In this document: piece by piece, positions 1 through 13,716 of the stretch | How the letters are laid out: the number at the start of each line of letters is the position of its first letter | Position numbering within the stretch: the first letter of the stretch is position 1 | Virus record (IMG/VR): IMGVR_UViG_2778261086_000003 | Coordinates: 1-13,716 of that record | Length of the DNA: 13,716 nucleotides | Source of the DNA: a virus | Taxonomy: Duplodnaviria > Heunggongvirae > Uroviricota > Caudoviricetes | Direction: 5' to 3' (one strand) | Notes under the pieces: generated by a model | The model's input: the letters and a program-made list of their open reading frames with translations, nothing else | The model's database searches: none | Told to the model about the DNA's origin: nothing | Made by a program: the position numbers and the translations under genes

Positions 1-867
1 TCAAAGGGGAGGTTCTGGTAGTTGCATCCAGTCGGTTACATTGCGACTCTGTGTTTCGAAAAATTCATCACCATTGCGGACAATATCGAAAAACTCTCCG
101 TCCCGATATTGCGCATAAAGAACGAATGCGCCATCACATAAAATAATTACGTGCTGATTATCATCAGGCATTCGCTCACTACAGCTTATCCAACCATCCG
201 GAGTTACCGGAACTTGCGGAATGGCTGTCTGCTCTCGAACGTCATTAGGCGCTATAGGTTCTGCTGCCAACTGACTGGCATATTTGTTAATGGTAACGAT
301 AAGCTCTTGCTCGGCCTCATCCAGACAATCACCGATACCTCGCCTGTCACCGTCAAAATCATCGAAATCGGCACGAATCTTGGCAACCTCCCGGATTGCG
401 GACAACACCTCACTAGGAATTACCGGATAGTTGGTTGACGTTTCCGCGATTTCCCGAAAATTATTGGTTGACGAATTCTTGTTTTCCCGAAAGTTTCCGG
501 ACTGAAGCATGGCGGCGCGGCAGGAGTTCCAGCCTCTCACCTCTGCAATAGCGGCAACAGCATCGACCGCGTACATTTTAAGAGGGTTAGGCATTGGTTT
601 TTCTTCAGGTACTACTGGCACTGGAGGGGTGGCATAAACAGGAATAACGTCCGATTGATCTTTATTACTTTCATCCGTCAAAGCCCAGAATAATTTCCCG
701 GCCGGATGTTTGAAAATATAAGCAACTGGATCTGCTTCCAGCGATGCCAGTGCAATTCGTGCCAGTTCTTCCGCTTCTTCTGCTGGCAGTACAACGTTGC
801 TACCAGGTCCGTATGTTTCGCGCCACTGCTTGATTGTAAGTAGTCGCTCTTTGGTAATAGTGGTCAT
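1..867 (-). CDS. DUF551-domain phage protein (288 aa)
   Basis: Complete ORF ending with a stop at 1-3. The C-terminal segment (MPDDNQHVIILCDGAFVLYAQYRDGEFFDIV...) resembles the DUF551 domain common in early-left regions of lambdoid prophages. Its start overlaps the stop of the upstream HNH gene by 4 nt. Family assigned from memory. Confidence 0.65.
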   Translation of the reverse strand: MTTITKERLLTIKQWRETYGPGSNVVLPAEEAEELARIALASLEADPVAYIFKHPAGKLFWALTDESNKDQSDVIPVYATPPVPVVPEEKPMPNPLKMYAVDAVAAIAEVRGWNSCRAAMLQSGNFRENKNSSTNNFREIAETSTNYPVIPSEVLSAIREVAKIRADFDDFDGDRRGIGDCLDEAEQELIVTINKYASQLAAEPIAPNDVREQTAIPQVPVTPDGWISCSERMPDDNQHVIILCDGAFVLYAQYRDGEFFDIVRNGDEFFETQSRNVTDWMQLPEPPL

Positions 868-1229
868 ACCGTAGCCCCTTCTTGATATTTTTCAAACCAG
901 AACACAACCGGGTCAGATTTCATTTCAACCAATCCCATACGAACCAGCGCTTTGCCTTTCCCGGATGCAAGGAATTCACGACGACCATCACTGATAATTC
1001 GCCGATAATCTTCCAGGCTACTGCAATGCTTGTGCAGATTGCATGGGTGGCATGCCGGAACCATGTTGGATATATCGTCACGTTCCTGGTGAAGCATATT
1101 TCCATCAAAACGAATGACCGGTTTTACATGGTCTGCATGCCACTTTTCGCCAAGTTCACAGCCGCAATAAGCACAGCGACCGCCAAACTTCATGCGCAAT
1201 TCTGCACGTTGTTTTTTCGTCAGTGCCAT
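864..1229 (-). CDS. HNH endonuclease (122 aa)
   Basis: Start placed at the internal ATG (1229-1227), preceded by GGAG and lying immediately after the upstream gene's stop (1231-1233); the longer ORF-track start at 1391 would overlap the Ead-like gene. Protein carries an HNH-type motif: CAYCGC...HADHVKP...CHPCNLHKH. Confidence 0.75.
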   Translation of the reverse strand: MALTKKQRAELRMKFGGRCAYCGCELGEKWHADHVKPVIRFDGNMLHQERDDISNMVPACHPCNLHKHCSSLEDYRRIISDGRREFLASGKGKALVRMGLVEMKSDPVVFWFEKYQEGATV

Positions 1230-1230
1230 T

Positions 1231-1920
1231 TCACTCTCCTTTGATGCGAATGCCAGCGGAGCGCTCGGCTTCACTTTGTTCCCAAAACCACTTGTGAAGC
1301 GCCATAAGCTTTTCGTCAATCGGTGCATATTTGCGATTAAAGTAGGCCTGAGCATCTTTCTCAGATTTGTCCGGCAATTCGCCAGGGCCAAACAGTGTGT
1401 TATAAATCCATGCCAGTCCGCTTTTAGCGTCGCCAGTTGCCTGCCATTCGATAATCGCAGCCTGCATGACCAGAATGTTTTTCCCGATTAACAGGTCCAG
1501 TTCTTTGAACCGGTTGCGGATGTATGCATTCTCGCTTTGTAATTTTGCGTTGCGCTTCTCTGCGGCTTCCAGCTCAACACGCAGCTTCCCTACCGTTAGC
1601 GCAATTTCCTCGTTCTCCTGGTCGCGGCGTTTGATGTATTGCTGTTTTCTTTCCAGCTCATCCAGCAGCGCCAAGACGGTAGCGGGATTGGCTGCGGCGA
1701 TGAATTCAGCATTGGCCTGCTGTTCCATTTGGAAATCTTCATCGAAACCGCTTTCTGGATGTGCTCCTTCAATTCTGCAAATAGGAATATATCCAGCAAC
1801 TTCACGATGAATTAGCGCATCATCACCATCAAATCGGCTCTCTCCATATTCGAGCGACCACTCACCACACGTTGCTTTTTCTGCCTTGGCCCGCAGTGCC
1901 TGAGAGTTAATTTCGCTCAC
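1231..1920 (-). CDS. Ead/Ea22-like phage early protein (229 aa), coiled-coil rich
   Basis: 229-aa ORF with a GTG start at 1920 that overlaps the TraR-like stop (GTGA). Central region is charged and heptad-like (ELERKQQYIKRRDQENEEIALTVGKLRVELEAAEKRNAKLQ). Composition and position match Ead/Ea22-family proteins of lambdoid phages. Confidence 0.6.
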   Translation of the reverse strand: MSEINSQALRAKAEKATCGEWSLEYGESRFDGDDALIHREVAGYIPICRIEGAHPESGFDEDFQMEQQANAEFIAAANPATVLALLDELERKQQYIKRRDQENEEIALTVGKLRVELEAAEKRNAKLQSENAYIRNRFKELDLLIGKNILVMQAAIIEWQATGDAKSGLAWIYNTLFGPGELPDKSEKDAQAYFNRKYAPIDEKLMALHKWFWEQSEAERSAGIRIKGE

Positions 1921-2138
1921 TTCGAACCTCTCTGTTTACTGATAAGCTCCAGATCTTCCTGGCAACTTGCACAAGTCCGACAACCCTGAACGGCCAGGCG
2001 TCTTCGCTCATCTATGGGATCGCCACACTCACAACAATGAGTGGCAGATATAGCCTGGTGGTTCAGGCGGCGCATTTTTATTGCTGTGTTGCGCTGTAAT
2101 TCTTCAATTTCTGATGCTGAATCAATGATGTCTGCCAT
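1917..2138 (-). CDS. TraR/DksA-family C4 zinc-finger protein (73 aa, lambda Orf73-like)
   Basis: 73 aa with a C-x2-C...C-x2-C arrangement (CCECGDPIDERRRLAVQGCRTCASCQ) typical of TraR/DksA C4 zinc fingers. Same size and position as the TraR homologue of phage lambda (Orf73). Confidence 0.8.
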   Translation of the reverse strand: MADIIDSASEIEELQRNTAIKMRRLNHQAISATHCCECGDPIDERRRLAVQGCRTCASCQEDLELISKQRGSK

Positions 2139-2144
2139 CTTTCA

Positions 2145-2234
2145 TTAATCCCTGAATTGTTGGTTAATACGCTTGAGGGTGAATGCGAATAATAAAAAAG
2201 GAGCCTGTAGCTCCATGATGATTTTGTTTTTCAT
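2145..2234 (-). CDS. candidate micro-ORF, 29 aa (MKNKIIMELQAPFLLFAFTLKRINQQFRD)
   Basis: Not in the ORF track (below its length cut-off). ATG lies 2 nt after the stop of the upstream 71-aa gene; its TAA lies 6 nt before the TraR-like ATG. It exactly fills the only gap in a tightly coupled operon. Speculative. Confidence 0.25.
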   Translation of the reverse strand: MKNKIIMELQAPFLLFAFTLKRINQQFRD

Positions 2235-2236
2235 GC

Positions 2237-2452
2237 TCACCGTTCCTTAAAGACGCCGTTTAACATGCCGATCGCCAGGCTTAAATGAGTCGGTGTGAAT
2301 CCCATCAGCGTTACCGTTTCGCGGTGCTTCTTCAGTACGCTACGGCAAATGTCATCGACGTTTTTATCCGGAAACTGCTGTCTGGCTTTTTTGATTTCAG
2401 AATTAGCCTGACGGGCAATACTGCGAAGGGCGTTTTCTTGCTGAGGTGTCAT
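2237..2452 (-). CDS. hypothetical phage protein (71 aa from ATG at 2452; alternative 93-aa form from 2518)
   Basis: ORF 2237-2518. I prefer the internal ATG at 2452 because it forms an ATGA overlap with the stop of the 27-aa micro-ORF upstream. No family recognised. Confidence 0.5.
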   Translation of the reverse strand: MTPQQENALRSIARQANSEIKKARQQFPDKNVDDICRSVLKKHRETVTLMGFTPTHLSLAIGMLNGVFKER

Positions 2453-2532
2453 TGAACAAGTCCCATGTCGGCAAGCATAAGCACACAGAATATGAAGCCC
2501 GCTGCCAGAAAAATGCATTCAGTGGTTGTCAT
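2449..2532 (-). CDS. candidate micro-ORF, 27-aa hydrophobic peptide (MTTTECIFLAAGFIFCVLMLADMGLVQ)
   Basis: Hand-translated from the minus strand. Its ATG overlaps the stop of the 63-aa gene (ATGA, 2532-2529) and its TGA overlaps the ATG at 2452 (ATGA). One predicted transmembrane helix. Not in the ORF track. Confidence 0.3.
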   Translation of the reverse strand: MTTTECIFLAAGFIFCVLMLADMGLVQ

Positions 2533-2720
2533 ACCTGGTCTCTCTCATCTGCTTCTGCTTTCGCCACCATCATTTCCAGCTTTTGTGAAAGGGATGCGGC
2601 TAACGTATGAAATTCTTCGTCTGTTTCTACTGGTATTGGCACAAACCTGACTCCAATTTGAGCGAGGCTATGTGCCATCTCAATGCTCGTTCTTAACTCA
2701 ACAGGAGATGCTTTGTGCAT
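2529..2720 (-). CDS. hypothetical small phage protein (63 aa)
   Basis: First ORF of the leftward gene chain, acidic C-terminus (AKAEADERDQV). No confident family assignment. Confidence 0.5.
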   Translation of the reverse strand: MHKASPVELRTSIEMAHSLAQIGVRFVPIPVETDEEFHTLAASLSQKLEMMVAKAEADERDQV

Positions 2721-3046
2721 ACAGCTCCCCGTTTATTATTTATCTCCTCAGCCAGCCGCTGTGCTTTCAGGGGATTTCGGGTAACAGAAAGGCCGGGAAA
2801 TACCCAGCCTCGCTTTGTAACGGAGTAGACGAAAGTGATCGCGCCTATGAAACCAAGGACCTGGTTGATGTCGTAACCGGCGAAATCACTACTATCCAGT
2901 CGTTACGCCATACCTCCGATCTTGATACCGGAGAGATGTATGTCTTCCTGTGTAAGGTTGAAGCCTGGGCGATGAATATTGGCTGCCACCTGACTATTCC
3001 ACAGAGCTGCGAGTTTCAGCTGCTGCGCGACAAGCAGGAGGCGTAA
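2672..3046 (+). CDS. hypothetical protein, possibly the 3' remnant of a nin-region gene
   Basis: Reading frame ends at a TAA (3044-3046) that overlaps the ninE ATG. It has no convincing ATG with a ribosome-binding site, and its 5' end overlaps the divergent 63-aa gene. May be a truncated remnant left by a deletion. Confidence 0.3.
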   Translation: MPSQCSFLTQQEMLCAYSSPFIIYLLSQPLCFQGISGNRKAGKYPASLCNGVDESDRAYETKDLVDVVTGEITTIQSLRHTSDLDTGEMYVFLCKVEAWAMNIGCHLTIPQSCEFQLLRDKQEA

Positions 3047-3216
3047 TGGCTACACCGCTTATTCGTGTCATGAACGGACACATCTACAGAGTACCAAATC
3101 GTCGTAAGCGTAAACCTGAGCTGAAGCCATCCGAAATACCAACACTGCTCGGATATACCGCCAGCCTGGTTGATAAAAAATGGTTGCGACTGGCAGCAAG
3201 GAGGAGTCATGGCTGA
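3046..3216 (+). CDS. ninE: NinE protein (56 aa)
   Basis: Hand translation [56 protein letters not shown] matches the NinE family. AGGAGG lies 6 nt upstream; the stop overlaps the ybcO start region. Confidence 0.85.
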   Translation: MATPLIRVMNGHIYRVPNRRKRKPELKPSEIPTLLGYTASLVDKKWLRLAARRSHG

Positions 3217-3499
3217 TTTGAGAAAAGCAGCGCGTGGTCGGGAATGCCAGGTAAGAATCCCTGGCGTATGTAATGGCAACCCTGAAACGTCTGTACTGGC
3301 ACATATCCGGCTGACTGGATTGTGCGGCACCGGTACGAAACCGCCAGACCTGATTGCCACCATTGCATGTTCTGCCTGCCACGACGAAATCGACCGCCGC
3401 ACGCATTTTGTTGACGCTGGATATGCAAAAGAATGCGCGCTGGAAGGTATGGCGAGAACACAGGTTATCTGGCTGAAAGAGGGGGTTATTAAGGCGTGA
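3209..3499 (+). CDS. ybcO: YbcO-family nin-region protein (putative Zn-binding nuclease, 96 aa)
   Basis: [37 protein letters not shown]... with GGAGG at 3201-3205. Conserved Cys/His pattern. Sits in the ninE-ybcO-rusA order seen in DLP12-type prophages. Confidence 0.85.
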
Positions 3500-3858
3500 A
3501 TACCTACAGCATCACATTACCCTGGCCTCCGAGCAATAATCGCTATTACCGCCATAATCGCGGGCGCACGCACGTCAGCGCAGAGGGGCAGGCATACCGC
3601 GATAACGTCGCCCGAATCATTAAAAACGCAATGCTGGATATCGGCCTGGCTATGCCTGTGAAAATCCGCATTGAGTGCCACATGCCGGATCGCCGTCGCC
3701 GTGACCTGGATAATCTGCAAAAAGCCGCTTTTGACGCACTCACTAAAGCAGGTTTCTGGCTGGATGATGCTCAGGTCGTTGATTACCGCGTTGTGAAGAT
3801 GCCTGTTACCAAAGGTGGGAGGCTGGAACTGACCATCACCGAAATGGGGAATGAATGA
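3496..3858 (+). CDS. rusA: RusA Holliday-junction resolvase (120 aa)
   Basis: GTG start overlapping the ybcO stop (GTGA). Sequence [28 protein letters not shown]...[10 protein letters not shown] is recognisable as RusA. Confidence 0.9.
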
Positions 3859-3995
3859 TGTTTGAGTTTTATATGGCAGAACTTCTTCGCCACCGCTGGG
3901 GGCATCTGCGCTTATATCGTTTCCCCGGTTCTGTTTTGACCGATTACCGAATACTGAAGAATTACGCCAAAACCCTGACAGGAGCAGGAGTATGA
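3855..3995 (+). CDS. ylcG: YlcG small protein (46 aa)
   Basis: Hand-translated: [50 protein letters not shown] overlap with the rusA stop. Lies between rusA and Q as in DLP12. Confidence 0.75.
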
Positions 3996-4080
3996 AGTCA
4001 GAGATAACAATCAACTAATACTGTTTTGTTGATTTTTGCTTGTAATTGGCGTTCTGGTCTGATTTTTGTGGAGTAAGTTG

Positions 4081-4458
4081 ATGCGTGATATTCAGATGGT
4101 TCTTGAGCGTTGGGGAGCGTGGGCGGCTAATAATCATGAAGATGTGACCTGGTCGTCCATTGCCGCCGGTTTTAAGGGATTAATTACTTCAAAAGTAAAA
4201 TCTCGCCCGCAATGTTGTGACGATGACGCGATGATTATTTGCGGGTGCATGGCCCGTCTGAAAAAGAACAACAGCGATTTGCATGATTTATTGGTGGACT
4301 ATTATGTCGGCGGCATGACTTTTATGGCGCTTGCACGTAAGCATGGGCGATCTGATTGTTGGGTTGGCAGGATGCTCCAGAAAGCTGAGGGCGTAGTGGA
4401 GGGTATGCTGATGGTGTTGGATCTCCGATTGGAGATGGATGCTGATTGTTCGAAATAA
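4081..4458 (+). CDS. quuD: late-gene antiterminator Q (QuuD-like, 125 aa)
   Basis: ATG at 4081 preceded by GGAG (4070-4073); the ORF-track start at 4066 is a TTG extension. [24 protein letters not shown]... resembles DLP12/phage-82-type Q. Followed by a terminator, as expected for the pR'/tR' arrangement. Confidence 0.8.
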
Positions 4459-4558
4459 TTAAAGGAAAAGTTGCTGTCTGATTGTCATTAGTCTAACATT
4501 TTAAATGTTGGAATCGCAACGTAGTTATTATCATATAACAGCTTGTTTCCTGATTTAG
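4459..4558 (+). promoter_or_regulatory. putative late promoter and Q-utilisation region
   Basis: Position only: in lambdoid phages pR' and qut lie between Q and tR'. Weak -35/-10 candidates (TTGCTG...TAACAT) but no confident match. Confidence 0.3.
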
Positions 4559-4585
4559 CCAGCCTCCCCAAAGGCTGGTTTTTTT
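4559..4585 (+). terminator. rho-independent terminator (tR'-like)
   Basis: Stem CCAGCCT (4559-4565), loop CCCCAA, stem AGGCTGG (4572-4578), then TTTTTTT (4579-4585). Plus-strand only; the reverse read has no U-tract. Confidence 0.65.
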
Positions 4586-4613
4586 CTAATAAGTATTATT
4601 TCGGGTAGGGATT

Positions 4614-5138
4614 TTATTGTTTAACCCATAATAATTCATTGACATTGAATCCCAACTTTTGAGCGGTTCGCACATAGTCTGCTTTTACTTTATCTGGAAT
4701 AGTTGGGGTCCTTGCCAGAATCCATAGGTATTCTCTGTTCGGACCACTGACAAGAGCATACTTATACTCATCATCCAGTTTGATTACATTATAGCCACCA
4801 TAGAAGGGGCCAAAAAACGAAACCTTCAATGCTGCAGTTTTAGTATCTCCAGTAAAGTATGCTTTACCTTCGCTCTCGCTCCATTTATTTTTCGTTGGAT
4901 CGTATCCACGGTTAAGTACACGAATCCCTCCGTCGTTCCGTTTTCCATAAGTAGCGCTGACCTGTTCCAGATCACGTTCGAACCGGTTCTCGAGGCGAGC
5001 TATTTCATACCATTTTCCGAGGTAGCGGTTGGCGTCAAAATTTGTAATCGGCTGCACACCTTTAGGTGGTGTCGGGGCCTTACATGCTATAAGAGTGAAA
5101 GAGAGTGCAATGCCAGTCAACACAGGCCATAACTTCAT
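4614..5138 (-). CDS. Blc-family bacterial lipocalin, outer-membrane lipoprotein (174 aa)
   Basis: Signal peptide with lipobox (LIAC), then lipocalin signatures (NFDANRYLGKWYEIARLENRFE...YLWILARTP). Homologous to but distinct from chromosomal Blc. Lower GC than flanking phage genes and antisense to late transcription. Confidence 0.85.
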   Translation of the reverse strand: MKLWPVLTGIALSFTLIACKAPTPPKGVQPITNFDANRYLGKWYEIARLENRFERDLEQVSATYGKRNDGGIRVLNRGYDPTKNKWSESEGKAYFTGDTKTAALKVSFFGPFYGGYNVIKLDDEYKYALVSGPNREYLWILARTPTIPDKVKADYVRTAQKLGFNVNELLWVKQ

Positions 5139-5330
5139 AATAAATCCTGTACTTTTGATAGTTGAGAGTAAGTATGAAAGATAGATGATTACGACCGATC
5201 ACTTAAAGAACTTTCATACTATATTAGGAATAGTCCATAACAGAAAAATTGTCAGTGATGACGCCAGAAAGGCAATTTATTCCGTGCACTACACAGTTTA
5301 TGTGTTAATGAATTAGTCAAGGGGGAGAAT

Positions 5331-6290
5331 ATGATAAAAAAACCTGTGATTGGAATCAGCGGTTGTTTGGCCGGTTCTGCTGTTCGTTTTGATGGTGGTC
5401 ACAAAAGAGCTGACTTTTTAATGGACAAATTAGTGGAATGGGTAACATTCAGACCAGTATGTCCGGAAATGGCTATAGGGCTGCCAGTTCCGCGTCCTGC
5501 TCTACGTCTTGTGCGCTCGACGCAAGGAAATATACGGATGTGTTTCAGCCACGACCAGAATGAGGATGTGACAGAGAGAATGACAGAGTTTAGTCGTTCT
5601 TATATGGACAAATTAAAGGATGTATCGGGGTTTGTGGTTTGTGCTAAATCTCCCAGCTGTGGCATGGAGCGCGTGCGTGTCTATGATGAAAATGGTAATC
5701 GAGGTCGTAAAGATGGAGTGGGACTATTTACGAGTACTTTGATGGAAAAGTTTTCCTGGCTACCGGTTGAAGAGGATGGGCGATTACATGATCCAGTGCT
5801 TCGTGAGAATTTTGTTGAAAGAGTTTTTGCTTTGCATGAGCTCAATCACCTTTACAAGGAGAAATTATCAAGAAGAGAGTTATTAGCTTTTCATAGTCGT
5901 TATAAGCTTCAGTTGTTGGCGCATAGTCAGGCAGGCTATAAAGATATGGGACCATTTGTGGCTGCAATACACGAGTGGGCGGACCTTGAATCATACTTTG
6001 AGGTGTATCGTGATAATCTGATGGCGATTCTCAGAAAACCAGCATCACGTAAAAATCACACGAATGTGCTGATGCATATACAGGGGTATTTTAGTAATTA
6101 CTTAAGTACACGCCAGCGTAAAGAGTTGAGCGAGGTTATACTTAACTATCGCTTTGGCACATTGCCTCTTCTTGCGCCGTTGACTCTGCTGAAGCATTAT
6201 CTGGGTGAGTATCCTAATGATTACTTGCTTACACAGAATTACTTCGATCCCTATCCGGACGAACTGGCTCTAAGACTGATGGTAAATTAA
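5331..6290 (+). CDS. DUF523-DUF1722 fusion protein (RudS/TudS-like putative thionucleoside desulfidase, 319 aa)
   Basis: N-terminus has the DUF523-type Cys pattern (GISGCLAG, PVCPE, CAKSPSCGM), consistent with a [4Fe-4S] TudS-like fold. The C-terminal ~150 aa resemble the DUF1722 (YbgA-like) domain. GGAG 4 nt before the ATG. Domain call from memory, not HMM-verified. Confidence 0.65.
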   Translation: MIKKPVIGISGCLAGSAVRFDGGHKRADFLMDKLVEWVTFRPVCPEMAIGLPVPRPALRLVRSTQGNIRMCFSHDQNEDVTERMTEFSRSYMDKLKDVSGFVVCAKSPSCGMERVRVYDENGNRGRKDGVGLFTSTLMEKFSWLPVEEDGRLHDPVLRENFVERVFALHELNHLYKEKLSRRELLAFHSRYKLQLLAHSQAGYKDMGPFVAAIHEWADLESYFEVYRDNLMAILRKPASRKNHTNVLMHIQGYFSNYLSTRQRKELSEVILNYRFGTLPLLAPLTLLKHYLGEYPNDYLLTQNYFDPYPDELALRLMVN

Positions 6291-6641
6291 TTGTATGCGA
6301 TATCATCCAAAAGGATGAGTTCCTGCATGCAGGATATTTACAATCGTAAAAACTACACTATGATACCCAGAGTGTCAGTTTGTATAAAAACTCTGTTTAC
6401 GCTGAAGAAACAATTGAGATGCAACTTAAAGTTGGTAAACATGCCAGTCAAAATATATAATATTATGATTCCACGCAGCTATATATAATATAACAGATTG
6501 GTTTAATAATTTGTCTTTGTGAGTTAAATACATAATTTTATACTTGTGATGCAATGAAATTTTCCTTATTGTTGAACTGGCGAATATTGATTTTCCACCT
6601 ATACTTACCTGGTGTAACCCCAATGATATCAGGTGGATAAT

Positions 6642-7373
6642 ATGCCATACATATGTTCTATCATTTTGGTGTTGAACTCGTTTGATGTCCGAATTGGTAA
6701 AGAAGATATTTTGTTTAAAAAAGGAAGTGCTGTTCTCATTGATTACAATTTAAAAGATTTTTTTTCATCAAATATAGATCATGTAATGATCGTAGATGTT
6801 GAAGAGAAAACAGTTAATGATTTCTTTAAAAGCAACACACTCTCACCTTTTTCTGTAAGAAGGTTTTATCCGGCATACTTGATGGTGGAATGTGAAGATT
6901 TTTCATTGTTAAAGAACTTGATTGCATGCTTGAATTGTGATGGCAGAACTGTGGATTTTGTTAGAAATCAAATATCACTTGCATGTCTTGCTATCTTATC
7001 TTCAGAGAAAATAGTGCAAAGTTTTTTATTTGGATGTCTTAATAGTTTAGGAAGTAAAGTTAAGGCTATTATTCACACGGATATATCTGCAGCATGGAGA
7101 CTTTGTGATATATCTTCAAGACTGTATCTGAGTGAAAGTCTGTTAAAAAGAAAATTAAAGCACGAAGGCTTATCATTTAGTAAGTTAATTCTTGAAGAGC
7201 GAATGGTGATGGCGGAAAGGTTATTAAGCTACAATTTATATTCTGTTGGAAAAGTTGCTGAGATATGCGGTTATGAAAACACGTCATATTTTGTAAGTGT
7301 TTTCAGAAGATATTTTGGTGTTCCTCCCCATCAATATTCATCAAGATTTTTTTTAGAAAAAGACATGATGTAA
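6642..7373 (+). CDS. AraC/XylS-family transcriptional regulator (243 aa)
   Basis: C-terminal AraC-type HTH region (LLKRKLKHEGLSFSKLILEERMVMAERLL...VGKVAEICGYENTSYFVSVFRRYFGVPPHQY). ATG at 6642 with AGGTGG 5 nt upstream; the ORF-track start at 6633 is a GTG extension. Very AT-rich gene and leader. Confidence 0.75.
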   Translation: MPYICSIILVLNSFDVRIGKEDILFKKGSAVLIDYNLKDFFSSNIDHVMIVDVEEKTVNDFFKSNTLSPFSVRRFYPAYLMVECEDFSLLKNLIACLNCDGRTVDFVRNQISLACLAILSSEKIVQSFLFGCLNSLGSKVKAIIHTDISAAWRLCDISSRLYLSESLLKRKLKHEGLSFSKLILEERMVMAERLLSYNLYSVGKVAEICGYENTSYFVSVFRRYFGVPPHQYSSRFFLEKDMM

Positions 7374-7434
7374 CGTGATGCGTTTTAATGATTTTGTAAT
7401 TTTCGTATTTGATAATTGTATGATGCTTTCAGCT

Positions 7435-7466
7435 ACGCCAGAATAATCGCTGGCGTTTTTCTTTTT
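7435..7466 (+). terminator. rho-independent terminator downstream of the AraC gene
   Basis: Stem CGCCAG (7436-7441), loop AATAATCG, stem CTGGCG (7450-7455), then TTTTTCTTTTT. Confidence 0.55.
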
Positions 7467-7561
7467 GAATAGATGTTCAAGCCTTACGCTAATGTAACTT
7501 CTATACCTTTCCTCTTCGTTCCGAACCGTGTACACCATCCGTTATTTGCGGAGGTGAGGCT

Positions 7562-7777
7562 ATGAAATCTATGGATAAGTTAACAACGGGCATTGCCTAC
7601 GGTACCTCCGCAGGCAGTGCTGGCTACTGGTTTTTACAGCTGCTCGATAAAGTCACGCCCTCACAGTGGGCAGCAATAGGTGTATTGGGTAGTCTGGTAT
7701 TTGGCCTGCTGACGTACCTGACAAACCTTTATTTCAAGATTAAAGAAGATAAGCGCAAGGCTGCGAGAGGTGAATAA
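7562..7777 (+). CDS. essD: class II holin (phage 21 S21-like pinholin, 71 aa)
   Basis: [26 protein letters not shown]...; two transmembrane segments; dual-start motif Met1-Lys-Ser-Met4. GGAGGTGAGG ribosome-binding site. Stop overlaps the endolysin ATG (TAATG). Symbol follows DLP12 naming. Confidence 0.85.
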
Positions 7778-8274
7778 TGCCTCCATCATTACGAAAAGCC
7801 GTTGCTGCGGCTATTGGTGGCGGGGCTATTGCTATAGCATCTGTGTTAATCACTGGCCCAAGTGGTAACGATGGTCTGGAAGGCGTCAGCTACATACCAT
7901 ATAAAGATATCGTTGGTGTATGGACTGTATGTTACGGGCATACCGGAAAAGACATTATGCTCGGTAAAACGTATACCGAAGCAGAATGCAAAGCCCTCCT
8001 GAATAAAGACCTTGCCACTGTCGCCAGACAAATTAACCCGTACATCAAAGTCGATATACCGGAAACAACGCGCGGCGCTCTTTACTCGTTCGTTTACAAC
8101 GTTGGTGCTGGAAATTTCAGAACATCGACGCTTCTTCGCAAAATAAACCAGGGCGATATCAAAGGCGCATGTGATCAGCTACGGCGCTGGACATACGCTG
8201 GCGGTAAGCAATGGAAAGGGCTGATGACTCGCCGTGAGATTGAGCGTGAAGTCTGTTTGTGGGGGCAACAATGA
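7777..8274 (+). CDS. rrrD: SAR endolysin (phage 21 R21-like lysozyme, 165 aa)
   Basis: N-terminal Gly/Ala-rich weakly hydrophobic SAR segment ([20 protein letters not shown]), then a T4-lysozyme-like catalytic core. Stop overlaps the next ATG (ATGA). Symbol follows DLP12 naming. Confidence 0.9.
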
Positions 8275-8503
8275 GTAGAGTAACCGCGATTATGGTTCGA
8301 AATGGGATGTTATCCGTGAACGTGTGCTCAAGCGTGACAAAGGACTGTGTCAGTTATGTCTGCGTGGTGGTGTGGTGCGTGAGGCGAAAACCGTTGACCA
8401 CATCATCCCTAAAGCACATGGCGGCACTGATGCCGACAGCAATCTGCAGAGCCTGTGCTGGCCGTGTCATAAGGCGAAGACGGCCCGTGAACGGCTGAAG
8501 TAA
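8271..8503 (+). pseudogene. Rz (spanin) start fused to the 3' fragment of an HNH endonuclease gene
   Basis: ATG at 8271 encodes MSRVTAI, identical to the first seven residues of lambda-type Rz, then diverges. A different frame (from ~8279, after an in-frame TAG at 8276-8278, to TAA 8501-8503) encodes SNRDYGSKWDVIRERVLKRDKGLCQLC...DHIIPKAHGGTDADSNLQSLCWPCHKAKTARERLK, an HNH C-terminus with no start codon. Confidence 0.6.
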
Positions 8504-8628
8504 GAACCAGTTCCCACTGCCAGAGGGGAGGGGCGGGTCAAATCCCTGTGACCTGACGTCTTCCGGACTGCCCGCCCCATCGTTTTTTTATACCCGCGAA
8601 AAATGAAATTTAACCAGGAGTGCCGCAT
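8504..8628. other. putative cos / packaging-site region
   Basis: Non-coding, GC-rich, with an imperfect inverted repeat (GGGGCGGG ... CCCGCCCC) and a T-tract, located between the HNH fragment and the small terminase gene, the usual cos position in HK97-like modules. Cleavage site not identifiable by eye. Confidence 0.3.
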
Positions 8629-9123
8629 ATGGCTGGAACGGCGGGGCGTTCCGGGCGTCGCCCCAAGCCAACGGCGCGCAAGGCGCTGGCCGGAAACCCC
8701 GGCAAGCGAGCCCTGAACAAAGATGAACCTGTTTTTACGCCCATCAAAGGTGTTGAGCCACCGGAGTGGTTCGCTGAAGAAGATCTCCCTCTCGCCACGA
8801 TCATGTGGCAACTGACAACCAAAGAACTCTGCGGTCAGGGCCTGCTGTGCGTGACTGACCTCGCGGTGCTTGAGCGGTGGTGCGTGGCCTATGAGTTCTG
8901 GCGACGTGCCGTGAAAAATATTGCCAGACAGGGCAACACCATCACCGGTGCAATGGGCGGCATGGTCAAAAATCCGGAGCTGACCGCCAAAAAAGAACAG
9001 GAGTCCGAGATGAGCAGCACGGGGGCAATGCTCGGACTCGACCCCAGCAGCCGTCAGCGTCTGATTGGCCTGGCGGGGCAGAAGAAAACCACTAACCCGT
9101 TTCTGAAAATCATCGAATCATGA
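8629..9123 (+). CDS. terminase small subunit (P27/HK97 gp1-like, 164 aa)
   Basis: ATG at 8629 with AGGAG 9 nt upstream; the ORF-track start at 8620 is a GTG extension. Basic N-terminus ([27 protein letters not shown]). Stop overlaps the large terminase ATG (ATGA). Confidence 0.8.
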
Positions 9124-9938
9124 GCCGGAAATCTTACCCCAACGTAAATGCTGCCAATCAGTATGCCCGGGATGTCGTGCGCGGAAAGATTGTGGCCTGC
9201 CAGTTTGTGATTCAGGCCTGCCAGCGCCATCTTGATGACCTGATGGAGGAAAAAAGTAAGTCGTTTCGTTACCGCTTCGACAAGGACCTGGCTGAACGGG
9301 CCGCGAAATTTATTCAGCTGTTGCCGCACACCAAGGGTGAGTGGGCATTTAAGAGGATGCCCATCACGCTGGAGCCGTGGCAGCTCTTTGTGATCTGCTG
9401 CGCGTTTGGCTGGGTCAATAAAGGCTCCCGGCTGCGCCGCTTCTGTGAGGTGTATACCGAAATCCCCCGTAAGAACGGCAAATCGGCAATCTCTGCCGGT
9501 GTCGCCCTGTATTGTTTTGCCTGTGATAACGAGTTTGGCGCGGAAGTGTATTCCGGTGCCACGACAGAGAAACAGGCGTGGGAAGTCTTTCGCCCGGCGC
9601 GACTGATGTGTAAACGCACACCCATGCTGACGGAAGCGTTCGGGATTGAGGTTAACGCCTCAAACATGAACCGTCCGGAGGATGGCGCGCGGTTTGAACC
9701 GCTGATCGGCAACCCCGGTGATGGTTCATCACCCCACTGTGCGGTGGTGGATGAATATCACGAGCACGCCACCGATGCGCTTTATACCACGATGCTTACC
9801 GGGATGGGGGCGCGACGTCAGCCACTGATGTGGGCCATCACCACCGCCGGGTACAACATTGAGGGGCCGTGCTACGACAAGCGGCGGGAAGTTATCGAGA
9901 TGCTCAACGGTTCGGTATCAAATCGGATGGCACGGTGA
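9120..9938 (+). pseudogene. terminase large subunit, 3'-truncated (N-terminal ATPase domain only, 272 codons)
   Basis: Walker A motif (EIPRKNGKS) and ATPase-domain sequence present. The reading frame stops after ...EMLNGSV, whereas intact large terminases are roughly twice this length. Downstream sequence switches to unrelated glycine-rich coding. Confidence 0.8.
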
Positions 9939-10600
9939 AAACGGCTCTCGAAAACCTTGGTTTGGGAGATGGCTCGGGGCGTTACAGCAAAACTGTCGTT
10001 TTTTCATCGTCGGGTTCATATACGTGGCCAGCTGACGTAAAACGAATTGACGTTATTCTGACTGCGGGGGGCGGCGGTGGCGGTGGATGTAACGCGGAGA
10101 ACGCAAATCAGACATTTTCAGGGGCTGGCGGAGGAGCCGGAGGTACTGTTTTTGCCACTATTTATGCGACAGACAACGATGCCGGGCCAGGGACCTATAC
10201 AGTGACAATTGGCAGCGGTGGTAGTGGTGCCAATGGGCCAGGGTCTGGAAATAATGGCGGTAATAGTTCGTTCATGACATTAACTGCGCTCGGCGGCCAG
10301 GGTGGGCAATGGGGCGGCGCTACAAATACCGCTGGCGGGCGCGGTGGCTCAGGCTCTGGCGGTTATAAAACTGAACAAGGCGGAGACGGTTCAGACGGAC
10401 AGGCGGGCCAGGCGCTATTAGTAGGCAATGGGGCATCGAGCTATTGGGGTGGCGGCGGCCGCGCTGGGCAACTGAGCGGTAATCCTGGAGTTTGCTCTGG
10501 CTCCGGCGGCGGGGGTGCATACGATAATAGCTATTCACACACGTCAGGACGTGGCGGGCACGGAGCTAATGGCGTGCTGGTAATTCGGGAGTTCATGTAA
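9869..10600 (+). CDS. glycine-rich tail-fibre C-terminal fragment (5' end missing; real start unknown)
   Basis: ORF of 243 codons overlapping the truncated terminase. Sequence ...[26 protein letters not shown]... followed by long GGxGG/GSG runs is characteristic of glycine-rich domains of phage tail fibres. Immediately followed by a tail fibre assembly gene. The first ~15 codons are probably terminase DNA read out of frame. Confidence 0.5.
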
Positions 10601-11005
10601 ATGAATGATATCTATGCAGTTGTTGATAATAACGTTGTTATTAATGTCATTATCTGGGACGGAATTTCTGAATGGAAACCAGAGGCTGGTAATTTAGTTC
10701 CGTTAAACGGCGATGCTGGCATCGGTTGGTCATATTCAGACGGAGTATTTACCGCGCCACCTCCCCCAGAACGCTCTCACAACGCGTTAGTTGCGGAGGC
10801 TGAGCTGCAGAAATCAGCACTACTGACCGTAGCAAATAACACAATAGCACCGCTGCAGGATGCCGTTGATTTGGAAATGGCGACAGACGATGAACAGGCG
10901 TTAATGCTGGCGTGGAAAAAATACAGGGTACTGCTGAACCGTGTTGATACCTCAGCGGCACCCGAAATAGAGTGGCCTACGCAACCGGGGGAGCGGGCCA
11001 GTTGA
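10601..11005 (+). CDS. tail fibre assembly protein (Tfa, 134 aa)
   Basis: C-terminus ...[48 protein letters not shown] matches the conserved Tfa chaperone C-terminal domain. Start is immediately after the upstream stop (TAAATG). Confidence 0.8.
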
Positions 11006-11129
11006 TATCAGGCGCAGCGTCAGCATCAACTGCTGTCACTGCGTCGATGTAGTCGAGTACCGCATTCAGCCGCGTTTTTTCATCATCAGTCAGTTTGCGG
11101 CCTGCACTTCTCCGTTGACATCTTTGTTA
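10977..11129 (-). pseudogene. decayed fragment of a second, convergent tail fibre assembly gene
   Basis: Minus-strand translation gives ...[38 protein letters not shown], sharing the TDDE...VD..AP.I.WP pattern of Tfa C-termini. No start codon in frame; upstream frames contain stops and a frameshift. Its 3' end overlaps the plus-strand tfa by about 28 bp. Confidence 0.4.
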
Positions 11130-11263
11130 TATGGTACAACTGCGCAGAGGCCTGTCTCTTCAATTGTGCCAGTTGAATACTACGATACAACGCTCGGCCT
11201 TCCTGTTTGGTGGAACATAACCACATCCACATGGAAAAGAGCTGATGGTGTAGATGTATAAAC

Positions 11264-11293
11264 TTAAAAAAGGCGCTTTTTAGCGCCTTTAAA
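11264..11293 (-). terminator. rho-independent terminator after the acyltransferase gene
   Basis: Stem AAAGGCGCT (11269-11277), loop TTTT, stem AGCGCCTTT (11282-11290). Read on the minus strand the hairpin is followed by a U-tract, directly after the acyltransferase stop at 11294-11296. Confidence 0.55.
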
Positions 11294-12415
11294 TTAAGAT
11301 ATTCTTTTAGCTATAGAATGACCTATATTTATAAACGGTTTTTCTATTACGTTATATATCAAGTAAGATAGGCTTATAGAAATTATGAGCGATGATATAT
11401 AAATGGCAAACGATCTATGTTCAGTGCTAATACCAATACTGGAACCGTAAAACTCAATAAACTGTATAACAGGAACATGAATCAGATAAAGTGAATATGA
11501 TATTCCACCAAGAGCAACAAGTGATTTATTGAATGAAATAACTTTATTATTTTCTAGAATAATAACACACAAAACAATCAGAAATGCAATATATGCAGAT
11601 CGCGTCAAACCATGTCCTTCAGACACCCCATTAAGCCAAAAAACAAACATCATTCCTAGAATGAAAACGCATAAACTATTTATAATAGAATTATTCATTC
11701 TTTTATGCCTAAGTAAAGGCATTGTCTCTGATATAATCATCCCTAAAATGAAATCATATACTATAGGATTGCCTATGAATCCTATATGAGAAAACACCCC
11801 TGTTTTTGCAATATTGAATGATTGGGCGTCAATTACTACCGAGTGGTTAAAGTAAAGAGAAATAATTGTACTTACAGCAACTAGAAAACATGATGTGATT
11901 AATACCCTGTATTTTATGCTTAATGACATGGATATTGCGAAAATAAAATAAAAATATATCTCGTACCCAAGTGACCATGAAACAATTAGCGTTCCCCACC
12001 CATAATATGGCGGTAGAGTTGAGACATCTAAAGGGATGAGAAGAAATGATTTTATAATATTATTTATAGAAAAAACACCACCCCATGATACGCCTGTGTA
12101 AATATTGTGGTAAAAAAGAAAAACATAAACGCTTAATACTATTGCGTAAACAGGATAAATTCTAAAAAATCTCTTTACAAGAAATGAGGCGGTATTTCTT
12201 AAAGATGTTTTTGTAAAGTTTTTAGTTGAGTATGATATTATAAATCCGCTTATTATAAAAAACAATTCAACTCCAAATATAGCATTCGCGGTTATCCTGT
12301 CCATGAAAGAACCAGGATCTACTTGCCCGAAAAGACCTCTATTATGACCAATAGCTACAGCAAGAGCTGCAATTCCACGAAGCGCTTCTATTCCGTATAA
12401 TTTATCTGTTTTCAT
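11294..12415 (-). CDS. acyltransferase-3 family integral membrane O-acyltransferase (Oac/OafA-like, ~373 aa)
   Basis: Multi-pass hydrophobic protein with the N-terminal acyltransferase-3 signature (LYGIEALRGIAALAVAIGH). Start placed at ATG 12415; the ORF-track start at 12418 is a TTG. Very AT-rich and adjacent to the integrase, as for O-antigen acetylase genes of Shigella phages. Confidence 0.85.
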   Translation of the reverse strand: MKTDKLYGIEALRGIAALAVAIGHNRGLFGQVDPGSFMDRITANAIFGVELFFIISGFIISYSTKNFTKTSLRNTASFLVKRFFRIYPVYAIVLSVYVFLFYHNIYTGVSWGGVFSINNIIKSFLLIPLDVSTLPPYYGWGTLIVSWSLGYEIYFYFIFAISMSLSIKYRVLITSCFLVAVSTIISLYFNHSVVIDAQSFNIAKTGVFSHIGFIGNPIVYDFILGMIISETMPLLRHKRMNNSIINSLCVFILGMMFVFWLNGVSEGHGLTRSAYIAFLIVLCVIILENNKVISFNKSLVALGGISYSLYLIHVPVIQFIEFYGSSIGISTEHRSFAIYISSLIISISLSYLIYNVIEKPFINIGHSIAKRIS

Positions 12416-12558
12416 CAAGTAATATAGTTAGTAGTTGATAAAATTGTTGCTGGAGTCTACCACCAAGAGCTTGGATGATCGACCAGTTAGCATCTCAAGC
12501 TGTATGCGTGAGACAAAAACGAGACACACAAAGCTTTGCAAGTCTTTGCGCTGTTTAC

Positions 12559-13716
12559 CTATGATACCTTCTCCTCAATCCAATCCGCCCACCACTGCAT
12601 CATTTCTCTGCGCTTATCGAGATACTGAGCATGGTTGTAAATCCCGCGCACAGATCCGCCGTTGGCATGTGCCAGTTGCACTTCAATAGCATCAGCAGGC
12701 CATTCGTGCTCGTTCATAATCGTGCTGAATTCATGCCTGAATCCGTGACCGCTTTCCAGACCTTCATAGCCGATTTGTTTGATCACAAGCAGTACAGCGT
12801 TCTCGCAAATTGGCTTCTTCTTATCGTTGCGCCCGGCAAAAACAAACTCTGATACTGGTTTGGTGATTGAACTTAGCGTAGTGAGAAGTTCAACTACCTG
12901 GTCTGACATAGGAACCACATGAATCTTGCGTCCCTTCATCACACTGGCCTCGATGGTGATAATCCTGTTTTCAAAATCGACGTTCTTCCATTGCATGGAA
13001 CGAAGCTCTTTTGTTCTTAGTGCTGTGTAGCGTAAAACTTTGGTCGCAATGAGAGATACGATACTTCCTGAAAATGTTGCAAGTGCTTTGTTGAATGCCG
13101 GGATCTGGTCGGCAGGTAAAAACGGGAAGTTCTTCTTGCGGTATCCTTTCATGGCGTCTGCAAGGTCAGGTGCCGGGTTATATTTAGCCCTTCCGGTGAC
13201 AATAGCGTAACGAAAAACCTCGCCGCATCTTCTGCGGGCTTTGTTGGCTCGCTCCATTGCACCGCGATCTTCAAATCTTCGGATTACTTCCAGCAGTTGC
13301 ATCGGCTCAATATCCTGAATTTCAAGACCGCCGATGATGGGTAAAATGTCGTCATCAAACATTTTGGCAAGTTCAGTTGCATAGCCTACTGACCAGACTT
13401 GCTTCTTGTGCTCGTACCATTCCTTGTAAATCGCACTAAATGAATTGTTGTTAGACGAAGCCTTTTTCGCCTTTACCGGATCGATGCCAACCGAGATGTC
13501 TTTCCTCGCAGTCCATGCCTTATCCCTTGCTTCCTGCAAAGTCATAAGCGGATATTTTCCGACAGTCAGGATTTTCTCCTTACCGTCAATCTTGTAGCGA
13601 AGCTGCCATACCTTTTTCCCTGATACAGGGACATAAAGGTACAGGCCATTACCATCGAGTAGGCGGTATGGTTTTTCTTTCGGCTTTGCTGCTTCAATCT
13701 GCTTAACGGTGAGCAT
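12559..13716 (-). CDS. tyrosine-type site-specific integrase (P4/CPS-53 IntS-like, 385 aa)
   Basis: Full ORF whose ATG is the last three bases of the window. C-terminal catalytic signature (HGFRHEF ... LAHANGGSVRGIYNHAQY). N-terminus MLTVKQIEAAKPKEKPYRLLDGNGLYLYVPV is typical of tRNA-associated P4-family integrases. Attachment site would lie beyond the window. Confidence 0.9.
   Translation of the reverse strand: MLTVKQIEAAKPKEKPYRLLDGNGLYLYVPVSGKKVWQLRYKIDGKEKILTVGKYPLMTLQEARDKAWTARKDISVGIDPVKAKKASSNNNSFSAIYKEWYEHKKQVWSVGYATELAKMFDDDILPIIGGLEIQDIEPMQLLEVIRRFEDRGAMERANKARRRCGEVFRYAIVTGRAKYNPAPDLADAMKGYRKKNFPFLPADQIPAFNKALATFSGSIVSLIATKVLRYTALRTKELRSMQWKNVDFENRIITIEASVMKGRKIHVVPMSDQVVELLTTLSSITKPVSEFVFAGRNDKKKPICENAVLLVIKQIGYEGLESGHGFRHEFSTIMNEHEWPADAIEVQLAHANGGSVRGIYNHAQYLDKRREMMQWWADWIEEKVS

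Follow-up and report, generated by a model that had tools for sequence, protein, structure and literature searches.

The window, that is, the whole 13,716-nt stretch of viral DNA analysed here, carries on its minus strand an open reading frame of exactly 73 codons, which begins with an ATG at 2138 and ends with a TGA at 1917–1919. Its translation is MADIIDSASEIEELQRNTAIKMRRLNHQAISATHCCECGDPIDERRRLAVQGCRTCASCQEDLELISKQRGSK, and the ATG is preceded by a weak Shine–Dalgarno sequence, AGGGA, located 12–16 nt 5′ of it. The genes and signals at this locus are as follows.

1231–1920, minus strand: ea22-like gene (Pfam Ead_Ea22), the GTG start of which overlaps the orf73 stop (GTGA), coupled as in lambda
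1917–2138, minus strand: orf73, encoding a 73-aa TraR-family C4 zinc-finger protein, assigned by sequence as the lambda Orf73 orthologue, with A49 here and V49 in lambda
2188–2225, minus strand: intergenic element t2/p1 upstream of orf73, a 6-bp GC-rich hairpin (2214–2200) followed by TTTTTTATTATT, with one mismatch to lambda
2237–2452, minus strand: orf61, long form, 71 aa from an internal Met, with the reading frame open from 2518
2529–2720, minus strand: orf63 (DUF1382), intact, 63 aa
2693–2845, minus strand: 3′ remnant of orf60a (DUF1317), with about the first 9 codons missing, containing the predicted terminator t1
2779–2820, minus strand: t1, predicted terminator inside orf60a, with a 9-bp stem, −18.5 kcal/mol and z = −3.2
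2845–2848, no strand: deletion junction, at which orf60a ends with ...GATCGCGCC (2845) and the antisense ybcN starts with TATGAAACC (2846), with a 2-nt TA ambiguity or microhomology
2846–3046, plus strand: 3′ fragment of the nin-region gene ybcN, oriented divergently to the exo-xis block and followed by ninE, ybcO, rusA, ylcG, and Q

The exo-xis block is ordered orf60a′-orf63-orf61-orf73-ea22, in which the 2693 end of the orf60a remnant was placed from the 28-nt overlap with orf63 in Ec40743. The DNA is collinear with lambda from orf63 to the first codons of ea22, including the orf61–orf73 intergenic hairpin and the GTGA overlap, while the ea22 allele 3′ of orf73 departs from lambda after about 16 nt. 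The long form of orf61 has 6 A here vs. a 7-A run in lambda, where that run truncates Orf61. The left arm, which comprises the DUF551, HNH, ea22-like, orf73, orf61, and orf63 genes, is laid out as in Stx1a-converting phages, and the orf63, long orf61, ea22-like, HNH, and DUF551 genes are all as intact as orf73.

The encoded protein was then compared with protein families and phage records. It matched Pfam PF01258 (zf-dskA_traR) with 35.8 bits (gathering cut-off 24.9) and PHROG 54 ("DksA-like zinc-finger protein") at 2e-25, while its score on the TraR subfamily model of NCBIfam, TIGR02419 (C4_traR_proteo), was 55.7, slightly below the cut-off of 59.7. Proteins identical to it are named "TraR/DksA family transcriptional regulator" in RefSeq. 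When 50,697 phage records were searched by tblastn, the protein of phage 434 was identical to it at 73/73 residues (100%), and those of lambda and several Stx phages at 72/73 (98.6%, E ~1e-41). Direct alignment with the lambda record used placed the sole difference at residue 49, A here vs. V in lambda, and A49 is also what phage 434 and most homologues carry. The matching gene is labelled a TraR/YbiI family protein in the lambda record, where it lies between orf61 and ea22. The best sequence matches in the PDB were E. coli YbiI (2KGO), at the top, and the F-plasmid TraR with RNA polymerase (5W1S, 6N57), with the 5W1S TraR chain aligned to residues 1–64 of the 73.

Judged by these matches, the ORF at 1917–2138 is an intact orthologue of lambda orf73 that belongs to the TraR branch of the DksA/TraR family. 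The sequence-only reading had described a 73-aa C4 zinc-finger protein of the TraR/DksA family, which the PF01258 and PHROG 54 matches and the four aligned cysteine ligands (see below) bear out. It had also noted the same size as lambda Orf73, which is correct but understated, as the gene is an orthologue in the same gene block that differs from lambda at one residue and from phage 434 at none.

Two neighbouring assignments within the family were tried and rejected. The F-plasmid TraR equivalog model NF010268 scored 26.3 bits vs. a cut-off of 108, and lambdoid phage genes surround orf73 with no tra operon. DksA proper does not fit a protein of 73 aa that has a single N-terminal helix and no coiled coil; in Foldseek, the Orf73 model aligned to DksA chains over part of the length, with a target-normalised TM of ~0.30.

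Hallmarks of the TraR branch and the predicted mechanism

The alignment with lambda Orf73 and F-plasmid TraR that the sequence-only reading had proposed as a check showed both the acidic motif and the zinc ligands to be present. In detail, the DxxDxA motif of Orf73 consists of D3, D6, and A8, aligned to D3, D6, and A8 of TraR, and the ligands C35-x2-C38 and C56-x2-C59, separated by 17 residues (CxxC-17-CxxC), align to TraR C37, C40, C58, and C61. R46/R47 align to TraR R48/R49, the residues that contact the rim helices and β′ Si3, and E44-R-R-R47-L48 forms the basic motif ExxRL as described for lambda Orf73. The C-terminal helix carries the acidic residues E61, D62, and E64, a hallmark for the β Si1 contact. 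Two extra cysteines, C36 and C53, are also found. Among 32 homologues with 57–100% identity, M1-A2-D3-I4, D6, A8, C35, C56, and C59 were invariant, and C38, R47, and C53 were conserved in at least 90%, C38 and C53 each in 31 of the 32.

The AlphaFold2 model of Orf73 (mean pLDDT 81) predicted a helix at residues 5–27, a zinc ribbon, a short helix at 44–49, and a helix at 57–69, with DxxDxA placed at the start of the single N-terminal helix and not at a coiled-coil tip. The best PDB match of this model in Foldseek was the RNA polymerase-bound TraR 6n57_M (E 9.6e-4, probability 1.00, TM 0.57), followed by 5w1s_M and then by YbiI and DksA.

The function of lambda Orf73 has been determined directly. 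Purified lambda Orf73 binds RNA polymerase and, at concentrations below those that DksA requires, inhibits rrnB P1 and rpsT P2, and the inhibition of both promoters was seen in vitro and in vivo (PMC9239242, Gopalkrishnan et al., 2022, mBio). The protein inhibits promoters for rRNA and r-proteins, slows growth of the host, and raises the burst size, and substitutions in DxxDxA lower its activity (PMC9239242). The phage yield of wild-type lysogens was 3- to 4-fold above that of lysogens without an intact orf73 or with D3A/D6A (PMC9239242). Lambda Orf73 complemented a dksA-null strain, as did all five TraR homologues tested, and TraR-type proteins act without ppGpp (PMC9239242). In TraR–RNA polymerase structures, as cited in the same paper, the N-terminal helix occupies the secondary channel, the globular domain rests against the rim helices and β′ Si3, and the C-terminal helix contacts β Si1.

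Based on the 72/73 identity, we infer that the mechanism of lambda Orf73 and F TraR carries over to the A49 allele. If so, Orf73 would not bind DNA and its target would be RNA polymerase, with the N-terminal helix entering the secondary channel and DxxDxA (D3, D6, A8) lying beside the active site, the globular C4 zinc-ribbon domain docking with R46/R47 on the β′ rim helices and Si3, and the C-terminal helix touching β Si1. In a working lambdoid phage, orf73 is transcribed early from pL with N antitermination, and the action of the protein would shift resources toward phage production. The binding to the secondary channel and the inhibition of rRNA promoters that the sequence-only reading had suggested are therefore published properties of lambda Orf73 (PMC9239242), from which the protein here differs at 1 residue. 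The molecular function of orf73 is thus already known from the literature, and the present analysis adds nothing new on RNA polymerase regulation.

Deletion junctions and expression signals

The right end of the window carries an intS integrase beside tRNA-Arg (argW) and yfdC, which we take to be a CPS-53/KpLE1-type site. The earlier description of the element as a degraded prophage holds, since at least three breakpoints were found in comparison with fuller relatives, at 2845/2846, 8285–8293, and 9916. At 2845/2846, the orf60a remnant and the 3′ half of ybcN are joined back-to-back, and exo, bet, gam, kil, cIII, ea10, ral, N, pL, the repressor (cI), cro, cII, O, P, ren, and the 5′ half of ybcN are lost. 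At 8285–8293, ~1.35 kb is gone, from the gene after rrrD to the N-terminus of an HNH gene, and at 9916 ~4.9 kb is gone, which comprises the terminase C-terminus and the portal, protease, and tail genes.

Very similar orf60a/ybcN fusions were observed in three of the 5426 complete genomes, TOK-001, LR-64-1, and APEC_AN-25. The fusions lie at att-lambda next to ybhC in TOK-001, at argU/intD in LR-64-1, and at argW/intS in the window, with orf73 intact. The exact orf60a endpoint is common to the window and LR-64-1, and the exact ybcN endpoint to LR-64-1 and TOK-001; in addition, 32 bp more are missing from the window, and TOK-001 carries 28 additional bases. Since exact endpoints recur between pairs of junctions, one ancestral deletion was preferred and independent recurrent deletions behind the three similar junctions were rejected. 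The junction sequences fit a single ancestral event, the product of which would later have diversified and moved between prophages by homologous recombination. These results show that the exo-xis/nin remnant block persists and spreads, but is rare (3/5426 genomes), and that orf73 is not singled out within it.

With pL, N, and the repressor absent from the gene content at 2845/2846, the native promoter of orf73 and its antiterminator are gone. In lambda and phage 24B, the terminators t1 (in orf60a) and t2 (between orf61 and orf73) and a BPROM promoter p1 that overlaps t2 have been predicted (Bloch et al., 2014, PMC4195576), and orf73 mRNA is below upstream mRNA in lambda (PMC4195576). Each of the three is kept here, with a single mismatch. 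The t2 hairpin with its T-run (2214–2200) lies 61 nt 5′ of the orf73 ATG, and the t1 and t2 hairpins fold better than shuffled controls (z about −3). Both would stand between any upstream transcription and orf73. A consensus scan of 1100–3600 found no σ70-like site on the minus strand; the weak minus-strand σ70 matches at 4234–4655, in or beside the Q and lipocalin genes, are more than 2 kb from orf73 and upstream of both t1 and t2. An Rfam scan of the whole window gave no match. Owing to the loss of pL and N and to the two predicted terminators upstream, this copy of orf73 is most likely silent or nearly so, as far as its sequence tells.

A weak autonomous promoter may nevertheless give pL-independent expression. 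The boxes of p1 within 2188–2225, −35 TCATCA and −10 TTTTATTAT, are unchanged from the BPROM predictions in lambda and 24B, and in phage 24B treated with H2O2, orf73 and ea22 were more highly expressed than the genes upstream (PMC4195576). The likeliest alternative to a silent gene is that the orphaned orf73 has been domesticated as a host modulator, expressed independently of pL (e.g., from p1 under oxidative or other stress) and maintained by selection as a ppGpp-independent brake on ribosome synthesis. However, p1 is a weak and purely computational promoter, since its −35 box matches 3/6 of the consensus, it overlaps the terminator hairpin, and the consensus scan missed it; the literature on p1 yielded no experimental validation.

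Retention of orf73

Whether selection keeps the gene was evaluated from its intactness, divergence, and context. That all five TraR homologues tested complement a dksA-null strain makes a benefit to the host conceivable (PMC9239242), and deletion-bearing blocks with an intact orf73 occur at att-lambda, argU, and argW. Against domestication, a related junction was found in only 3/5426 complete genomes, and the neighbouring genes are as intact as orf73. Moreover, expression of Orf73 is strongly growth-inhibitory, as lambda Orf73 made from pL in a defective prophage lowered precursor rRNA to 29% and plating efficiency ~10^4-fold (PMC9239242). Constitutive expression would hence be costly and silence tolerated, and the loss of pL would render orf73 harmless rather than useful.

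The divergence of the gene was also assayed. The dN/dS values were 0.05–0.25 across the orf73 family and 0.0–0.25 between copies, and the mostly synonymous differences between copies would accord with maintenance by selection. However, when the window was compared with lambda, Ec40743, TOK-001, and LR-64-1, mostly synonymous differences were found alike in orf63, orf61, and orf73. As dN/dS (0–0.25) was equally low in comparisons with intact phages and in orf63 and orf61, it was discarded as a selection test for the remnant. Further, the copy in LR-64-1 is intact but shorter by one codon, and because its 3′ end is recombinant, the divergence of orf73 is not datable to the time after the deletion. 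The low dN/dS would rather reflect a history in functional phages or recombinational import than selection within the remnant.

Among the 5426 complete E. coli genomes, 3316 carry orf73, often in multiple copies, and in four evenly sampled E. coli genomes it belongs to a normal pL operon that has a repressor gene upstream. A retention analysis on species-representative genomes was dropped, as most of its 99%-identical matches are almost certainly lambda control-DNA contamination. These matches fell in implausible hosts (Shewanella, Streptomyces, Paenibacillus, and Nanosynbacter MAGs), on contigs of ~48.4–48.5 kb or on tiny low-coverage ones, and ~9 genuine enterobacterial loci were left.

In the comparisons of intactness, divergence, and context, no evidence specific to orf73 for selective retention was found. 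The suggestion of the sequence-only reading that retention points to selection for modulating the host is therefore unsupported: pL, N, and the repressor are lost, two terminators lie upstream, the neighbours are equally intact, and hitch-hiking, small target size, and recency explain the retention. The gene would persist as a small, recently derived sequence physically linked to a conserved block, with host selection not the reason, and a target of 222 bp is unlikely to have been hit yet. Taken together, we regard domestication as a host modulator as improbable. Its fullest form, in which orf73 is active via p1 (possibly under oxidative stress) as a ppGpp-independent growth brake and the exo-xis/nin fusion block circulates as a selectively maintained cryptic module, appears distinctly improbable. 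The best joint explanation, which we consider highly probable, is that the gene is the lambda orf73 orthologue with a lambda-like mechanism, and that this copy is most likely silent or nearly so and is retained as a passenger without host selection.

The lambda-like mechanism in this explanation was weighed against a different primary role for the zinc finger, by which it would block host replication initiation (the "bin" phenotype of the exo-xis region) or bias the choice between lysis and lysogeny via another partner. Older genetics, as cited in PMC9239242, tied inhibited replication initiation to orf73, ea22, ea8.5, and orf55, and lower lysogenisation to an orf73 deletion. Yet lambda Orf73 inhibits the dnaA promoters at much higher concentrations only, and the effects on replication are explicable as secondary to rRNA inhibition (PMC9239242). 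Lambda Orf73, unlike TraR, gave at most weak activation of the three host promoters tested, possibly due to the extra cysteines (PMC9239242), and these two residues, C36 and the widely kept C53, also speak for a different primary role. The binding to RNA polymerase and the inhibition of rrnB P1 and rpsT P2 are, however, direct and are reduced by DxxDxA substitutions (PMC9239242), and we hold a different primary role to be very unlikely. A chance ORF or a pseudogene without coding capacity, to which the shortness of 73 codons and the weak Shine–Dalgarno sequence might point, is barely credible in view of the full-length phage matches (E ~1e-41), the Pfam profile match, a family dN/dS well below 1, and the expression of the lambda gene confirmed by ribosome profiling (as cited in PMC9239242).

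The lambda orf73 orthologue kept as a silent passenger thus remains the preferred reading. Its wider relevance is limited to the question whether cryptic prophages supply host-modulating small proteins. A potent and toxic regulator of RNA polymerase that is cut off from its repressor-controlled promoter would, if expressed, exemplify the domestication of a prophage gene; the evidence gathered points to a passenger in a recently degraded element, away from domestication.

Comparison with known systems

The closest known system is Orf73 of lambda and phage 434, and the lambda orf73 of the exo-xis region is the subject of Gopalkrishnan et al. (2022; PMC9239242) and of Zdrojewska et al. (2019). 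As in lambda, the gene here lies between orf61 and ea22, has the hairpin upstream, and overlaps ea22 at GTGA, and its product has the same DxxDxA motif, C4 ligands with two extra cysteines, and ExxRL motif. It differs from lambda in residue 49 (A here, V in lambda) and in its linkage to pL and N, which is severed here by the deletion.

Similar to Orf73, the F-plasmid TraR has 73 aa, an N-terminal helix with D3, D6, and A8, a CxxC-17-CxxC ribbon, an RR pair, and a C-terminal helix, and its structures (5W1S, 6N57) are the best structural match of the Orf73 model. In contrast, the identity of the two proteins is ~31%, and traR belongs to a tra operon vs. the phage pL operon of orf73. E. coli DksA and YbiI share with Orf73 the PF01258 zinc-finger domain and a DxxDxA motif presented to the RNA polymerase active site. 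However, DksA has 151 aa, bears the motif at the tip of a coiled coil, and is fully active only with ppGpp, whereas the Orf73 encoded here, with its single N-terminal helix, should by analogy act alone like TraR.

The orf60a/ybcN fusion at different integration sites

The same kind of back-to-back fusion between orf60a and ybcN, through which the immunity, replication and pL region was wholly lost, is carried at three different integration sites, but is rare among complete E. coli genomes (3 of 5426).

Window 2845-2848: back-to-back orf60a/ybcN fusion, argW/intS site
L056 (TOK-001 locus) 9280-9350: orf60a/ybcN fusion, att-lambda/ybhC site
L057 (LR-64-1 locus) 9280-9320: orf60a/ybcN fusion, argU/intD site

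Since same-kind fusions were found at three sites and exact endpoints were common pairwise, these results suggest that the fusion is one ancestral deletion module, which recombination shuffles among cryptic lambdoid prophages.

Other deletions and the moron-like insert

Compared with strain 2018-05-2CC, about 1.35 kb has been lost in a second internal deletion at window 8285-8293, whose flanks show a 9-bp overlap. This deletion takes out the lysis gene that follows rrrD, along with a DUF6979 gene and one hypothetical gene, and a short remnant is all that is left of an HNH gene. Further, the terminase large-subunit ORF, 272 aa vs. 577 aa in relatives, is fused at window 9916 to a glycine-rich tail-fibre fragment, where about 4.9 kb (portal, protease and tail genes) is absent in comparison with a relative, likewise degraded.

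8324-8503: HNH remnant, C-terminal 59 aa
9120-9938: shortened terminase large-subunit ORF
9869-10600: glycine-rich tail-fibre fragment

Between the Q antiterminator gene and the holin gene essD lies a moron-like insert (window 4614-7373) that shows conservation across many E. coli prophages, at this site as well as at others.

4066-4458: Q antiterminator gene
4614-5138, minus strand: lipocalin-family gene, in the insert
5331-6290: YbgA (DUF523+DUF1722) gene, in the insert
6633-7373: AraC-type HTH regulator, in the insert
7562-7777: holin essD

Variable genes and orf61 of the exo-xis region

Downstream of the ea22-like gene, where the exo-xis region is variable, lie an HNH ORF and a DUF551 gene. 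As about 160 nt are shared between the HNH ORF and the 3′ end of the ea22-like ORF, the true start of one of the two is probably further downstream than listed. At the A-run of orf61 (window ~2396-2401), 6 A are found vs. 7 A in the lambda record, in which the extra A causes a frameshift that truncates lambda Orf61 to 61 aa, as already on record (PMC8614690).

1-867, minus strand: DUF551 protein, 288 aa
864-1391, minus strand: HNH-endonuclease ORF, 175 aa, weak NinG-like match
2237-2518, minus strand: long form of orf61, 71 aa from an internal Met, 93 codons open

Orf73-like sequences and the extra cysteines

In the orf73 survey of species-representative genomes, loci L004-L039, L045-L047 and L050-L051 included matches with 94-100% identity to lambda Orf73 in assemblies labelled Shewanella, Bradyrhizobium, Paenibacillus, Streptomyces, Saccharopolyspora, Nanosynbacter MAGs and others. 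The contigs are either ~48.4-48.5 kb or very short with low coverage; these matches almost certainly reflect contamination of public assemblies by lambda control DNA rather than horizontal transfer.

Besides the four zinc ligands, Orf73 (window 1917-2138) has two cysteines, C36 and C53. Such extra residues were speculated to be the reason for absent transcription activation (mBio 2022; PMC9239242). C53 is kept in 31 of 32 Orf73-subfamily homologues, whereas F TraR has Val at this position.

Follow-up and report, generated by a model that had tools for sequence, protein, structure and literature searches.

Gene order at the locus and its separation from pL

The window, i.e. the whole stretch of 13,716 nucleotides of Caudoviricetes DNA that was analyzed (IMG/VR record IMGVR_UViG_2778261086_000003), carries on its minus strand a chain of genes running from 2720 to 1, in which neighbors abut or overlap throughout. 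Two short open reading frames, of 27 and 29 codons, fit into this chain. A previous sequence-only reading of the same DNA had proposed both ORFs, the ATGA overlaps and the abutting arrangement, and all of these are indeed present. The features, listed in the reading direction of the minus strand, are as follows.

2721..2846, minus strand: what is left of the 3' part of orf60a, up to a deletion junction with truncated ybcN (plus strand)
2783..2810, minus strand: hairpin GGCUGGG-UAUUU-CCCGGCC followed by UUUCUGUU within the orf60a remnant, matching the predicted terminator t1 (PMC4195576, Table 4)
2529..2720, minus strand: orf63 (DUF1382; PF07131, 107.8 bits), 97% identical in DNA to lambda orf63 and directly upstream of the 27-aa ORF
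2449..2532, minus strand: 27-aa micro-ORF, MTTTECIFLAAGFIFCVLMLADMGLVQ, with ATG at 2532-2530 and TGA stop at 2451-2449
2237..2452, minus strand: orf61 in its 71-aa reading (MTPQQ...), stop at 2239-2237; the 93-aa reading starts at 2518
2145..2234, minus strand: 29-aa micro-ORF, MKNKIIMELQAPFLLFAFTLKRINQQFRD, with ATG at 2234 and TAA stop at 2147-2145; 31 aa if started at GTG 2240
2190..2214, minus strand: hairpin GGAGCU-ACA-GGCUCC followed by UUUUUUAUUA (t2), located by sequence scan at codons 8-12 of the 29-aa ORF
2122..2145, minus strand: 7-codon ORF MKDGRHH, overlapping the stop of the 29-aa ORF (TAATG) and the orf73 start
1917..2138, minus strand: orf73, TraR/DksA-type zinc finger (PF01258, 35.8 bits; phrog_54), ATG at 2138
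1920-1231, minus strand: Ea22-like gene, with a GTGA overlap with orf73 at 1920
1229-864, minus strand: HNH gene, ATG at 1229, after a 1-nt gap from the Ea22-like gene
867-1, minus strand: DUF551 gene, with an ATGA overlap with the HNH gene at 867

As judged from its sequence, the interval corresponds to orf63 through orf73 in the exo-xis block (pL operon) that is conserved in lambda-type phages. The 861 nt around both micro-ORFs are 97.2-98.3% identical in DNA to lambda, 434 and Stx phages, with DE3 also at 97-98%, and they align base for base with lambda orf63-orf61-orf73 (lambda 30.4-31.2 kb), in the same order and on one strand. Pfam matches are found across the chain (DUF1382, zf-dskA_traR, Ead_Ea22, HNH and DUF551). 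The block occurs in most E. coli genomes, with at least one copy, 95-99% identical, in 3345 of 5426 complete ones, as well as in Shiga-toxin phages, and its genes have been studied as modulators of the choice between lysis and lysogeny. Compared with the lambda block characterized by the Wegrzyn and Donaldson laboratories, the window holds the same genes in the same order at 95-98% DNA identity, and lambda itself carries both micro-ORFs, at 31008-30925 (27 aa) and 30715/30709-30620 (29/31 aa). The window differs in that orf60a is truncated and the region from exo to pL is deleted.

Homology to ybcN begins at position 2846 of the window, where orf60a homology stops, and exo to P, pL included, is missing; locus L006 provides the intact layout for comparison. 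The deletion at ~2846 separates the block from pL, and consequently there is no working early operon in the window. A sequence scan of the minus strand between 2720 and 3300 returned no promoter-like site. The whole block in the window is thus a relic, orphaned by the deletion between orf60a and ybcN, and with the promoter gone activity of the block in the window is unlikely. The term 'early operon' used in the sequence-only reading is therefore apt for the genes as such, which are leftward early (pL) genes of the exo-xis type, but not for the copy in the window, severed as it is from pL. The possibility that the window is a circular element was also considered and discarded, as the junction of its joined ends was absent from every E. 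coli genome searched.

The lambda terminator tL3 is located just after exo, and we take the t1 hairpin in orf60a to be tL3. The hairpin inside the 29-aa ORF had been a candidate for tL3 as well, but was dropped because the position of tL3 fits the t1 hairpin. No terminator features are annotated in the GenBank lambda records.

Both micro-ORFs had been described as unannotated. This is accurate for the RefSeq/PGAP loci, where no gene is called in either stretch, but does not extend to other collections: the 29-aa ORF is an annotated CDS in phages 434, Lys19259Vzw and phi345, and both exact peptides are held in public protein collections as 'hypothetical protein', from 981 (27-mer) and 999 (29-mer) contigs. 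Phage submissions mostly call a 93-aa orf61 that engulfs the 27-aa stretch. Searches of Pfam, PHROG, NCBIfam, PADLOC and PDB gave no above-threshold match to either peptide, Rfam gave none on either strand, and the peptide strings of both ORFs were absent from EHEC Ribo-seq supplements and from the papers searched. In the literature on the lambda block, the 27-aa stretch is assigned to orf61, and the 29-aa stretch is taken for an intergenic region with a terminator and a promoter.

The 27-codon frame between orf63 and orf61

The ATG of the 27-aa ORF shares an ATGA (2532-2529) with the stop of orf63 (2531-2529), and its TGA shares a second one (2452-2449) with the ATG of the 71-aa orf61 (2452-2450). 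Mosaic phages lend the ORF independent support: in 23 non-redundant loci an unrelated Dam-like methylase gene is found instead of orf63, and its TGA overlaps the same ATG, again as ATGA. A GGGAGG Shine-Dalgarno precedes the 27-aa ATG in the methylase context, while that of the orf63 context is weak. The AUGA overlaps suggest that the 27-aa ORF is translationally coupled with its neighbors: ribosomes ending orf63, or the methylase gene, would restart on the overlapping AUG, and those ending the 27-aa peptide would restart on the orf61 AUG at 2452, in which case Orf61 would be a 71-aa protein.

To follow the frame through related loci, we relied on sequences retrieved via their similarity to orf61 from viral contigs, genomes and annotated records. 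These amounted to 225, or 164 after removing duplicate fetches, and 162 once two error-laden assemblies were excluded too; the counts of 185 and 221 that follow include duplicate fetches. In each of the 185 loci with the stretch (17 nucleotide haplotypes) the 27-aa ORF is intact, with zero stops or indels, and the identical 27-mer is encoded by 171 of them. The 29-aa ORF is open in 221 of 221 loci (32 haplotypes). Thus, stop codons or frameshifts in relatives, which the sequence-only reading had singled out as evidence against the micro-ORFs, were found for neither among these 185 and 221 loci.

The 16 distinct changes in the 27-aa frame divide into 10 synonymous, 6 nonsynonymous and no stop changes, distributed 5:1:10 over the codon positions. 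We assessed the synonymous excess by permutation, keeping each base change and moving its position within the ORF, which yielded P=0.003-0.005 and, corrected for six frames, P ~0.02, values that come from 16 changes only and from closely related, non-independent sequences. The 27-aa frame was the only significant one of the six, antisense included, with P of at least 0.13 for the other five; in the antisense frame whose third positions coincide with those of the ORF, 7 synonymous and 9 nonsynonymous changes were counted. Variants of the peptide are few and mostly conservative or near-terminal (T3A/I, E5K, C6S, F8L, A11G, D22N, V26A/I). An antisense ORF of 61 aa (2465-2650, plus strand), whose third positions are likewise those of the 27-aa ORF, appeared to be better conserved than orf63 but was rejected. 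Its apparent conservation came from a haplotype with a non-homologous IS flank, and no antisense frame was significant once this haplotype had been removed.

The 27-aa ORF is either whole or cleanly absent, being missing in 28 of the 162 non-redundant loci (~18%) and disrupted in a single one, the diverged L014 (Escherichia sp. E1V33), where a 14-nt deletion shifts the 27-aa ATG into the frame of orf61. Phages can therefore do without the peptide. Such losses, together with the near-identity of the block everywhere, the small number of changes and the want of distant homologues, would also agree with a non-functional open frame in a spacer, for which recent recombinational spread of the block and sampling noise would account for the synonymous excess. 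We regard this explanation as rather improbable, considering that the bias is confined to one of six frames, that no stop or indel occurs among the 185 loci, and that the ATGA junctions are exact at both ends in two upstream contexts. Moreover, a back-of-envelope estimate puts the chance that a 76-nt spacer holds an open frame of 27 codons bounded by ATGA on either side at far below 1%.

Homologues of the 27-mer were not found outside a narrow E. coli phage family, a query with the doubled 27-mer giving only fusions and rearrangements, and downstream of diverged DUF1382 genes the next gene comes at once, leaving no mini-ORF in between. Relatives of orf61 below 80% identity were considered for a deeper test of conservation and set aside, as L113 and L114 were assemblies full of errors and L115 a copy interrupted by an IS. 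A scan of genome contigs mainly hit lambda spike-in contamination of unrelated 'genomes'.

Congruent with its earlier description as hydrophobic, the 27-mer has a GRAVY of 1.62 and an uninterrupted apolar run of 16 residues, which extends to a 21-residue stretch from C6 to V26 if one Asp is allowed. It contains two acidic and no basic residues (net charge -2), which is unusual among small membrane proteins. The apolar segment is long enough for a bilayer-spanning helix in the 27-mer but not in the 29-mer, which, with a GRAVY of ~0, an 8-residue apolar run and a net charge of +3, does not bear out the suggestion of a membrane-type peptide.

We conclude, with moderate confidence, that the 27-aa ORF is a genuine accessory gene whose product is a hydrophobic peptide of one helix, a small phage-encoded protein of a familiar kind. 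It is predicted to sit in the inner membrane as a single-pass peptide, and our best guess for its role would be that it modulates a host envelope protein soon after infection or induction. The proposal that it acts as a Kil-like inhibitor or toxin would, on the other hand, be pure analogy drawn from its hydrophobicity, and has no application to the 29-mer. With the early host-takeover peptides of phages (Kil, DicB, KilR) the 27-mer has in common a very short product and an early leftward operon, but no sequence relation to these or to other described families was detected, and division inhibitors of the Kil type are soluble proteins rather than hydrophobic ones. The likeness to type I toxins (Hok, TisB, Ibs, ShoB) lies in being hydrophobic and in the 20-50 residue class. 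Those toxins are however stand-alone genes paired with an antisense RNA, whereas the 27-aa ORF is embedded in an operon, lacks an Rfam match and encodes no basic residues.

The orf61 start and the extent of Δorf61 deletions

Most likely, orf61 starts at 2452 and encodes 71 rather than 93 aa. PGAP calls it as a 216-nt CDS (71 aa) from ATG 2452, and in the 28 loci without the 27-aa ORF it begins 7 nt downstream of an unrelated gene, is led by a GAGG of its own and differs in its first six residues. As these loci begin orf61 at the equivalent ATG, the 71-aa start is sufficient.

The competing explanation is that 2449-2532 encodes the N-terminal 22 residues of a 93-aa Orf61 initiated at ATG 2518, with the 27-aa frame being incidental. 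Indeed, the 93-aa protein is annotated in HM208303 (phi24B, vb_24B_7c), AP005154 (Stx2 II), PV189402 (phi345) and many E. coli records, and has been modelled in this form in the literature. The phrog_303 profile also takes in the extension, and a GGAGG-led ATG feeds the 93-aa frame in L014. The substitution pattern nevertheless speaks against it, since the extension frame displays 2 synonymous, 13 nonsynonymous and 1 stop change, and a TGA/GGA polymorphism is found just upstream of it. There is furthermore no Shine-Dalgarno before ATG 2518, in contrast to the GAGG-led 71-aa ATG of the loci without the 27-aa stretch, and a review left out residues 1-23 of Orf61, where models disagreed (PMC8614690). 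It is hence very unlikely that the stretch is an Orf61 N-terminus, and the use of start 2518, which had been put forward as the finding that would overturn the 27-aa ORF, is disfavored by the data. As an aside, laboratory lambda has one additional A in an A-run that frameshifts orf61, which explains the odd 61-aa annotation of the lambda gene. The name 'cell division protein ZapA' attached to orf61 was rejected, as it corresponds to a sub-threshold Pfam match (16.1 vs 23.8 bits).

The position of the start bears on genetic work with these phages. The Δorf61 mutants were made by replacing 'the nucleotide sequence of orf61' in its annotated extent, and the orf61 annotation in lambda and phi24B spans the 27-aa ORF. 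Because the annotated coordinates cover it, published Δorf61 mutants probably also lost the 27-aa peptide, which may have a share in phenotypes that have been ascribed to orf61. If the 27-mer is real, these deletions removed two genes and not one, the models of Stx-phage Orf61 carry a wrong N-terminus (93 vs 71 aa), and even phage lambda harbors an undescribed gene for a small membrane protein.

The extra lambda ORFs from ribosome profiling that are named in the review are of 7 and 31 aa only, with none of 27 aa (PMC8614690). The annotated orf61 of lambda covers the 27-aa stretch, and footprints there would thus be credited to orf61. We found no paper mentioning the 27-aa ORF. What is new here is the frame-specific evidence for this ORF, the corrected orf61 start and the implication for Δorf61 mutants.

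The 29-codon frame and the t2 hairpin

The 29-aa ORF begins 2 nt after the orf61 stop and ends 6 nt before the orf73 ATG (2138). If GTG 2240 is used as start, it extends to 31 aa with a GTGA overlap (2240-2237) with the orf61 stop. The 29-aa ATG is universal and sits 9 nt after AAGGA; the upstream 31-aa start varies, from ATG in lambda to GTG in the window and GTT in L142. In L014 the ORF is open and of similar length, with a 3' half that is ~25% diverged and no orf73 downstream. For the gap that the ORF fills, noted earlier as the only one in the chain, a terminator, t2, and a promoter, p1, had already been predicted (PMC4195576).

The t2 hairpin has a stem of 6-8 bp with 4 G-C pairs, an ACA loop and a U6 directly after, which is the layout of a Rho-independent terminator. 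Its fold scores -8.6 kcal/mol for the window and -10.2 kcal/mol for the consensus (z -2.7 and -3.6, respectively). A U replaces a G just 5' of the stem in the window, reducing the helix from 8 to 6 pairs, and 161 of 162 loci carry the stem without change. The same hairpin and U-tract were predicted as terminator t2 in lambda and phi24B, in a study that treats the stretch as non-coding and places p1 in the orf61-orf73 interval (Bloch et al. 2014, PMC4195576, Table 4). RT-qPCR in that study found orf73, ea22 and ea8.5 below the upstream genes in lambda, but not so in phi24B (PMC4195576). MFE and centroid folds of 2130-2260 comprised t2 and weak flanking pairs only (z -1.2), with no alternative antiterminator hairpin.

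The 29-aa frame has 6-7 synonymous against 10-12 nonsynonymous changes and no codon-position bias (P=0.42-0.45), although the same test also fails to reach significance for orf63 (P=0.27), a studied protein with a reported NMR structure (PMC10869804), so that the result for the 29-aa frame speaks neither for nor against coding. The claim that the micro-ORFs go beyond chance stands for the 27-aa ORF, by its frame-specific substitution pattern, and is not demonstrable for the 29-aa ORF. Radical variants occur in the 29-mer (R7M, T18I and, in the core, L19P), and its 'PFLLF' core is the translated U-tract. A protein search with the 31-mer gave five matches, all at least 84% identical, among 1.84 billion representatives.

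Ribosome profiling (Liu et al. 2013) yielded the extra lambda ORFs orf2313 (31 aa) and orf2311 (7 aa), as related in the review (PMC8614690). The lambda equivalent of the 29-aa ORF (30715-30620, ATG AAC ATG...) has 31 codons, a length shared by no other leftward ORF of the conserved block, and is thus very probably orf2313, an identity derived from length only; it differs from the window in having ATG instead of GTG at the 31-aa start. The 29-aa ORF is hence already known in three ways, as a CDS in some records, as a predicted terminator/promoter and as a profiled 31-aa ORF, and adds little that is new, the same 90 nt having been read as terminator, promoter and translated mini-ORF.

A serious rival, although the less probable one, is that 2145-2234 is a regulatory spacer only, with t2 and perhaps p1, and that translation of the ORF is negligible or irrelevant. 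The hairpin with its U-tract, the published predictions and the step-down of lambda transcripts (PMC4195576) agree with this, as does the fact that no frame has a coding signature and that 'PFLLF' reads as a translated U-tract. Against it, the 31-aa ORF, the only one of that length in the block, is reported as translated in the review's account of the profiling (PMC8614690), AAGGA lies 9 nt before a conserved ATG, and L014 has retained an open frame of similar length despite its diverged 3' half. The opposite view, a functional small protein that is cationic and partly amphipathic and has a host or phage target, could invoke the universally open frame, its CDS status in some phage records and the same report of translation (PMC8614690). 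We give this little chance, however, since there is no amino-acid constraint, radical substitutions reach into the core with L to P, no family or structure matches, and the few relatives detected in the protein search are all close ones.

The 29-aa ORF is probably translated from the AAGGA-led ATG, and its peptide sequence as such is probably non-functional. Combining the two micro-ORFs, our confidence is somewhat better than even in an arrangement where the 27-aa ORF is a real membrane-peptide gene and the 29-aa ORF a pass-through over t2, its peptide probably without function. Translation of the 29-aa ORF would lead ribosomes on from orf61 to orf73 across the hairpin, whose formation it would tend to hinder. 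The retention of the 29-aa ORF without orf73 in L014 weakens the idea of a bridge to orf73. Leader-peptide attenuators offer a parallel, as a short ORF running through a hairpin and U-tract with possible interference between translation and termination. The 29-aa ORF differs from these in lacking an antiterminator hairpin and a regulatory codon run, and in its location within the operon rather than in a 5' leader.

A more elaborate variant, which we consider improbable, is that the 29-aa ORF and t2 together constitute a translation-gated terminator while, in parallel, the 27-mer and not Orf61 is behind part of the Δorf61 phenotypes. Ribosomes derived from orf61 would then melt the hairpin and let transcription continue, so that the balance between the gene groups on either side would follow the cell's translational state. 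t2 is the border between genes reported as pro-lytic (orf60a, orf63, orf61) and pro-lysogenic (orf73, ea22, xis, int). The phenotypes that might be owed to the 27-mer would include the odd adsorption defect of Δorf61 mutants.

Finally, the lambda block holds three 7-codon leftward ORFs, of which MKDGRHH is one, and that this is 'orf2311' is our conjecture.

Frameshifted alleles and the naming of orf61

The orf61 gene was compared across the related loci at the level of a single homopolymer, an A-run at column 369 of the alignment A1. This run comprises seven residues (A7) in laboratory lambda and in DE3, as opposed to six (A6) in the window, 434 and the Stx phages, and the classical 61-residue 'orf61' is therefore an allele in which the 71-aa gene has undergone a frameshift.

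lambda 30839-31024 (1040-1225 of the lambda locus L004): orf61 stretch bearing A7

The A7 allele was present in only four distinct loci of the compared set. The identical lambda sequence, including the A7 frameshift, was also recovered from genome contigs (L015-L028) whose assemblies carry names such as Shewanella, Bradyrhizobium, Pseudomonas, Paenibacillus and Kitasatospora; these assemblies are almost certainly contaminated with lambda spike-in or control DNA. In many NCBI records the orf61 product (window 2237-2452) is called 'cell division protein ZapA', a name that looks unfounded, since the score against Pfam ZapA was 16.1 bits with a cut-off of 23.8 bits.

Small reading frames flanking orf61

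At the end of orf63 (window 2533-2545), a (GA)4 tract directly precedes the stop codon, and losses of one or two nucleotides in this tract give rise to in-frame fusions of orf63 with the 27-aa ORF. Such 89-aa fusions are found as several database proteins (P0128, P0130, P0132 and P0134); they could be real slippage variants, in which Orf63 gains a hydrophobic tail, or could stem from sequencing errors.

On the other side of orf61, the 29-aa ORF is followed by an even shorter frame, which begins on the final base of its stop codon (TAATG) and extends across the orf73 start.

2122-2145, minus: 7-codon ORF MKDGRHH, overlapping the 29-aa ORF stop and the orf73 start

As the conserved block of lambda holds only three leftward ORFs of seven codons, this one among them, MKDGRHH may correspond to the 7-aa 'orf2311' that has been reported.

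In Escherichia sp. E1V33 (locus L014; 371-1438 and 1435-1811), a 355-aa DGQHR-motif protein replaces orf63 ahead of the orf61 module. The final homologous element before unrelated DNA is here the 29/32-aa ORF with its hairpin, and the hairpin may therefore end the operon in this locus.

An apparent lambdoid prophage remnant

The window (1-13716) looks like a single complete lambdoid prophage remnant with heavy deletion. It starts exactly at the stop codon of a DUF551 gene and ends exactly at the ATG of an IntS-like integrase.

Within the window: exo-xis block, NinE/YbcO/RusA/Q, P21-type holin, lysozyme, HNH gene and TerS
9120-9938: TerL, reduced to the ATPase domain
9869-10600: Gly-rich tail-fibre fragment, overlapping the TerL remnant, followed by a tail-fibre assembly gene
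11294-12418, minus: acyltransferase, beyond the tail-fibre fragment
12559-13716, minus: IntS-like integrase

No tRNA was detected in the window, and the junction made by joining both ends returned no matches across E. coli genomes. A deletion junction is located at about 2846 (2721-3046), fusing a 5'-truncated orf60a (minus) to a 5'-truncated ybcN (plus), and a similar two-piece arrangement occurs in only three complete E. coli genomes.

2783-2810: predicted t1 hairpin, retained in the truncated orf60a (minus)

In the interval that separates the holin from the Q antiterminator (4614-7373), the window carries three cargo genes.

4614-5138, minus: Blc-like lipocalin
5331-6290: 2-thiouracil desulfurase/DUF1722 protein
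6633-7373: AraC-type regulator

In Stx phages, this same position is occupied by stx.

Follow-up and report, generated by a model that had tools for sequence, protein, structure and literature searches.

In the 13,716-nt stretch of DNA analyzed here (the window), the leftward exo-xis genes of a lambdoid element lie only about 330 bp from its rightward nin genes. A preliminary description of this stretch, which placed the edge of the leftward block at 2720 and the start of the nin genes at 3046, proposed that a prophage had lost its immunity and replication genes between these two points. The locus raises two questions: whether the short interval is a scar or a natural spacer, and, if it is a scar, what kind of event made it.

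The window contains a defective lambdoid prophage

The minus-strand left arm begins with a DUF551 protein gene of the variable exo-xis region of the prophage (1 to 867; Pfam PF04448, E = 5.9e-19), an HNH endonuclease-like ORF (864 to 1391; PF01844, E = 4.4e-6), and an Ead/Ea22-like gene (1231 to 1920; PF13935, E = 3e-31). These are followed on the same strand by a TraR/DksA zinc-finger gene in the position of lambda orf73 (1917 to 2138; PF01258, with a TraR/DksA annotation in relatives), an orf61-like gene (2237 to 2518; collinear with "hypothetical protein orf61" of phage PhiR26_1), and an intact orf63 (DUF1382; 2529 to 2720; PF07131, E = 3e-31, full length). The plus-strand genes are ninE (3046 to 3216; PF05322, and annotated as ninE in relatives), ybcO, which encodes a putative nuclease (3209 to 3499; PF07102, E = 8e-43), the rusA Holliday-junction resolvase gene (3496 to 3858; PF05866, E = 6.9e-23), and an intact gene for antiterminator Q (4081 to 4458; PF06530, E = 9e-51). 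The edges given in the preliminary description are therefore the right ones: orf63 begins at 2720 and ninE at 3046. A terminator scan found a terminator-like hairpin 3' of Q, at 4557 to 4580.

Farther to the right, Pfam searches identified cargo genes (a lipocalin, a DUF523/DUF1722 [YbgA-like] protein, and an AraC-type regulator), lysis and packaging genes (holin, lysozyme, Rz, small terminase, and a large terminase with its ATPase domain only), and, at the right end, a glycine-rich tail-fibre piece, a tail-fibre assembly protein, an acyltransferase, and an integrase. The integrase gene (12559 to 13716, minus strand; Pfam integrase domains) is of the intS type and would mark the argW end of the prophage; in strain 2018-05-2CC, the closest genome for the right arm, it is annotated intS and adjoins tRNA-Arg and yfdC. 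By Pfam assignment, exo-xis genes, nin genes, Q, holin/lysozyme/Rz, and terminase are in lambdoid order, and the region around the junction (2300 to 3400) has 95 to 99% DNA identity to lambdoid phages. Pfam searches found no repressor, Cro, N, O, or P between the two blocks or elsewhere in the 13.7-kb window, in agreement with the loss proposed in the preliminary description; TerL is cut short, and genes for head and tail have been lost. Judged by its gene content, the element is an ordinary defective (cryptic) lambdoid prophage of known kind.

The interval between the two blocks is a deletion scar

A megablast query with window positions 2300 to 3400 matched 181 of 50,697 phage records. Query positions 1 to 548 match the TraR-orf61-orf63-orf60a segment of lambdoid phages at 95 to 99% identity, and query positions 547 to 1101 match ybcN-ninE-ybcO, which puts the break at window positions 2846/2847. 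The two halves match separately: none of the 181 records spans the junction, and none covers more than half of the query. The separate high-identity matches of each half, the exact common break, and the lack of a spanning record among the 181 indicate that this deletion pattern did not arise by chance.

In a three-way alignment with both parental sites, the deletion junction is a TA at 2846 to 2847 that is common to both parental sequences (…GATCGCGCC^TA^TGAAACC…; carets mark the edges of shared nucleotides or, where an enzyme is discussed, the cut). This TA is the sole sequence that the two parents have in common at the junction. To its left is a remnant of orf60a (DUF1317; 2693 to 2847, minus strand) that consists of codons 11 to 60 and the stop codon and is without the start codon and first 10 codons, as judged by translation against PhiR26_1 orf60a and by the end of the left homology at 2847. 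To its right, the homology break and translation define a remnant of ybcN (2846 to 3046, plus strand) that consists of the last 66 codons (residues 86 to 151) and the stop codon and is without the first 85 codons. The preliminary description doubted that the plus-strand ORF in this interval has a convincing start, and a Pfam search of that 124-aa ORF (2672 to 3046), which it had suggested, matched no family. The ORF is a chimera and not a gene, with 58 codons antisense to orf63 and orf60a in an in-frame fusion to YbcN residues 86 to 151. The suggestion that about 330 bp of leftover DNA separates the blocks has to be amended, since this stretch is not a gap but is made up of the remnants of orf60a and ybcN. 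Based on these alignments, we conclude that window positions 2720 to 3046 are a deletion scar and not an intergenic region.

Alignment to an intact relative, the approach proposed for locating the breakpoint, succeeded with PhiR26_1, which carries both halves. The left match stops at position 2633 of the PhiR26_1 record, in orf60a, and the right match resumes at position 13808, in ybcN. The distance between these breakpoints in the intact phage is 11,174 bp, and the annotation of this interval lists exonuclease, Bet, Gam, Kil, a lipoprotein, cI, Cro, cII, O, P, Ren, PD-lambda-1, Rha, and hypothetical genes. The comparison shows a deletion in the window of approximately 11.2 kb, a size that is relative to PhiR26_1 and not to the exact parental prophage. 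It took out exo, bet, gam, kil, the N/cIII region, cI, cro, cII, O, P, ren, and accessory genes, along with the beginning of orf60a and codons 1 to 85 of ybcN. Loss of the immunity and replication genes by a prophage is thus supported by the PhiR26_1 alignment, by the truncation of both flanking genes, and by the absence of such families from the window. The loss is greater than originally listed and extends to kil, the genes for Red recombination, and the 5' portion of the nin region.

Because the element has no repressor, N, PR, or origin, it presumably can be neither induced nor replicated. A promoter scan of the plus strand found no sigma-70-like site upstream of ninE. Q and the lysis genes, which are intact, have probably been left without their normal upstream transcription. 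Since a phage lacking O and P would be unable to propagate, the deletion must have arisen in a prophage.

One deletion in one prophage is the best explanation of the scar

The window prophage probably sits at the argW/intS locus (KplE1/CPS-53 type), a placement that is taken from relatives, with the tRNA, torI, and host flanks lying outside the window. A collinear TraR-orf61-orf63-orf60a-exo…Q-lipocalin-YbgA prophage is present in strain Ec40743, likewise at torI/argW; it has kept exo-bet-gam-kil-cIII-ral, continues via ISEc52 to ylcG'-Q, and has lost the region from ral to ylcG. In strain 2018-05-2CC, an IS3 element is located upstream of ybcN. At the argW/torI locus the immunity/replication region appears to have been lost at least three times, by different routes. 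The right arm of the window has two more junctions. In comparison with 2018-05-2CC, approximately 1.35 kb is absent after the lysis genes, at 8285 to 8293, with the crossover in CGCGATTAT / CGCGGTTAT, which includes a TA. At 9916, as judged by 2018-05-2CC and Pfam, TerL is cut after its ATPase domain and joined to the tail-fibre region (…TCGGT^ATCAAAT…); approximately 4.9 kb of head and tail genes, including portal, protease, and tail genes, is gone.

The exact window junction was absent from 5,426 complete E. coli genomes, the GTDB species representatives, IMG/VR, and a metagenome collection. Only three complete E. coli genomes have orf60a near ybcN, and these have other junctions, with 32 or about 60 extra bp. 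Across these collections, the orf60a-ybcN arrangement is not conserved. We estimate a probability of about 90% that the best explanation of the whole is a single illegitimate deletion in a lambdoid prophage at argW/intS, by which the TA of orf60a was joined to the TA of ybcN.

There is a slender chance that the junction instead came from recombination between two different resident lambdoid prophages, with one arm contributed by each. The left arm from 1 to 1905 (DUF551, HNH, and Ea22-like) is beside the right arm in no genome searched, E. coli genomes have a median of two copies of the arm sequences, and in 2018-05-2CC the right arm is present alone at the argW locus. However, the collinear prophage of Ec40743 at this locus implies that both arms are parts of a single prophage type and that their order and orientation are as expected. 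Mosaicism of exo-xis regions is well known, and essential chromosomal DNA would be deleted or inverted if distant prophages underwent such an exchange. That the window instead shows a natural, intact phage architecture, with immunity genes elsewhere and 2720 to 3046 as a conserved spacer, has practically no chance of being correct, given that both orf60a and ybcN are truncated, that no phage or genome record has the arrangement as a conserved feature (zero of 181 phage records, and neither the other collections nor the three genomes with different junctions), and that the window itself is without immunity or replication genes.

The TA in orf60a is a recurrent deletion endpoint

The left breakpoint of the window is identical (…GATCG(C/T)GCC^TA) in TOK-001, where the junction is at the lambda attachment region near ybhC, and in LR-64-1, where it is at argU/intD, and the right breakpoints of the three differ. 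At least 12 distinct rightward junction types in E. coli prophages share …GATCG(C/T)(G/A)CC^TA. Many came from pattern scans for the orf60a flank followed by anything but its wild-type continuation, with partners in ybcO, in genes resembling P and cro, in a tail-fibre gene, and elsewhere; one was seen in strain TKEC21-59. Two leftward deletion types, which run into the xis/int region, use the same orf60a TA, and one of these is DLP12 of K-12.

Complete genomes were surveyed with the intact 300-bp region, and approximately one-tenth of the matching records have a partial best match only. In the sampled tail of this ranking, four records, including K-12 strain MC4100, begin exactly at the T, and one stops exactly at the A. 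DLP12 of MC4100 reads GTTGTGAGG^TA^CCCGGATATT at the orf60a site and CCCGGGAGG^TA^CGAGTATTGCC at the exo'-P' junction. An unbiased IMG/VR scan that used only the left flank recovered 120 loci, in which five deletion junction types fall on the orf60a TA, compared with approximately four in the next 1,870 nt. By these comparisons, the orf60a TA is shown to be a recurrent, nucleotide-precise deletion hotspot that was used in many independent deletions, where events with distinct partner sites are taken to be independent. One of the 120 loci has an IS3-family insertion 7 nt from the orf60a TA.

Sequence features of the TA junctions

A TA is present at the crossover in every orf60a partner whose intact parental sequence was recovered among the fetched loci. 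Without exception, the left parent supplied the base to the left of the TA, and the right parent supplied the base to the right of it. TA, which accounts for 5% of dinucleotides, is the microhomology in approximately 20 of 21 junctions. GGTA or TACC is found at 11 of 14 partner sites, compared with 15% of all TA sites (P = 1.8e-7).

When 61 half-sites were pooled, each read 5' to 3' toward its TA, the strongest feature was a C at position -4, four nucleotides before the T (35 of 61 half-sites, or 57%, against a 23% background; P = 6.5e-9). G is enriched at -2 (P = 5e-6) and then at -1, where C is nearly absent. The flanks agree on the consensus 5'-C-N-G-(G/T)^T-A on one or both strands, in a site set that is modest (about 27 sites) and was partly gathered with patterns that fix the orf60a flank. 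The orf60a site itself (C-GCC^TA^CCC-G) has C(-4) on both strands. Among rightward orf60a events, 9 of 12 partners have a G at +4 after the TA, which is C(-4) on the other strand. Both parents have C(-4) on the same strand in 13 of 19 events, which is no more than independence predicts given the marginal enrichment, so that this same-strand criterion does not separate the models considered below.

An all-against-all split-alignment catalogue of approximately 136 loci contains IS insertions with target duplications, homeologous exchanges, and short-homology deletions. About 13 of the large short-homology deletions in the catalogue are of the TA type and three to four are not, and the data set includes no inversion junction of the TA kind. 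The other two junctions of the window (GAT^TA^T × GGT^TA^T and GGT^G × GAT^A) are both counted as fitting. Some partner sites were used repeatedly: site ybcN_b independently in LR-64-1, TOK-001, and L133, site bet897 in L074 and L097, and site bet1604 in L049 and L097. Short fragments were kept between two TA junctions in TOK-001 (26 nt) and in locus L031 (20 nt). On these sequence features, the window breakpoint is a member of a recurrent, sequence-defined junction class that is also present in DLP12 of K-12.

Possible origin of the TA junctions

We consider it highly probable that these deletions were made by a sequence-specific enzyme that cuts just 5' of the TA at both sites and then joins the ends. 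Joining would connect the 3'-OH of one cut site with the 5' end at the second site, probably in one strand, and replication would then fix this single-strand transfer. Such a transfer between two cleavage sites would account for the rule that flanking bases follow their parents, for the absence of inversions, and for serial events in which short fragments are kept.

A cytosine four nucleotides 5' of the cut is a hallmark of the type IA topoisomerases (Topo I and Topo III), and the C(-4) of the pooled half-sites and of orf60a (CGCC^TA^CCCG) falls at this position if the cut is put just 5' of the T. By analogy with these enzymes, a type IA topoisomerase is our leading candidate for the activity, although a doubtful one. 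E. coli Topo I is reported to cut at the TA dinucleotide with a strict requirement for C four nucleotides upstream, and its in vivo motif is AT rich (TCNTT^A/T, cut between T and A) (PMC9352719). The sites described here resemble the in vivo Topo I sites in having a C at -4 of the inferred cut and a TA at the cut, but they fit 5'-CNNN^TA, with the cut one position 5' of the published T^A bond, and they do not match the published motif, being G rich at -1 and -2 and having their C five nucleotides from the T^A bond. Also against this candidate, type IA enzymes need single-stranded DNA, which would require exposure of both sites at a separation of 11 kb, and the leftward partner sites intA and intB have C(-4) on neither strand. 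The topoisomerases known as precedents for illegitimate recombination are of type IB or type II. The literature searched, coverage of which was incomplete, contained no report of E. coli deletions made by a type IA enzyme and no earlier description of an orf60a deletion hotspot; papers on the exo-xis region and De Paepe 2014 contain nothing relevant on orf60a deletions. A candidate single-stranded substrate sequence for Topo I or Topo III is 5'-GATCGCGCCTACCCGG, together with its complement.

The two-fold symmetry of the pooled motif would also suit a dimeric enzyme, either a serine-type recombinase or an endonuclease, that cuts around or within the central TA of a loose palindrome, CSGG-TA-CCSG, after which the ends are rejoined. 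One good half-site per partner seems to be enough, a 2-bp crossover fits serine-recombinase chemistry, and the kept fragments of TOK-001 and L031 look religated. However, a palindromic TA core or free ends predict inversions, and none was seen. No conserved half-site beyond approximately 5 bp was found, there is no candidate enzyme common to these prophages, and known invertase sites are CC-NN-GG and not GG-TA-CC, and so we regard a dimeric enzyme as unlikely.

It is quite improbable that the hotspot reflects off-target activity of IS621, an IS110-family, REP-targeting element with a bridge-RNA recombinase, with orf60a as the target, pseudo-sites as partners, and top-strand exchange after T9. 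The resemblance of orf60a to the bridge-RNA target is close (ATCGCGC.CT.AC against ATCGGGC.CT.AC, a 10/11 match with the CT core; ATCGCGCCTAC against ATCGGGCCTAC), and orf60a is the only site with one mismatch or fewer in 18 kb of PhiR26_1. IS621 exchanges top strands between T9 and A10, and in its targets T9 is nearly invariant and C or G is preferred at position 8 (PMC11208158); the orf60a crossover is in register with this exchange point. Half-match and single-strand reactions have been reported for IS621 (bioRxiv 10.64898/2026.08.31.748434), and single-strand exchange would explain both the left-parent bases to the left of the crossover and the lack of inversions. The partner sites, in contrast, are unlike the target and also unlike the donor (ACAGTAT.CT.TGTAT), A at position 10 is needed in both parents, the G at positions 7 and 8 and the C(-4) are unexplained, and partner-by-partner events without orf60a are common. 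Among approximately 130 loci there was no IS621 insertion or contig break at the orf60a site, and the search patterns CCT^B and D-CT-ACCC yielded SNP variants only, among them a natural TC in place of the orf60a TA.

We give very little weight to an origin in DNA gyrase or Topo IV cleavage, with subunit exchange or repair of the break as the next step. The central part of the gyrase consensus (cggcggTAt^gggg^aTAccgccg; supplement of PMC6379681) holds GGTA/TACC half-sites like those of the junctions, and orf60a is REP-like, REP/BIME-2 elements being gyrase sites. The crossover, however, is inside the TA, 1 to 3 nt off the 4-bp staggered cuts, and gyrase subunit exchange was rejected on this geometry; moreover, each flanking base follows its own parent, an outcome not expected from a 4-bp heteroduplex.

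Ordinary microhomology deletions, by slippage or alternative end joining, whose recurrence reflects selection for losing kil, N, and the replication genes, are likewise a very improbable source of the class. Two-nucleotide homologies are common in end joining, and most of the deletions remove the lethal early region; selection surely shapes the survivors and would explain why these are usually without kil, N, and the origin. Selection cannot, however, yield single-nucleotide precision or a flanking motif. The predominance of TA among the junctions and the nonrandom bases at flank positions that the parents do not share also argue against this explanation, as do the leftward deletions that keep the lethal genes and use the same TA.

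Several other candidates were rejected. The orf60a sequence contains the 10-bp minimal site of B. cereus GajA (Gabija), CCCGGATATT. The nick expected there (CC^CGG), however, is 2 nt off the crossover, and approximately half of the partner sites misfit S^RGG. The following were compared with the motif and tentatively set aside, on grounds of cut position, core, or the need for a resident element: RusA (which cuts 5' of CC), RuvC, Int secondary att sites, Xer/dif, and integron secondary sites (GWTMW); IS5 (YTAR), IS630, IS30, IS1 ends, and Hin/Gin/Pin sites; and KpnI-like restriction, bleomycin-type damage, primase start sites, and splicing-like removal.

Implications and comparison with known systems

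Taken alone, the scar is one more case of prophage decay, and it explains why a prophage with intact Q and lysis genes would be noninducible. If prophage-inactivating deletions are made by a specific activity at defined TA sites, then part of prophage domestication is mechanistic and open to genetic tests. This would be a new source of illegitimate recombination in E. coli, and the boundaries of the DLP12 pseudogenes in the K-12 reference genome would gain an explanation. Our broadest proposal is tentative, and we put it at somewhat less than even odds: most large disarming deletions of E. coli lambdoid prophages, including those of DLP12, may be the work of one host activity at 5'-C-N-G-(G/T)^T-A, with orf60a, which has the motif on both strands, as a super-hotspot. 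The enzyme would be new to this role and would most plausibly be a type IA topoisomerase that transfers a strand between cleavage sites.

Michel and Ehrlich reportedly described deletions with one fixed endpoint at the nick site of a rolling-circle origin (M13 and pC194). Those deletions are like the ones described here in that one endpoint is precise and recurrent, the other ends are variable and share a short motif, and only deletions are formed. They differ in that the orf60a TA is used in both directions and that partner-by-partner events occur without the hotspot. We know of no rolling-circle initiator or origin in orf60a. In the models of illegitimate recombination by eukaryotic and vaccinia Topo I, crossovers likewise occur at the preferred cleavage sequences of the enzyme, with little or no homology.

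The KplE1/CPS-53 remnant at argW (intS … torI) appears to have the same locus and integrase as the window prophage, which is placed there via 2018-05-2CC and Ec40743, and both are heavily decayed. KplE1/CPS-53 of K-12 presumably carries gtr genes; the window instead has the lipocalin, YbgA-like, and AraC cargo and the acyltransferase.

The closest parallel in kind of deletion is DLP12 of K-12, a lambdoid prophage that has likewise lost its immunity/replication region by internal deletion and kept its nin-Q-lysis genes (ybcN, ninE, ybcO, rusA, ylcG, Q, essD, and rrrD). DLP12 is at argU/intD, whereas the window prophage is probably at argW/intS. DLP12 retains 279 bp of exo, the 3' end of P, and ren (the exoD', P', and ren pseudogenes), while the window passes directly from orf60a to the middle of ybcN. 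The deletion from orf60a runs leftward in DLP12 and rightward in the window, but the left junction of DLP12 is at the identical orf60a TA, and its exo'-P' junction is of the TA type as well.

Further deletion junctions in the window and in other prophages

Compared with strain 2018-05-2CC, the closest genome for the right arm, the window has two further internal deletion junctions. The first, at 8285-8293, follows the Rz region and lacks ~1.35 kb; the second, at 9916, lacks ~4.9 kb and leads from the middle of the terminase gene, of which only the ATPase domain is left, into a tail-fibre fragment. Both are compatible with the T|A rule for TA-type junctions, in which the crossover falls at a TA dinucleotide. 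In E. coli K-12 MC4100 (L138, 3440-3850), both pseudogene boundaries of DLP12 are TA-type: one joins the xis region to orf60a-exo', with its TA on the orf60a hotspot (the TA that is a recurrent deletion endpoint), and the other joins exo' to P'.

Two prophages have compound junctions. In TOK-001 (L003, 6196-6230), 26 nt of a cro-like gene remain with a TA junction on either side, and another locus (L031) has kept a 20-nt piece of bet, likewise with a TA junction on either side, near +679 from the orf60a TA. Such short pieces kept between TA junctions imply either serial events or a multi-break event within one lineage. A ~345-bp deletion within replication gene O of TKEC21-59 (L136, 4732-4739) has an overlap of 8 nt; it probably reflects repeat-mediated loss of DNA from the iteron/origin region and is of a class distinct from the TA junctions.

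Sequence features at the hotspot

The orf60a site of intact phages, ATCGCGCCTAC, has 1 mismatch to the target encoded by the bridge RNA of the IS110-family element IS621, and CTCAGGCCTAC, within the HNH ORF, has 1 mismatch to the natural REP target; IS621-target-like 11-mers lie in the window at 2838-2848 and at 1342 (minus strand). In intact orf60a (e.g., L001, 2634-2643), the hotspot TA is directly followed on its right by CCCGGATATT, reported as the minimal 10-bp sequence that GajA, the Gabija nuclease of Bacillus cereus, recognises. The window does not have this sequence at orf60a, where the deletion has taken it out.

Insertion sequences mark loci L097 (1929-1945), L090 and L099. An IS3-family element of 1,313 bp, with ends TGAACCGCCCCGG…, has inserted 7 nt away from the orf60a TA, where GAT is duplicated, and occurs at two additional prophage positions; IS2-like insertions (1,336 bp, with 5-bp duplications) are present as well. 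In four loci (L083, L111, L134, and L135) the hotspot TA is naturally TC (…GCACCTCCCCGG…), a possible natural test of the TA requirement.

Tail-fibre and cargo genes

The stretch 10601-11232 holds a tail-fibre assembly gene and, after it, a short piece of a second such gene in inverted orientation; relatives have this piece annotated as a partial tail fibre assembly protein. The arrangement looks like what is left of an invertible tail-fibre segment that has lost its invertase gene.

The cargo between Q and the holin (4614-7373), the position of nmpC in DLP12, consists of a lipocalin gene on the minus strand and of genes for a YbgA-like DUF523/DUF1722 protein (2-thiouracil desulfurase family) and for a regulator of the AraC type. 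This trio is also present in several E. coli prophages with differing integration sites.

Follow-up and report, generated by a model that had tools for sequence, protein, structure and literature searches.

The window analysed here is a 13,716-nt Caudoviricetes record of IMG/VR (IMGVR_UViG_2778261086_000003, positions 1–13,716). It contains, in an E. coli lambdoid prophage, rusA (3496–3858, + strand) followed by ylcG and then by the gene for a Q antiterminator, whose stop codon occupies 4456–4458 (Table 1). The Q product aligns with PF06530 over the entire profile (positions 1–118/118; E 9e-51) and with PHROG 79 (E 2e-50), and shows a distant kinship to the solved Q21 protein (PDB 6P18; E 2e-7). 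With QuuD, encoded by the cryptic prophage DLP12 of K-12, it shares 88% identity; residues 1–76 of the two proteins are identical and 14 differences are found in residues 77–120, the predicted HTH. The locus is the usual late-gene switch of lambda-like prophages of E. coli, with three passenger genes placed between it and the lysis genes.

Table 1. Features of the Q-to-lysis region; positions are counted from the first nucleotide of the window.
Feature	Position	Strand	Characteristics
Q antiterminator gene, 125 aa	4081–4458	+	QuuD-like branch of the Q21/933W family; ATG start as in RefSeq
Predicted pR'	4471–4499	+	-35 TTGCTG 4471–4476, N17 4477–4493, -10 TAACAT 4494–4499; predicted start ~4505–4507
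Predicted leader hairpin of the short late transcript	4510–4550	+	From the fold of 4506–4590
Intrinsic terminator tR'	4557–4586	+	Stem 4557–4565/4572–4580, loop 4566–4571, U7 to 4586
Cargo 1: Blc outer-membrane lipoprotein (lipocalin)	4614–5138	-	PF08212 (E 1e-43); antisense to the late transcript
Cargo 2: YbgA family, DUF523/2-thiouracil desulfurase domain plus DUF1722	5331–6290	+	PF04463 (E 8e-40), PF08349 (E 8e-40)
Strongest predicted sigma-70 promoter of the araC-like gene	6432–6461	+	TTGGTA N18 TATAAT, 10/12, 12.8 bits
Cargo 3: AraC-family regulator, YdeO-like, PsrA paralogue	6642–7373	+	PF12833, PF00165
Second intrinsic terminator, end of cargo	7435–7466	+	Hairpin 7435–7456 and T-run to 7466; ΔG -12.1, z -2.7
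Lysis-gene leader	7467–7561	+	No promoter above background; last ~35–45 nt shared with phage 21 and other S21-type cassettes (alignment with phage 21, DLP12)
S21-type holin	7562–7777	+	PF04971 (E 2e-35)
Lysozyme	7777–8274	+	PF00959 (E 7e-47)

The original prediction placed an intrinsic terminator about 100 bp past Q, in the tR' position, and such an element is present 99–128 nt after the stop codon. Its nine base pairs and 6-nt loop give a ΔG of -14.9 kcal/mol (z -3.9 against shuffles). The terminator is kept in all variants, and the sole substitution seen in its stem-loop lies in the loop. The T-run of tR' and the holin start (7562) are 2,976 nt apart, and blc on the minus strand and the second terminator lie between them, which agrees with the predicted distance of almost 3 kb across an antisense gene and a second terminator.

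The three cargo genes occupy this interval. The Blc product scores 314 bits against the NCBIfam Blc subfamily model, for which the cut-off is 267. The alignment of the araC-like product with the NCBIfam YdeO model (E 7e-37) spans the whole protein but stays below the model cut-off; the product is 48% identical to the EHEC prophage regulator PsrA (Sakai ECs_1087) over 159 aa. Activators of the GAD acid-resistance system include PsrA, PsrB and PatE (PMC10877973). The GC content of the araC segment is 31–33%, as against 47–55% for the phage genes. Three predicted promoters precede the araC-like gene, at 6337–6364, 6432–6461 and 6517–6544, with 10/12, 10/12 and 9/12 consensus positions and scores of 11.2–12.8 bits; these are the best sigma-70-like sites of the region. 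The terminator that follows the gene is conserved in the 1H12, L062, L063 and L068 lineages, in which its flanks vary. Because it has a predicted promoter of its own, a terminator of its own and a deviant GC content, the araC-like gene fits the definition of a moron. The sequence features thus suggest that the late-operon leader harbours all three passenger genes as morons, and that the araC-like gene at least could be expressed in the lysogen too. In sister modules the same slot holds nmpC, a methylase gene, a tRNA or psrA, and in phage 21 it holds tRNAs only. All three cargo types of this Q subfamily begin, past the post-Q terminator, with a gene antisense to the late transcript (blc at 4614–5138; nmpC at 3530–5826 of locus L002; a 148-aa ORF at 6451–6897 of locus L126). 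In locus L125, an IS1 end stands in place of the araC 3' end and the pre-holin terminator, and several E. coli genomes have IS1, IS2 or IS3 within the cargo.

The arrangement is widespread. Of 5,426 complete E. coli genomes, 955 contain the 3.9-kb ylcG-to-holin stretch at a coverage of at least 80%, most of them with an identity above 99%. About 100 IMG/VR loci carry the block; every locus that has the same Q allele and is long enough also has blc and ybgA, and the araC-like gene is present in nearly all IMG/VR loci with the window-type Q allele. Complete phage genomes carry the block as well, at 99% identity in IdasGreatGrand and 87–95% in 1H12, Lambda_ev087 and their relatives, so that the divergence of the cargo follows that of Q, and a complete phage genome can accommodate it. 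The distance from Q to the holin is 1.9–3.1 kb in window-type, DLP12-type and class-3 modules alike, each allele having a different cargo. The class-3 allele is found in locus L126 and 13 others (L127–L139), where the cargo consists of the antisense 148-aa ORF and methylase-like or other genes; nmpC-type sister modules, with nmpC antisense, are present in the complete phage genomes mEp332, ev099 and the 434B recombinant. The lysis genes had been described as "now separated" from the switch, that is, as a derived and disrupted state. This part of the original prediction does not hold. The cargo is conserved in every locus with the Q allele (~100) and has co-diverged with Q, and the sister alleles fill the slot too; the separation is therefore the standard, conserved architecture of the module rather than a recent disruption.

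The closest relative is the DLP12/qsr' module (quuD, nmpC, essD-rrrD-rzpD), whose flanks are 94–97% identical to the window up to 4440 and from 7551. The intervening 4441–7550 is replaced, with the porin gene nmpC in the place of blc-ybgA-araC, and the post-Q DNA is unrelated. Since the homology stops at 4440 and resumes at 7551, the exchanged unit comprises the Q end, pR'-tR', the cargo and the holin leader. The two modules nevertheless share antisense cargo directly after the post-Q terminator and a terminator before the holin, and both are kept in a defective prophage. The Stx phages (933W, Sakai Sp5 and Sp15), ordered Q, pR', tR', tRNAs, stxAB and lysis genes, likewise combine a Q of the Q21/933W family with host-relevant cargo ahead of the lysis genes. 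There, Q-modified polymerase starting at pR' reads through tR' into stx before it comes to the lysis genes (PMC7547250, PMC6266700), and the cargo may have its own promoter, as in the case of stx1. The window differs in its cargo and in the antisense orientation of the first cargo gene, and read-through, experimentally established in the Stx phages, is inferred here. Sakai Sp4 has a Q (ECs_1084) that is 82% identical, followed by a CAAX protease gene, psrA (ECs_1087), tRNAs and the late genes. As in the window, a gene for an AraC-like regulator (48% identical) follows Q towards the late genes, and the top pR' candidate has the same offset, but the other cargo genes differ and no clear terminator is seen in the 150 nt after its Q.

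A Q-dependent late promoter had been predicted ahead of tR'. In a weight-matrix search of 4440–4600, the top candidate is TTGCTG-N17-TAACAT (9.4 bits); its -35 hexamer starts 13 nt 3' of the Q stop codon, and the T-run of the terminator ends at +128 from the same codon. Sites of at least this score occur about 0.2 times per 100 nt by chance and about twice per kb per strand across the window. The candidate agrees with the consensus at 7 of 12 positions and thus falls below the threshold of the 9/12 consensus scan, which no site in 4459–4556 passes.

The position of this candidate is shared with other Q alleles. Phage 21 (OL657228; 6P18, 6JNX) has a Q of the same PF06530 family and an S21-type holin and lysozyme downstream. 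The -35 element in its curated record begins 7 nt beyond the Q stop, the 17-nt spacer is taken up by the two Q-binding subsites, and transcription starts 42 nt beyond the stop; a pause element and the terminator come directly afterwards, and the T-run ends 88 nt past the stop, all elements being contained within the 91 nt that follow it. A promoter within ~13 nt of the Q stop, a 17-nt spacer and a short terminated transcript are thus features of phage 21 that the predicted layout of the window reproduces, shifted by 6 nt and with a longer leader. The similarity is one of layout and not of sequence: the Q proteins are ~28% identical, the promoter DNA is dissimilar and does not contain the TGAGCA repeats, and the stretch from tR' to S, which in phage 21 spans ~280 nt with two tRNA genes, here spans ~3 kb with three protein genes and a second terminator. 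Of the two phages suggested for comparison, phage 21 was therefore informative in its layout only, and phage 82, whose Q belongs to a different family, is the wrong comparator. In two sister alleles of the same QuuD-like Q subfamily, unrelated in post-Q sequence, the top candidates fall at nearly the same place: TTGAGG-N17-TAATGT starts 12 nt after the stop in the class-3 locus L126 and is followed by a hairpin with a T-rich tail, and ATGAGG-N17-TATAAT starts 13 nt after the stop in Sakai Sp4. A top candidate at an offset of 12–14 nt with a 17-nt spacer was obtained in 49/3000 shuffles for L126 and 40/3000 for Sp4, each less than 2%. Because the layout matches that of curated phage 21 and the offset and spacing recur in these two alleles, we infer that pR' lies at 4471–4499 and that transcription would start near 4506.

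The search for the accompanying regulatory elements was less productive. The 4477–4493 spacer, where a Q-binding element would be expected, contains no TGAGCA repeat of the phage 21 type and no clean 8-bp direct repeat, the only repeats in it being loose (ATTGTC/ATTAGTC). A TGTC repeat with an 8-bp period was considered as a Q-binding element and was weakened by the variation at position 4484 of the predicted spacer, where G, T, C and A all occur among loci that are otherwise 97–100% identical here. For a sigma-dependent pause element, no -10-like hexamer (A at position 2, T at position 6) is present at +1 to +10 of the predicted start. The nearest such hexamers are CAACGT at +12 and, at +21 to +29, TATTAT (4526–4531) and TATCAT (4529–4534), the latter two of which might, speculatively, serve as sigma-dependent pause elements. 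The prediction of a Q-dependent promoter thus stands in so far as a plausible pR' candidate precedes the terminator; the candidate lies below the 9/12 scan, and no Q-binding or pause element was found to accompany it. Comparison of 4459–4590 with phage 21 pR' and with the post-Q DNA of DLP12 and class 3 revealed no sequence homology. The window and class-3 alleles share no post-Q motif despite their near-same predicted HTH; in L126 (6001–6450; likewise L127–L139), the class-3 Q has two conservative changes in residues 77–110 relative to the window Q, yet its post-Q DNA is unrelated. The motif ATATAACAG, present at 4533–4541, again at 6488–6496 and after DLP12 quuD, was rejected as a shared qut or promoter element, as an equal local alignment score was reached in 494/2000 shuffles; its 9-mer count across the window equals the expectation. 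A 20-nt repeat with ATATAACAG is seen at 4529–4548 after Q, at 6484–6503 before the araC-like gene and at 3405–3424 of L002 after DLP12 quuD; it is non-significant against shuffles and probably due to chance.

The window itself represents a prophage remnant. ORF 2672–3046 is a fused reading frame in which the NinB C-terminus makes up the second half, with a deletion junction at ~2838, and no repressor, Cro, N, O or P gene was detected within the window. The match to intact relatives is lost at 8293 and picks up again within an HNH gene, so that the spanins are missing, and the large terminase gene (TerL) is cut at 9916 and fused to tail-fibre and tail-fibre-assembly genes. The right end, adjoining the truncated tail-fibre genes, carries an acyltransferase-3 family gene (11294–12418, - strand) and a P4-type integrase gene with an arm-binding domain (12559–13716, - strand). 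Transcription of the cargo "late in induction", as originally envisaged, does not apply to this copy, which has lost the repressor, N, O, P, the spanins and most morphogenesis genes. Because its immunity and replication regions are deleted, it cannot be induced by itself, and late transcription of the cargo would require Q to be supplied otherwise. These deletions lend some weight to the idea, unlikely though it seems to us, that the cassette is an inert relic in the present genome, in which Q is not made in a regulated way and what matters to the host is limited to the short pR'-tR' RNA and the cargo expressed from promoters of its own. Against this, Q and both terminators are intact and near-identical to those of complete phages, as are all three cargo genes and the genes for holin and endolysin, and Q could come by upstream read-through or from a co-resident prophage with the same allele. 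The idea concerns the use of the cassette in its present host and leaves the identity of the element as a late-control and lysis module unaffected.

A separate strong promoter directly upstream of the holin, with no read-through from the Q region, had been named as the observation that would speak against the original prediction. In a sigma-70 weight-matrix scan of the 7467–7561 leader none rose above background; the best site, TTGAAT-N19-TAATGT, reached 6.9 bits, the background being ~7.6 sites per kb at 7 bits or more. A 23-nt deletion in 1H12 takes out the -35 of this site, and indels of 7 nt and 23 nt lie between the putative elements of the leader among relatives.

It could further be argued that 4557–4586 does no more than terminate the delayed-early transcript of Q, and likewise that of the convergent blc, and that the true late promoter lies just before the holin with 7435–7466 as its tR'. 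Q and blc do converge on this hairpin, and the post-Q promoter candidate is weak. A TATGAT at 7419–7424 with TTGTAA 19 nt upstream (8.6 bits) precedes the second terminator. DLP12 too has a terminator ~125 nt before essD, and the Q- and RpoE-dependent control of essD reported for DLP12 (Rueggeberg 2013, 2015, as cited in PMC7918800) concerns a regulatory fragment from in front of essD. We nevertheless regard this arrangement as improbable. TTGTAA-N19-TATGAT together with the hairpin 7435–7456 was rejected as a second pR'-tR' cassette: the DNA upstream of the terminator is not conserved in the L062 lineage despite a Q that is 96% identical, the 19-nt spacer is unfavourable, and in class-3 modules, which have the same Q HTH, the coding stop of a methylase-like ORF is only 9 nt before the pre-holin terminator, other members having a tRNA or unrelated cargo there. 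In class 3, therefore, only the 84-nt post-Q spacer is left for a late promoter. The post-Q candidates, moreover, are positionally conserved across unrelated alleles, and no U-tract follows the 4557–4586 hairpin on the minus strand, so that it would be a poor terminator for blc. Little credence is given to a Q-independent promoter of the lysis genes, for example a stress-sigma one as for DLP12 essD, that would make read-through from the Q region needless for lysis: work cited in PMC7918800 reports that the DLP12 lysis cassette is controlled by RpoE and Hha, and GTAACTT at 7490–7496 is, by eye, loosely like a sigma-E -35 element, but the leader has the scan result and indels given above, the ~20-kb morphogenesis operon behind the lysis genes of intact phages still requires antiterminated transcription, and a basal promoter could coexist with Q read-through rather than replace it.

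Read-through from a promoter directly after Q, as originally proposed, is the most likely mechanism. The QuuD-like Q would be made from the early-right operon, and a constitutive sigma-70 promoter would lie directly past its stop codon, at about 4471–4499. When Q is lacking, the transcript would stop ~80 nt on, at the tR' hairpin. When Q is loaded onto RNA polymerase at the promoter, tR' would be ignored, and the Q-modified polymerase would run through blc against the direction of that gene, transcribe ybgA and the araC-like gene in their own direction, pass the second terminator and reach the holin and endolysin genes; where the phage is intact, it would continue through all of the morphogenesis operon. 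The Q family, the two terminators, the gene content, the conservation of the block and its presence in complete phages are direct observations; the promoter position, the loading of Q there and the read-through are deduced from the sequence. Complete phages carry an identical block and no other late promoter was detected, which supports the view that in intact phages with the block all late transcription has to cross the cargo, transcribing ybgA and araC and running antisense through blc. We consider it likely that the explanation as a whole is correct, namely that 4081–8274 is one mosaic late-control-plus-lysis module of a lambdoid phage, with pR' after Q and Q-mediated read-through across the cargo.

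The arrangement is already familiar from the Stx phages, and the understanding of Q antitermination is unchanged by it; what is new is a version of the cargo that is very common in E. coli. Host-relevant genes in the leader of a lambdoid late operon could be expressed both via their own promoters and, upon induction, by Q read-through. For QuuD-like Q alleles, the order of a promoter ~13 nt past the stop, a terminator and an antisense first cargo gene may serve as a guide to annotation. The analysis also flags a module with a PsrA-like regulator outside EHEC.

The RNA terminated at tR' (4506–4586) is predicted to be ~80 nt long with two hairpins; the fold of 4506–4590 has a ΔG of -24.0 and a z of -3.75. 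A search of 3900–7700 against Rfam returned nothing at the gathering score. In Stx phages, the terminated short RNA StxS can act as an sRNA (PMC7547250). By analogy, the pR'-tR' RNA might be a trans-acting, StxS-like sRNA present in about one-sixth of complete E. coli genomes, and Q activity might place a YdeO/PsrA-like regulator of acid resistance and a thiouracil-desulfurase-like enzyme under the influence of prophage activation, a proposal we offer as a long shot. HnrS, an sRNA of an EHEC prophage, is almost confined to EHEC and EPEC, unlike the present module (PMC13502914). Locus L013, on the same contig as L094, has an insertion of ~1.3 kb (5435–6749) flanked by an 8-bp duplication of window positions 4507–4514; this IS-like element falls exactly at the predicted start of the late transcript.

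Follow-up and report, generated by a model that had tools for sequence, protein, structure and literature searches.

A blc-rudS-araC island between the Q and holin genes of a DLP12-like lambdoid prophage is probably a composite of two independently acting moron units

Results

Three intact non-phage genes fill the slot between Q and the holin gene

The window analyzed here, a 13,716-nt stretch of viral DNA (IMGVR_UViG_2778261086_000003:1-13716), contains a defective DLP12-like lambdoid prophage in which three intact non-phage genes fill the slot from the antiterminator gene Q and its terminator to a P21-type holin gene. Q, the left anchor (4081–4458, plus strand; Pfam Phage_antitermQ, E = 1e-50), starts at ATG 4081 in RefSeq relatives, with the mechanical ORF beginning at TTG 4066, and is 96–99% identical across all island-bearing viral contigs. 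It is followed by an intrinsic terminator (4557–4588, plus strand) that consists of a 9-bp stem with five G-C pairs and a run of T residues and that, from lambdoid architecture, is presumably the equivalent of tR′. A consensus scan for the late promoter pR′ between Q and this terminator gave no convincing placement. The right anchor is the gene for the S/EssD holin (7562–7777, plus strand; Phage_holin_2_1, E = 2e-35). Between the anchors lie blc, which encodes a predicted outer-membrane lipocalin lipoprotein of 174 amino acids (4614–5138, minus strand), rudS, which encodes a TudS(DUF523)-DUF1722 fusion protein of 319 amino acids (5331–6290, plus strand), and a gene for an AraC/XylS-family regulator of 243 amino acids (6642–7373, plus strand; alternative start at 6633). 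The ORFs are as the initial annotation had described them, Pfam and NCBIfam searches returned the same families, and its placement of markedly AT-rich DNA in a Q-to-lysis moron slot holds.

The GC content of the island is 0.382, compared with 0.508 for the phage backbone (z ~14) and 48–54% for the flanks. It is uneven within the island: blc (0.436) and rudS (0.432) have a GC3 of ~0.40, whereas the AraC gene (0.317) has a GC3 of 0.26, a difference with z ~7. Since homology to DLP12 of E. coli K-12 stops at position 4440 (96.6% up to that point) and restarts at 7551 (94.3% from there on), the swapped cassette extends from 4441 to 7550 and takes in the final 18 nt of Q and the stretch between Q and the terminator. 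The cassette is allelic to nmpC::IS5 of DLP12. In position, and in that an otherwise matching backbone can carry different cargo there, the island corresponds to a Q-to-S moron. Its composition differs from that of the phage, and a conserved promoter-like sequence at 6337–6364 and a terminator-like hairpin at 7435–7465 may act as its own transcription signals, with the promoters of blc and rudS being presumed. Hidden RNA genes, comparable to the tRNA clusters of Stx phages, were rejected for the whole window, in which Rfam returned no family at gathering score and ARAGORN no tRNA.

The lipocalin belongs to a subtype linked to rudS

The lipoprotein matches Pfam Lipocalin_2 (E = 1e-43) and the NCBIfam Blc model NF007786 with 314.5 bits, above the cut-off of 267, and aligns to the E. 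coli Blc structure (PDB 3mbt) with E = 4e-68. Read directly from the sequence, its N terminus (MKLWPVLTGIALSFTLIAC19-KAP) carries the lipobox L-I-A-C19 and has no Asp at +2. An outer-membrane location and lysophospholipid binding may be expected from its 64% identity to the crystallized E. coli Blc, but it is closer to lipocalins that adjoin chromosomal rudS genes (76–81% identity). The gene is antisense to late transcription and would be expressed from its own promoter, as is lambda bor, which is likewise expressed against late transcription.

The fusion protein is a predicted tRNA 4-thiouridine desulfidase

In the second protein, Pfam places 2-thiour_desulf at residues 7–149 and DUF1722 at residues 192–309, each with E ~8e-40. 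With RudS_vir (gp66 of Escherichia phage 1H12) the protein shares 93.1% identity, and its Cys12, Cys44 and Cys110 occupy the positions given for RudS_vir and RudS_ST (PMC11417400, Table 1); C12, C44 and E46 align with C10, C43 and E45 of TudS (PDB 6z92). By these features it is RudS, a predicted [4Fe-4S] tRNA 4-thiouridine desulfidase. RudS restores uridine from 4-thiouridine (s4U) at tRNA position 8 and thereby erases a near-UV photosensor; otherwise, near-UV-hit s4U crosslinks, blocks charging and sets off a stringent-response growth delay (PMC11417400). Overexpression of RudS_vir lowered tRNA s4U in E. coli (Jamontas et al., 2024; PMC11417400), although it was the weaker enzyme in that assay despite good protein levels, and overexpression of P. 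putida RudS_KT reduced UVA-induced growth delay (PMC11417400). The rudS gene described here is a different allele from that of RudS_vir, with 8% nucleotide divergence, and its activity is predicted by homology. As E. coli is stated to have no chromosomal rudS (PMC11417400), the activity would be supplied by the prophage.

No strong promoter of its own was predicted for rudS, the only match (9 of 12 positions) being at 5162–5189. The gene has been captured a second time, alone, in the nin region next to dinI of Citrobacter-type prophages. The GC content of phage rudS copies is 0.43–0.47, against a chromosomal median of 0.575. Current annotation of the prophage copies goes no further than 'YbgA family' or 'DUF523 and DUF1722 domain-containing protein', and all three island genes fall into PHROG families labelled 'unknown function'.

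The blc/rudS pair resembles a divergent enterobacterial locus

The divergent intergenic region between blc and rudS (5139–5330; GC 0.34), which presumably holds the promoters of both genes, is 92% identical between two island alleles, above the conservation of synonymous sites (dS 0.20–0.32 in the genes of these alleles). On visual comparison, its blc-proximal ~45 nt alone resemble the DNA upstream of chromosomal blc; a BLAST comparison of the phage spacer with its chromosomal counterparts gave no match. Among 41 species-level enterobacterial rudS loci, 17 have the arrangement blc(−)/MerR(+)/rudS(+) and three have blc(−)/rudS(+) without MerR. One of these, in C. sedlakii, lies in a core-genome context and has a 187-bp spacer, compared with 192 bp here. 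The phage spacer lacks the MerR-type motif that chromosomal rudS genes have 5′ of them, no remnant of a MerR gene or operator was detected in its 192 bp, and the island has no adjacent MerR-family regulator and operator of the kind found in the light-responsive MerR/LitR rudS operon.

From the shared layout and lipocalin subtype, blc and rudS were probably captured together from an enterobacterial stress locus. In a neighbor-joining tree, the branch leading to phage RudS is long, with ~25% divergence from all chromosomal homologues, and the types of genomic context are intermingled; therefore no donor can be named and joint capture is what we infer. A closer donor was sought in the genome scan and the tree, in which phage RudS fell outside all sampled Enterobacterales. 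We also considered whether DUF3833, the product of the lipoprotein gene that precedes rudS in CFA-synthase-type clusters, might be a lipocalin in disguise, which would connect the two types of context; hhalign gave a probability of 2%, a value obtained from shallow alignments (Neff ~1.4), and we did not retain the idea.

The regulator belongs to the PatE-like group

HTH_18 (E = 1e-14) covers residues 161–237 of the regulator, and HTH_AraC matches too. Its best NCBIfam model, YdeO, gives 127 bits (cut-off 348), and GadX gives 85 (cut-off 500). The regulator is 64% identical to P0133, 56% to P0135 and 54% to ECs_0287 of Sakai prophage Sp1. We take ECs_0287 to be PatE, because PatE is described as the AraC-like regulator of CP-933H / OI-8 and ECs_0287 is 98% identical to the AraC-domain proteins P0137 and P0138. 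Since the YdeO and GadX scores fall below their cut-offs and identity to PatE is 54%, we classify the regulator as a PatE paralogue, not an orthologue of YdeO, GadX or PatE. PatE, PsrB and AppY are described as activating acid resistance, with gadE and hdeA as promoters acted on, and by analogy the targets of the island regulator probably include host genes, for instance those of the GAD acid-resistance regulon; however, 54% identity to PatE appears too low for a confident transfer of targets.

Relatives of the regulator gene occur without blc and rudS. Those with 56–64% identity stand alone 3′ of Q at two loci, L094 and L095, a relative 84% identical to PatE occupies the same Q-to-S slot, and PatE-type genes are also found in the tail-fibre/int slot. 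Between rudS and the regulator gene lies a conserved sigma-70-like sequence (TTTACA-16-TATGAT; 6337–6364, plus strand) that matches 10 of 12 positions, the best in the region. This 28-nt block is nearly invariant in the three island allele groups, which differ in it by no more than one substitution, whereas the DNA around it contains indels, and it is likely the promoter of the regulator gene. Downstream, just 5′ of the holin gene, a sequence scan found a terminator-like hairpin with a T run (7435–7465, plus strand) that is kept in all island alleles and in L095, the locus at which downstream DNA was compared and which shares both this terminator and the region upstream of S.

The island is common in E. 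coli and under purifying selection

The synteny check that the initial annotation had proposed found the same trio widely. Of 5426 complete E. coli genomes, 986 carry the island (≥80% of its length), as do 12 sequenced phages, always in the Q-to-holin slot; the trio also occurs in 35 IMG/VR contigs. Nucleotide identity among copies is 89–99%, and the co-occurrence reflects a single island lineage that has spread among lambdoid phages, with no independent re-assembly.

When island alleles are compared at the amino-acid level, Blc is 97% identical, RudS 93% and the AraC protein 83%. The dN/dS ratios (dS 0.2–0.35) are 0.07 for blc, 0.10 for rudS and 0.27 for the AraC gene, indicating that all three genes are under purifying selection. 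ORFs are intact in ~1000 genomes and in plaque-forming phages; some genomes have IS insertions or truncated copies of rudS or the AraC gene.

Discussion

The island is composite. GC content separates blc and rudS (0.43) from the AraC gene (0.32), relatives of the AraC gene stand alone, and variants in which that gene is disrupted keep blc and rudS, with genome counts of 1047 against 983. We consider it probable that it is a moron cassette of two units that have separate histories and that most likely act independently. The first unit would be the divergent blc/rudS pair, derived from a chromosomal arrangement in which a MerR-family regulator lies between blc and rudS, with the regulator gene absent in the phage. 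The second would be the AT-rich gene for a PatE-family AraC regulator, flanked by a putative promoter and a terminator that are both conserved. As rudS and the regulator gene are both on the late strand, 3′ of the post-Q terminator, induction should in addition lead to their transcription together with the lysis genes, for which Q-modified polymerase would have to pass the terminator at 4557–4588 before reaching the island. The AraC gene is linked to blc and rudS in ~94% of carriers, a level of linkage that is also expected from functional dependency.

It is much less probable that the island is centered on the phage and that RudS acts mainly during lytic growth, with any benefit to the lysogen secondary. 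As the product of the first late-strand gene past the post-Q terminator, RudS would edit the host tRNA epitranscriptome, erasing s4U8 at the start of late transcription after UV or SOS induction, such that the near-UV stringent response could not stop translation of late proteins under light or UV stress, which is what induces lambdoid prophages. Lambdoid phages would have acquired rudS for this purpose at least twice independently, in the Q-to-S slot and in the nin region by dinI, and Blc and the PatE-like regulator would be separate additions that act on the lysogen side. In both captures rudS lies along lytic transcription, the lack of a strong predicted rudS promoter fits such a role, and the drift of phage rudS to a phage-like GC content suggests long residence in phages. 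However, two captures in the same orientation carry little weight, with a chance expectation of ~0.25–0.5, the conservation of the blc/rudS spacer above synonymous sites fits promoters of the genes' own, and crosslinked s4U is no known RudS substrate.

Could the three genes instead form one integrated stress module, in which the AraC regulator replaced the lost MerR protein and controls the divergent blc/rudS promoters? The MerR gene that separates blc from rudS in 17 of the 41 chromosomal loci is gone here, together with its motif, the AraC gene lies behind rudS in the same orientation and no terminator is predicted in between, and the AraC clade (≥80% nucleotide identity; 983 genomes, compared with 986 for the trio) is found essentially only alongside blc and rudS. 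We nonetheless regard this reading as unlikely. Paralogues with 56–64% identity occupy the same slot without blc and rudS, in L095 with the same terminator, and the AraC gene differs from its neighbors in GC content and evolutionary rate. In C. sedlakii and two further species the blc/rudS pair stands without a neighboring regulator, some islands survive with the AraC gene disrupted, and co-occurrence within a single island lineage provides no independent evidence of a functional link.

A role in defence or superinfection exclusion is very improbable. Many prophage outer-membrane lipoproteins exclude superinfecting phages, and blc is oriented for expression in the lysogen; Blc might mask a receptor, as do the Llp and Cor lipoproteins, or the trio might be anti-phage. 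Yet the search with defence-system finders that the initial annotation had suggested returned no PADLOC family for any of the three proteins, which led us to reject an identity as a defence system, Blc scores above its NCBIfam cut-off and is 76–81% identical to chromosomal lipocalins of housekeeping type, and RudS has a demonstrated and unrelated biochemical activity, that of RudS_vir (PMC11417400). Finally, the notion that the genes are inert hitch-hikers, taken from a host and now decaying without a function, could draw on the defective state of the prophage in the window and on the IS insertions and truncations elsewhere, but it is effectively refuted by the selection analysis (dN/dS 0.07–0.27). 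The many intact ORFs, the retained catalytic cysteines and the activity of the RudS_vir orthologue also speak against it.

The initial annotation had proposed the island as an undescribed accessory system. Its account of the cargo, the foreign composition and the gene families stands; neither an undescribed system nor a single three-gene unit is supported. A 2020 study already counted blc among the lambda morons and found it in >50% of infant-gut lambdas (PMC6969025), and RudS_vir has been characterized (PMC11417400). The island is a common passenger block with parts that are already in the literature, not a new kind of system, and a common annotated block of known function, the finding that the initial annotation had said would tell against its proposal, is largely what it has turned out to be. 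The value of our analysis lies mainly in annotation and context. Approximately one in five complete E. coli genomes has a prophage-borne rudS, although the species has been described as lacking RudS, and therefore tRNA s4U and the near-UV response may vary between strains. The island offers a ready natural setting for studying how an eraser of tRNA modification serves a temperate phage or its lysogen, and it adds one more member to the PatE/PsrB/AppY prophage regulators that rewire host stress regulons.

How does the island compare with known systems? It occupies the same position, from the post-Q terminator to the holin gene, as nmpC in DLP12 and stx in Stx phages, and compared with DLP12 the cassette has been exchanged cleanly between flanks that are 94–97% identical. 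However, it carries genes for an eraser of tRNA modification, a lipocalin and a regulator, whereas those cassettes carry a porin or a toxin gene. The blc(−)/MerR/rudS(+) locus is known from the chromosomes of Enterobacter cloacae and Serratia rubidaea, and a MerR-RudS (ORF319) pairing from Salmonella. The chromosomal locus has the same two structural genes (70–81% amino-acid identity), the same divergent layout and the same lipocalin subtype; the island differs in that the MerR gene and the motif upstream of rudS are absent, a foreign AraC gene has been added downstream and GC content is ~14 points lower.

The individual proteins also have close counterparts. The phage lipocalin shares family, length and lipoprotein signal with chromosomal E. 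coli Blc (PDB 3mbt, 1qwd, 2aco) but belongs to the rudS-linked subtype, which is missing from the E. coli chromosome. The regulator resembles PatE, PsrA, PsrB and AppY in size (~245 amino acids), AT-richness, C-terminal AraC DNA-binding domain and carriage as a lambdoid moron, and within the PatE-like group it is a distinct paralogue. RudS_vir is the same TudS-DUF1722 fusion of 319 amino acids, with Cys12, Cys44 and Cys110, and its gene sits in the same Q-blc-rudS-araC-holin island of phage 1H12; the study that characterized it treated the gene alone and left aside where it lies in the phage, which genes adjoin it and how prevalent it is in E. coli (PMC11417400).

Results

Between Q, which matches Phage_antitermQ and ends at 4458, and a P21-type holin gene that starts at 7562 and is followed by a lysozyme gene, the window carries three intact ORFs: a blc-type lipocalin gene (4614-5138, minus strand, 174 aa; Pfam Lipocalin_2, E 1e-43; NCBIfam Blc model, 314.5 bits, cut-off 267), rudS (5331-6290, plus strand, 319 aa; Pfam 2-thiour_desulf (DUF523) and DUF1722) and an AraC-type gene (6642 or 6633 to 7373, plus strand, 243 or 246 aa; HTH_18 and HTH_AraC). 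This bears out the AT-rich block described in the initial annotation, as does its GC content (38.2% versus 50.8% in the phage backbone, z about 14), and Pfam and NCBIfam uphold the three family assignments. A terminator-like hairpin with a T run follows Q at 4557-4588, fitting the terminator reported there; a second lies 3′ of the AraC gene at 7435-7465. The island falls into two compositional classes, with blc and rudS at 43-44% GC (GC3 about 0.40) and the DNA from 6291 onward at about 32-33% (GC3 of the AraC gene, 0.26). All three genes are under purifying selection by dN/dS analysis. RefSeq labels their products "lipocalin family protein," "YbgA family" or "DUF523 and DUF1722 domain-containing protein," and "helix-turn-helix domain-containing protein," and their PHROG families are all of "unknown function."

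The backbone is DLP12-like: positions 2838-4440 are 96.6% identical to K-12 DLP12 from ybcN to near the end of quuD, and 7551-8293 are 94.3% identical to essD-rrrD. Since these flanks match and 3.1 kb between 4440 and 7551 replaces the nmpC::IS5 cassette of DLP12, the island represents one cassette allele in an established moron slot, in line with the proposal made for this site. The exchanged unit also takes in the 3′ tip of Q and the Q-to-terminator region.

The trio recurs at this junction. Among 5426 complete E. coli genomes, with at least 80% coverage in one place, 986 carry the whole slot (4400-7800), 1047 the blc and rudS stretch, and 983 the AraC part. The island is also present in 35 IMG/VR contigs and 12 sequenced phages, namely IdasGreatGrand (99.1% match) and 11 infant-gut "Lambda_ev"/1H12 phages (about 89%), and the order Q-blc(-)-rudS-araC-holin holds in 20/20 viral contigs where all five genes were detected. 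There are three allele groups, with identities to the window of 99% for RudS and 99-100% for AraC in the first, 98% and 85-87% in the second, and 93% and 83% in the third. Decayed variants occur in loci L062 and L077 and in E. coli genome matches H19-H22, H42, H65 and H66: L062 (from about 6383) and L077 (about 2128-2893) have a truncated or interrupted AraC gene, IS2/IS3 insertions lie within the island in several E. coli genomes, and rudS is reduced to its DUF523 half in a few.

Judged from its sequence, the middle gene is RudS, defined as a TudS-DUF1722 fusion that removes 4-thiouridine (s4U) from tRNA (Jamontas et al., 2024; PMC11417400). One of the genes assayed in that study, RudS_vir, is gp66 of Escherichia phage 1H12, which in the phage genome lies within the same island: Q is gp64, the lipocalin Blc gp65 (minus strand), an AraC-type gene annotated as hypothetical gp67, and the holin gp68. 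Window RudS is 93.1% identical to gp66, its orthologue, and retains the cluster ligands Cys12, Cys44 and Cys110 (PMC11417400); its C12, C44 and E46 align with C10, C43 and E45 of the TudS crystal structure 6z92. Overexpressing any of the RudS variants in E. coli reduced tRNA s4U, with RudS_vir having a relatively weak effect, and the P. putida enzyme RudS_KT reduced UVA-induced growth delay (PMC11417400). Although E. coli was noted as lacking rudS (PMC11417400), about 19% of complete E. coli genomes carry a prophage-borne copy. One E. coli protein record (P0002, 403 aa) aligns with 92% of the RudS query at 99% identity and also matches GGDEF (PF00990); known from one contig, it may be a fusion that arose through rearrangement or during assembly.

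Outside phages, the closest RudS proteins (72-76% identity) are encoded on the chromosomes of Citrobacter, Klebsiella, Enterobacter, Serratia and related genera. We tabulated rudS neighbors in 41 species-level genome loci. The layout blc(-)/MerR(+)/rudS(+), first met in Serratia rubidaea, which is not among the 41, accounts for 17 (for example in Enterobacter, Leclercia, Lelliottia, Phytobacter, Pseudenterobacter), and blc(-)/rudS(+) without MerR for three (L015, L038, L047). In 15, for example in Citrobacter and Klebsiella, rudS is the last gene of an SDR/amine oxidase/DUF1365/CFA synthase/DUF3833 cluster. MerR was present and blc not detected in two (L019 and L029, where the locus end cuts off the blc site); rudS stands alone in three (L011, L012, L014) and is inside a prophage in one (L024). 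The Citrobacter sedlakii pair has a 187-bp spacer, versus 192 bp in the island, in a plain core-genome setting (BCCT transporter, blc, rudS, pseudouridine synthase, SBF transporter, aspartokinase). Phage Blc is 76-81% identical to rudS-linked lipocalins and only 64% identical to E. coli's own Blc. In Enterobacter-type loci, the intergenic sequence alone (within L020 4386-5000 and L038 4140-5000) shows a short ORF for a putative secreted protein of about 135 aa, which separates rudS from the MerR gene or blc.

Gene layout, the subtype of the lipocalin and the comparable divergence of the two genes lead us to argue that blc and rudS are an ancestral pair, derived from a blc/MerR/rudS-type chromosomal locus minus its MerR gene. 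Since published work connects rudS with light-responsive regulation by MerR/LitR, in E. cloacae and Salmonella among others (PMC11417400), this source would be a near-UV or photo-oxidative stress locus. Chromosomal rudS is preceded by a conserved promoter-like motif, ACTTGnACAAAnA...TTGTGTAAnTTTTAG (L006 about 5720-5770, L020 about 4940-4985, L038 about 4920-4970), a candidate operator for the MerR-family regulator encoded next to it. The motif is absent from the phage blc/rudS spacer, which had no BLAST match to chromosomal spacers; by eye, only its blc-proximal 45 nt or so resemble them. A neighbor-joining tree placed phage RudS on a long branch outside all sampled homologues, with no close donor found, and its GC is 0.43 versus a chromosomal median of 0.575. 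Either rudS has resided long in phages or its donor is unsampled.

The AraC gene has few homologues, nearly all in E. coli. Its product is 54% identical to ECs_0287 of Sakai Sp1, a prophage that we take to be equivalent to CP-933H. Since PatE is the AraC-like regulator of CP-933H/OI-8 and ECs_0287 is 98% identical to the AraC-domain proteins P0137 and P0138, we take ECs_0287 to be PatE. Two closer paralogues stand alone directly downstream of a Q gene in other prophages: P0133, 64% identical, and P0135, 56% identical to the island protein and 84% to PatE. The holin comes directly after the P0135 gene, and two features of this regulator-only slot recur in the island, the terminator hairpin 3′ of the regulator and the stretch immediately before the holin gene. 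PatE-type genes also occupy the tail-fibre/integrase slot of phages ev099 and mEp332. Between island alleles, AraC is 83% identical, versus 93-97% for Blc and RudS; dN/dS is 0.27 for the AraC gene versus 0.07-0.10 for blc and rudS; and variants with a disrupted AraC gene keep blc and rudS. Its lower GC, greater allele divergence, higher dN/dS and disruption in these variants mark the AraC gene as an independently mobile moron that came to neighbor blc and rudS. A 28-nt block at 6337-6364, which contains TTTACA-16-TATGAT, the strongest promoter-like match, varies by no more than one substitution among the three allele groups, while indels occur in the DNA around it; this site is probably the AraC gene's own promoter.

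Phages have acquired rudS a second time, independently. In Citrobacter-type lambdoid prophages, rudS occurs alone in the nin region (DUF977-rudS-dinI ... rusA-DUF968-Q). In these loci (L084-L089 and L024, about 4376-8886 in each) the order is DnaT-like, IstB-like, PerC, DUF977, rudS, DinI, RusA, DUF968, Q. This rudS is 72% identical to the window copy, with a GC of 0.47, and a Citrobacter protein cluster matches its product at 100% identity.

The surrounding prophage is defective, since the whole head and tail region appears deleted: the large terminase gene (within 9120-11005) stops matching its full-length relative at about 9917 and abuts a glycine-rich tail-fibre fragment (9869-10600), followed by a tail-fibre assembly gene (10601-11005). 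At 8285-8293, right after the lysozyme gene, 1352 bp present in the intact relative L001 (12895-14246) are missing; the deletion takes out the Rz/Rz1 spanin gene, leaving the lysis cassette incomplete, together with a DUF6979 gene, a small ORF and the 5′ half of an HNH endonuclease gene. In no complete E. coli genome is at least 80% of the window found at a single location. Another AT-rich cargo gene, encoding an Acyl_transf_3 membrane acyltransferase (11294-12418, minus strand; GC 0.315, GC3 0.237), adjoins an IntS-type integrase gene (12559-13716, minus strand). It resembles a moron that modifies O antigen, placed at the int-proximal end, and had no PADLOC match.

Discussion

How might the island work? 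In lysogens, blc would be transcribed opposite to the late genes, starting in the divergent spacer, much as lambda bor is expressed in lysogens. Since rudS and the AraC gene lie on the late strand downstream of the post-Q terminator, both would be transcribed from whatever promoters they possess and, once the prophage is induced, also co-transcribed with S and R by Q-modified polymerase. PatE, PsrB and AppY activate the GAD/hdeA acid-resistance genes; that the AraC protein does likewise is only a guess by analogy, if the best available. Overall, the island would provide several independent aids to stress tolerance, namely erasure of a tRNA photosensor, an envelope lipocalin and a regulator plugging into host stress regulons. 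The second, solo capture of rudS shows that the gene is worth carrying by itself, and it leaves room for a less likely role in the lytic phage.

A single AraC-controlled three-gene system is disfavored. The trio does co-occur, but the solo paralogues, GC, divergence and disrupted variants set the AraC gene apart as a separate module, and the evidence here says that the trio is not a functional unit. A defence or exclusion cassette has no support, as PADLOC returned no defence-system match for the three proteins. Inert DNA is ruled out by the selection analysis of all three genes.

The island is therefore real and now largely explained. New here are the probable chromosomal origin of the blc/rudS pair, with no MerR regulator in the phage version; the finding that the AraC regulator is a module of its own; the frequency with which E. 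coli, said to lack rudS, carries it on prophages; and the second phage capture of rudS. We found no paper on the trio as a unit. The proposal of an undescribed accessory system is not supported, since its parts were all known already: nmpC and stx are precedents for cargo in the Q-to-holin slot, blc is a lambda moron in >50% of 19 infant-gut lambdas (PMC6969025), RudS_vir (2024) is the precedent for the island rudS, and PatE-type prophage regulators are the precedent for its AraC gene.

Follow-up and report, generated by a model that had tools for sequence, protein, structure and literature searches.

The open reading frame at positions 4614-5138, on the minus strand of the 13,716-nucleotide stretch of DNA analysed here (the window), encodes a Blc-type bacterial lipocalin with a lipobox. 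On its tree placement and gene company, the gene derives from a second lipocalin lineage of the Enterobacterales, one linked to a MerR/MlrA-type regulator, and not from the E. coli ampC-blc-sugE gene. The lipocalin and the adjoining RudS gene look like one block that was captured together, with loss of the regulator. The lipocalin has already been published as coliphage cargo and is in itself ordinary, a correctly recognised moron; its origin from the MerR-linked lineage is what our analysis adds. As an explanation of the whole locus, we consider it rather probable that the gene is outer-membrane lipocalin cargo from a MerR-linked locus that would serve lipid homeostasis in the lysogen.

Identity of the lipocalin and its relation to E. 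coli Blc

The locus holds one single open reading frame, which is intact, starts with ATG and encodes 174 aa. Its product matched Pfam PF08212 Lipocalin_2 with an E value of 1.1e-43 (149.2 bits, cut-off 24, covering 2-146 of the 146 profile positions) and NCBIfam NF007786 / PRK10477 "outer membrane lipoprotein Blc" with 314.5 bits (cut-off 267, positions 1-174 of 176), and the solved E. coli Blc chains 3mbt, 1qwd and 2aco were matched at E 1e-67 to 1e-68. The N-terminus, MKLWPVLTGIALSFTLIAC followed by KAPTPP..., has K2 in the n-region, an h-region without charge, and L16-I17-A18-C19 with Lys, not Asp, at +2, in agreement with a PROSITE-PS51257-style lipobox rule. The initial annotation, which had described a bacterial lipocalin made as a lipoprotein with a lipobox, was therefore correct on both family and signal peptide. 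The structurally conserved regions of lipocalins include a G-x-W in SCR1 and a conserved Arg in SCR3; both are present here as G41-K-W43 and R143, and both are invariant across an 11-sequence alignment. Also invariant in that alignment are A36, V74 and L141, which we take to be cavity-facing positions. An eight-stranded beta-barrel with a C-terminal alpha-helix is the fold predicted from the 63% identity of the mature part to the solved Blc structures, and an AlphaFold2 model made from an 11-sequence alignment, with a pLDDT of only 61.4, agrees with it in having a run of beta-strands over residues 59-142 and a helix at 149-161, although its confidence is too low for a meaningful search by fold.

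The likeness to E. coli Blc (PDB 1QWD, 2ACO, 3MBT) extends to the same length, a gap-free alignment of residues 1-174, the lipobox Cys19, the G41-x-W43 and R143 signatures and the three cavity positions, with 103 of 174 residues identical (59%). Such agreement makes it very probable that the phage lipocalin acts in the manner of Blc, as a periplasm-facing, lipid-binding lipoprotein of the outer membrane. E. coli Blc reportedly binds lysophospholipids and fatty acids, and its expression is reportedly rpoS-dependent. No strong phenotype is known for blc mutants of E. coli, so the benefit of the phage lipocalin may be small.

Unlike blc, which lies in the order ampC-blc-sugE, the phage gene adjoins Q and RudS, has no ampC or sugE neighbour, and falls in a separate tree clade. 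By alignment and gene order it is a paralogue of E. coli blc, neither its orthologue nor a copy, as the initial annotation had also held. A misassembled or duplicated chromosomal blc, for which the shared family name and nothing more would speak, can be practically dismissed, since the proteins are 59% identical and the same Q-lipocalin-RudS junctions recur in 1,029 complete genomes as well as in isolated phage genomes.

Origin of the lipocalin and of its RudS partner

Lipocalins linked to a MerR-type gene in Leclercia, Enterobacter, Buttiauxella, Cedecea and Scandinavium, and on a metagenome contig, were 77-82% identical to the phage protein, while sugE-linked lipocalins (n = 22, 10 of them also ampC-linked) were 54-62% identical and fell in a different clade. 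For the ampC/sugE-linked lineage in the comparison of the two lineages, identity to the phage protein was 57-62%. In a neighbour-joining tree (BLOSUM62 distances, 100 bootstraps) the phage alleles were monophyletic in 100/100 bootstraps and were placed, in 80/100, inside the MerR-linked clade, which joins them to eight MerR-linked copies. Members of this lineage lie away from ampC and sugE and are divergent from a MerR/MlrA-type regulator gene, whose operon contains RudS and/or a lipid-modification cluster of CFA-synthase-like, DUF1365 and FAD-oxidase genes. The polarity of the window, with the lipocalin on the minus strand, 192 bp between the genes, and RudS on the plus strand, matches that of six chromosomal loci (L005, L010-L013 and L016). 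The phage copy shares with the chromosomal MerR/MlrA-linked lipocalins the mature N-terminus KxPTPPKGVQP, the divergent RudS and a colinear promoter-proximal region, but differs from them in being without the MerR-type regulator and a transthyretin-like gene, in having a degenerate palindromic box, in a GC3 that is down to 0.40, and in its location in a phage late region. No MerR-type gene was found in the window or in the best 80 of 171 viral loci. Nor was an intermediate phage with a MerR regulator found, the best 80 of the 171 IMG/VR loci all being E. coli-type copies with at least 97% identity.

The RudS of the window is 93.1% identical to gp66 of phage 1H12, that is RudS_vir, and 70-73% identical to the RudS encoded beside chromosomal MerR-linked (clade-B) lipocalins. 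It was shown that RudS_vir is active on tRNA s4U, that light-responsive MerR/LitR operons contain RudS genes, and that E. coli is without RudS (PMC11417400); that the MerR/MlrA-type regulator of Enterobacterales responds to light or oxidative stress was put forward by the same authors as an inference (PMC11417400). The linkage of the two genes in phages is tight, as both occur in the same 12 phage records and RudS adjoins the lipocalin in 80/80 IMG/VR loci (the best 80 of 171 viral hits) wherever sequence was available.

A comparable gene company is known from Stenotrophomonas maltophilia, in which the lipocalin Smlt2367, a member of the sigmaEc-ChrR regulon, was induced 165-fold along with two CFA synthases (PMC11832516). 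In that operon the lipocalin is co-transcribed with CFA-synthase-like and FAD-oxidoreductase genes as part of an oxidative-stress regulon (PMC11832516). The likeness is one of gene company, shared with the Cedecea, Scandinavium and Buttiauxella relatives of the phage lipocalin, and not of compared sequences; the regulator of Smlt2367 is an ECF sigma/anti-sigma pair, whereas that of the Enterobacterales lineage is of the MerR type. In other bacteria, light or oxidative stress switches on loci of the source type, and a phage probably captured lipocalin and RudS from such a locus as a divergent block, with the regulator being lost. In the source locus the lipocalin and the RudS operon already pointed away from each other, so that one of them was bound to run against the late operon. 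Lineage and RudS pairing can thus account for the antisense orientation of the lipocalin, which need not be an adaptation for expression in the lysogen.

The Q-S cargo slot and the divergent control region

The lipocalin lies between Q and the holin and lysozyme genes, in what we call the Q-S cargo slot, and is antisense to the late operon (Table 1). Its position on the strand opposite to Q-driven late transcription had been recognised in the initial annotation. The gene is a moron on the evidence of gene order, being an insert between conserved phage modules in a slot that holds other cargo in related phages. In Sakai Sp4 the region from Q to the lysis genes holds a CAAX protease, psrA and tRNAs. 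We had assumed that PsrA stands beside the lipocalin in O157 Sakai Sp4, and this was ruled out, as the slot there is filled with other cargo. The AraC-type regulator of the window is 48% identical to PsrA (ECs1087) and was found in 73/80 viral loci. No tRNAs were found in the window, and an Rfam scan of the whole window gave sub-threshold matches only, one at the tR' hairpin (28.6 bits, threshold 50) and one to IS009 (45 bits, threshold 117).

Table 1. Features of the lipocalin locus and its surroundings, by position in the window.
Feature	Position	Strand	Basis
Q antiterminator gene, distant relative of Q21, sets late-operon polarity	4066..4458	+	Pfam Phage_antitermQ E 1e-50; PDB 6p18/6jnx Q protein E 1.8e-7
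Candidate pR', TTGCTG-17-TAACAT	4471-4499	+	Reading of the sequence
tR'-like intrinsic terminator, 9-bp stem, T-run on + strand only, downstream of Q and before the lipocalin stop codon	4557..4587	+	Sequence scan
Lipocalin lipoprotein gene, Blc-type, MerR-linked lineage, 174 aa + stop	4614..5138	-	ORF list; Pfam and NCBIfam above curated cut-offs; dN/dS
Type II signal peptide, residues 1-19; lipobox L-I-A-C encoded at 5082-5093; +2 = Lys	5082..5138	-	Rule-based check
Divergent control region, 192 bp, lipocalin / RudS	5139..5330	.	Partly colinear with chromosomal MerR-lipocalin intergenic regions; promoter function predicted
Shine-Dalgarno ACAGGA	5145-5150	-	Sequence reading
Candidate RudS-side promoter TTGAGA-16-GATGAT	5162-5189	+	Promoter scan
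-10-like CATACT	5171-5176	-	Sequence reading
Degenerate remnant of the chromosomal palindromic box	5208-5235	.	Comparison with chromosomal intergenic regions
RudS-type tRNA 4-thiouridine desulfidase gene (TudS/DUF523 + DUF1722), co-captured lipocalin partner	5331..6290	+	Pfam 2-thiour_desulf and DUF1722
AraC/YdeO/Psr-type regulator gene, third cargo gene of the slot, separate origin, 31.7% GC	6633..7373	+	Profile matches; GC content
P21-type holin and lysozyme	7562-8274	+	Profile matches

The initial annotation had suggested mapping a promoter for the lipocalin in the intergenic region. A conserved -10-like element is present there, but no sigma-70 consensus promoter was found by consensus scan on the minus strand of 5139-5330. 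About 100 bp upstream of the lipocalin ATG are colinear with the chromosomal MerR-lipocalin intergenic regions. With CATACT the phage has a weaker element than the chromosomal CTACACTTAA, and the CTACACTTAA box and its phage counterpart CATACTTAC might both be read as sigma-S-like. Expression of the lipocalin in the lysogen is plausible, and the retained promoter would be its own, probably stationary-phase or sigma-S-like as for blc. As the MerR-type regulator is gone and the locus, at 43.6% GC, stands in AT-rich surroundings, regulation of the phage lipocalin may be very different, or the gene may be silenced. In the lytic cycle, Q-modified transcription reading on from pR' would cross the lipocalin in antisense and silence it, while RudS and the AraC-type regulator would be expressed in sense.

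The tR'-like hairpin is the sole hairpin that follows the lipocalin stop codon on the minus strand, and no canonical intrinsic terminator was found on that strand between the stop codon and Q. In a role like that of lambda paQ, transcription running leftward from the lipocalin gene could meet pR' and tR' and enter Q antisense, so that the transcription unit rather than the protein would matter, by damping leaky late transcription and stabilising lysogeny. We regard such a role as very unlikely, as it leaves the purifying selection on amino acids and on the lipobox unexplained, the orientation is already accounted for by ancestry, and other phages carry sense-strand cargo in the same slot.

The cassette is widespread. 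About 1,140 of 5,426 complete E. coli genomes (roughly one in five) carry the lipocalin gene, as do 12 sequenced coliphages, which ranks it among the most frequent cargo genes in lambdoid prophages of E. coli; the carriers include BL21 and other B strains. In the work of Mathieu et al. (2020), over half of 19 lambda-type phages have "blc" listed among their morons (PMC6969025). The "blc" moron of Lambda_ev087 and 1H12 is the same gene, with 96.6% amino acid identity, and is found in the same order as in the window, Q / blc / ybgA-like / AraC-like / S R Rz. The copy in the window sits in a degraded prophage remnant rather than in an inducible phage; otherwise there is no difference of substance. 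No complete E. coli genome contains the window colinearly, the best one covering 79% of it in 3 pieces. Neither the RudS pairing nor the published moron status (PMC6969025) was mentioned in the initial annotation. Literature searches, by protein family and by six RefSeq protein accessions, turned up no paper with experiments on the phage lipocalin.

Constraint on the gene and its possible role

Among phage lipocalin alleles dN/dS was 0.08-0.24, which demonstrates purifying selection, and the lipocalins of the window and ev087 differ at 20 synonymous and 6 non-synonymous sites. In the best 80 of the 171 IMG/VR hits the reading frame was intact in 80/80 viral copies, with the lipobox kept, and the N-terminus was the same in 79/80. 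Upstream of the lipocalin, the proximal 110 bp diverge by 5.5% between the window and ev087, while the dS of the reading frame is 0.19, about 3.5-fold higher. Against the chromosomal relatives synonymous sites are saturated and GC3 is down to 0.40 from 0.59-0.76, and the protein is still about 80% identical; saturation and GC3 fall at such protein identity imply a long residence under constraint. All of these observations speak against a hitch-hiker, that is, a lipocalin with no selected function of its own that is kept through linkage to RudS and/or the AraC-type regulator or in a tolerant Q-S slot. We nevertheless give that explanation some thought, unlikely as it is, because the gene seems to have been captured in a block with RudS, its regulator is lost, no clear promoter was found, and E. 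coli already has its own Blc. Furthermore, truncated and substituted alleles circulate: the BL21 allele is changed at the otherwise invariant residues R52W, G65E and P145Q, and a C-terminally truncated 158-aa form represents 668 database sequences. The existence of such forms indicates that the gene can be dispensed with.

Superinfection exclusion or serum resistance was also considered, in which the lipoprotein would mask or inactivate a receptor, as Cor and Llp do with FhuA, or would protect the cell from complement, as with Bor/Iss. Cor and Llp are linked to FhuA-dependent phages. Like Bor/Iss, Cor and Llp, the lipocalin is a small lipoprotein of temperate phages that is predicted to reach the outer membrane, and bor too is antisense to late transcription and adjoins the lysis genes; bor/iss occur in the same phages, and membrane proteins are over-represented among prophage cargo (PMC6969025). 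However, Bor/Iss, Cor and Llp have about 60-100 aa, are not lipocalins, and bear no relation in sequence or fold to the phage protein, whose nearest relatives are genes of chromosomal stress and lipid loci and not phage genes. A comparison with PADLOC models gave 0 families at E <= 0.01, and the PHROG family phrog_2809 is annotated as "unknown function". The cassette is tied to the Q-S region and not to the tail or receptor-binding module, and it occurs on different backbones, with the lambda-type siphovirus tail of the lambda-like Lambda_ev087, with sheath/tube remnants (NZ_AP027877.1), and in Qin-like and DLP12-like remnants, which is unlike what would be expected of a protein that blocks the phage's own receptor. 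In addition, carrier phages already have separate sie and bor genes. The role comparable to Bor, Cor or Llp that was suggested in the initial annotation thus found no support, and we consider it quite improbable.

The most likely function is the binding of lipids in the periplasm, by which the protein would help to maintain the envelope of the lysogen. What we infer of its localisation, ligand, promoter, expression timing and benefit is that the lipocalin would be cargo for lysogenic conversion that lambdoid coliphages carry in their Q-S slot, expressed in the lysogen from its retained promoter; that the type II signal peptide would export the protein, Cys19 would be lipidated, and Lol would sort it to the outer membrane, on the side facing the periplasm; and that it might there bind periplasmic amphipathic lipids such as lysophospholipids and free or damaged/modified fatty acids. 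Such binding could contribute to outer-membrane lipid homeostasis under stress, a natively absent function that E. coli would gain. Leads that follow from the stress-locus ancestry and the fixed RudS pairing are envelope phenotypes under UVA/blue light, under oxidative stress and in stationary phase, and the identity of the lipid ligand.

More tentatively, and with a chance that we put as low, lipocalin and RudS may form a regulator-less kit against light or photo-oxidative stress that lambdoid phages move into E. coli, which natively has neither, with its halves used at different times. The antisense lipocalin would then be active in the lysogen on damaged or modified envelope lipids, and after UV-triggered induction Q read-through would boost RudS, so that photo-crosslinkable s4U could be stripped from tRNA and late proteins could still be translated. 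If this were true, the phage copy would also open a clean way to the ligand that Blc-type lipocalins bind physiologically.

Position and product of the lipocalin gene

The lipocalin gene is a single ATG-initiated ORF encoding 174 aa (ORF listing of the window), with the coordinates and strand given by the initial annotation. Its membership of the bacterial lipocalin family, proposed there, was confirmed by matches of the product to Pfam Lipocalin_2 (E 1.1e-43), to the full length of the NCBIfam 'outer membrane lipoprotein Blc' model (314.5 bits against a curated cut-off of 267) and, without gaps, to the solved E. coli Blc structures 3MBT, 1QWD and 2ACO (E ~1e-67). The N-terminus, MKLWPVLTGIALSFTLIAC followed by KAPTPPKG, does contain the suggested lipobox (L16-I17-A18-C19) with a basic residue at position 2 by a PROSITE-PS51257-style rule, under which Lys at +2 gives no inner-membrane retention signal. 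Identity to E. coli Blc is 59% (103/174; 63% over the mature part), and the protein falls outside the canonical blc lineage in the tree described below, in agreement with its being a paralogue of blc; with only 59% identity, and with its junctions to Q and RudS recurring in 1,029 complete genomes and in isolated phages, misassembly is excluded. In PHROGs the lipocalin belongs to phrog_2809, 'unknown function'.

Features of the window, from the genes preceding the lipocalin to the integrase
Feature	Position	Strand	Basis or remark
ybcO, rusA	left of lipocalin	+	
Q antiterminator	4066-4458	+	Phage_antitermQ E 1e-50; distant relative of Q21
Candidate pR' (TTGCTG-17-TAACAT)	4471-4499	+	inferred from sequence
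Intrinsic terminator with T-run	4557-4580	+	terminator scan; taken as tR'
Lipocalin gene	4614..5138	-	ORF listing
Divergent intergenic region, 192 bp	between lipocalin and TudS/DUF523 + DUF1722 gene		
TudS/DUF523 + DUF1722 gene, 319 aa	5331-6290	+	
AraC/YdeO-like regulator	6633-7373	+	
Second intrinsic terminator	7435-7456	+	after AraC-type gene
P21-type holin + lysozyme	7562-8274	+	
Cut-down HNH gene	8324-8503		
Large terminase, ATPase domain	9120-9938		
Gly_rich_2 tail-fibre-like ORF	9869-10600		
Acyl_transf_3 membrane acyltransferase gene	11294-12418	-	AT-rich
IntS-type (CPS-53-like) integrase gene	12559-13716	-	adjoins Acyl_transf_3 gene; start is the window's last base

As the initial annotation had claimed, the lipocalin gene is antisense to Q-dependent late transcription, since the Q, RudS, AraC-type, holin and lysozyme genes are all on the plus strand, and it occupies the slot for cargo genes that separates Q from the lysis genes. 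By consensus scan no sigma-70 promoter was found upstream of the lipocalin on the minus strand, nor was a canonical terminator found on that strand between lipocalin and Q. The candidate pR' and the tR'-like terminator (4459-4587, +) would yield a short RNA of ~80 nt downstream of Q; in other lambdoid phages the pR' short RNAs occupy a comparable position. No Rfam family scored above threshold in this stretch. The AraC/YdeO/GadX-like gene accompanies the lipocalin in 73/80 viral loci, and its GC content (31.7%) and the 48% identity of its product to PsrA (ECs1087 of Sakai Sp4, a prophage regulator of T3SS and acid resistance) indicate an origin different from that of the lipocalin/RudS block.

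Chromosomal relatives and probable capture together with RudS

A search of 5.8 billion proteins returned many chromosomal Enterobacterales homologues of the phage lipocalin, 70-82% identical to it. When the coding loci of homologues were surveyed, with one genome per species scanned and marker tblastn on the fetched loci, they split cleanly into two lineages by their neighbours. Lineage A, the canonical blc of genera including Escherichia, Salmonella, Citrobacter, Enterobacter, Cedecea, Kosakonia and Hafnia, is flanked by sugE in 22/22 copies and also by ampC in 10/22, and is 54-62% identical to the phage protein (57-62% without Hafnia and Mangrovibacter). For lineage B the identity is 77-82%, and in a neighbour-joining tree with 100 bootstraps the coliphage alleles were monophyletic (100), nested in lineage B (80) and apart from lineage A.

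The lineage-B lipocalin is divergent from a regulator with MerR-HTH, MlrA_helical and MlrA_C domains, whose operon runs into a transthyretin-like gene and RudS, a tRNA 4-thiouridine desulfidase, in Leclercia tamurae, Enterobacter intestinihominis, E. mori and a metagenome contig; in E. sichuanensis RudS is present and the transthyretin-like gene absent. In Cedecea lapagei, Scandinavium and Buttiauxella brennerae the operon leads instead to SnoaL, SDR, FAD amine-oxidase, DUF1365 and CFA-synthase-like genes, and the Buttiauxella locus has RudS too, on the same strand, ~1.9 kb past this cluster. Among more distant bacteria, oxidase-DUF1365-CFA synthase genes adjoin the lipocalin in Chromatiaceae, and RudS adjoins it in a Nitrospirota genome. 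At the chromosomal loci, ~60-100 bp upstream of the lipocalin ATG and beside the start of the MerR/MlrA-type gene, the box GAATAxTCTCAATATACTACGAATATTC is conserved and takes the form of two GAATATTC palindromes in Buttiauxella. Also conserved there is TGCACTACACTTAA, which matches the sigma-S -10 consensus CTAYRCTTAA; box and -10 element are probably the operator and promoter of the divergon.

The 'YbgA family' gene of the window is a full TudS(DUF523)+DUF1722 fusion, that is, RudS. Its identity is 70-73% to RudS from the lineage-B loci and 93.1% to RudS_vir (gp66 of phage 1H12), which was shown to remove s4U from tRNA (PMC11417400). That study also reported RudS genes in light-responsive MerR/LitR operons and their absence from E. 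coli; the word lipocalin does not occur in it. Over 100 bp, the sequence preceding the phage lipocalin ATG is colinear with the region between the MerR-type and lipocalin genes of the chromosomes. It retains the palindromic box (GAATATTC...GAATATTC) in degenerate form, and a -10-like element stands at the position of the chromosomal TGCACTACACTTAA. Lipocalin and RudS are co-carried by the same 12 phage records, and RudS adjoins the lipocalin in every IMG/VR locus where the contig reaches (80 copies examined). The simplest reading is that the divergent lipocalin/RudS block was captured once, with loss of the regulator and transthyretin-like gene, and because of that divergent arrangement one of the two genes had to lie antisense to the late operon. 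The capture would be old, since synonymous sites between phage and lineage B are saturated and lipocalin GC3 has fallen from 0.59-0.76 in lineage B to 0.40. No description of the lineage-B origin, or of joint capture with RudS out of a stress locus of the MerR type, was found in the literature searched, and it is here that the present analysis adds to what is known of the gene.

Morganella phage IME1369_01 acquired a Blc-like lipoprotein (4001-4516) independently: it belongs to a different lineage, shares 51% identity with the coliphage protein and is encoded on the sense strand after the lysis genes. Lipocalins have thus been captured near lysis modules at least twice.

Spread and maintenance

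Of 5,426 complete E. coli genomes, 1,149 matched a 1-kb probe spanning Q-3'/lipocalin/RudS-5', and in 1,029 the match covered at least 80% of the probe; the lipocalin ORF alone detected 1,135. Twelve sequenced coliphages carry the ORF, annotated 'Lipocalin Blc'. The same module (Q, minus-strand lipocalin, RudS, AraC, holin) is shared by inducible lambda-like phages, exemplified by Lambda_ev087, which has a siphovirus tail of lambda type and carries sitABCD and bor. It is also present in a prophage that retains remnants of sheath and tube, and in Qin-like prophages, among them the one in BL21. The lipocalin is an ordinary prophage cargo gene, correctly observed at first reading and already published as the moron 'blc', listed for over half of 19 lambda-type phages (Mathieu et al., PMC6969025); a literature search found no study testing the function of the phage lipocalin. 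The initial annotation had likened the product to Bor, Cor and Llp, but a role of this kind in exclusion or serum resistance appears quite unlikely, as it fits poorly with the independence of the cassette from tail modules and is without positive evidence, no PADLOC model being matched. A 99%-identical lipocalin beside a Q gene was also seen in a 2.1-kb contig of a 'Candidatus Nanosynbacter' MAG (JARKOR010000135.1), which is almost certainly a piece of E. coli prophage wrongly binned with Saccharibacteria.

Among phage lipocalin alleles dN/dS is 0.08-0.24, with 20 synonymous and 6 non-synonymous differences between the window and Lambda_ev087. In the 80 best IMG/VR matches, beyond which lie 91 weaker ones, the 174-codon ORF is intact in all 80 and the signal peptide and lipobox are the same in at least 79. 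Pure hitch-hiking, which is hard to square with these selection data, is improbable, and the suggestion that the lipocalin transcription unit damps Q or late transcription, which would leave the protein-level constraint unexplained, is very improbable indeed. The 110 bp upstream of the ATG diverge by 5.5% between window and ev087, against an ORF dS of 0.19, suggesting that the control region is constrained as well. Against this, ~8% of genome copies are partial. In addition, 668 database sequences are represented by a 158-aa form truncated at its C-terminus, and the BL21-type allele (WP_000780584.1; Qin-like prophages of BL21-RIPL and WP8) carries R52W, G65E and P145Q in columns invariant in other lineage-B sequences, so that decay of some copies is possible.

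Proposed function and state of the prophage

Blc, in the work of Bishop in 1995 and Campanacci in 2006, is reportedly an rpoS-dependent outer membrane lipoprotein that binds lysophospholipids and fatty acids. By analogy, the phage lipocalin would receive a lipid anchor, be sorted to the outer membrane's inner leaflet and bind amphipathic lipids in the periplasm. As the companions of its chromosomal relatives are CFA-synthase/oxidase clusters and RudS, the comparison points to the handling of lipids that photo-oxidative or oxidative stress has damaged or modified. In Stenotrophomonas, a lipocalin is induced 165-fold along with two CFA synthases under the control of sigmaEc-ChrR (PMC11832516). 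Since E. coli is without RudS and its representative genome held lineage A only in the one-genome-per-species scan, the phage would supply functions that the host is without. From the layout, the lysogen would make lipocalin from its own putative promoter, and during lytic growth antisense Q read-through would silence it; RudS, being read in the same direction as the late genes, would rise in expression once the prophage is induced, the AraC-type regulator likewise being over-expressed.

The prophage in the window is a degraded remnant, in which the lysozyme gene runs directly into the HNH gene without Rz/Rz1, the large terminase is left with its ATPase domain alone, abutting the tail-fibre-like ORF, and portal, head and tail genes are missing (7777-10600). 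None of the complete E. coli genomes holds a colinear copy of the window, the best reaching 79% in 3 pieces (NZ_AP027877.1). The Acyl_transf_3 gene is possibly cargo for O-antigen or surface modification. An Rfam IS009 match in the tail-fibre assembly gene (10768-10956, +) is sub-threshold (45 bits against a gathering score of 117) and probably without meaning.

What the first reader, a model, noticed from the sequence alone, without database searches (positions are those of the whole stretch)
5331..6290. Prophage-borne DUF523-DUF1722 (RudS/TudS-like) putative thionucleoside desulfidase
The protein joins a DUF523-type N-terminal domain, with three cysteines spaced as in the [4Fe-4S] 2-thiouracil desulfidase TudS, to a DUF1722 domain. 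That is the architecture reported for RudS, which removes 4-thiouridine from tRNA. A tRNA or nucleotide de-thiolation enzyme as phage cargo in the late region is unusual. It could tune host tRNA thiolation (UV response, translation) or act on thiolated nucleotides during lysogeny.
Basis: partly seen in the sequence, partly recalled or inferred. Interest (0 to 1): 0.7.

Follow-up and report, generated by a model that had tools for sequence, protein, structure and literature searches.

The report
Prophage copy of known RudS enzyme
This gene in a decayed E. coli prophage is a near-copy (93% identical) of a phage enzyme, RudS, already shown in 2024 to strip the UV-sensitive sulfur mark (4-thiouridine) from transfer RNA, so its identity is settled and only its use to the phage or its host is still open.

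Summary
Window 5331-6290 (+) is an intact 319-aa ORF with full-length Pfam matches to the TudS/DUF523 domain and to DUF1722 (both about 8e-40). It has Cys12, Cys44 and Cys110, and every residue whose mutation inactivated RudS.

It is not new. The protein is 93% identical, without gaps, to RudS_vir (Escherichia phage 1H12 gp66). Jamontas et al. 2024 synthesised that gene, expressed it and showed that it lowers tRNA 4-thiouridine in E. coli.

The same cassette (Q, terminator, blc on the opposite strand, rudS, AraC-like gene, holin) is found complete in 993 of 5426 complete E. coli genomes. It is also in 12 deposited lambdoid phages, and RudS relatives are in 145 IMG/VR contigs.

My additions are these:
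- The blc-rudS pair looks co-captured from an Enterobacter-like chromosomal locus, without its MerR/MlrA-type regulator.
- The gene is under purifying selection (dN/dS 0.10, 80 of 80 copies intact).
- It lies where the Q-dependent late transcript must cross it.
- A Proteus prophage captured a RudS independently.
- The window's prophage is a deletion remnant.

The biological role is inferred, not shown.

The parts
5331..6290 (+). rudS coding sequence (319 aa plus stop), a TudS-DUF1722 fusion
   Evidence: ORF. Both Pfam domains. 93% identical to RudS_vir and 99% to the phage IdasGreatGrand copy. Full-length match to phrog_3275.
5349..5777 (+). TudS/DUF523 catalytic domain (residues 7-149), carrying Cys12, Cys44, Cys110, Glu46, Arg55, Ser107 and Ser109
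   Evidence: PF04463 at E = 7.9e-40. Aligns to TudS 6Z92. Residues mapped and invariant.
5904..6257 (+). DUF1722 domain (residues 192-309). In RudS_KT this is the domain that binds the tRNA anticodon arm. It contains Ser239 and Arg240.
   Evidence: PF08349 at E = 7.7e-40. 49% identical to E. coli K-12 YbgA over residues 164-315. Ser239 and Arg240 match RudS_KT Ser243 and Arg244.
5319..5327 (+). Shine-Dalgarno-like AAGGGGGAG, 3 nt upstream of the ATG
   Evidence: Read directly from the sequence.
5139..5330 (.). 192-bp divergent intergenic region between blc and rudS. An own promoter for rudS is presumed here. It holds one weak sigma-70-like match at 5162-5189 and no LexA box.
   Evidence: The region has no MerR/MlrA remnant. 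The promoter is inferred, not shown.
4614..5138 (-). blc-like outer-membrane lipocalin gene, divergent partner of rudS
   Evidence: PF08212 at 1.1e-43 and NCBIfam Blc at 314 bits. Adjacent to rudS in 80 of 80 viral contigs. 81% identical to the rudS-linked Blc of Enterobacter, against 59% to E. coli chromosomal Blc.
4066..4458 (+). Late-gene antiterminator Q (phage 82/21 type)
   Evidence: PF06530 at 1e-50. Found upstream of the cassette in 78 of 80 viral contigs.
4557..4587 (+). Intrinsic terminator (9-bp stem plus a run of seven U) about 100 nt after Q. Its position matches the lambdoid tR' terminator that Q-modified polymerase reads through.
   Evidence: -14.9 kcal/mol, z = -3.5, and no U-run on the minus strand. 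Conserved in phages 1H12 and IdasGreatGrand. The tR' assignment is by position only.
6642..7373 (+). AraC-family (YdeO/GadX-like) regulator gene, 32% G+C, third gene of the cassette
   Evidence: PF12833 and PF00165. Best NCBIfam match is YdeO at 7e-37, below the curated cut-off. Matches phrog_1450. Present in 73 of 80 viral contigs. G+C content.
7435..7466 (+). Second intrinsic-terminator-like hairpin, between the AraC-like gene and the holin
   Evidence: -12.1 kcal/mol, z = -2.7.
7562..8274 (+). Lysis genes (P21-type holin 7562-7777 and lysozyme 7777-8274). They mark the downstream end of the cargo slot.
   Evidence: PF04971 and PF00959.

Best explanation
The gene encodes an active RudS, a [4Fe-4S] enzyme that converts 4-thiouridine at position 8 (and 9) of host tRNA back to uridine.

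Mechanism, taken from the characterised family. Cys12, Cys44 and Cys110 hold the cluster, and its free iron binds the sulfur of s4U. Glu46, positioned by Arg55, Ser107 and Ser109, activates water to displace the sulfur. The DUF1722 domain (including Ser239 and Arg240) grips the anticodon arm so that the enzyme acts on tRNA and not on free bases.

Context. The gene is one of three cargo genes (blc, rudS and an AraC-like regulator) in the slot between the antiterminator Q with its terminator and the lysis genes of lambdoid phages. In intact relatives, the Q-modified late transcript must cross rudS to reach the lysis genes, so the gene would be expressed on induction. In a lysogen, any expression would need a promoter in the 192-bp blc-rudS spacer.

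Likely pay-off. Lower s4U would mean fewer UVA-induced s4U8-C13 cross-links, less uncharged tRNA and a shorter growth delay or stringent response.

What is shown and what is inferred. The architecture, residues, 93% identity to a tested enzyme, synteny and purifying selection are shown. Activity of this particular allele, its promoter, its Q-dependence and any fitness benefit are inferred.
For: Both domains match full length at about 8e-40.

The protein is 93% identical, without gaps, to RudS_vir. That gene was synthesised and overexpressed in E. coli, and every RudS tested lowered tRNA s4U 4.7- to 26-fold, while stand-alone TudS and YbgA did not.

All seven RudS_KT residues whose mutation abolished activity have identical counterparts. 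These are the three Cys, Glu51, Ser111, Ser113 and Arg60. The tRNA-binding residues Ser243 and Arg244 also have counterparts. All are invariant in 18 homologues.

dN/dS is 0.105 against the 1H12 allele. All 80 IMG/VR copies are full length with no internal stop.

blc(-) and rudS(+) are adjacent in 80 of 80 viral contigs, with Q upstream in 78 and the holin downstream in 76. The flanking RusA and lysozyme genes fall to 32-38% identity, so the cassette travels as a unit through mosaic phages.

A strong plus-strand terminator follows Q, and a second one precedes the holin.

Overexpressed RudS_KT diminished the UVA growth delay in E. coli (abstract; discussion).
Against: RudS_vir had lower tRNA desulfidation than other RudS enzymes despite high protein levels.

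The window allele differs from RudS_vir at 22 positions and matches none of the 80 viral-contig alleles exactly.

The window's prophage has lost its immunity and replication region and its structural genes. Q-driven expression after SOS induction may therefore no longer happen here.

Only a weak promoter-like match lies upstream of rudS.

The AT-rich surroundings (32% G+C downstream) are the kind of DNA that H-NS usually silences (my own knowledge).

A thiI deletion, which removes s4U, mildly reduced lambda replication. Erasing s4U is therefore not obviously good for lytic growth.

The AlphaFold model was too poor to confirm the fold.
Confidence: 0.85

Rival explanations
1. The gene is a silent passenger. 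It is biochemically competent but is not expressed and confers nothing in this remnant, and it persists only because it travels with the Q-lysis block.
For: The prophage is a remnant. It has no cI, cro, O or P genes, TerL is cut after the ATPase domain, and there are no head or tail genes. There is no strong promoter upstream of rudS. The flanks have low G+C. No expression data were found in the literature.
Against: dN/dS is 0.105 for rudS and 0.074 for blc between allele classes. All 80 copies are intact. The cassette is kept in many partly deleted prophages, and is complete in 993 of 5426 genomes. A Salmonella locus keeps RudS as almost the only survivor of a prophage-like insertion next to ttcA.
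Confidence: 0.12
2. Its main substrate is free 4-thiouracil or 4-thio-UMP, as for stand-alone TudS. On this view it salvages or detoxifies thiolated nucleotides released by tRNA turnover during phage growth.
For: The catalytic domain belongs to the TudS family. Among the RudS proteins tested, RudS_vir gave the shortest lag on 4-thiouracil in a uracil auxotroph.
Against: [quoted passage not shown] The DUF1722 tRNA-binding domain is fully conserved and under purifying selection. RudS_vir lowered tRNA s4U in vivo.
Confidence: 0.05
3. The molecular activity is the same, but the benefit is superinfection resistance. A lysogen with less s4U would be a poorer host for incoming lambdoid phages.
For: A thiI deletion strain showed a mild but significant increase in resistance to lambda. 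Lambdoid cargo slots often carry exclusion functions (my own knowledge).
Against: The thiI effect was small, and the authors suggested it works through sulfur partitioning at IscS, not through s4U itself. The phage would carry the same handicap on its own induction. There is no match to any defence-system model.
Confidence: 0.05

Closest known systems
RudS_vir (Escherichia phage 1H12 gp66, NC_049947; Jamontas et al. 2024, PMC11417400)
   Same: Same length (319 aa) and 93% identical without gaps. Same Cys12, Cys44 and Cys110. Same gene order: Q, blc(-), rudS, AraC-like gene, holin.
   Different: There are 22 substitutions, none at a catalytic or ligand residue. The 1H12 copy sits in an intact, isolated phage, whereas the window copy sits in a deletion remnant.
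Chromosomal RudS of Enterobacteriaceae, including Salmonella RudS_ST/ORF319 and the Enterobacter cloacae RudS discussed in the paper
   Same: Same architecture and length, 69-76% identical, all key residues invariant.
   Different: The native genes are linked to one of three things. These are a MerR/MlrA-type regulator, a photolyase gene, or an operon of amine oxidase, DUF1365, CFA-synthase-like and DUF3833 genes. The phage copy has none of these. It keeps only the divergent blc neighbour, has gained an AraC-like gene, and lies in the late transcription unit.
RudS_KT (Pseudomonas putida PP_0741), the biochemically and mutationally characterised reference
   Same: Domain fusion, Fe-S cysteines, the catalytic residues Glu, two Ser and Arg, and the Ser-Arg tRNA contact in DUF1722.
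   Different: It is a distant orthologue. Several secondary contact residues differ (Y25 to F, N26 to D, K120 to R), and N202 and N203 could not be mapped. I had no RudS_KT sequence, so the mapping uses constant numbering offsets.
TudS (stand-alone DUF523, PDB 6Z92)
   Same: Catalytic domain family. Cys, Cys and Glu align in the N-terminal 60 residues.
   Different: TudS has no DUF1722 domain, acts on free thiouracil and 4-thio-UMP, and does not lower tRNA s4U. Sequence similarity is weak (E = 2e-5).
E. coli YbgA (b0707, stand-alone DUF1722 upstream of phr)
   Same: 49% identical to residues 164-315.
   Different: YbgA has no TudS domain, and no TudS remnant lies upstream of it. It has no effect on s4U. 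RefSeq nevertheless labels the prophage protein 'YbgA family protein', which hides its function.
Lambdoid cargo genes between Q and the lysis genes (for example stx in Stx phages and nmpC in DLP12; my own knowledge)
   Same: Same slot, downstream of Q and its terminator and upstream of the holin.
   Different: The cargo here is a tRNA-modification eraser plus a lipocalin and a regulator, not a toxin or a porin.

Membership tests
RudS (TudS-DUF1722 tRNA 4-thiouridine desulfidase) | N-terminal TudS/DUF523 domain | tested here: met
   PF04463 at residues 7-149, 141 of 141 model positions, E = 7.9e-40.
RudS (TudS-DUF1722 tRNA 4-thiouridine desulfidase) | DUF1722 domain fused at the C-terminus of the same polypeptide | tested here: met
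   PF08349 at residues 192-309, 117 of 117 model positions, E = 7.7e-40. It is a single ORF with no internal stop.
RudS (TudS-DUF1722 tRNA 4-thiouridine desulfidase) | Three conserved cysteines that bind the [4Fe-4S] cluster | tested here: met
   Cys12, Cys44 and Cys110 are present. These are the positions listed for RudS_vir and RudS_ST in Table 1 of the paper. The alignment to RudS_vir has no gaps, and the three are invariant in 18 homologues.
RudS (TudS-DUF1722 tRNA 4-thiouridine desulfidase) | Catalytic Glu, two Ser and Arg (RudS_KT E51, S111, S113, R60) | tested here: met
   Glu46, Ser107, Ser109 and Arg55. They were mapped by constant numbering offset, supported by 20 identical residues out of the 30 mapped N-terminal and central residues, and they are invariant. 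Glu46 aligns with TudS Glu45.
RudS (TudS-DUF1722 tRNA 4-thiouridine desulfidase) | tRNA-contact residues in DUF1722 (RudS_KT S243, R244; N202, N203) | tested here: inconclusive
   Ser239 and Arg240 match and are invariant. The N202 and N203 equivalents could not be placed without the RudS_KT sequence.
RudS (TudS-DUF1722 tRNA 4-thiouridine desulfidase) | Converts s4U to U in tRNA, and a [4Fe-4S] cluster is present | not testable with these tools
   Shown by overexpression for the 93% identical RudS_vir, not for this allele.
RudS (TudS-DUF1722 tRNA 4-thiouridine desulfidase) | Typical (not defining) light-stress context: MerR/LitR-type regulator, photolyase or photo-oxidative-stress operon | tested here: not met
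   There is no MlrA, Phr or CMAS homologue anywhere in the window. Among 80 native loci, 50 are next to phr, 13 are in the AmOx-DUF1365-CMAS-DUF3833 operon (one of them with DUF3833 only), and 13 are next to a MlrA-type gene.
TudS (stand-alone thiouracil/4-thio-UMP desulfidase) | Single-domain DUF523 protein of about 150-170 aa | tested here: not met
   The protein is a 319-aa two-domain fusion.
YbgA (stand-alone DUF1722) | DUF1722 only, about 169 aa, reaching the NCBIfam PRK10167 equivalog score | tested here: not met
   It scores 189 bits against a cut-off of 237, and only residues 160-315 match.
Lambdoid late-region cargo gene (moron) | Located between antiterminator Q with its terminator and the holin, with G+C unlike the phage backbone | tested here: met
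   Gene order. Terminator. G+C is 43% for rudS and blc and 32% for the AraC-like gene, against 47-59% for Q, the lysis genes and terminase. The same slot is used in 78 of 80 viral contigs.
Known anti-phage defence systems (PADLOC) | Match to a defence-system protein model | tested here: not met
   No family matched RudS, Blc or the AraC-like protein.

The most novel reading that the evidence does not exclude
Temperate phages may have recruited RudS repeatedly and rewired its control. The evidence for repeated recruitment is the E. coli lambdoid cassette, an independent 57%-identical copy downstream of Q in a Proteus myxofaciens prophage, and a RudS-plus-DUF1367 remnant next to ttcA in Salmonella. 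In the E. coli cassette the native light-sensing MerR/MlrA regulator is gone and the gene is wired into the Q-dependent late transcript. Erasure of s4U would then be part of the induction programme: UV damage, then SOS, then Q, then RudS. It would keep translation running and damp the stringent response in irradiated cells. Alternatively, it could be a lysogenic-conversion trait that gives about one in five E. coli strains a UVA tolerance that K-12 lacks.
Probability: 0.25. Interest if true: 0.55.

Novelty: already known. Interest (0 to 1): 0.3.

Why it matters
The enzyme family and even its phage-borne form are published, so this gene adds no new biochemistry. Three smaller points come out of this work.

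1. The published statement that E. coli lacks RudS holds for laboratory strains only. About 18-21% of complete E. coli genomes carry it on prophages, under the uninformative label 'YbgA family protein'. Natural isolates may therefore differ in tRNA s4U level and in UVA growth delay.

2. The phage copy has lost the regulator that ties native RudS to light. It sits in the late transcription unit instead, which gives a concrete and testable link between prophage induction and tRNA de-modification.

3. PHROGs lists the family (phrog_3275) as 'unknown function', and it can now be annotated.

Tried and rejected
- **Structure prediction.** The second job, on 18 close homologues, gave mean pLDDT 50 and pTM 0.37. 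That is too poor for a fold search, so none was run.
- **Profile against the PDB.** It aligned TudS only over residues 6-58, so the third cysteine could not be aligned to the crystal structure directly.
- **LexA box upstream of rudS.** None was found. The three one-mismatch matches in the window are no more than chance gives, and the nearest lies inside the coding sequence.
- **Phage lipocalin as a counterpart of DUF3833 or the 175-aa protein in the Citrobacter/Klebsiella RudS operon.** There is no similarity.
- **Remnant of the MerR/MlrA gene, or alignable intergenic DNA, between blc and rudS.** None was found. Nucleotide similarity to native loci is limited to the two coding regions, at 65-74%.
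- **tRNA genes and Rfam families in the window.** None.
- **Defence-system models.** None matched the cassette.
- **RudS_KT sequence for a direct alignment.** I could not obtain it. The genome scan returned only Enterobacterales.
- **Is the AraC-like gene one of the EHEC prophage regulators PsrA, PsrB or PatE?** The primary paper is not held, so this is unresolved.
- **Literature on the cassette.** Searches for RudS with prophage, and for YbgA, lipocalin and prophage together, found nothing on it.

Full report
**1. The observation**

Window 5331-6290 (+) is a single 319-codon ORF preceded by AAGGGGGAG. Pfam matches both claimed domains over their full model length. PF04463 (now named 2-thiouracil desulfurase, formerly DUF523) covers residues 7-149 at E = 7.9e-40. 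PF08349 (DUF1722) covers residues 192-309 at E = 7.7e-40. NCBIfam matches only the C-terminal half to the YbgA model, below its cut-off. The antisense ORFs inside the gene are 50-54 codons long and have no support.

**2. What it is**

The RudS paper (Jamontas et al. 2024, PMC11417400) lists among its tested genes 'RudS_vir', gp66 of Escherichia phage 1H12, with ligand cysteines Cys12, Cys44 and Cys110. My phage search had already found that phage.
- The window protein is 93% identical to gp66 without a gap, and 99% identical to the copy in phage IdasGreatGrand. It has cysteines at the same three positions.
- The paper reports that overexpressing any of six RudS orthologues in E. coli lowered tRNA s4U 4.7- to 26-fold, while stand-alone TudS and YbgA had no effect. 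RudS_vir was active, but less so than expected from its protein level.
- Table 2 of the paper gives the RudS_KT residues that were mutated. With constant numbering offsets, every residue whose loss abolished activity has an identical counterpart here. C17, C49, C114, E51, S111, S113 and R60 correspond to C12, C44, C110, E46, S107, S109 and R55. R24, G27, R64, E152, R155, S243 and R244 also have identical counterparts.
- All of these are invariant in 18 enterobacterial homologues.
- TudS (PDB 6Z92) aligns over the first 60 residues, with the first two cysteines and the glutamate in register.
- A structure prediction failed for lack of alignment diversity (pLDDT 50), so it was not used.

**3. 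Surroundings**

The window is an E. coli prophage at an IntS-type site. The best-matching genome (strain 2018-05-2CC) has it beside evgAS-emrKY. The gene order is as follows:
- NinE, YbcO and RusA;
- Q (4066-4458);
- a terminator (4557-4587);
- blc on the minus strand (4614-5138);
- rudS;
- an AraC-family gene (6642-7373);
- a second terminator-like hairpin (7435-7466);
- the holin and lysozyme;
- a shortened HNH gene and TerS;
- TerL cut after its ATPase domain;
- a glycine-rich tail-fibre fragment and a tail-fibre assembly gene;
- an acyltransferase and the integrase.

There are no immunity, replication, head or tail genes. Similarity to related prophages breaks at about 2846, 8293 and 9917. 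No complete E. coli genome has this exact arrangement. The element is therefore a deletion remnant.

**4. How common it is**

The 3-kb cassette matches 1153 of 5426 complete E. coli genomes, and 993 of them hold at least 80% of it. It matches 12 deposited lambdoid phages. A relative of RudS is encoded in 145 IMG/VR contigs.

In the 80 best viral contigs:
- blc(-) and rudS(+) are adjacent in all 80;
- Q lies upstream in 78, the AraC-like gene is present in 73, and the holin lies downstream in 76;
- RusA and lysozyme fall to 38% and 32% identity, so the cassette moves as a unit through mosaic backgrounds.

All 80 copies are full length without stops. The window allele matches none of them exactly and mixes variants of two sub-lineages. 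Against the 1H12 allele, dN/dS is 0.105 for rudS, 0.074 for blc and 0.27 for the AraC-like gene.

The paper's statement that E. coli lacks RudS is therefore true only of laboratory strains. K-12 has only YbgA, which is 49% identical to the DUF1722 half, and no TudS remnant lies upstream of it.

**5. Origin**

Outside the E. coli prophage lineage, the nearest proteins are 70-76% identical chromosomal RudS of Citrobacter, Enterobacter, Klebsiella and Serratia. The 80 native loci fall into these classes:

| Native context of RudS | Loci |
|---|---|
| Next to the photolyase gene phr | 50 |
| End of the amine oxidase, DUF1365, CFA-synthase-like, DUF3833 operon | 12 |
| DUF3833 only, on a short contig | 1 |
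| blc(-), MerR/MlrA-type regulator(+), RudS(+) | 11 |
| blc(-), RudS(+) without the regulator | 2 |
| MlrA-type regulator(+), RudS(+) without blc | 2 |
| Phage Q upstream (Proteus myxofaciens, L155) | 1 |
| None of these | 1 |

In Kluyvera cryocrescens, blc and rudS are direct divergent neighbours with a 112-bp gap.

The phage Blc is 81% identical to the rudS-linked Blc of an Enterobacter, but only 59% identical to E. coli's own Blc. The simplest reading is that blc and rudS were captured together from an Enterobacter-like locus and that the MerR/MlrA-type regulator is absent from the captured block. This is an inference from synteny. The donor is not among the sampled species, because nucleotide identity is only 65-74% and is limited to the coding regions. 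The AraC-like gene has 32% G+C against 43% for blc and rudS, so it probably arrived separately.

Two further phage-linked copies exist.
- A Proteus myxofaciens prophage carries RusA, KilA-N, DUF968, Q, a lysozyme/amidase gene, RudS (57% identical) and a pertussis-S1-like ADP-ribosyltransferase gene.
- A Salmonella Derby locus has RudS plus a DUF1367 phage gene between ttcA and a Usp-family gene.

**6. How it most likely works**

The chemistry is taken from the family. A three-cysteine [4Fe-4S] cluster binds the thione sulfur, Glu46 activates water, and the DUF1722 domain holds the anticodon arm.

For expression, the hairpin at 4557-4587 is a strong plus-strand intrinsic terminator about 100 nt after Q, and it is conserved in the intact phages. 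This is where lambdoid phages have tR'. The Q-modified late transcript must then run through rudS and the AraC-like gene, antisense to blc, to reach the lysis genes. This step is inferred from position. In a lysogen, expression would need a promoter in the 192-bp spacer, and only a weak match is present.

The benefit is also inferred. RudS_KT overexpression diminished the UVA growth delay. The phage may thereby protect translation in irradiated, induced cells, or it may give the lysogen UVA tolerance. Against a simple benefit for lytic growth, a thiI deletion mildly reduced lambda replication. That result also suggests a superinfection-resistance rival.

**7. Comparison and verdict**

The protein meets every sequence-level criterion for RudS and is nearly identical to a tested member from the same kind of phage. 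It is not a TudS, a YbgA or a known defence protein. PHROGs holds the three cassette genes as phrog_3275, phrog_2809 and phrog_1450, all without a function. RefSeq calls the protein 'YbgA family protein'.

Novelty is 'already known'. Interest is low to moderate. It rests on the unexplored question of why temperate phages carry a tRNA s4U eraser, and on the finding that many natural E. coli strains have one.

Noticed in passing
window 6642-7373 (+), with the AT-rich 6291-6641 upstream: An AraC-family regulator gene with 32% G+C lies directly downstream of rudS. Its best NCBIfam match is YdeO (7e-37, below the cut-off), followed by HilD and GadX. Two strong promoter-like sites lie upstream, at 6337-6364 and 6432-6461. 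It may belong to the prophage-encoded Psr/PatE group that controls acid resistance and type III secretion in EHEC, but this could not be checked.
   Followed up: partly
window 4614-5138 (-): A prophage-borne paralogue of the outer-membrane lipocalin Blc. It is 81% identical to the Blc that sits beside rudS in Enterobacter chromosomes and only 59% identical to E. coli's own blc. Its dN/dS is 0.07. In intact phages the late transcript would run antisense to it.
   Followed up: partly
L155 (Proteus myxofaciens ATCC 19692), 2385-7059: A prophage late region with Q, a lysozyme/amidase gene, a RudS (57% identical to the window protein) and a 263-aa protein with pertussis-toxin-S1 and enterotoxin-A-like ADP-ribosyltransferase matches. 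It appears to be an independent capture of RudS downstream of Q, next to a toxin-like cargo gene.
   Followed up: partly
L006 and L007 (Salmonella enterica serovar Derby and a metagenome contig), about 3285-6814 in L006: A RudS 73% identical to the window protein lies between ttcA (the tRNA 2-thiocytidine synthase gene) and a Usp-family gene, together with a DUF1367 phage gene. From my own knowledge, this is the position of the Rac prophage in E. coli K-12. It looks like cargo that survived the decay of a prophage.
   Followed up: no
window about 2720-2846, 8275-8323 and 9917-9940: Three apparent deletion junctions. The first joins early-left genes directly to a ybcN fragment followed by ninE and ybcO. 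The second follows the lysozyme gene: no spanin gene is present and the HNH gene is cut to 59 codons. The third is inside TerL, whose 272-codon ATPase-only ORF overlaps the 243-aa glycine-rich tail-fibre ORF.
   Followed up: partly
window 11294-12418 (-): An Acyl_transf_3 membrane acyltransferase (374 aa, about 32-34% G+C) lies between the tail-fibre assembly gene and the IntS-type integrase. This is the usual place for O-antigen-modifying lysogenic-conversion genes (my own knowledge).
   Followed up: no
window 864-1391 (-): An HNH/NinG-like protein gives weak matches to the PtuB component of the Septu defence system (best E = 3.4e-8). The match is limited to the HNH region and there is no PtuA partner, so it is probably just the shared nuclease domain.
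   Followed up: no
phage records H58-H65 (Listeria, Enterococcus and Pseudomonas phages): These phage records encode proteins matching only the TudS domain, at about 30% identity over residues 3-154. Stand-alone TudS-like genes therefore also occur in deposited phage or prophage sequences of unrelated hosts.
   Followed up: no
window 5331-6290, residues 14, 27, 64, 162, 229, 275 and 310: The window allele carries N229 and F275, which in the viral contigs occur in 21 of 80 copies alongside G14, D27, K64 and I162 (also 21 of 80 each) and E310 (22 of 80). At those other five positions the window has the majority residues. This suggests recombination between two RudS sub-lineages. K229 is nearly invariant in the wider family.
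   Followed up: partly

Follow-up and report, generated by a model that had tools for sequence, protein, structure and literature searches.

The Q-to-holin interval of a DLP12-type prophage

The stretch of DNA analysed here as a whole (hereafter the window; 13,716 nucleotides) is a defective DLP12-type lambdoid prophage, in which ORF reading and Pfam matches identified rusA, Q, holin and lysozyme genes on the + strand, an HNH endonuclease, a small terminase, a truncated large terminase and tail-fibre remnants 3' of the lysozyme gene, and, at the far end, an AT-rich acyltransferase gene followed by an integrase gene on the − strand. As one piece, the entire window was found in no complete E. 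coli genome in the complete-genome search. In the closest complete genome (NZ_AP027877), the same prophage adjoins intS, and a dsdA remnant, emrKY and the acid-sensing evgAS lie just past the end distal to intS; ydeO is a target activated by EvgA and YdeO is homologous to the AraC-type regulator described below, and the proximity of evgAS is probably a mere accident of prophage location. The large terminase gene of the window ends abruptly at ~9917–9938 and runs into a glycine-rich tail-fibre-like ORF (region 9120–10600, + strand). Portal, protease and partly degraded tail genes are present between the terminase and tail-fibre points in the NZ_AP027877 prophage, a comparison indicating that the window has lost its morphogenesis region and that its prophage is therefore defective. 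Unlike DLP12 and related prophages, the window lacks an Rz/spanin gene 3' of the lysozyme gene (8274–8503, + strand), where the next feature is the HNH endonuclease ORF (8324–8503).

The Q antiterminator gene (4066–4458, + strand) is DLP12 QuuD-like (Pfam Phage_antitermQ, E = 1e-50; blastn against DLP12) and the holin gene (7562–7777, + strand; Pfam Phage_holin_2_1) is essD-like. By blastn, homology to K-12 DLP12 ends at 4440 and resumes at 7551, with nmpC filling the slot in DLP12, and so the whole Q-to-holin stretch (4441–7550) was interpreted as a cargo slot. Just 3' of Q, a terminator scan located an intrinsic-terminator-like hairpin and T-run (4557–4590, + strand; 9-bp stem, 5 G-C pairs, T7 tail), a candidate tR' that possibly also serves as the terminator of the convergent blc gene. 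This cargo gene (4614–5138, − strand) encodes a Blc-type outer-membrane lipocalin (Pfam Lipocalin_2, E = 1e-43; NCBIfam Blc, 314 bits with a cut-off of 267) and is separated by a divergent intergenic region (5139–5330, GC 0.339) from a RudS-type cargo gene (5331–6290, + strand), a TudS desulfidase fused to DUF1722 (Pfam 2-thiour_desulf and DUF1722). The RudS-type protein has 93% identity to gp66 of phage 1H12, with cluster cysteines 12, 44 and 110 all present, and gp66 has been tested as RudS_vir, of the tRNA 4-thiouridine desulfidase type (PMC11417400). The remaining gene (6642–7373, + strand; hereafter the AraC gene) encodes an intact AraC/XylS-family regulator of 243 aa, placed in the PatE sub-clade by Pfam and alignments, and lies downstream of an AT-rich intergenic region (6291–6641, 351 bp, GC 0.319) identified from composition and allele alignment. 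Position 6290 is the final base of the stop codon of the upstream RudS/YbgA-like gene and 7373 the final base of the AraC stop codon.

Of 5426 complete E. coli genomes, 1045 had the blc-rudS pair on prophages and 989 (~18%; coverage ≥80%) had the three-gene module, nearly all of the 996 that possess the AraC gene. Twelve phage genomes also had the module, among them those of the isolated temperate phages 1H12 and IdasGreatGrand, and the order Q-blc-rudS-araC-holin was retained in 72 of 80 IMG/VR loci. One companion of the AraC gene in this module, a RudS-type tRNA 4-thiouridine desulfidase, is of a kind stated to be absent from E. coli (PMC11417400). When the window was compared with one Qin-like prophage, blc and rudS had 98–99% identity, the AraC gene 89%, and the AraC upstream region 91% with a 54-bp insertion; judged by these identities, the AraC unit has a history separate from that of blc-rudS. 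Relatives of the AraC protein at 64% and 56% identity are encoded alone, without blc or rudS, directly 3' of Q genes from two other Pfam families; the gene for the 56% relative is also just before a holin gene, while the contig of the 64% relative ends soon after the gene. In Sakai Sp4, psrA, too, lies downstream of Q. The recurring association is therefore between such regulators and the post-Q position rather than with blc or rudS.

Composition and predicted expression signals of the AraC gene

The sequence-only reading had described the AraC gene and a region of ~350 bp upstream as far more AT-rich than their neighbours, and this was borne out with exact coordinates: GC is 0.317 for the gene (GC3 0.262), 0.319 for the upstream region and 31.8% across 6291–7373, compared to 0.47–0.59 in the flanking phage genes and 0.49 in the window minus its two AT-rich islands. 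The other island (11294–12418, − strand; GC 0.315, GC3 0.237), the sole other stretch of the window with comparable AT-richness, adjoins the integrase gene and encodes a 374-aa Acyl_transf_3 membrane acyltransferase that is likely a surface-polysaccharide-modifying cargo gene. An insert in a conserved backbone, absent from close relatives and distinct in composition (GC 0.32 vs 0.47–0.59), the AraC gene has these characteristics of a moron. The GC of 0.318 over 6291–7373 is also in keeping with the AT content of H-NS-silenced xenogeneic DNA, and silencing of the AraC block by H-NS is plausible, based on composition and on what has been reported for appY (PMC10057817). AT-richness is a trait of the family and makes H-NS repression of the AraC gene likely. 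The high-affinity H-NS motif TCGATAAATT had no match at ≤2 mismatches within 6291–7373, a result that is uninformative either way.

Though the ORF program placed the start of the AraC gene at GTG 6633, the true start is almost certainly ATG 6642, given the Shine-Dalgarno sequence AGGTGG read directly at 6631–6636 (+ strand) and the 243-aa form in RefSeq. AGGTGG is kept in the window and in loci L009, L010, L012 and L013, the corresponding bases of patE are GGGGGG, and psrA is without AGGTGG. A predicted proximal promoter-like element (6577–6605, + strand) was recognised from the family alignment, consisting of a −35 hexamer CTGGCG (6577–6582; only 3 of 6 consensus matches), a 17-nt spacer, and a −10 hexamer TATACT (6600–6605). 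A TATA(C/A)T hexamer occurs 33–36 nt before the ATG in all seven aligned homologues, including patE and psrA, and a T(T)GG(C/T)A −35 hexamer lies 17–18 nt upstream of it in six of the seven. If this element is the promoter, the 5' UTR would be only ~30 nt, and its conservation across the family suggests that the 351 bp probably consist mainly of regulatory DNA upstream of the transcript; the earlier label of a long leader is therefore probably wrong.

A distal promoter-like site (TTTACA-16-TATGAT, 6337–6364, + strand; 10 of 12 consensus matches) is kept in three rudS-linked allele classes and missing from relatives without rudS. Directly upstream of its −35 is the palindrome/hairpin TCCTGCATGCAGGA (6321–6334, + strand), in which pairing is kept through two paired double changes in the 1H12/L010 lineage, weak support as only two lineages were compared. 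The middle of 6291–6641 varies among alleles, some of which have the 54-bp insertion and some larger deletions. At the other end of the gene, a terminator scan located an intrinsic-terminator-like hairpin and T-run (7435–7466, + strand), and the L013 homologue is also followed by a comparable hairpin and T-run. Both the element at 6577–6605 and the hairpin at 7435 are consensus predictions, and the promoter scan overall was not enriched, with 12 sites compared to 10.1 in shuffled sequence. Terminator-like hairpins 3' of Q and 3' of the AraC gene would fit the usual promoter-gene-terminator layout of a cargo cassette.

Several other candidate features were rejected. An RNA thermometer or anti-Shine-Dalgarno hairpin pairing CCACCT (6594–6599) with AGGTGG had a fold no better than that of shuffles (z = −1.15), was missing in the fold of a longer transcript, and its left arm is not kept in L012, L013 or patE; CCACCT is directly 5' of the conserved −10 hexamer and the pairing was judged to be chance. 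Two small ORFs (6291–6488, + strand; 6426–6623, − strand) were judged non-coding; the + strand frame is open in three allele classes at lengths of 65, 62 and 38 aa, and its few conserved-block substitutions fall at first and second codon positions. An Rfam search returned no match at the gathering score and only chance-level matches at E ≤ 1. Repeats that could act as AraC-type binding sites within 5100–7600 were limited to short two-copy matches. Motifs shared with the K-12 hdeA/gadE promoter regions, or common to both cargo intergenic regions, reached 12–13 of 16 positions in the best 16-mers, the same as shuffles.

The encoded regulator and its frameshift hot spot

The AraC protein has a beta-rich domain at its N-terminus and, at its C-terminus, a complete double helix-turn-helix DNA-binding domain (residues 161–237; 7122–7352, + strand), delimited by Pfam HTH_18 and the GadX DNA-binding domain 3mkl. 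The match to HTH_18 scored 54.9 bits (cut-off 33.6) and covered profile positions 2–79 of 80, with both helix-turn-helix motifs, and HTH_AraC matches as well; the ~100-residue C-terminal domain with two such motifs that defines the AraC/XylS family is present, and the earlier assignment of the gene to this family, for which a complete domain was to be expected, holds. The match to 3mkl had an E = 2.5e-20 and a model rmsd of 1.6 Å over 101 columns. End-to-end alignments without large gaps were obtained to ECs_0287 (54% identity), PsrA (39%), GadW (34%), AppY (32%) and YdeO (32%), spanning residues 1 to ~235 and including the N-terminal domain, so that the AraC protein is colinear with the PatE/Psr/GadW/YdeO/AppY regulators. 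The N-terminal C5-S6 (CS motif) and residues in both helix-turn-helix motifs are invariant across these relatives. GadX and AdiY match in the C-terminal part only, and EnvY matches weakly (29% identity, residues 43–235).

The top NCBIfam match was the YdeO model NF007407 (residues 1–236), at 127.3 bits well below its cut-off of 348, which indicates that the AraC protein, though YdeO-like in architecture, is not a YdeO orthologue. It belongs to PHROG 1450, labelled ‘unknown function’, and a literature search on its accession found no paper. Only 10 proteins reached E ≤ 1e-30 in a library of 1.84 billion representatives, and those among the matches listed that were compared with K-12 and Sakai proteins were PatE-, Psr-, YdeO-, GadW- or AppY-like. 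An AlphaFold2 model built from 13 sequences was poor (pLDDT 66.7), and the best full-length fold matches of this low-confidence model were CsvR, Rns and ToxT (Foldseek E ~4e-10).

Codons 39–42 of the AraC gene contain a T8 homopolymer (6758–6765, + strand) that genome counts and a control tract identify as a frameshift hot spot, with T7 or T9 elsewhere. The allele class of the window comprises 583 complete genomes, in which T7 and T8 versions were counted by exact matching of an 87-nt segment: the out-of-frame T7 was found in 232 and T8 in 240 (472 exact matches in total). The window's own copy is T8 and in frame. Interruption of the gene, which the sequence-only reading had named as evidence against its proposal, is thus absent from the window, where the ORF runs uninterrupted, and present as a frameshift in at least 232 of the 583 other genomes of the class. 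T7 copies that were fetched are annotated as ‘frameshifted’, with the deletion located in the 6758–6765 run. Sequencing error was considered as the source of T7 and ruled out with another T8 run of the AraC gene (7347–7354) as the control; for this tract, T7 was never matched on the window haplotype, the main haplotype gave 6 T7 compared to 346 T8, and, as it is almost invariant, the T7 allele at the first run is not an artefact. In IMG/VR, the tract counts were 6 T7, 50 T8 and 1 T9. T7 occurred on at least four haplotype clusters, interleaved with T8 haplotypes.

The run has the position of a contingency locus, a homopolymer in 5' coding sequence with length variants in both directions (T7 and T9). 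Conservation of the tract in related alleles, also characteristic of such loci, was not observed: the allele classes at 86% and 83% have a broken run, and in the 64% and 56% relatives, patE and psrA it is shorter or broken. It is therefore a recent feature of the window's allele and not a conserved device. That T8 and T7 occur at nearly 1:1 could reflect recurrent inactivation or a crude ON/OFF switch. A stronger proposal, in which slipped-strand mispairing at the run switches a global regulator of the PatE type on and off, and acid-resistance or other host programmes along with it, the ratio arising from recurrent switching under alternating selection and not one-way loss, is improbable.

Some copies of the AraC gene are cut by IS1 and others have second lesions (e.g., L097), while 71 of 80 IMG/VR copies are intact and the exact protein sequence is recorded on at least 1000 contigs. 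Between allele classes that differ by 11–13% in DNA, dN/dS was 0.23–0.27, indicating long-term purifying selection. As roughly one in two genomes of this allele class has T7 in place of T8, the gene is dispensable, and the frameshifted copies (at least 232 of 583) and those cut by IS1 suggest that any benefit is conditional.

Candidate function and relation to named regulators

The AraC gene is probably a PatE-like AraC/XylS activator, carried as cargo in the Q-to-holin slot and acting on host acid-resistance genes, a reading based on sequence homology. The PatE-like protein would bind AT-rich promoter DNA and activate host genes, the most probable targets being gadE and hdeAB in the island for glutamate-dependent acid resistance, because every characterised full-length relative has such activity. 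PatE, PsrB and AppY activate gadE/hdeA, and gadE with the acid fitness island is the common end point of PatE, PsrB, AppY, GadW and YdeO (PMC10877973, PMC10057817). At 54% identity, similarity to PatE is no guarantee that the AraC protein has the same targets. In a lysogen, the gene would be transcribed from its own weak and probably activator-dependent promoter, located ~35 nt before the ATG, and the transcript would end at its own terminator. As the AraC gene is co-oriented with Q and the lysis genes, late Q-modified transcription would be expected to read through into it as well upon prophage induction.

The earlier suggestion that the regulator controls its cargo neighbours received no positive support. 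Under this explanation, the protein would act on blc and rudS through 5139–5330, and perhaps on its own gene, and not on host acid-resistance genes. AraC-family regulators frequently adjoin their targets, and the three genes do co-travel in E. coli (989 genomes with the module, 996 with the AraC gene and 1045 with blc-rudS), with the order Q-blc-rudS-araC-holin in 72 of 80 IMG/VR loci. However, the 64% and 56% relatives, patE and psrA all occur without blc or rudS, the AraC unit and blc-rudS have separate histories in the same prophage pair (89% compared to 98–99% identity), the two intergenic regions have no common motif beyond chance, and blc and rudS are intact where the AraC gene is frameshifted. 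With the module present in 989 of the 996 E. coli genomes that have the AraC gene, regulation of the cargo genes is conceivable, though overall it appears doubtful.

Alternatively, the gene may be silent cargo, used by neither host nor phage, silenced by H-NS and being lost by mutation. The frameshift in 232 of 472 exact matches on several haplotype backgrounds, the IS1 insertions, the second lesions such as that in L097, and an extreme AT content typical of silenced DNA are all consistent with decay, but a dN/dS of 0.23–0.27 across classes that are 11–13% different in DNA, an exact in-frame allele in 240 genomes with the exact protein on at least 1000 contigs, 71 of 80 intact IMG/VR copies, and conservation of the start region, Shine-Dalgarno and promoter-like element in most of the family make this explanation improbable as well. 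A role in the phage life cycle, with the protein acting on late, lysis or lysogeny-control promoters of the phage instead of host genes, would account for a position between Q and the lysis genes, an orientation with late transcription, and the occurrence of relatives at this site in phages whose Q genes belong to three different families. The Q-to-holin slot is, however, a known cargo site (e.g., for stx) and is filled by unrelated cargo in related prophages, as by nmpC in DLP12, and K-12 DLP12 represents the same backbone without the AraC gene. The characterised relatives all have host genes as targets (PMC10877973, PMC10057817), and a life-cycle role is considered highly unlikely.

If, as the preferred reading of a PatE-like activator of host genes would have it, the AraC protein drives gadE and hdeAB, then carriage of the prophage, together with whether the gene is T8 or T7, would be a frequent but overlooked reason for strains to differ in acid tolerance. 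The more general proposal of the sequence-only reading, that AraC regulators encoded on prophages act on host genes, agrees with the closer relatives of the AraC protein, PatE and PsrA/B, which are prophage regulators that target chromosomal genes (PMC10877973, PMC10057817). Of the two prophage examples it had cited, AppY is indeed a full-length homologue (32% identity) and EnvY is poorly suited, with 29% identity confined to residues 43–235 and envY lying slightly beyond the annotated edge of DLP12 in K-12.

The closest characterised relative is PatE (z0321/ECs_0287), with 54% identity in an ungapped alignment over 235 of 243 residues; the region of the first recognition helix (ISSRLYLSESLLKRKLK) is almost the same in both. 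Sakai Sp1 is here regarded as corresponding to EDL933 OI-8. From that correspondence, and as ECs_0287 is the sole AraC-type gene in Sp1, we infer that ECs_0287 is PatE (z0321; PMC10877973). PatE resides on the EHEC O157:H7 prophage CP-933H/Sp1 and its activation of gadE and hdeAB is experimental (PMC10877973). Like the AraC gene, patE is prophage-borne and AT-rich (GC 0.35 compared to 0.32) with a promoter-like element upstream; it differs in belonging to another allele family, 46% diverged, and in being placed at the edge of a degraded prophage beside an IS fragment, not between Q and holin, and without blc or rudS as neighbours.

PsrA is a full-length homologue with 39% identity when its 237-aa ORF is used. 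The gene (ECs_1087; Sakai Sp4, L004 13678–14391) is annotated as 195 aa, and the 237-aa ORF begins 126 nt upstream; as the longer ORF aligns with the N-termini of the relatives, the annotated start is probably too far downstream. Like the AraC gene, psrA follows the Q antiterminator gene of a lambdoid prophage (Sakai Sp4), though it is less AT-rich (GC 0.42). PsrA and PsrB are EHEC prophage-encoded secretion regulators that are reported to raise GadE, and in LEE-positive strains psrA/psrB are linked to loci for type III effectors and to the pch regulator genes (PMC10877973). Unlike psrA/psrB, the AraC gene is widespread in commensal and assorted clinical E. coli.

The K-12 regulators AppY, GadW and YdeO have the same two-domain architecture and are colinear with the AraC protein at about 31–34% identity, but it is not orthologous to any of them. 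Of these, appY has the same GC as the AraC gene (0.317) and is also prophage-borne, in DLP12, where it is located at the far end beside ompT and outside the Q-to-holin slot. Rns, CsvR and ToxT are more distant, with a sequence match to the linker and DNA-binding domain (E ~5e-17), only 17–21% identity, and TM-scores of ~0.4 that derive from the low-confidence model. The prophage AraC regulators studied to date (AppY, PatE and PsrA/B) come from K-12 and EHEC O157 and join the E. coli acid-resistance network. On the basis of these alignments, the AraC gene is a widespread, uncharacterised member of this prophage-encoded PatE/Psr/AppY group, an unnamed relative that, occurring in ~18% of complete E. 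coli genomes and in isolated temperate phages, is far more widespread than AppY, PatE or PsrA/B.

Follow-up and report, generated by a model that had tools for sequence, protein, structure and literature searches.

The segment at 8271–8503 of the window (the whole 13,716-nucleotide stretch of DNA that was analyzed) is, with a probability of roughly 0.93, the scar left by a single 1,361-bp deletion in a lambdoid/HK97-type prophage that is integrated at argW/intS in E. coli. The deletion joined the start of the spanin gene Rz to the 3' part of a terminase-associated HNH endonuclease gene. This joint is a real but ordinary pseudogenization scar of prophage decay and represents no new kind of system; the segment is best annotated as a pseudogene junction (Rz 5' fragment plus HNH 3' fragment), not as a small ORF. 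The argW element itself is a dead remnant whose lysis cassette lacks spanins, and it matters little beyond annotation. It provides a clean, datable case of short-homology deletion in prophage decay and shows that an alternative reading frame within a conserved HNH gene can come to resemble a gene (cf. phrog_25498).

Breakpoint of the 1,361-bp deletion

Two complete E. coli genomes with the undeleted arrangement, those of strains Yu5 and 2018-05-2CC (the latter carrying it at the same argW site), were used as references. In both, the gene order is essD, rrrD, Rz (with Rz1 embedded), a DUF6979 gene, a 67-aa ORF, a 116-aa HNH gene, terS (P27) and terL, and the window matches them at 97.6–99.7% on either side of 8293. 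Alignment against Yu5 resolved two colinear blocks, and 2018-05-2CC gave the same two-block pattern. The blocks and the junction between them are as follows:

6646–8293, matching Yu5 locus 1–1648 at 99.6% over 1,648 bp and ending 23 nt into Yu5 Rz
8285–9917, matching Yu5 locus 3001–4633 at 99.7% over 1,633 bp and beginning inside the Yu5 HNH gene
8290–8293, no strand assigned, deletion junction TTAT, placed by three-way alignment and side-by-side junction comparison

The gap between the two blocks was exactly 1,361 bp in both relatives. The deleted stretch runs from Rz nt 24 to HNH nt 141, and Rz nt 23 is now joined to HNH nt 142. Lost with it were Rz and its embedded Rz1, the DUF6979 gene, the 67-aa ORF and the first 46 HNH codons. 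A deletion joining rz to the HNH gene, with loss of Rz/Rz1 and of anything in between, had been proposed in the preliminary description; the breakpoint lies where that description placed it, as a single loss relative to Yu5 and 2018-05-2CC, and the relatives supply the identity of the intervening genes. The alignment against intact relatives that it called for also resolved the microhomology. The BLAST segments of the two sides overlap at 8285–8293, and within this overlap TTAT is an exact 4-bp microhomology common to both parental sides. The longer CGCG[A/G]TTAT, spanning 8285–8293, is an 8/9 match, with one mismatch in every HNH allele seen. Up to the joint the Rz-side flank reads ACCGCGATTAT, followed by CTCCGC; the HNH-side flank reads CAGCGCGGTTAT, followed by GGTTCG; and the window reads ACCGCGATTAT, followed by GGTTCG. 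Comparison of these three flanks places the crossover within TTAT at 8290–8293.

The join is out of frame by one, and the reading from the Rz ATG therefore continues in a frame of HNH other than its own. Rz and HNH are each complete in the relatives and cut short in the window, so the event was a deletion in the window lineage. The converse, an insertion in the relatives, was ruled out, Rz and HNH being intact there and both truncated in the window. Nor are the likenesses to MSRVTAI and to HNH due to chance, since the window is made up here of two near-identical blocks of the same Yu5 prophage. A promoter and terminator scan of 7300–9200 found nothing at the Rz/HNH junction. A 4-bp microhomology is by itself too short to identify the mechanism of deletion; we infer that illegitimate recombination or replication slippage at the short homology (TTAT exact, CGCGRTTAT 8/9) joined Rz to HNH.

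For determination of how widely the joint occurs, an 86-nt junction probe and the interval 7500–9200 were compared by megablast with 5,426 complete E. coli genomes, among which no record spanned the Rz/HNH joint. Exact-pattern scans likewise found the junction absent from GTDB representative genomes and from JGI metagenome contigs. On the basis of its absence from these three collections, the junction is private to one lineage. The surviving holin, endolysin, terS and HNH C terminus show no amino-acid differences from Yu5, and such undamaged genes fit a deletion that occurred recently and within a narrow lineage.

Spanin remnant and neighboring lysis and packaging genes

The genes flanking the joint, and what is left of Rz, were assigned as follows:

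7562–7777, plus strand, intact essD-like holin gene of phage-21 S type (PF04971 Phage_holin_2_1, E = 2.2e-35)
7777–8274, plus strand, intact rrrD-like lysozyme (endolysin) gene (PF00959 Phage_lysozyme, E = 7.3e-47)
8271–8293, plus strand, what remains of the 5' end of the i-spanin gene Rz, 7 codons (MSRVTAI) and a further 2 nt, contiguous with the 1,648-bp Yu5 block
8629–9123, plus strand, intact small terminase subunit gene of the P27 family (PF05119, E = 2.3e-21)
9120–9938, plus strand, gene for the large terminase subunit, cut short at codon 266 of 577 by another deletion (junction 9916/9917)

The holin (71 aa) is identical in protein sequence to Yu5 essD, the name given by PGAP to its homologue, and the genes for the endolysin (165 aa) and TerS (164 aa) show no nucleotide differences from Yu5 rrrD and terS. 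Nucleotide differences from Yu5 in the holin gene and the HNH C terminus are all synonymous. The ATG of the Rz remnant (8271–8273) overlaps the endolysin TGA (8272–8274), and its position directly downstream of the endolysin gene is the same in Yu5 and 2018-05-2CC. This overlapping ATG, with MSRVTAI read as the start of Rz, had been picked out from the sequence before any comparison, and the reading was borne out by the match of its first 23 nt to the Yu5 Rz gene. In Yu5 the full-length Rz is a 147-aa protein, annotated as 'lysis protein' (PF03245, E = 2.2e-39; phrog_13, E = 1.8e-69 over 1–153/154), and Rz1 is a +1-frame ORF embedded within it, with the lipobox LVVSGC (phrog_3198, E = 8e-26).

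A search for spanins elsewhere in the window was carried out by tblastn and by lipobox scanning. With Yu5 and lambda Rz/Rz1 as queries, tblastn gave no match in the window past the first 7–8 residues, and no match to Rz1. A six-frame lipobox scan, which recovered the Rz1 of the Yu5 locus as a positive control, yielded a 174-aa lipocalin gene as the sole lipobox ORF in the window; neither an o-spanin lipoprotein nor a unimolecular spanin of the T1 gp11 type was thus found. As for the i-spanin, with 7 Rz codons remaining, the transmembrane domain and periplasmic coiled coil of a two-component spanin are gone, and the maximum 19-residue hydropathy is 1.4 in the 75-aa ORF that now begins at the Rz ATG, compared with 2.45 in intact Rz. 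The lysis cassette is therefore incomplete, as had been suggested, with holin and endolysin intact and no intact Rz/Rz1 pair or other spanin in the window.

In its ATG over the endolysin stop and in the MSRVTAI of its relatives' 147-aa Rz, the remnant resembles the embedded Rz/Rz1 genes of the lambda family (lambda; DLP12 rzpD/rzoD). Unlike these, it is left with only 23 nt, the transmembrane domain, the periplasmic coiled coils and all of Rz1 having been deleted. It is a remnant and not a member of the lambda-family Rz/Rz1 spanins. In lambda, a spanin defect prevents lysis, and the cells end up as spheres still enclosed by an intact outer membrane (PMC5295617). The window resembles lambda Rz or Rz1 null mutants in having holin and endolysin with no spanin, but it differs in being a natural deletion in a defective prophage. 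By analogy with these mutants, expression of the late operon would be expected to give a spanin-null phenotype, in which peptidoglycan is degraded and the outer membrane is left undisrupted, unless another prophage were to supply spanins in trans.

HNH remnant and the 75-aa fusion ORF

Downstream of the joint, three overlapping features were distinguished:

8291–8503, plus strand, 3' remnant of the terminase-associated HNH endonuclease gene, Y47–K116 plus stop (PF01844; comparison with Yu5)
8324–8503, plus strand, reading from the only possible in-frame start for the HNH remnant, a GTG, 59 aa (codon list and upstream sequence)
8271–8498, plus strand, fortuitous 75-aa fusion ORF, Rz codons 1–7 followed by the +1 frame of HNH (ORF translation)

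The HNH frame at 8279–8503, open after a TAG at 8276–8278, translates as SNRDYGSKWDVIRERVLKRDKGLCQLC...DHIIPKAHGG...NLQSLCWPCHKAKTARERLK and also reads ...YGSKWDVIRERVLKRDKGLCQLC...DHIIPKAHGG...NLQSLCWPCHKAKTARERLK. It matches the Pfam HNH profile PF01844 over positions 1–47/47 (E = 1.1e-16) and PHROG HNH families at E = 1e-30. The 70 remaining residues are identical to the C terminus of the 116-aa Yu5 HNH, and the beta-beta-alpha-metal motif with both CxxC pairs (CQLC and CWPC) is present in the translation. The Yu5 protein can be aligned over its full length with GVE2 HNHE, whose structure has been solved (5h0m; E = 1e-11). Residues 1–46, which were deleted in the window, hold the N-terminal Cys/His region of zinc-ribbon type, including C9, C14, C25 and H28 (C-x4-C...C-x2-H) as aligned with the GVE2 HNHE N terminus.

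The intact HNH gene has a GGAG Shine–Dalgarno sequence 6 nt upstream of its ATG, and the deletion removed both, leaving the remnant with no ribosome-binding site and start of its own. Between the TAG at 8276–8278 and the GTG at 8324 there is no ATG, GTG or TTG in the HNH frame; no Shine–Dalgarno sequence was found within 20 nt upstream of this GTG, and the annotation of the source contig has no gene call at 8324–8503. The preliminary description had held that the HNH motif lies in another frame with no start codon of its own and that the gene is probably inactive. The motif and the loss of the ATG stood, but the statement about the start has to be qualified by the in-frame GTG at 8324. Inactivity in turn is favored by the loss of ATG, Shine–Dalgarno sequence and N-terminal region and opposed by the completeness of the catalytic HNH/CxxC motif. 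If the remnant is inactive, this would follow from the lost start, Shine–Dalgarno sequence and zinc ribbon, and by analogy from truncations of the phage gamma enzyme, rather than from any damage to the active site. When the phage gamma HNH nickase is shortened from its N terminus, a 76-aa form keeps weak activity and a 61-aa form is essentially inactive (PMC3592412); these 61-aa (inactive) and 76-aa (weak) forms are the closest analogues of the window remnant.

Like HK97 gp74, GVE2 HNHE (5h0m) and the zinc-ribbon HNH nickases (Xu & Gupta 2013), the remnant lies directly upstream of terS/terL, although terL is truncated here, and has a complete HNH/[CxxC]2 motif. Unlike these terminase-associated enzymes (PF01844; phrog_144/589), it lacks residues 1–46, the ATG and the Shine–Dalgarno sequence. 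HK97 gp74 promotes cos cleavage by TerL (PMC9410871). In the window, TerL_ATPase is the only domain found in TerL, and a role of the HNH protein in cos cleavage is moot because TerL is cut at codon 266/577 and has no nuclease domain. The deletion took the promoter-proximal ATG and Shine–Dalgarno sequence from an HNH gene sitting upstream of cos and terS, and the product would be a non-functional Rz'-'HNH pseudogene. From the endolysin-coupled ATG, 7 codons of Rz are read before 68 codons in the wrong frame of HNH, and the catalytic HNH core would persist untranslated or, at best, poorly translated.

The 75-aa ORF, in which MSRVTAI is followed by 68 residues from the wrong frame of HNH, carries a strong positive charge (pI 11.2; 13 K+R against 1 D+E). 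It has no Pfam match, and exact look-ups of the 75-aa and a 79-aa fusion product returned nothing on record. It does match phrog_25498 ('unknown function') at E = 5e-7. Since the intact HNH gene of Yu5 has an open +1 frame of 118 aa (Yu5 locus 2858–3214), both the ORF and its PHROG match are explained as a shadow frame. The members of phrog_25498 may themselves be shadow ORFs called in error on top of HNH genes.

About 20 public draft contigs start at one base inside the HNH gene, equivalent to window 8313, and gene prediction on these contigs yields a 59-aa 'HNH' protein with the same sequence as window 8324–8503. These records were considered as further examples of the deletion and rejected, the contigs merely beginning inside the HNH gene; their starts are assembly breaks at a prophage repeat boundary and not truncated genes. 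Between the HNH stop and terS, at 8528–8590, there is a GC-rich inverted repeat, GGGGCGGG ... CCCGCCCC, then T7, at the position where HK97-type phages have cos. The fold of 8500–8600 was not significantly more stable than those of shuffled sequences (z = -1.28), and a simple terminator scan of 7300–9200 did not flag the repeat.

State of the argW element and alternative readings

The whole window corresponds at 100% identity to 83–13798 of NNXC01000009.1 (GCA_002486895.1), a draft E. coli contig, and the adjoining chromosomal genes yfdC, mlaA, yfdF and fadL are 100% identical to those of several complete E. coli genomes. The features that bear on integration and on early genes are the following:

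12559–13716, minus strand, integrase gene, named intS in the annotation of the close relative 2018-05-2CC
left of junction 2846/2847, early genes for DUF551, an HNH-like protein (864–1391), Ead/Ea22, a TraR/DksA zinc finger, DUF1382 and DUF1317

A tRNA-Arg(CCT) gene, at 13960–14034 of the source-contig locus (L006), adjoins the integrase, and the element lies between yfdC and the dsdC/emrY side. Together, intS, the adjoining tRNA-Arg(CCT) and the E. coli flanks identify the element as a prophage at the argW/intS site of E. coli. In K-12 this site is the location of CPS-53/KpLE1. The window element differs from the K-12 remnant in gene content, having an acyltransferase instead of gtrABS and retaining a lysis/packaging fragment. 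With CPS-53 (KpLE1) and related remnants it shares an IntS-type integrase next to tRNA-Arg(CCT) and the state of a multiply deleted, non-inducible remnant that has lost modules essential for lytic growth, whereas its three deletion junctions are private to its own lineage.

Two junctions other than that of Rz and HNH were located. At 9916/9917, terL is joined to the C-terminal part of a glycine-rich tail-fiber gene (ORFs 9120–9938 and 9869–10600), with microhomology of at most 1–2 bp; everything from mid-terL to the tail fiber is gone, and 4,910 bp are missing relative to 2018-05-2CC, which is already a remnant. At 2846/2847, the leftward early genes abut a 5'-truncated ybcN on the other strand, and immunity and replication genes are absent. 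Neither junction was spanned by any complete E. coli genome (0/5,426), and no gene for a portal, capsid or tail protein is present in the window. Two recorded contigs that share a gene neighborhood both encode the truncated-terL product of the element. Since these further deletions took immunity and replication functions and nearly all head and tail genes, the element is non-viable, and with terL cut and no portal, capsid or tail genes present, the loss of Rz and HNH is of little consequence. Even with the late operon expressed, no phage would be made, at least two further deletions having occurred.

As the source is a draft contig, an assembler could have misjoined the Rz and HNH regions across an interval that is in reality intact; the HNH/terS region recurs from one E. 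coli prophage to another, and in other assemblies contigs are broken inside the HNH gene at the equivalent of window 8313. Such a misjoin is nevertheless highly improbable: the 4–9 bp common to both sides of the join are far below any assembler k-mer, the join is clean and has no ambiguous bases, the truncated-terL product recurs on a second contig with the same neighborhood, and the further two clean deletion junctions are in keeping with genuine decay of the prophage. An inter-phage boundary formed by illegitimate recombination, where the lambda-type lysis module of one phage meets the HK97-type packaging module of another, rather than a deletion in situ, would accord with the mosaicism of lambdoid genomes and with matches in the phage collection, which are lambda-like on the left and to vB_EcoM-720R4 / 118970_sal3 on the right. 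It is given little weight, however, because both halves best match the same Yu5 prophage (99.6 and 99.7%), with order and orientation kept and a spacing of exactly 1,361 bp, 2018-05-2CC, also integrated at argW, shows the same colinearity, and a functional joint would not cut both flanking genes out of frame. Judged from these alignments, a deletion in situ is the more parsimonious reading.

Other readings accept the deletion and assign a function to its products. Expression of the HNH remnant from the GTG at 8324, as a 59-aa mini-nuclease with residual activity, would be in line with its complete Pfam HNH motif, its two CxxC pairs and a sequence with no amino-acid change relative to the intact protein; gene callers accept the same ORF at contig ends of other assemblies, and the 76-aa phage gamma core keeps weak nicking activity (PMC3592412). 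This is decidedly unlikely, given a GTG with no Shine–Dalgarno sequence within 20 nt upstream and no gene called in the source contig, a 61-aa phage gamma truncation, the closest in length, that is essentially inactive (PMC3592412), and a partner TerL whose missing nuclease domain removes the role in cos cleavage. The 75-aa ORF could in principle encode a new functional peptide, for instance a cationic outer-membrane disruptor replacing the spanin. Its ATGA start is still translationally coupled to the preceding endolysin gene, its pI is 11.2, it matches phrog_25498 at E = 5e-7, and in some phages spanins can be replaced by cationic peptides (bioRxiv 10.1101/515445). The odds of this are nonetheless vanishingly small: the alternative frame is open for 118 aa in Yu5 HNH and accounts for both the ORF and the PHROG match as a shadow frame, no Pfam domain and no identical product on record were found, and a junction private to one lineage carries no sign of selection. 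More broadly, that the spanin-less holin–endolysin pair serves the host as a non-explosive release device (for periplasmic content or vesicles), or that the 75-aa peptide substitutes for a spanin, is very improbable. No support for selection on either was found, the junction being confined to one lineage, and a recent deletion would equally explain why holin and endolysin show no amino-acid changes. The reading of 8271–8503 as the pseudogene scar of one deletion is therefore retained.

Genes unrelated to lysis and packaging were also observed in the element. Between the antiterminator Q gene (4066–4458) and the holin gene there is a block of genes at 4614–7373 that does not look phage-derived and that the undeleted relatives carry as well, and a further gene adjoins intS:

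5138–4614, minus strand, lipocalin lipoprotein gene (174 aa)
5331–6290, YbgA-family DUF523+DUF1722 protein gene
6633–7373, AraC-type regulator gene
11294–12418, minus strand, Acyl_transf_3 membrane acyltransferase gene

The acyltransferase gene is present in strain 2018-05-2CC too, and its role is possibly O-antigen modification.

Follow-up and report, generated by a model that had tools for sequence, protein, structure and literature searches.

The 125-bp interval at positions 8504 to 8628 of the window, the 13,716-nt stretch of DNA from a tailed-phage record (IMG/VR IMGVR_UViG_2778261086_000003) that was analysed here, is very probably the cos site of a temperate phage of the SfV/SfI/phiP27 type. 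The site and the adjoining small terminase gene (terS) are intact and were most likely orphaned by two deletions, so that the element's own DNA would not be cut or packaged and the site could be used only in trans. The site is an ordinary, previously described element, and the copy in the window is a dead-end remnant. For annotation, the identification fixes the packaging type as cos, with a 10-nt overhang and an HK97-type module, and it provides exact genome ends for a prophage family found in about half of the complete Escherichia coli genomes.

The reading frame of the HNH endonuclease gene stops with TAA at 8501 to 8503, and terS starts with the ATG at 8629; the interval is therefore exactly the 125-bp intergenic gap. 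An earlier interpretation of this DNA, made from the letters alone (here the sequence-only reading), had placed a 125-bp non-coding interval between an HNH fragment and a small terminase gene, and the stop and start coordinates agree with that description. Its characterization of the interval as GC rich also holds, with 55.2% GC compared to 45.9% for the whole window. Within the interval, the composition falls into two parts, with 66.7% GC at 8504 to 8578 and 38% at 8579 to 8628. A ribosome-binding site for terS (AGGAG, 8616 to 8620) is located 8 nt upstream of the ATG. All 125 positions are identical to positions 7520 to 7644 of L003, an E. coli prophage in which the HNH and large terminase (TerL) genes are intact, and 102 of the 103 positions from 8526 to 8628 are identical to SfV. 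All features of the cos region and of the packaging module given here are on the plus strand.

Run-off sequencing of SfI virion DNA at both ends has shown a 10-nt gap, 5'-TGCCCGCCCC-3', relative to the prophage, from which the authors concluded cos packaging and excluded headful packaging (PMC3636060). The report (PMC3636060) gives the ends as this gap between run-off reads only, with overhang polarity absent from it. The same 10-mer, the equivalent of cosN, is unchanged in the window at 8569 to 8578; the last bases of the deposited SfI sequence are this 10-mer, and its first base is the equivalent of 8579. In phiP27, a misc_feature labelled 'cos-site' covers CGCCCGCCCC, which aligns with the same ten positions. 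The ends of phi644-2 have been reported as 10-base 3' extensions, 5'-CGCCCGCTTC-3'. In a megablast comparison with phage records, several genome records began or ended within the interval, and those of SfI, phi644-2, phi1026b, and HK97 all break at the position aligned with 8578|8579. The HK97 genome ends 34 nt past GGGGGGGGATCAAATC, and in the window GGGGCGGGTCAAATC is followed by 34 nt up to 8578. The 10-mer matches the cos-family pattern YGCCCGCCCC and is directly preceded by a conserved GAC (8566 to 8568), the A and C of which are at least 90% conserved. The flanking cos blocks (G-box, GAC, T-tract, and CCCGCGAAA) are likewise present in the window and align with those of 22 diverse relatives.

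The coincidence of the SfI end, the phiP27 cos-site feature, and the breaks in the phi644-2, phi1026b, and HK97 records bears out the candidate cos site that had been proposed from the letters alone. Alignment with the cos regions of HK97-like phages, which had been suggested as a check, was positive, and a known cohesive end is present. By its match to the sequenced ends, the top-strand nick would fall at 8578|8579, and the bottom-strand nick would fall at 8568|8569, as judged by phi644-2 and HK97, in which the 3' extensions are 10 nt long. Literature text searches for the 10-mers returned irrelevant matches only.

The deposited ends for the SfI/SfV group are inconsistent because the SfV, SfIV, and SfII records have been linearized at differing points. 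The first base of the SfV (U82619) and SfIV (KC814930) records is the equivalent of 8562, 17 nt left of the SfI end measured at 8579, and the SfII record begins just past the HNH stop, at about 8504. A metagenomic viral contig (IMGVR_UViG_3300013981_000001) breaks off exactly 15 nt before CCGCG. This break corresponds to position +1 of the left ends of SfI, phi644-2, and HK97 in the alignment and suggests that assembly halted at a physical cos end.

By sequence, the site falls within the SfI/SfV/phiP27 cos family; its working would be like that of the HK97 cos, with a small terminase (TerS) of a different sequence family. The cos sites of SfI, SfV, SfII, and SfIV contain the same 10-mer, TGCCCGCCCC, in the same place between HNH and a P27-family terS, and the TerS proteins of this group are about 99% identical to that of the window. 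In contrast to these phages, the element in the window has truncated HNH and TerL genes and has lost its head genes, and it is located at argW/intS rather than at thrW. The Stx2e phage phiP27 (AJ298298, feature 21806 to 21815) shows the same order of G-box (GGGGAGGGGCGGGTCAAATCCCTG), spacer, GGAC, 10-mer, T-tract, and ACCCGCGAAA. Its 10-mer differs from that of the window at the first base only, and the 77-bp matched core is about 82% identical, with differences in the spacer and in the region downstream of CCCGCGAAA. The Burkholderia phages phi644-2, phiE125, and phi1026b have a P27-family TerS about 52% identical to that of the window, the same HNH-cos-terS order, 10-base 3' extensions at the aligned position, and a downstream block (GCCCGCGAAAAATGAAATTTAA) nearly identical to that of the window. 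However, their overhang is CGCCCGCTTC, GAAAAAG takes the place of TCAAATC after their G-box, and their host lineage differs at the phylum level.

HK97 has the same gene order, a homologous HNH protein, a TerL homologous to the full-length protein of L003, and a 10-nt 3' overhang. As in the window, its G-box and TCAAATC stand 34 nt before the end, and both sequences have a C:G step and an A/T tract about 15 to 30 nt downstream, where the HK97 TerS site lies. In contrast, the TerS proteins of the two are not detectably homologous, the HK97 overhang is CGCCGCCAAA, and 319 bp separate the HNH stop from the genome end in HK97. The cos of lambda (cosQ-cosN-cosB) follows the same logic, with a nicking site, a downstream region for the small terminase, and an upstream element. 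However, the cohesive ends of lambda are 12-nt 5' overhangs, its terminase families are not known to be related to those of this phage type, and it has no HNH partner; a search of the window for its cosN sequence, GGGCGGCGACCT, with as many as 2 mismatches tolerated, found nothing.

Similarity searches with TerS, singly and as an alignment, returned only relatives at least 98% identical, and the diversity therefore came from a DNA motif scan of IMG/VR, in which about 60 diverse cos regions were recovered, each preceding a P27-type terS gene; 23 representatives were aligned. Their alignment shows six ordered parts: a G-box, a spacer conserved in length and variable in sequence, GAC, a C-rich 10-mer starting with YGC, a T-tract, and CCCGCGAAA with an A/T-rich run. 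In the window, the G-box with TCAAATC (GGGGAGGGGCGGGTCAAATC) occupies 8525 to 8544 and is conserved in the P27-family phages and HK97. The spacer at 8545 to 8565 contained no conserved sequence or hairpin in the alignment and fold tests. The left genome end opens with 13 nt (8579 to 8591) that include the T7 tract at 8583 to 8589, of which TTT is invariant in the 23 relatives, and are followed at 8592 to 8611 (+14 to +33) by ACCCGCGAAAAATGAAATTT, a putative cosB-like TerS binding site by analogy with HK97. This block includes CCCGCGAAAAA at 8593 to 8603, and by the same analogy TerS may bind at ACCCGCGAAAAAT (8592 to 8604). The conservation of the CCGCGAAA block in loci L175 to L254 is partly by construction, since the block was the search pattern. 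The pattern included this downstream block, and the G-box, GAC, and T-tract were absent from it. Phages found through protein similarity (phiP27, phi644-2, phi1026b, Klebsiella phage ST101-KPC2phi6.3, and Moraxella phage Mcat30) show all the blocks. This alignment provides a testable map of subsites, namely, the G-box, GAC with the 10-mer, the T-tract, and the C:G step with its A-tract; of the subsites in HNH-dependent cos systems, the TerS site of HK97 is the only one dissected so far.

In both the window and HK97 (L009, positions 685 to 699), 34 nt separate the end of the G-box with TCAAATC from the genome end, and the spacing is constant within about 2 nt in the 23 P27-family cos regions, which come from several bacterial groups. 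The G-box lies about 35 to 54 nt upstream of the inferred top-strand nick and is conserved independently of the overhang sequence. It is found in phages of E. coli, Shigella, Klebsiella, Burkholderia, and Moraxella and in many P27-family phages from metagenomes; HK97, the TerS of which is not detectably homologous, has it as well. The composite motif of the G-box, 18 to 26 nt, and GACYGC occurs once in the window (8530 to 8571) and in none of 200 shuffles. We tentatively propose, at a little under even confidence, that the G-box, GGGGAGGGGNGGG(T/A)(C/A)AAATC, is an uncharacterized third subsite of HNH-type cos sites that either signals termination in the manner of cosQ or serves TerL or HNH for docking. 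No description of it was found in the HK97 cos papers that were read. Beyond what we found in print are only the family-wide G-box and a sharp drop in diversity at the cut site.

This drop was observed across 82 loci (L003, L004, and L010 to L089; window positions 8480 to 8640) that had been picked for at least 99% TerS identity, a choice that contributes to it. Polymorphic columns made up 72% of the HNH gene, 86% of 8504 to 8525, 47% of 8526 to 8578, 8% of 8579 to 8628, and 11% of terS. The change falls within about 15 nt of the cohesive end, on its left side. This makes cos a mosaic boundary, as though the left and right arms of the genomes had been swapped by the joining of ends with a common overhang.

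One near-identical cos family in IMG/VR (L180, L186, L187, L193, L197, L201, L203, L215, L222, L229, L240, and L241) has the same flanks with a variable 10-nt overhang, which reads CGCCCACCTA, CGCACACCTA, CGCCAACCTA, CGCCCCCCTA, or CGCCACCCTA. The G-box is also variable in this family (GGGGAGGGGGTGG, ..TAG, and GGGTAGGGGGTGG), with no compensatory pattern. Homopolymer sequencing error is a possible trivial cause of the hypervariability at the two places. In Vibrio phage H8 (L090, 335 to 701), a relative of the P27 family, the HNH gene, annotated as 'holin', stops 6 nt before terS and leaves no intergenic cos region; therefore, the cos of this phage is elsewhere or within coding sequence.

The gene order HNH, cos, terS, terL, and portal is complete in L003 and in a second fuller relative, L004. 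The window retains the HNH remnant, cos, terS, and a terL fragment, and the portal gene is deleted. The full-length TerL of L003 is 26% identical to HK97 gp2 (E value of 7e-30) and matches PF03354 and PF20441; the window copy matches PF03354 only. The HNH remnant is similar to HK97 gp74 over the HNH core (BLASTP E value of 4e-6), and both match PF01844. The TerS of the window, a P27-family protein (PF05119), showed no BLASTP similarity to HK97 gp1, which is itself without a PF05119 match, and no PDB sequence matched it. The term HK97-like thus fits the module, TerL, and the HNH protein but not TerS.

A mechanism for a functional relative can be proposed by analogy with HK97. In HK97, TerS binds at +15 to +29 to a C:G step beside an A-tract, the orientation of which matters little; gp74, the HNH protein, stimulates the cleavage of cos by TerL; and the overhang is 10 nt and 3' protruding. 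If this model can be transferred to the TerS of the window, TerS would bind the C:G step and A/T tract at 8592 to 8611, downstream of the cut, and would position TerL, the nuclease of which would be helped by the HNH protein. Staggered nicking of the top strand at 8578|8579 and of the bottom strand at 8568|8569 would then leave 10-nt 3'-protruding ends, 5'-TGCCCGCCCC-3', with the 3' polarity taken from phi644-2 and HK97. Packaging would presumably proceed rightwards with terS entering first, and at the next cos the upstream G-box (8525 to 8544) would probably contribute to termination.

The window as a whole is a decayed lambdoid prophage at argW (with intS, and yfdC beyond). From 2846 to 13716, it is 98 to 99% identical to E. 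coli prophages, and it carries two deletions compared to the fuller relatives L003 and L004. The first, of 1,352 bp, fuses the beginning of an Rz-type lysis gene with the HNH gene at codon 47 of 116; its junction at 8285 to 8293 coincides with 8-of-9 microhomology, CGCG(A/G)TTAT, between the two genes. What remains of the HNH gene is a 3' remnant (8285 to 8503; residues 47 to 116 of 116) that lacks codons 1 to 46 and the start codon, has an in-frame TAG upstream, and keeps the complete PF01844 core (E value of 5.5e-17, profile positions 1 to 47 of 47). The same deletion created a junk open reading frame of 75 codons, which runs from the ATG of the Rz-type 'lysis protein' at 8271 to 8498 and passes out of frame through the HNH remnant. 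The second deletion, of 4.9 kb, has its junction at 9916, with a 1-nt overlap between terL and an stfP/glycine-rich tail fibre gene. It removed the TerL nuclease domain (PF20441), ymfR, the portal and protease genes, and most tail genes. The 5' fragment of terL (9120 to 9938) retains homology up to 9916 (about 265 residues), including the ATPase domain, and beyond the junction it continues into an out-of-frame tail. Between the two deletions, terS is intact (8629 to 9123; P27 family, 164 amino acids, PF05119), with 100% identical copies in IMG/VR. Neither junction was found in 5,426 complete E. coli genomes or among the GTDB species representatives.

The HNH and large terminase genes had both been described as truncated, which the missing HNH codons and the reduction of TerL to its ATPase domain confirm. 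The further view of the site as a relic also holds: the enzymes are truncated, and the portal, protease, and most other head and tail genes are deleted. As a refinement, the site itself is undegraded. Since the HNH gene has lost its N-terminal codons and TerL its nuclease domain, no cognate nuclease is available in cis and the cos is usable only in trans; because its sequence is identical to that of a relative with intact genes at 125 of 125 positions, it could still be cut in trans.

The interval contains an inverted repeat, GGGGCGGG (8530 to 8537) and CCCGCCCC (8571 to 8578), with a 33-nt gap. Such a repeat had been noticed in the sequence-only reading and called imperfect; the repeat is present, but its 8 bp are perfectly complementary. 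Its right arm lies within the cohesive end and its left arm within the separately conserved G-box. Inverted repeats of 8 bp arose in 7 to 8% of interval shuffles (P of about 0.07 to 0.08), which is not significant alone. In the 23 diverse relatives, the eight proposed pairs were paired in 62.5% of cells compared to a shuffled mean of 66%, with no excess of compensatory changes in the arms, and G-box pairing was about equally good with the overhang of another phage and with that of the same phage (5.10 versus 5.47). A conserved dyad or hairpin in the spacer was also considered, as several relatives appeared palindromic by eye, and was rejected (mean z of -0.2 for the 23 representatives); complementarity of the spacer within a sequence equalled that between sequences. 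The 8-bp repeat is absent from the HK97 cos. The repeat is therefore incidental, a G-rich box and a C-rich overhang that happen to be complementary in the SfV/P27 subgroup, and it is not the functional signature of the cos site.

The same elements could be read as a hairpin in RNA or DNA, such as an intrinsic terminator, at the close of the lysis/HNH transcription unit, given the perfect 8-bp G/C stem, the T7 run beginning 4 nt past the 3' arm, and the pairing of the two arms by RNAfold. However, the loop would be 33 nt long and the T-run does not adjoin the stem, a terminator scan of 8200 to 8900 found none, and the fold energy is ordinary (z = -0.78, with 40 of 200 shuffles folding as well). 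There was no Rfam match, and the repeat frequency in shuffles, the pairing not maintained in the 23 relatives, and the lack of a conserved spacer hairpin also speak against it. This reading is very unlikely and was rejected on the terminator scan, the fold z-score, Rfam, the shuffles, the cross-pairing, and the pair counts. The interval could also be a mere intergenic spacer with the ribosome-binding site of terS, and possibly a promoter, in a phage that packages by the headful (pac) mechanism from a site inside terS. The site at 8616 to 8620 is in keeping with this, and in many pac phages the pac site lies within the small terminase gene. However, no promoter-like site was found in the scan, TerL is of the HK97 type, and conservation of the non-coding sequence on the right side of the cut matches that of the terS coding sequence (8% versus 11% polymorphic columns). 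Moreover, the cohesive ends of phi644-2, phiE125, and HK97, each of 10 nt, fall at the aligned position, and the SfI virion ends are defined and map to the interval, with headful packaging excluded (PMC3636060). A pac-type system, which the sequence-only reading had named as a finding that would count against a cos site, was thus not borne out; for SfI it is refuted by the published end sequencing, and for the window a simple spacer of this kind is highly improbable.

If the interval is accepted as a cos site, it could still have been maintained together with terS as a satellite-like hitchhiking unit, to be packaged by an SfV-type helper. The identity of the cos with that of intact-gene relatives, the full-length TerS with 100% identical copies in other elements, and the intact integrase gene intS (12559 to 13716) are all compatible with such a unit, and helpers are plentiful, as the module is present in 2,888 of 5,426 E. 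coli genomes and in up to 7 copies in some. However, recent common descent would be expected to give the same identity with relatives, and the junctions look accidental (8-of-9 microhomology and an out-of-frame tail). They occur in 0 of the 5,426 complete E. coli genomes and in no GTDB representatives, indicating that the deletion architecture is private and recent and no conserved design. General annotation of the window showed no genes for capsid size redirection, helper interference, or other satellite-type functions. Selection as a hitchhiker is thus hardly credible, and an orphaned cos of the SfV/SfI/phiP27 type is the preferred reading.

This orphan cos lies near integrase and acyltransferase genes, and the terminase of a co-resident relative could in principle cut it. 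If it were cut, chromosome breakage or abortive packaging during helper induction could follow, which is a known class of phenomenon.

Two genes of low GC content lie elsewhere in the window. The first, at 6633 to 7373 on the plus strand (about 30 to 33% GC), encodes an AraC-family regulator most like the YdeO, GadX, and HilD models; with a YbgA-family gene on one side and the holin gene on the other, it resembles a moron insertion in the late region. The second, at 11294 to 12418 on the minus strand (about 28 to 33% GC), had no NCBIfam match and is an acyltransferase-family gene that adjoins intS, which is also on the minus strand. It sits where serotype-converting phages carry O-antigen modification genes.

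Follow-up and report, generated by a model that had tools for sequence, protein, structure and literature searches.

The window, by which we mean the whole stretch of 13,716 nucleotides analysed here, contains a join, J3, at which the large terminase gene (terL) of an SfV-like prophage passes directly into the 3' part of a side tail fibre gene. We consider it highly probable (about 0.9), from comparison with intact relatives, that J3 is a deletion scar in an SfV-like prophage at argW, with its left end at a recurrent breakpoint in terL. As a scar it would be ordinary, the trace of one internal deletion. The breakpoint, GGTA^CC (^ marks the point of joining throughout), is precise to the nucleotide and recurrent in the SfV-like phage family; more than twenty other deletions, apparently independent, share it to the letter, and the left end was not chosen at random. 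The features around the join are the following.

8629..9123, + strand: small terminase subunit (P27 family), intact; Pfam Terminase_4, E 2e-21, and a gene call in L003
9120..9938, + strand: truncated large terminase, TerL', 272 aa; comparison with full-length TerL, and Pfam
9916..9917, no strand: deletion junction J3; three-way alignments with L002, L001 and L004 as intact parents
9918..10600, + strand: 3' part of a side tail fibre gene, codons 84–310 of a StfP-N/Gly_rich_2 fibre of 310 aa; intact gene at L004:19756-20688, translated

The small terminase gene, terS, shares 98–99% nucleotide identity with SfV, SfII and E. coli prophages, and is followed by an HK97-type large terminase close to those of SfV and SfII, an arrangement that marks an SfV-like phage. 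Together, terS and nucleotides 1–798 of terL are 97.6–99.9% identical to intact phages and prophages of the SfV group, and the window matched SfV, SfII, SfI and SfIV at 97.6–98.3% nucleotide identity over 1,317 nt. Within TerL', nt 9120–9917 correspond to terL codons 1–266, the products of which are 99–100% identical to the full-length, 577-aa TerL of SfV-like prophages; nt 9918–9935 encode SNRMAR, which is fibre sequence read out of frame, and the stop codon TGA occupies 9936–9938. A Pfam search detected a complete TerL_ATPase domain at residues 86–256, consistent with an earlier reading of the sequence alone (the sequence-only reading), according to which about 266 terminase residues had been kept. 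The same search detected no TerL_nuclease domain, which in the intact protein lies at 268–558. The exact 272-aa product was found in one isolate only, that of GCA_002486895.1, where it is recorded from both an NCBI assembly and a Logan assembly.

In a BLAST comparison with the prophage of E. coli Yu5 (L002), terL homology extended up to window position 9917 and fibre homology began at 9916, thereby confirming the deletion junction that the sequence-only reading had proposed. The three-way alignments placed the last terL-only base at 9915 and the first fibre-only base at 9918, and at J3 terL nt 798 (codon 266) meets codon 84 of the side tail fibre gene, the intact form of which encodes a glycine-rich protein of 310 aa. 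The parental sequences are ...CGGTTCGGTA^CCCAAC in terL and ...TTTGGYGATA^TCAAATCGG in the fibre gene. A check for direct repeats by alignment to these intact parents found TA as the sole sequence common to both, with no longer repeat at the join, and inspection of the junction revealed no IS element and no tandem or direct repeat; deletion by slippage at short direct repeats would involve a repeat of several bp at both ends, where J3 has 2 bp. The terL frame (start 9120) and the fibre frame (ORF start 9869) are offset by 2 nt, so that no single frame runs through J3 and TerL' reaches its stop seven codons past codon 266. Given these differing frames, J3 is a junction at the level of DNA that yields no TerL-fibre fusion protein, and the previously suggested fusing of terminase to fibre stands for the DNA but not for the protein.

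Sequence past 9917 is 99–100% identical to the fibre gene of E. coli prophages (in E. coli 042 the fibre 3' part and the adjoining tail fibre assembly gene, tfa, are 99% identical), which rules out a frameshifted full-length terL. The frame 9869..10600 encodes a complete Gly_rich_2 domain (Pfam, E 2e-19); with that identity, it bears out the claim that a tail-fibre C-terminus lies directly after the terL break. This C-terminus had rightly been read as glycine-rich, but its supposed lambdoid type did not hold up: the fibre is a side fibre of the e14 StfP/Mu type with a glycine-rich domain, not one of the lambda type. The fragment lacks the native start codon. Two starts are possible, a GTG at 9935, which is preceded by GGATGG and overlaps the TerL' stop as GTGA, and a TTG at 9962; one gene call begins at 9935 and that of PGAP at 9962. 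Domain content suggests that both TerL' and the fibre fragment are non-functional, and the annotations as a 272-aa 'terminase' and a 'glycine-rich domain protein' describe fragments. From within the fibre fragment to the end of the window the following were delineated.

9946..9969, no strand: orphan crossover site for a Din invertase (pix-type), TCTCGAAAACC TT GGTTTGGGAGA, where the constant and variable parts of the fibre gene meet
10601..11005, + strand: tail fibre assembly protein, intact; Pfam Caudo_TAP, E 3e-32
10977..11105, - strand: remnant of a second, inverted tail-fibre-assembly gene from a former invertible segment; pseudogene called by PGAP at the matching place in L001 and L004, coordinates transferred through a 99.4% alignment
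11294..12415, - strand: acyltransferase family 3 gene, cargo of O-antigen-modification type that adjoins the integrase; Pfam Acyl_transf_3 on an L003 gene call, and L001 annotation
12559..13716, - strand: integrase IntS; gene calls and annotation, with tRNA-Arg(CCT) (argW) and yfdC just beyond the window

The pix-type motif of 18 nt forms the inverted repeat around a 1.8-kb invertible segment beside pinE in L006, where the invertible switch of the Din family (Pin/Gin/Cin; two inverted 26-bp sites and an invertase) is complete. In the window we found no inverted copy of the site within 9850–11350 and no invertase or resolvase gene.

The two points joined at J3 lie 16,195 bp apart in E. coli 042 (L004) and 16,569 bp apart in Yu5 (L002), within the 15–20 kb of morphogenesis genes that the sequence-only reading had thought to be missing. 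The lost block comprises about 20 genes, namely ymfR, portal, protease, capsid, connectors, sheath, tube, tape measure, baseplate genes and YmfQ, together with fibre codons 1–83; portal-to-baseplate genes are present in L002 and L004 and gone between 9917 and 9918. Given the absence of this block, the element is a remnant of the SfV-like family, not a functional member of it. Nor do structural genes resume just beyond the window, since the right flank consists of tRNA-Arg, yfdC, mlaA and fadL, and on the left the contig ends 82 nt from the window. With two further junctions, the element has three internal deletions in all.

2846..2847, no strand: deletion junction J1, about 9.1 kb lost relative to Yu5; shares TA
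8285..8293, no strand: deletion junction J2, 1,353 bp lost relative to Yu5, at the imperfect 9-bp repeat CGCG[A/G]TTAT

J1 joins the DUF1317 gene (- strand) to ybcN (+ strand), with loss of exo, bet, gam, kil, the repressor, a cro-like gene, replication genes, ren and the 5' part of ybcN. J2 took most of Rz, DUF6979, one hypothetical gene and the first 132 nt of an HNH endonuclease gene. Q, holin and endolysin upstream of J3 are intact, and rusA lies at 3496–3858. Two features typify a cryptic prophage here: a phage integrase at the end with a tRNA gene adjacent (intS, then tRNA-Arg(CCT) and yfdC), and the loss, by comparison with Yu5, of lytic functions, which are structural at J3, repressor, replication and recombination at J1, and Rz with the 5' part of HNH at J2. 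No complete E. coli genome, K-12 included, spans J3, J1 or J2, and J2 is absent from all 5,426 of them; a scan of species-representative genomes for J3 returned only chance 20-mer matches, in Pseudomonas, and a metagenome scan returned no match. The element is a strain-private, multiply deleted cryptic prophage of an ordinary kind at the argW/intS (CPS-53/KplE1) site.

We propose that the prophage originated as a temperate SfV-like phage with an HK97-type head and a Mu/e14-type tail, integrated at argW beside intS. Illegitimate joining of a RecA-independent type would have linked terL nt 798 to fibre codon 84 on 2 bp (TA), removing 16.2–16.6 kb with about 20 head, neck, tail and baseplate genes. 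It would have left behind a TerL ATPase fragment with six junk residues, a start-less fibre C-terminus, the fibre chaperone, the acyltransferase and the integrase, while J1 would have cost the element its immunity, replication and recombination region, and J2 the stretch from Rz into the 5' part of the HNH gene. The combined deletions would yield a cryptic prophage unable to replicate, cut cos or build particles; its gene content argues that no particles can be formed.

Intact members of the SfV group (SfV, SfII, SfI, SfIV and the prophages of E. coli 042 and Yu5) have the same gene order as the window, from which they differ in carrying the 16.2–16.6 kb morphogenesis block, the HNH gene and the early region. 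The likeness to CPS-53 (KplE1) seen by the sequence-only reading is borne out: both show the argW tRNA-Arg attachment site, intS at the prophage end beside an O-antigen-modification gene and tail-fibre-assembly genes, and both belong to the same SfV-like family with its morphogenesis genes lost. The comparison is in fact stronger than first drawn, because the element sits at the CPS-53 attachment site itself. The window differs in keeping Q, holin, endolysin, terS, terL' and the fibre C-terminus, and in having an acyltransferase where CPS-53 of K-12 presumably carries gtrABS. DLP12 is likewise a defective lambdoid remnant, in which the ybcN-ninE-ybcO-rusA-ylcG-Q block survives, and variants of it in three complete genomes carry a DUF1317'^ybcN' junction with exactly the left breakpoint of J1. 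Unlike the element in the window it lies at argU/intD, its right breakpoint is 32 nt from that of J1, and it has no part in the terL/fibre junction.

Beyond this single element, the same terL nucleotide in GGTA^CC was the left breakpoint of at least 11 DNA-verified junctions, each with a different right partner (carriers of ...TCGGTA^ are the window, L005, L006, L007/8, L017-L022 and L269/270), and it sits on different terL alleles (GGTTCGG versus GGGTCGG; GTTATC versus GTCATC). A prophage remnant with the CPS-53 genes yfdR/yfdQ/yfdP in strain PCP06173 has its terL' cut at this nucleotide as well. Among about 55 distinct TerL truncations and fusions in public data, 20 break after residue 266, 3 after residue 267 and 1 after residue 265; the 20 of 55 come from a biased sample, because the protein survey apparently covers only proteins up to about 1.75x query length and merges short-tailed truncations into larger clusters, a bias under which residue 266 has no advantage over any residue from 267 to about 450. 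Some of the hotspot junctions could be serial deletions that reused an earlier junction, as opposed to independent hits on intact terL. Codon 266 as GTA and its alternative allele are both common in intact terL, and the TA at the join could derive from either parent. Breaks also recur at secondary sites within the ATPase domain, namely residues 179 and 198–201. One of these sites is also used in e14 of K-12, where the replication gene O' is joined to terL codon 201. This element resembles the one in the window in terminase type, StfP-type fibre, YmfQ/baseplate genes, the pix/Pin invertible fibre system and internal deletions that cut terL. It differs in locus and in retaining the 3' part of terL, whereas the window retains the 5' part, and in pinE, which e14 retains and the window lacks. 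In literature searches we found no described terL deletion hotspot. A supposed instance of the same hotspot in the Salmonella homologue P0033 was discarded, its real break lying near residue 234, and pseudo-cos cleavage by terminase was rejected, since similarity to the cos region was at chance level (289 of 300 shuffles scored at least as high as the hotspot).

The partner sites also show regularities. TA lies directly 5' of the join at 14 of 17 partner sites, whereas region-wide it precedes 587 of 17,084 positions; junctions L021, L022, P0003 and P0054 are without it, and some sites are used in two registers. Several partners recur with other left sites: ymfQ GCGTA^TC was joined with both terL266 and terL527, the GGTGACC region of the sheath with terL172, 210 and 266, baseplate-J ATTA^CCC with both terL227 and terL527, and the O-gene site GGGTAACC with terL268 as well as, in K-12 e14, with terL201. 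Unique partner sites are roughly palindromic with a weak G-R-T-A^Y-C pattern, and GATATC, with 11 copies among the 587 TA positions, was used 3 times. These motif statistics are post hoc, and microhomology to the terL end confounds them in part. The right-hand four bases at the junctions always come from the right parent. Partners share TA, GTA, GGTA or CGGTA with the fixed 3' end, and the 29 CGGTA and 7 GGTACC sites, whose matches are long, are not favoured over TA-only sites.

Given a left breakpoint that is both recurrent and nucleotide-precise, we infer sequence-directed initiation, in which a directed break or strand exchange would start the deletion and a partner site with TA would then be joined; RecA independence and any cause of the hotspot we likewise infer from sequence. 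That a dedicated sequence-directed enzyme acts here, as against undirected microhomology joining, is a tentative proposal, somewhat less likely than not, and it could take the form of subunit exchange by a type II topoisomerase (gyrase) from one cleavage site to another, of a serine-recombinase-like 2-bp TA exchange between quasi-sites, or of the prophage resolvase RusA cutting branched DNA 5' of CC. The fixed left end with its many partners, the reuse of partner sites with other left sites, the near-palindromic pattern with over-used GATATC, and the origin of the right four bases, as staggered exchange would give, all speak for such an enzyme. The junctions without TA, the use of two registers and the post hoc nature of the motif statistics count against it, as does the sequence TACCC: both fixed left sites, in terL and at J1, read TA^CCC, but of 18 TACCC copies in the region 1 is hot, and TACCC was rejected as a sufficient signal. 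For a serine recombinase, the crossover dinucleotide TA is found in both J3 parents and at the 14 of 17 partner sites, and is missing from L021, L022 and P0003; the terL site matches the pix/cix consensus at 5 of 20 positions by manual comparison with the confirmed pix site, and IntS is the sole recombinase in a window that holds no invertase. A Pin/Din invertase acting at its own site was rejected, as the pix site lies 27 nt to the right of the join, has TT at its centre and is unlike the terL site. RusA would fit the TA^CCC of both fixed left sites and the presence of rusA within the window; the enzyme prefers cleavage 5' of CC but does not cut plain duplex DNA, which tells against it (PMC1636454).

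The terL hotspot has a possible parallel in lambda. Formation of lambda bio transducing phages involves gyrase-dependent and short-homology-dependent hotspots of illegitimate recombination. These excision hotspots would resemble the terL site in having sequence-precise recurrent junctions with 0–5 bp of homology inside a lambdoid prophage. They differ in being experimentally defined joins of phage and host DNA, whereas events of the window type are natural, occur within one prophage and centre on one terL position; the terL hotspot is not known to be linked to gyrase. A wider version of the enzymatic proposal, in which terL nt 798 would be the strongest of a set of G-R-T-A^Y-C-like sites cut or exchanged by a specific phage or host enzyme in prophages of the SfV/e14/CPS-53/DLP12 type, and decay, including that of K-12 e14, would be directed and repeatable as opposed to random erosion, we regard as rather doubtful.

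Template switching during replication, in which synthesis would halt at a DNA secondary structure and the nascent 3' end prime anew further downstream on 1–5 nt of complementarity, is an unlikely alternative for the main site, where no significant hairpin was detected on either strand (z -0.5 and -0.1). The secondary sites suit it better, with terL179 at the loop/stem boundary of the hairpin TTGAGGT-TAAC-GCCTCAA (z -2.8) and terL198-201 at the 5' foot of GGTGATG-GTT-CATCACC (z -2.5). The matches of partners to the fixed 3' end would also be expected of re-priming, and in the distant homologue L023 TerL is split at the same codon by slippage of 1 nt in the adjacent CCC run. The lack of preference for CGGTA and GGTACC sites runs counter to it, and deletions of 0.5–17 kb on 2 nt of homology are an unusual outcome of slippage.

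It is very improbable that the junction created a domesticated module, an ATPase-only TerL with a coupled Gly-rich fibre domain (from GTG 9935) expressed and selected, for example, against packaging or adsorption of related phages. In favour of such a module, the cut coincides exactly with the boundary between the ATPase and nuclease domains, truncations of independent origin recur at this residue, the possible GTG start has its upstream GGATGG and overlap with the TerL' stop, and the upstream Q, holin and endolysin are intact. Nucleotide precision with arbitrary in-frame and out-of-frame tails, however, is the mark of mutational bias and not of protein selection; J3, private to one isolate, shows no sign of retention, and the other recurrent breaks lie within the ATPase domain.

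Finally, an assembly artefact, that is, a chimeric contig that brings together pieces of one SfV-like prophage, or of two, in a draft assembled from short reads, might be suspected from the draft status of the window, the contig start 82 nt to its left and the lack of J3 in complete genomes, but is extremely improbable, given that a De Bruijn mis-join needs a shared k-mer where J3 shares only TA, that TerL' is recorded from both the NCBI and Logan assemblies, that closed genomes from unrelated laboratories (L005, L006) have the identical left breakpoint, and that the contig runs on for more than 150 kb into normal chromosome.

Read as a deletion scar, J3 would document the death of one more prophage, the argW element being apparently unable to make particles; it is probably through the acyltransferase that the host still gains from its DNA. 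What sets J3 apart from an ordinary scar is the recurrent, nucleotide-precise terL breakpoint with its reused partner sites. If independent deletions in many E. coli lineages start at one phosphodiester bond of terL and end at reused partners, prophage inactivation would be partly deterministic. This would bear on models of prophage domestication, on the origin of classic K-12 remnants such as e14, and on a question of long standing, namely which activity catalyses RecA-independent illegitimate recombination in bacteria. It would also offer a defined 6-bp site for genetic study.

BLAST searches against complete E. coli genomes and phage records showed that terS and the first 798 nt of terL share 97.6-99.9% identity with phages and prophages of the SfV group, the family to which the window element belongs. 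In all matches this terL homology stopped at window position 9917, and homology to prophage tail fibres, searched with a query from 9880, started at 9916. We aligned the window with the prophage of E. coli Yu5, the closest intact one, and with L001 and the prophage of E. coli 042 (L004) as the closest right-hand relatives. The terL parent reads ...CAACGGTTCGGTA^CCCAACGATG and the fibre parent ...CCGTTTGGYGATA^TCAAATCGGATGG (^ marks the join), and the window has terL on the left and fibre on the right, ...CAACGGTTCGGTA^TCAAATCGGATGG. The sequence-only reading had proposed a deletion junction from terL to a tail fibre gene and a check for short repeats; the junction (J3) is real, and the dinucleotide TA (9916-9917) is the sole sequence common to both parents. 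The following features lie around it:

9120-9938: truncated large terminase (TerL'), 272 aa by ORF translation
9946-9969: orphan pix-type invertase crossover site in the fibre fragment
10977-11105: inverted tfa gene remnant, downstream of the fibre fragment

Pfam searches recovered a complete TerL_ATPase domain in TerL' (residues 86-256) and no nuclease domain in its 272 aa; the intact protein has 577 aa, with TerL_nuclease at 268-558. The last terL codon is 266 (GTA, Val), in agreement with the roughly 266 residues first estimated, and is followed by six out-of-frame fibre-derived codons (SNRMAR) and a TGA stop at 9936-9938. The GTG allele of this codon makes a perfect EcoKI site (AAC GGCTCG GTGC; L004 3795-3812), and the GTA allele of the window makes no EcoKI recognition sequence. 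As the fibre ORF, open from 9869, is read 2 nt out of register with the terL ORF, open from 9120, there is no TerL-fibre fusion protein: the proposed fusion holds for the DNA, and as an in-frame protein fusion it fails.

What was called a tail-fibre C-terminus is the 3' part of a fibre gene, more precisely of the e14 StfP/glycine-rich type. In E. coli 042 the intact gene translates as one uninterrupted 310-codon ORF (L004 19756-20688; also L001 19753-20685), which RefSeq/PGAP splits into a 'StfP pseudogene, missing C-terminus' and a 'glycine-rich domain-containing protein' starting from an internal TTG; the tail fibre gene of Yu5 (L002 37638-38402) is labelled 'integrase' in RefSeq, an evident misannotation. 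The window keeps codons 84-310, including the whole Gly_rich_2 domain (Pfam), and lacks both the StfP-like N-terminus and the native start. Predicted starts of the fragment are GTG 9935 (gene call) or TTG 9962 (PGAP). The former overlaps the TerL' stop as GTGA (9935-9938) and has GGATGG 5 nt upstream, so that coupled translation could give a 221-aa glycine-rich protein; the fragment may be expressed. Since the partner pix site and the pin (invertase) gene are absent from the window, the fibre switch is dead, and the element has no functional invertible system.

The points joined at J3 lie 16,569 bp apart in Yu5 and 16,195 bp apart in E. coli 042. Judged by these two prophages, the loss runs from ymfR, portal, prohead protease and major capsid protein, through the connector and closure proteins, tail terminator, DUF2635, sheath, tube, chaperone and tape measure, to the DNA-circularisation protein, baseplate genes (P, V, GP46, J), YmfQ and fibre codons 1-83, bearing out the absence of portal, protease, capsid, tail and fibre N-terminal genes noted earlier. 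Neither a full-length frameshifted terL nor structural genes just outside the window were found, and the sequence-only interpretation is supported. The exact 272-aa TerL' was traced to a single isolate (GCA_002486895.1), the window being positions 83-13798 of its contig NNXC01000009.1. There, tRNA-Arg(CCT), yfdC, mlaA and fadL lie to the right of intS, and the insertion point is the argW attachment site of CPS-53/KplE1; the likeness to the DLP12 and CPS-53 remnants had been anticipated, and the element even occupies the CPS-53 site.

Comparison with Yu5 revealed two more internal junctions, and the single scar first described is one among three. J1 (2846/2847) joins the DUF1317 gene to mid-ybcN with about 9.1 kb gone, covering exo, bet, gam, kil, the repressor, a cro-like gene, replication genes and ren. 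At J2 (8285-8293) 1,353 bp are gone, with imperfect repeats CGCGATTAT and CGCGGTTAT at the ends; the HNH endonuclease gene is without its first 132 nt and survives as an out-of-frame C-terminal fragment (8294-8503), and DUF6979, a small ORF and most of Rz are missing. HNH proteins partner terminases of this type in cos cutting. Q, cargo genes, holin, endolysin, terS, TerL', the fibre fragment, tfa, an acyltransferase and intS are retained, and intS beside a cargo gene and fibre genes is the usual layout in the SfV-like family, as in Yu5. Between the Q antiterminator and holin (4614-7373) lie three cargo-like genes, 99% identical in intact Yu5: a lipocalin (- strand), a YbgA-like 2-thiouracil desulfurase/DUF1722 protein and an AraC-type regulator. 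J1, J2 and J3 are all absent from 5,426 complete E. coli genomes, so the element is a cryptic prophage with three deletions, private to its strain. It is no functional phage, and J3 in itself is an ordinary deletion scar, a further case of the well-known kind in CPS-53, e14 and DLP12.

The left breakpoint of J3, terL GGTA^CC (terL nt 794-802, window 9912-9920), recurs with nucleotide precision. We verified 11 junctions at this bond in DNA, each with a different right partner. In the first BLAST list, a cut terL adjoining other tail genes stood out in two closed genomes, with a left breakpoint identical to that of the window, and a pattern scan of IMG/VR added two more junctions. A TerL' protein search returned dozens of TerL N-terminal fusions, and the contigs of six gave more junctions at the same bond.

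Loci cut at the terL266 bond, and junctions with their right partners
Loci: window 9912-9920; L005 10310-10325; L006 10310-10325; L007 775-797(-); L017-L022; L269 1000-1025; L270 9312-9337
Closed genome: ...TCGGTA^TCCGCC, gp46
Closed genome: ...TCGGTA^TCTGGGG, ymfQ
IMG/VR: ...TCGGTA^TCCGGAG, ymfQ 3' end
IMG/VR: ...TCGGTA^TGTTTC, circularisation gene
Contig: ACGGTA^AGG, gp46
Contig: TGGTAC^T, gpP
Contig: CATTA^ATCC, baseplate J
Contig: GTATA^GAC, fibre codon 5
Contigs: two junctions with sheath, one without any base in common

The terL alleles bearing these junctions differ (GGTTCGG or GGGTCGG; GTTATC or GTCATC), marking them as independent lineages. Among retrieved proteins with 95% or more identity to E. 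coli TerL we counted about 55 distinct truncation or fusion events, 20 after residue 266, three after 267 and one after 265; proteins longer than about 1.75 times the query are apparently missing from the survey, and short-tailed forms are merged into larger clusters, biases that do not favour residue 266 over later positions. Such truncations are rare overall: 1,386 of the 1,405 complete-genome records carrying the region were intact over at least 80% of a 600-nt query (±300 nt of the site). In a distant homologue on a metagenome contig (83% aa identity; L023 4790-4810), GTCCCG has become GTCCG at codon 266/267; with this 1-nt C-run loss the ATPase and nuclease parts of TerL fall into different ORFs, and either slippage at this same position or an error in sequencing may be the cause. 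A full-text literature search found no description of a recurrent terL deletion breakpoint.

Other sites are likewise reused. Secondary left sites in terL (coordinates in L002) and reused partners are:

Codon 178/179: 21054-21057, five events
Codons 198-201: 21114-21123, four events
Codon 527: 22098-22104, two events
ymfQ GCGTA^TC: with terL266 and terL527
Sheath GGTGACC region: with terL172, 210 and 266
Baseplate-J ATTA^CCC: with terL227 and 527
Circularisation-gene site: GGGTA^TG

The e14 element of K-12 joins replication gene O' to terL codon 201, within the 198-201 site, and a related prophage joins O' to codon 268; the O-gene site CAGGGTAACC is common to both, and their terL ends are two hot sites. 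DLP12 variants of three closed E. coli genomes carry a DUF1317'^ybcN' junction (L028 3095-3135) with exactly the left breakpoint of J1, ...GATCGCGCCTA^; its right breakpoint in ybcN lies 32 nt further upstream. Either the site was used again, or a second deletion lies directly against the first. The fixed left sites of J1 and terL266 both read TA^CCC. Strain PCP06173 (L005 12058-15957) has, after its terL'^gp46' remnant, HNH-terS-terL-ymfR-portal' a second time in inverted orientation, a rearrangement between two SfV-like elements.

The partner sites also share features: 14 of the 17 have TA directly 5' of the join, against 3.4% of region positions (587/17,084), and YC is enriched just after the join. 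The unique partner sites give the pattern G-R-T-A^Y-C, a rough palindrome, and GATATC was used three times, though the region has just 11 copies. All these statistics are post hoc, and microhomology to the terL end confounds them in part. Longer matches to the terL end (29 CGGTA and 7 GGTACC sites) show no preference as partners. We infer that the deletion at J3 arose by illegitimate joining, starting at a sequence-determined break or exchange point. As the sub-mechanism, enzyme-directed exchange is a tentative candidate; rusA is encoded in the window, and RusA prefers cleavage 5' of CC, on branched DNA only (PMC1636454). Replication template switching is a less likely candidate. The secondary sites terL178/179 and 198-201 coincide with DNA hairpins of unusual stability (z -2.8 and -2.5). 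For the main terL266 site we also compared a pix-site resemblance and tested a cos-region resemblance, a stable hairpin and TACCC as a sufficient signal, none of which was supported.

The recurrent terL breakpoint resembles the classical illegitimate-recombination hotspots of lambda by analogy only. It is surprising, and open to direct testing, that so many independent prophage remnants reuse the J3 and J1 left breakpoints to the exact nucleotide.
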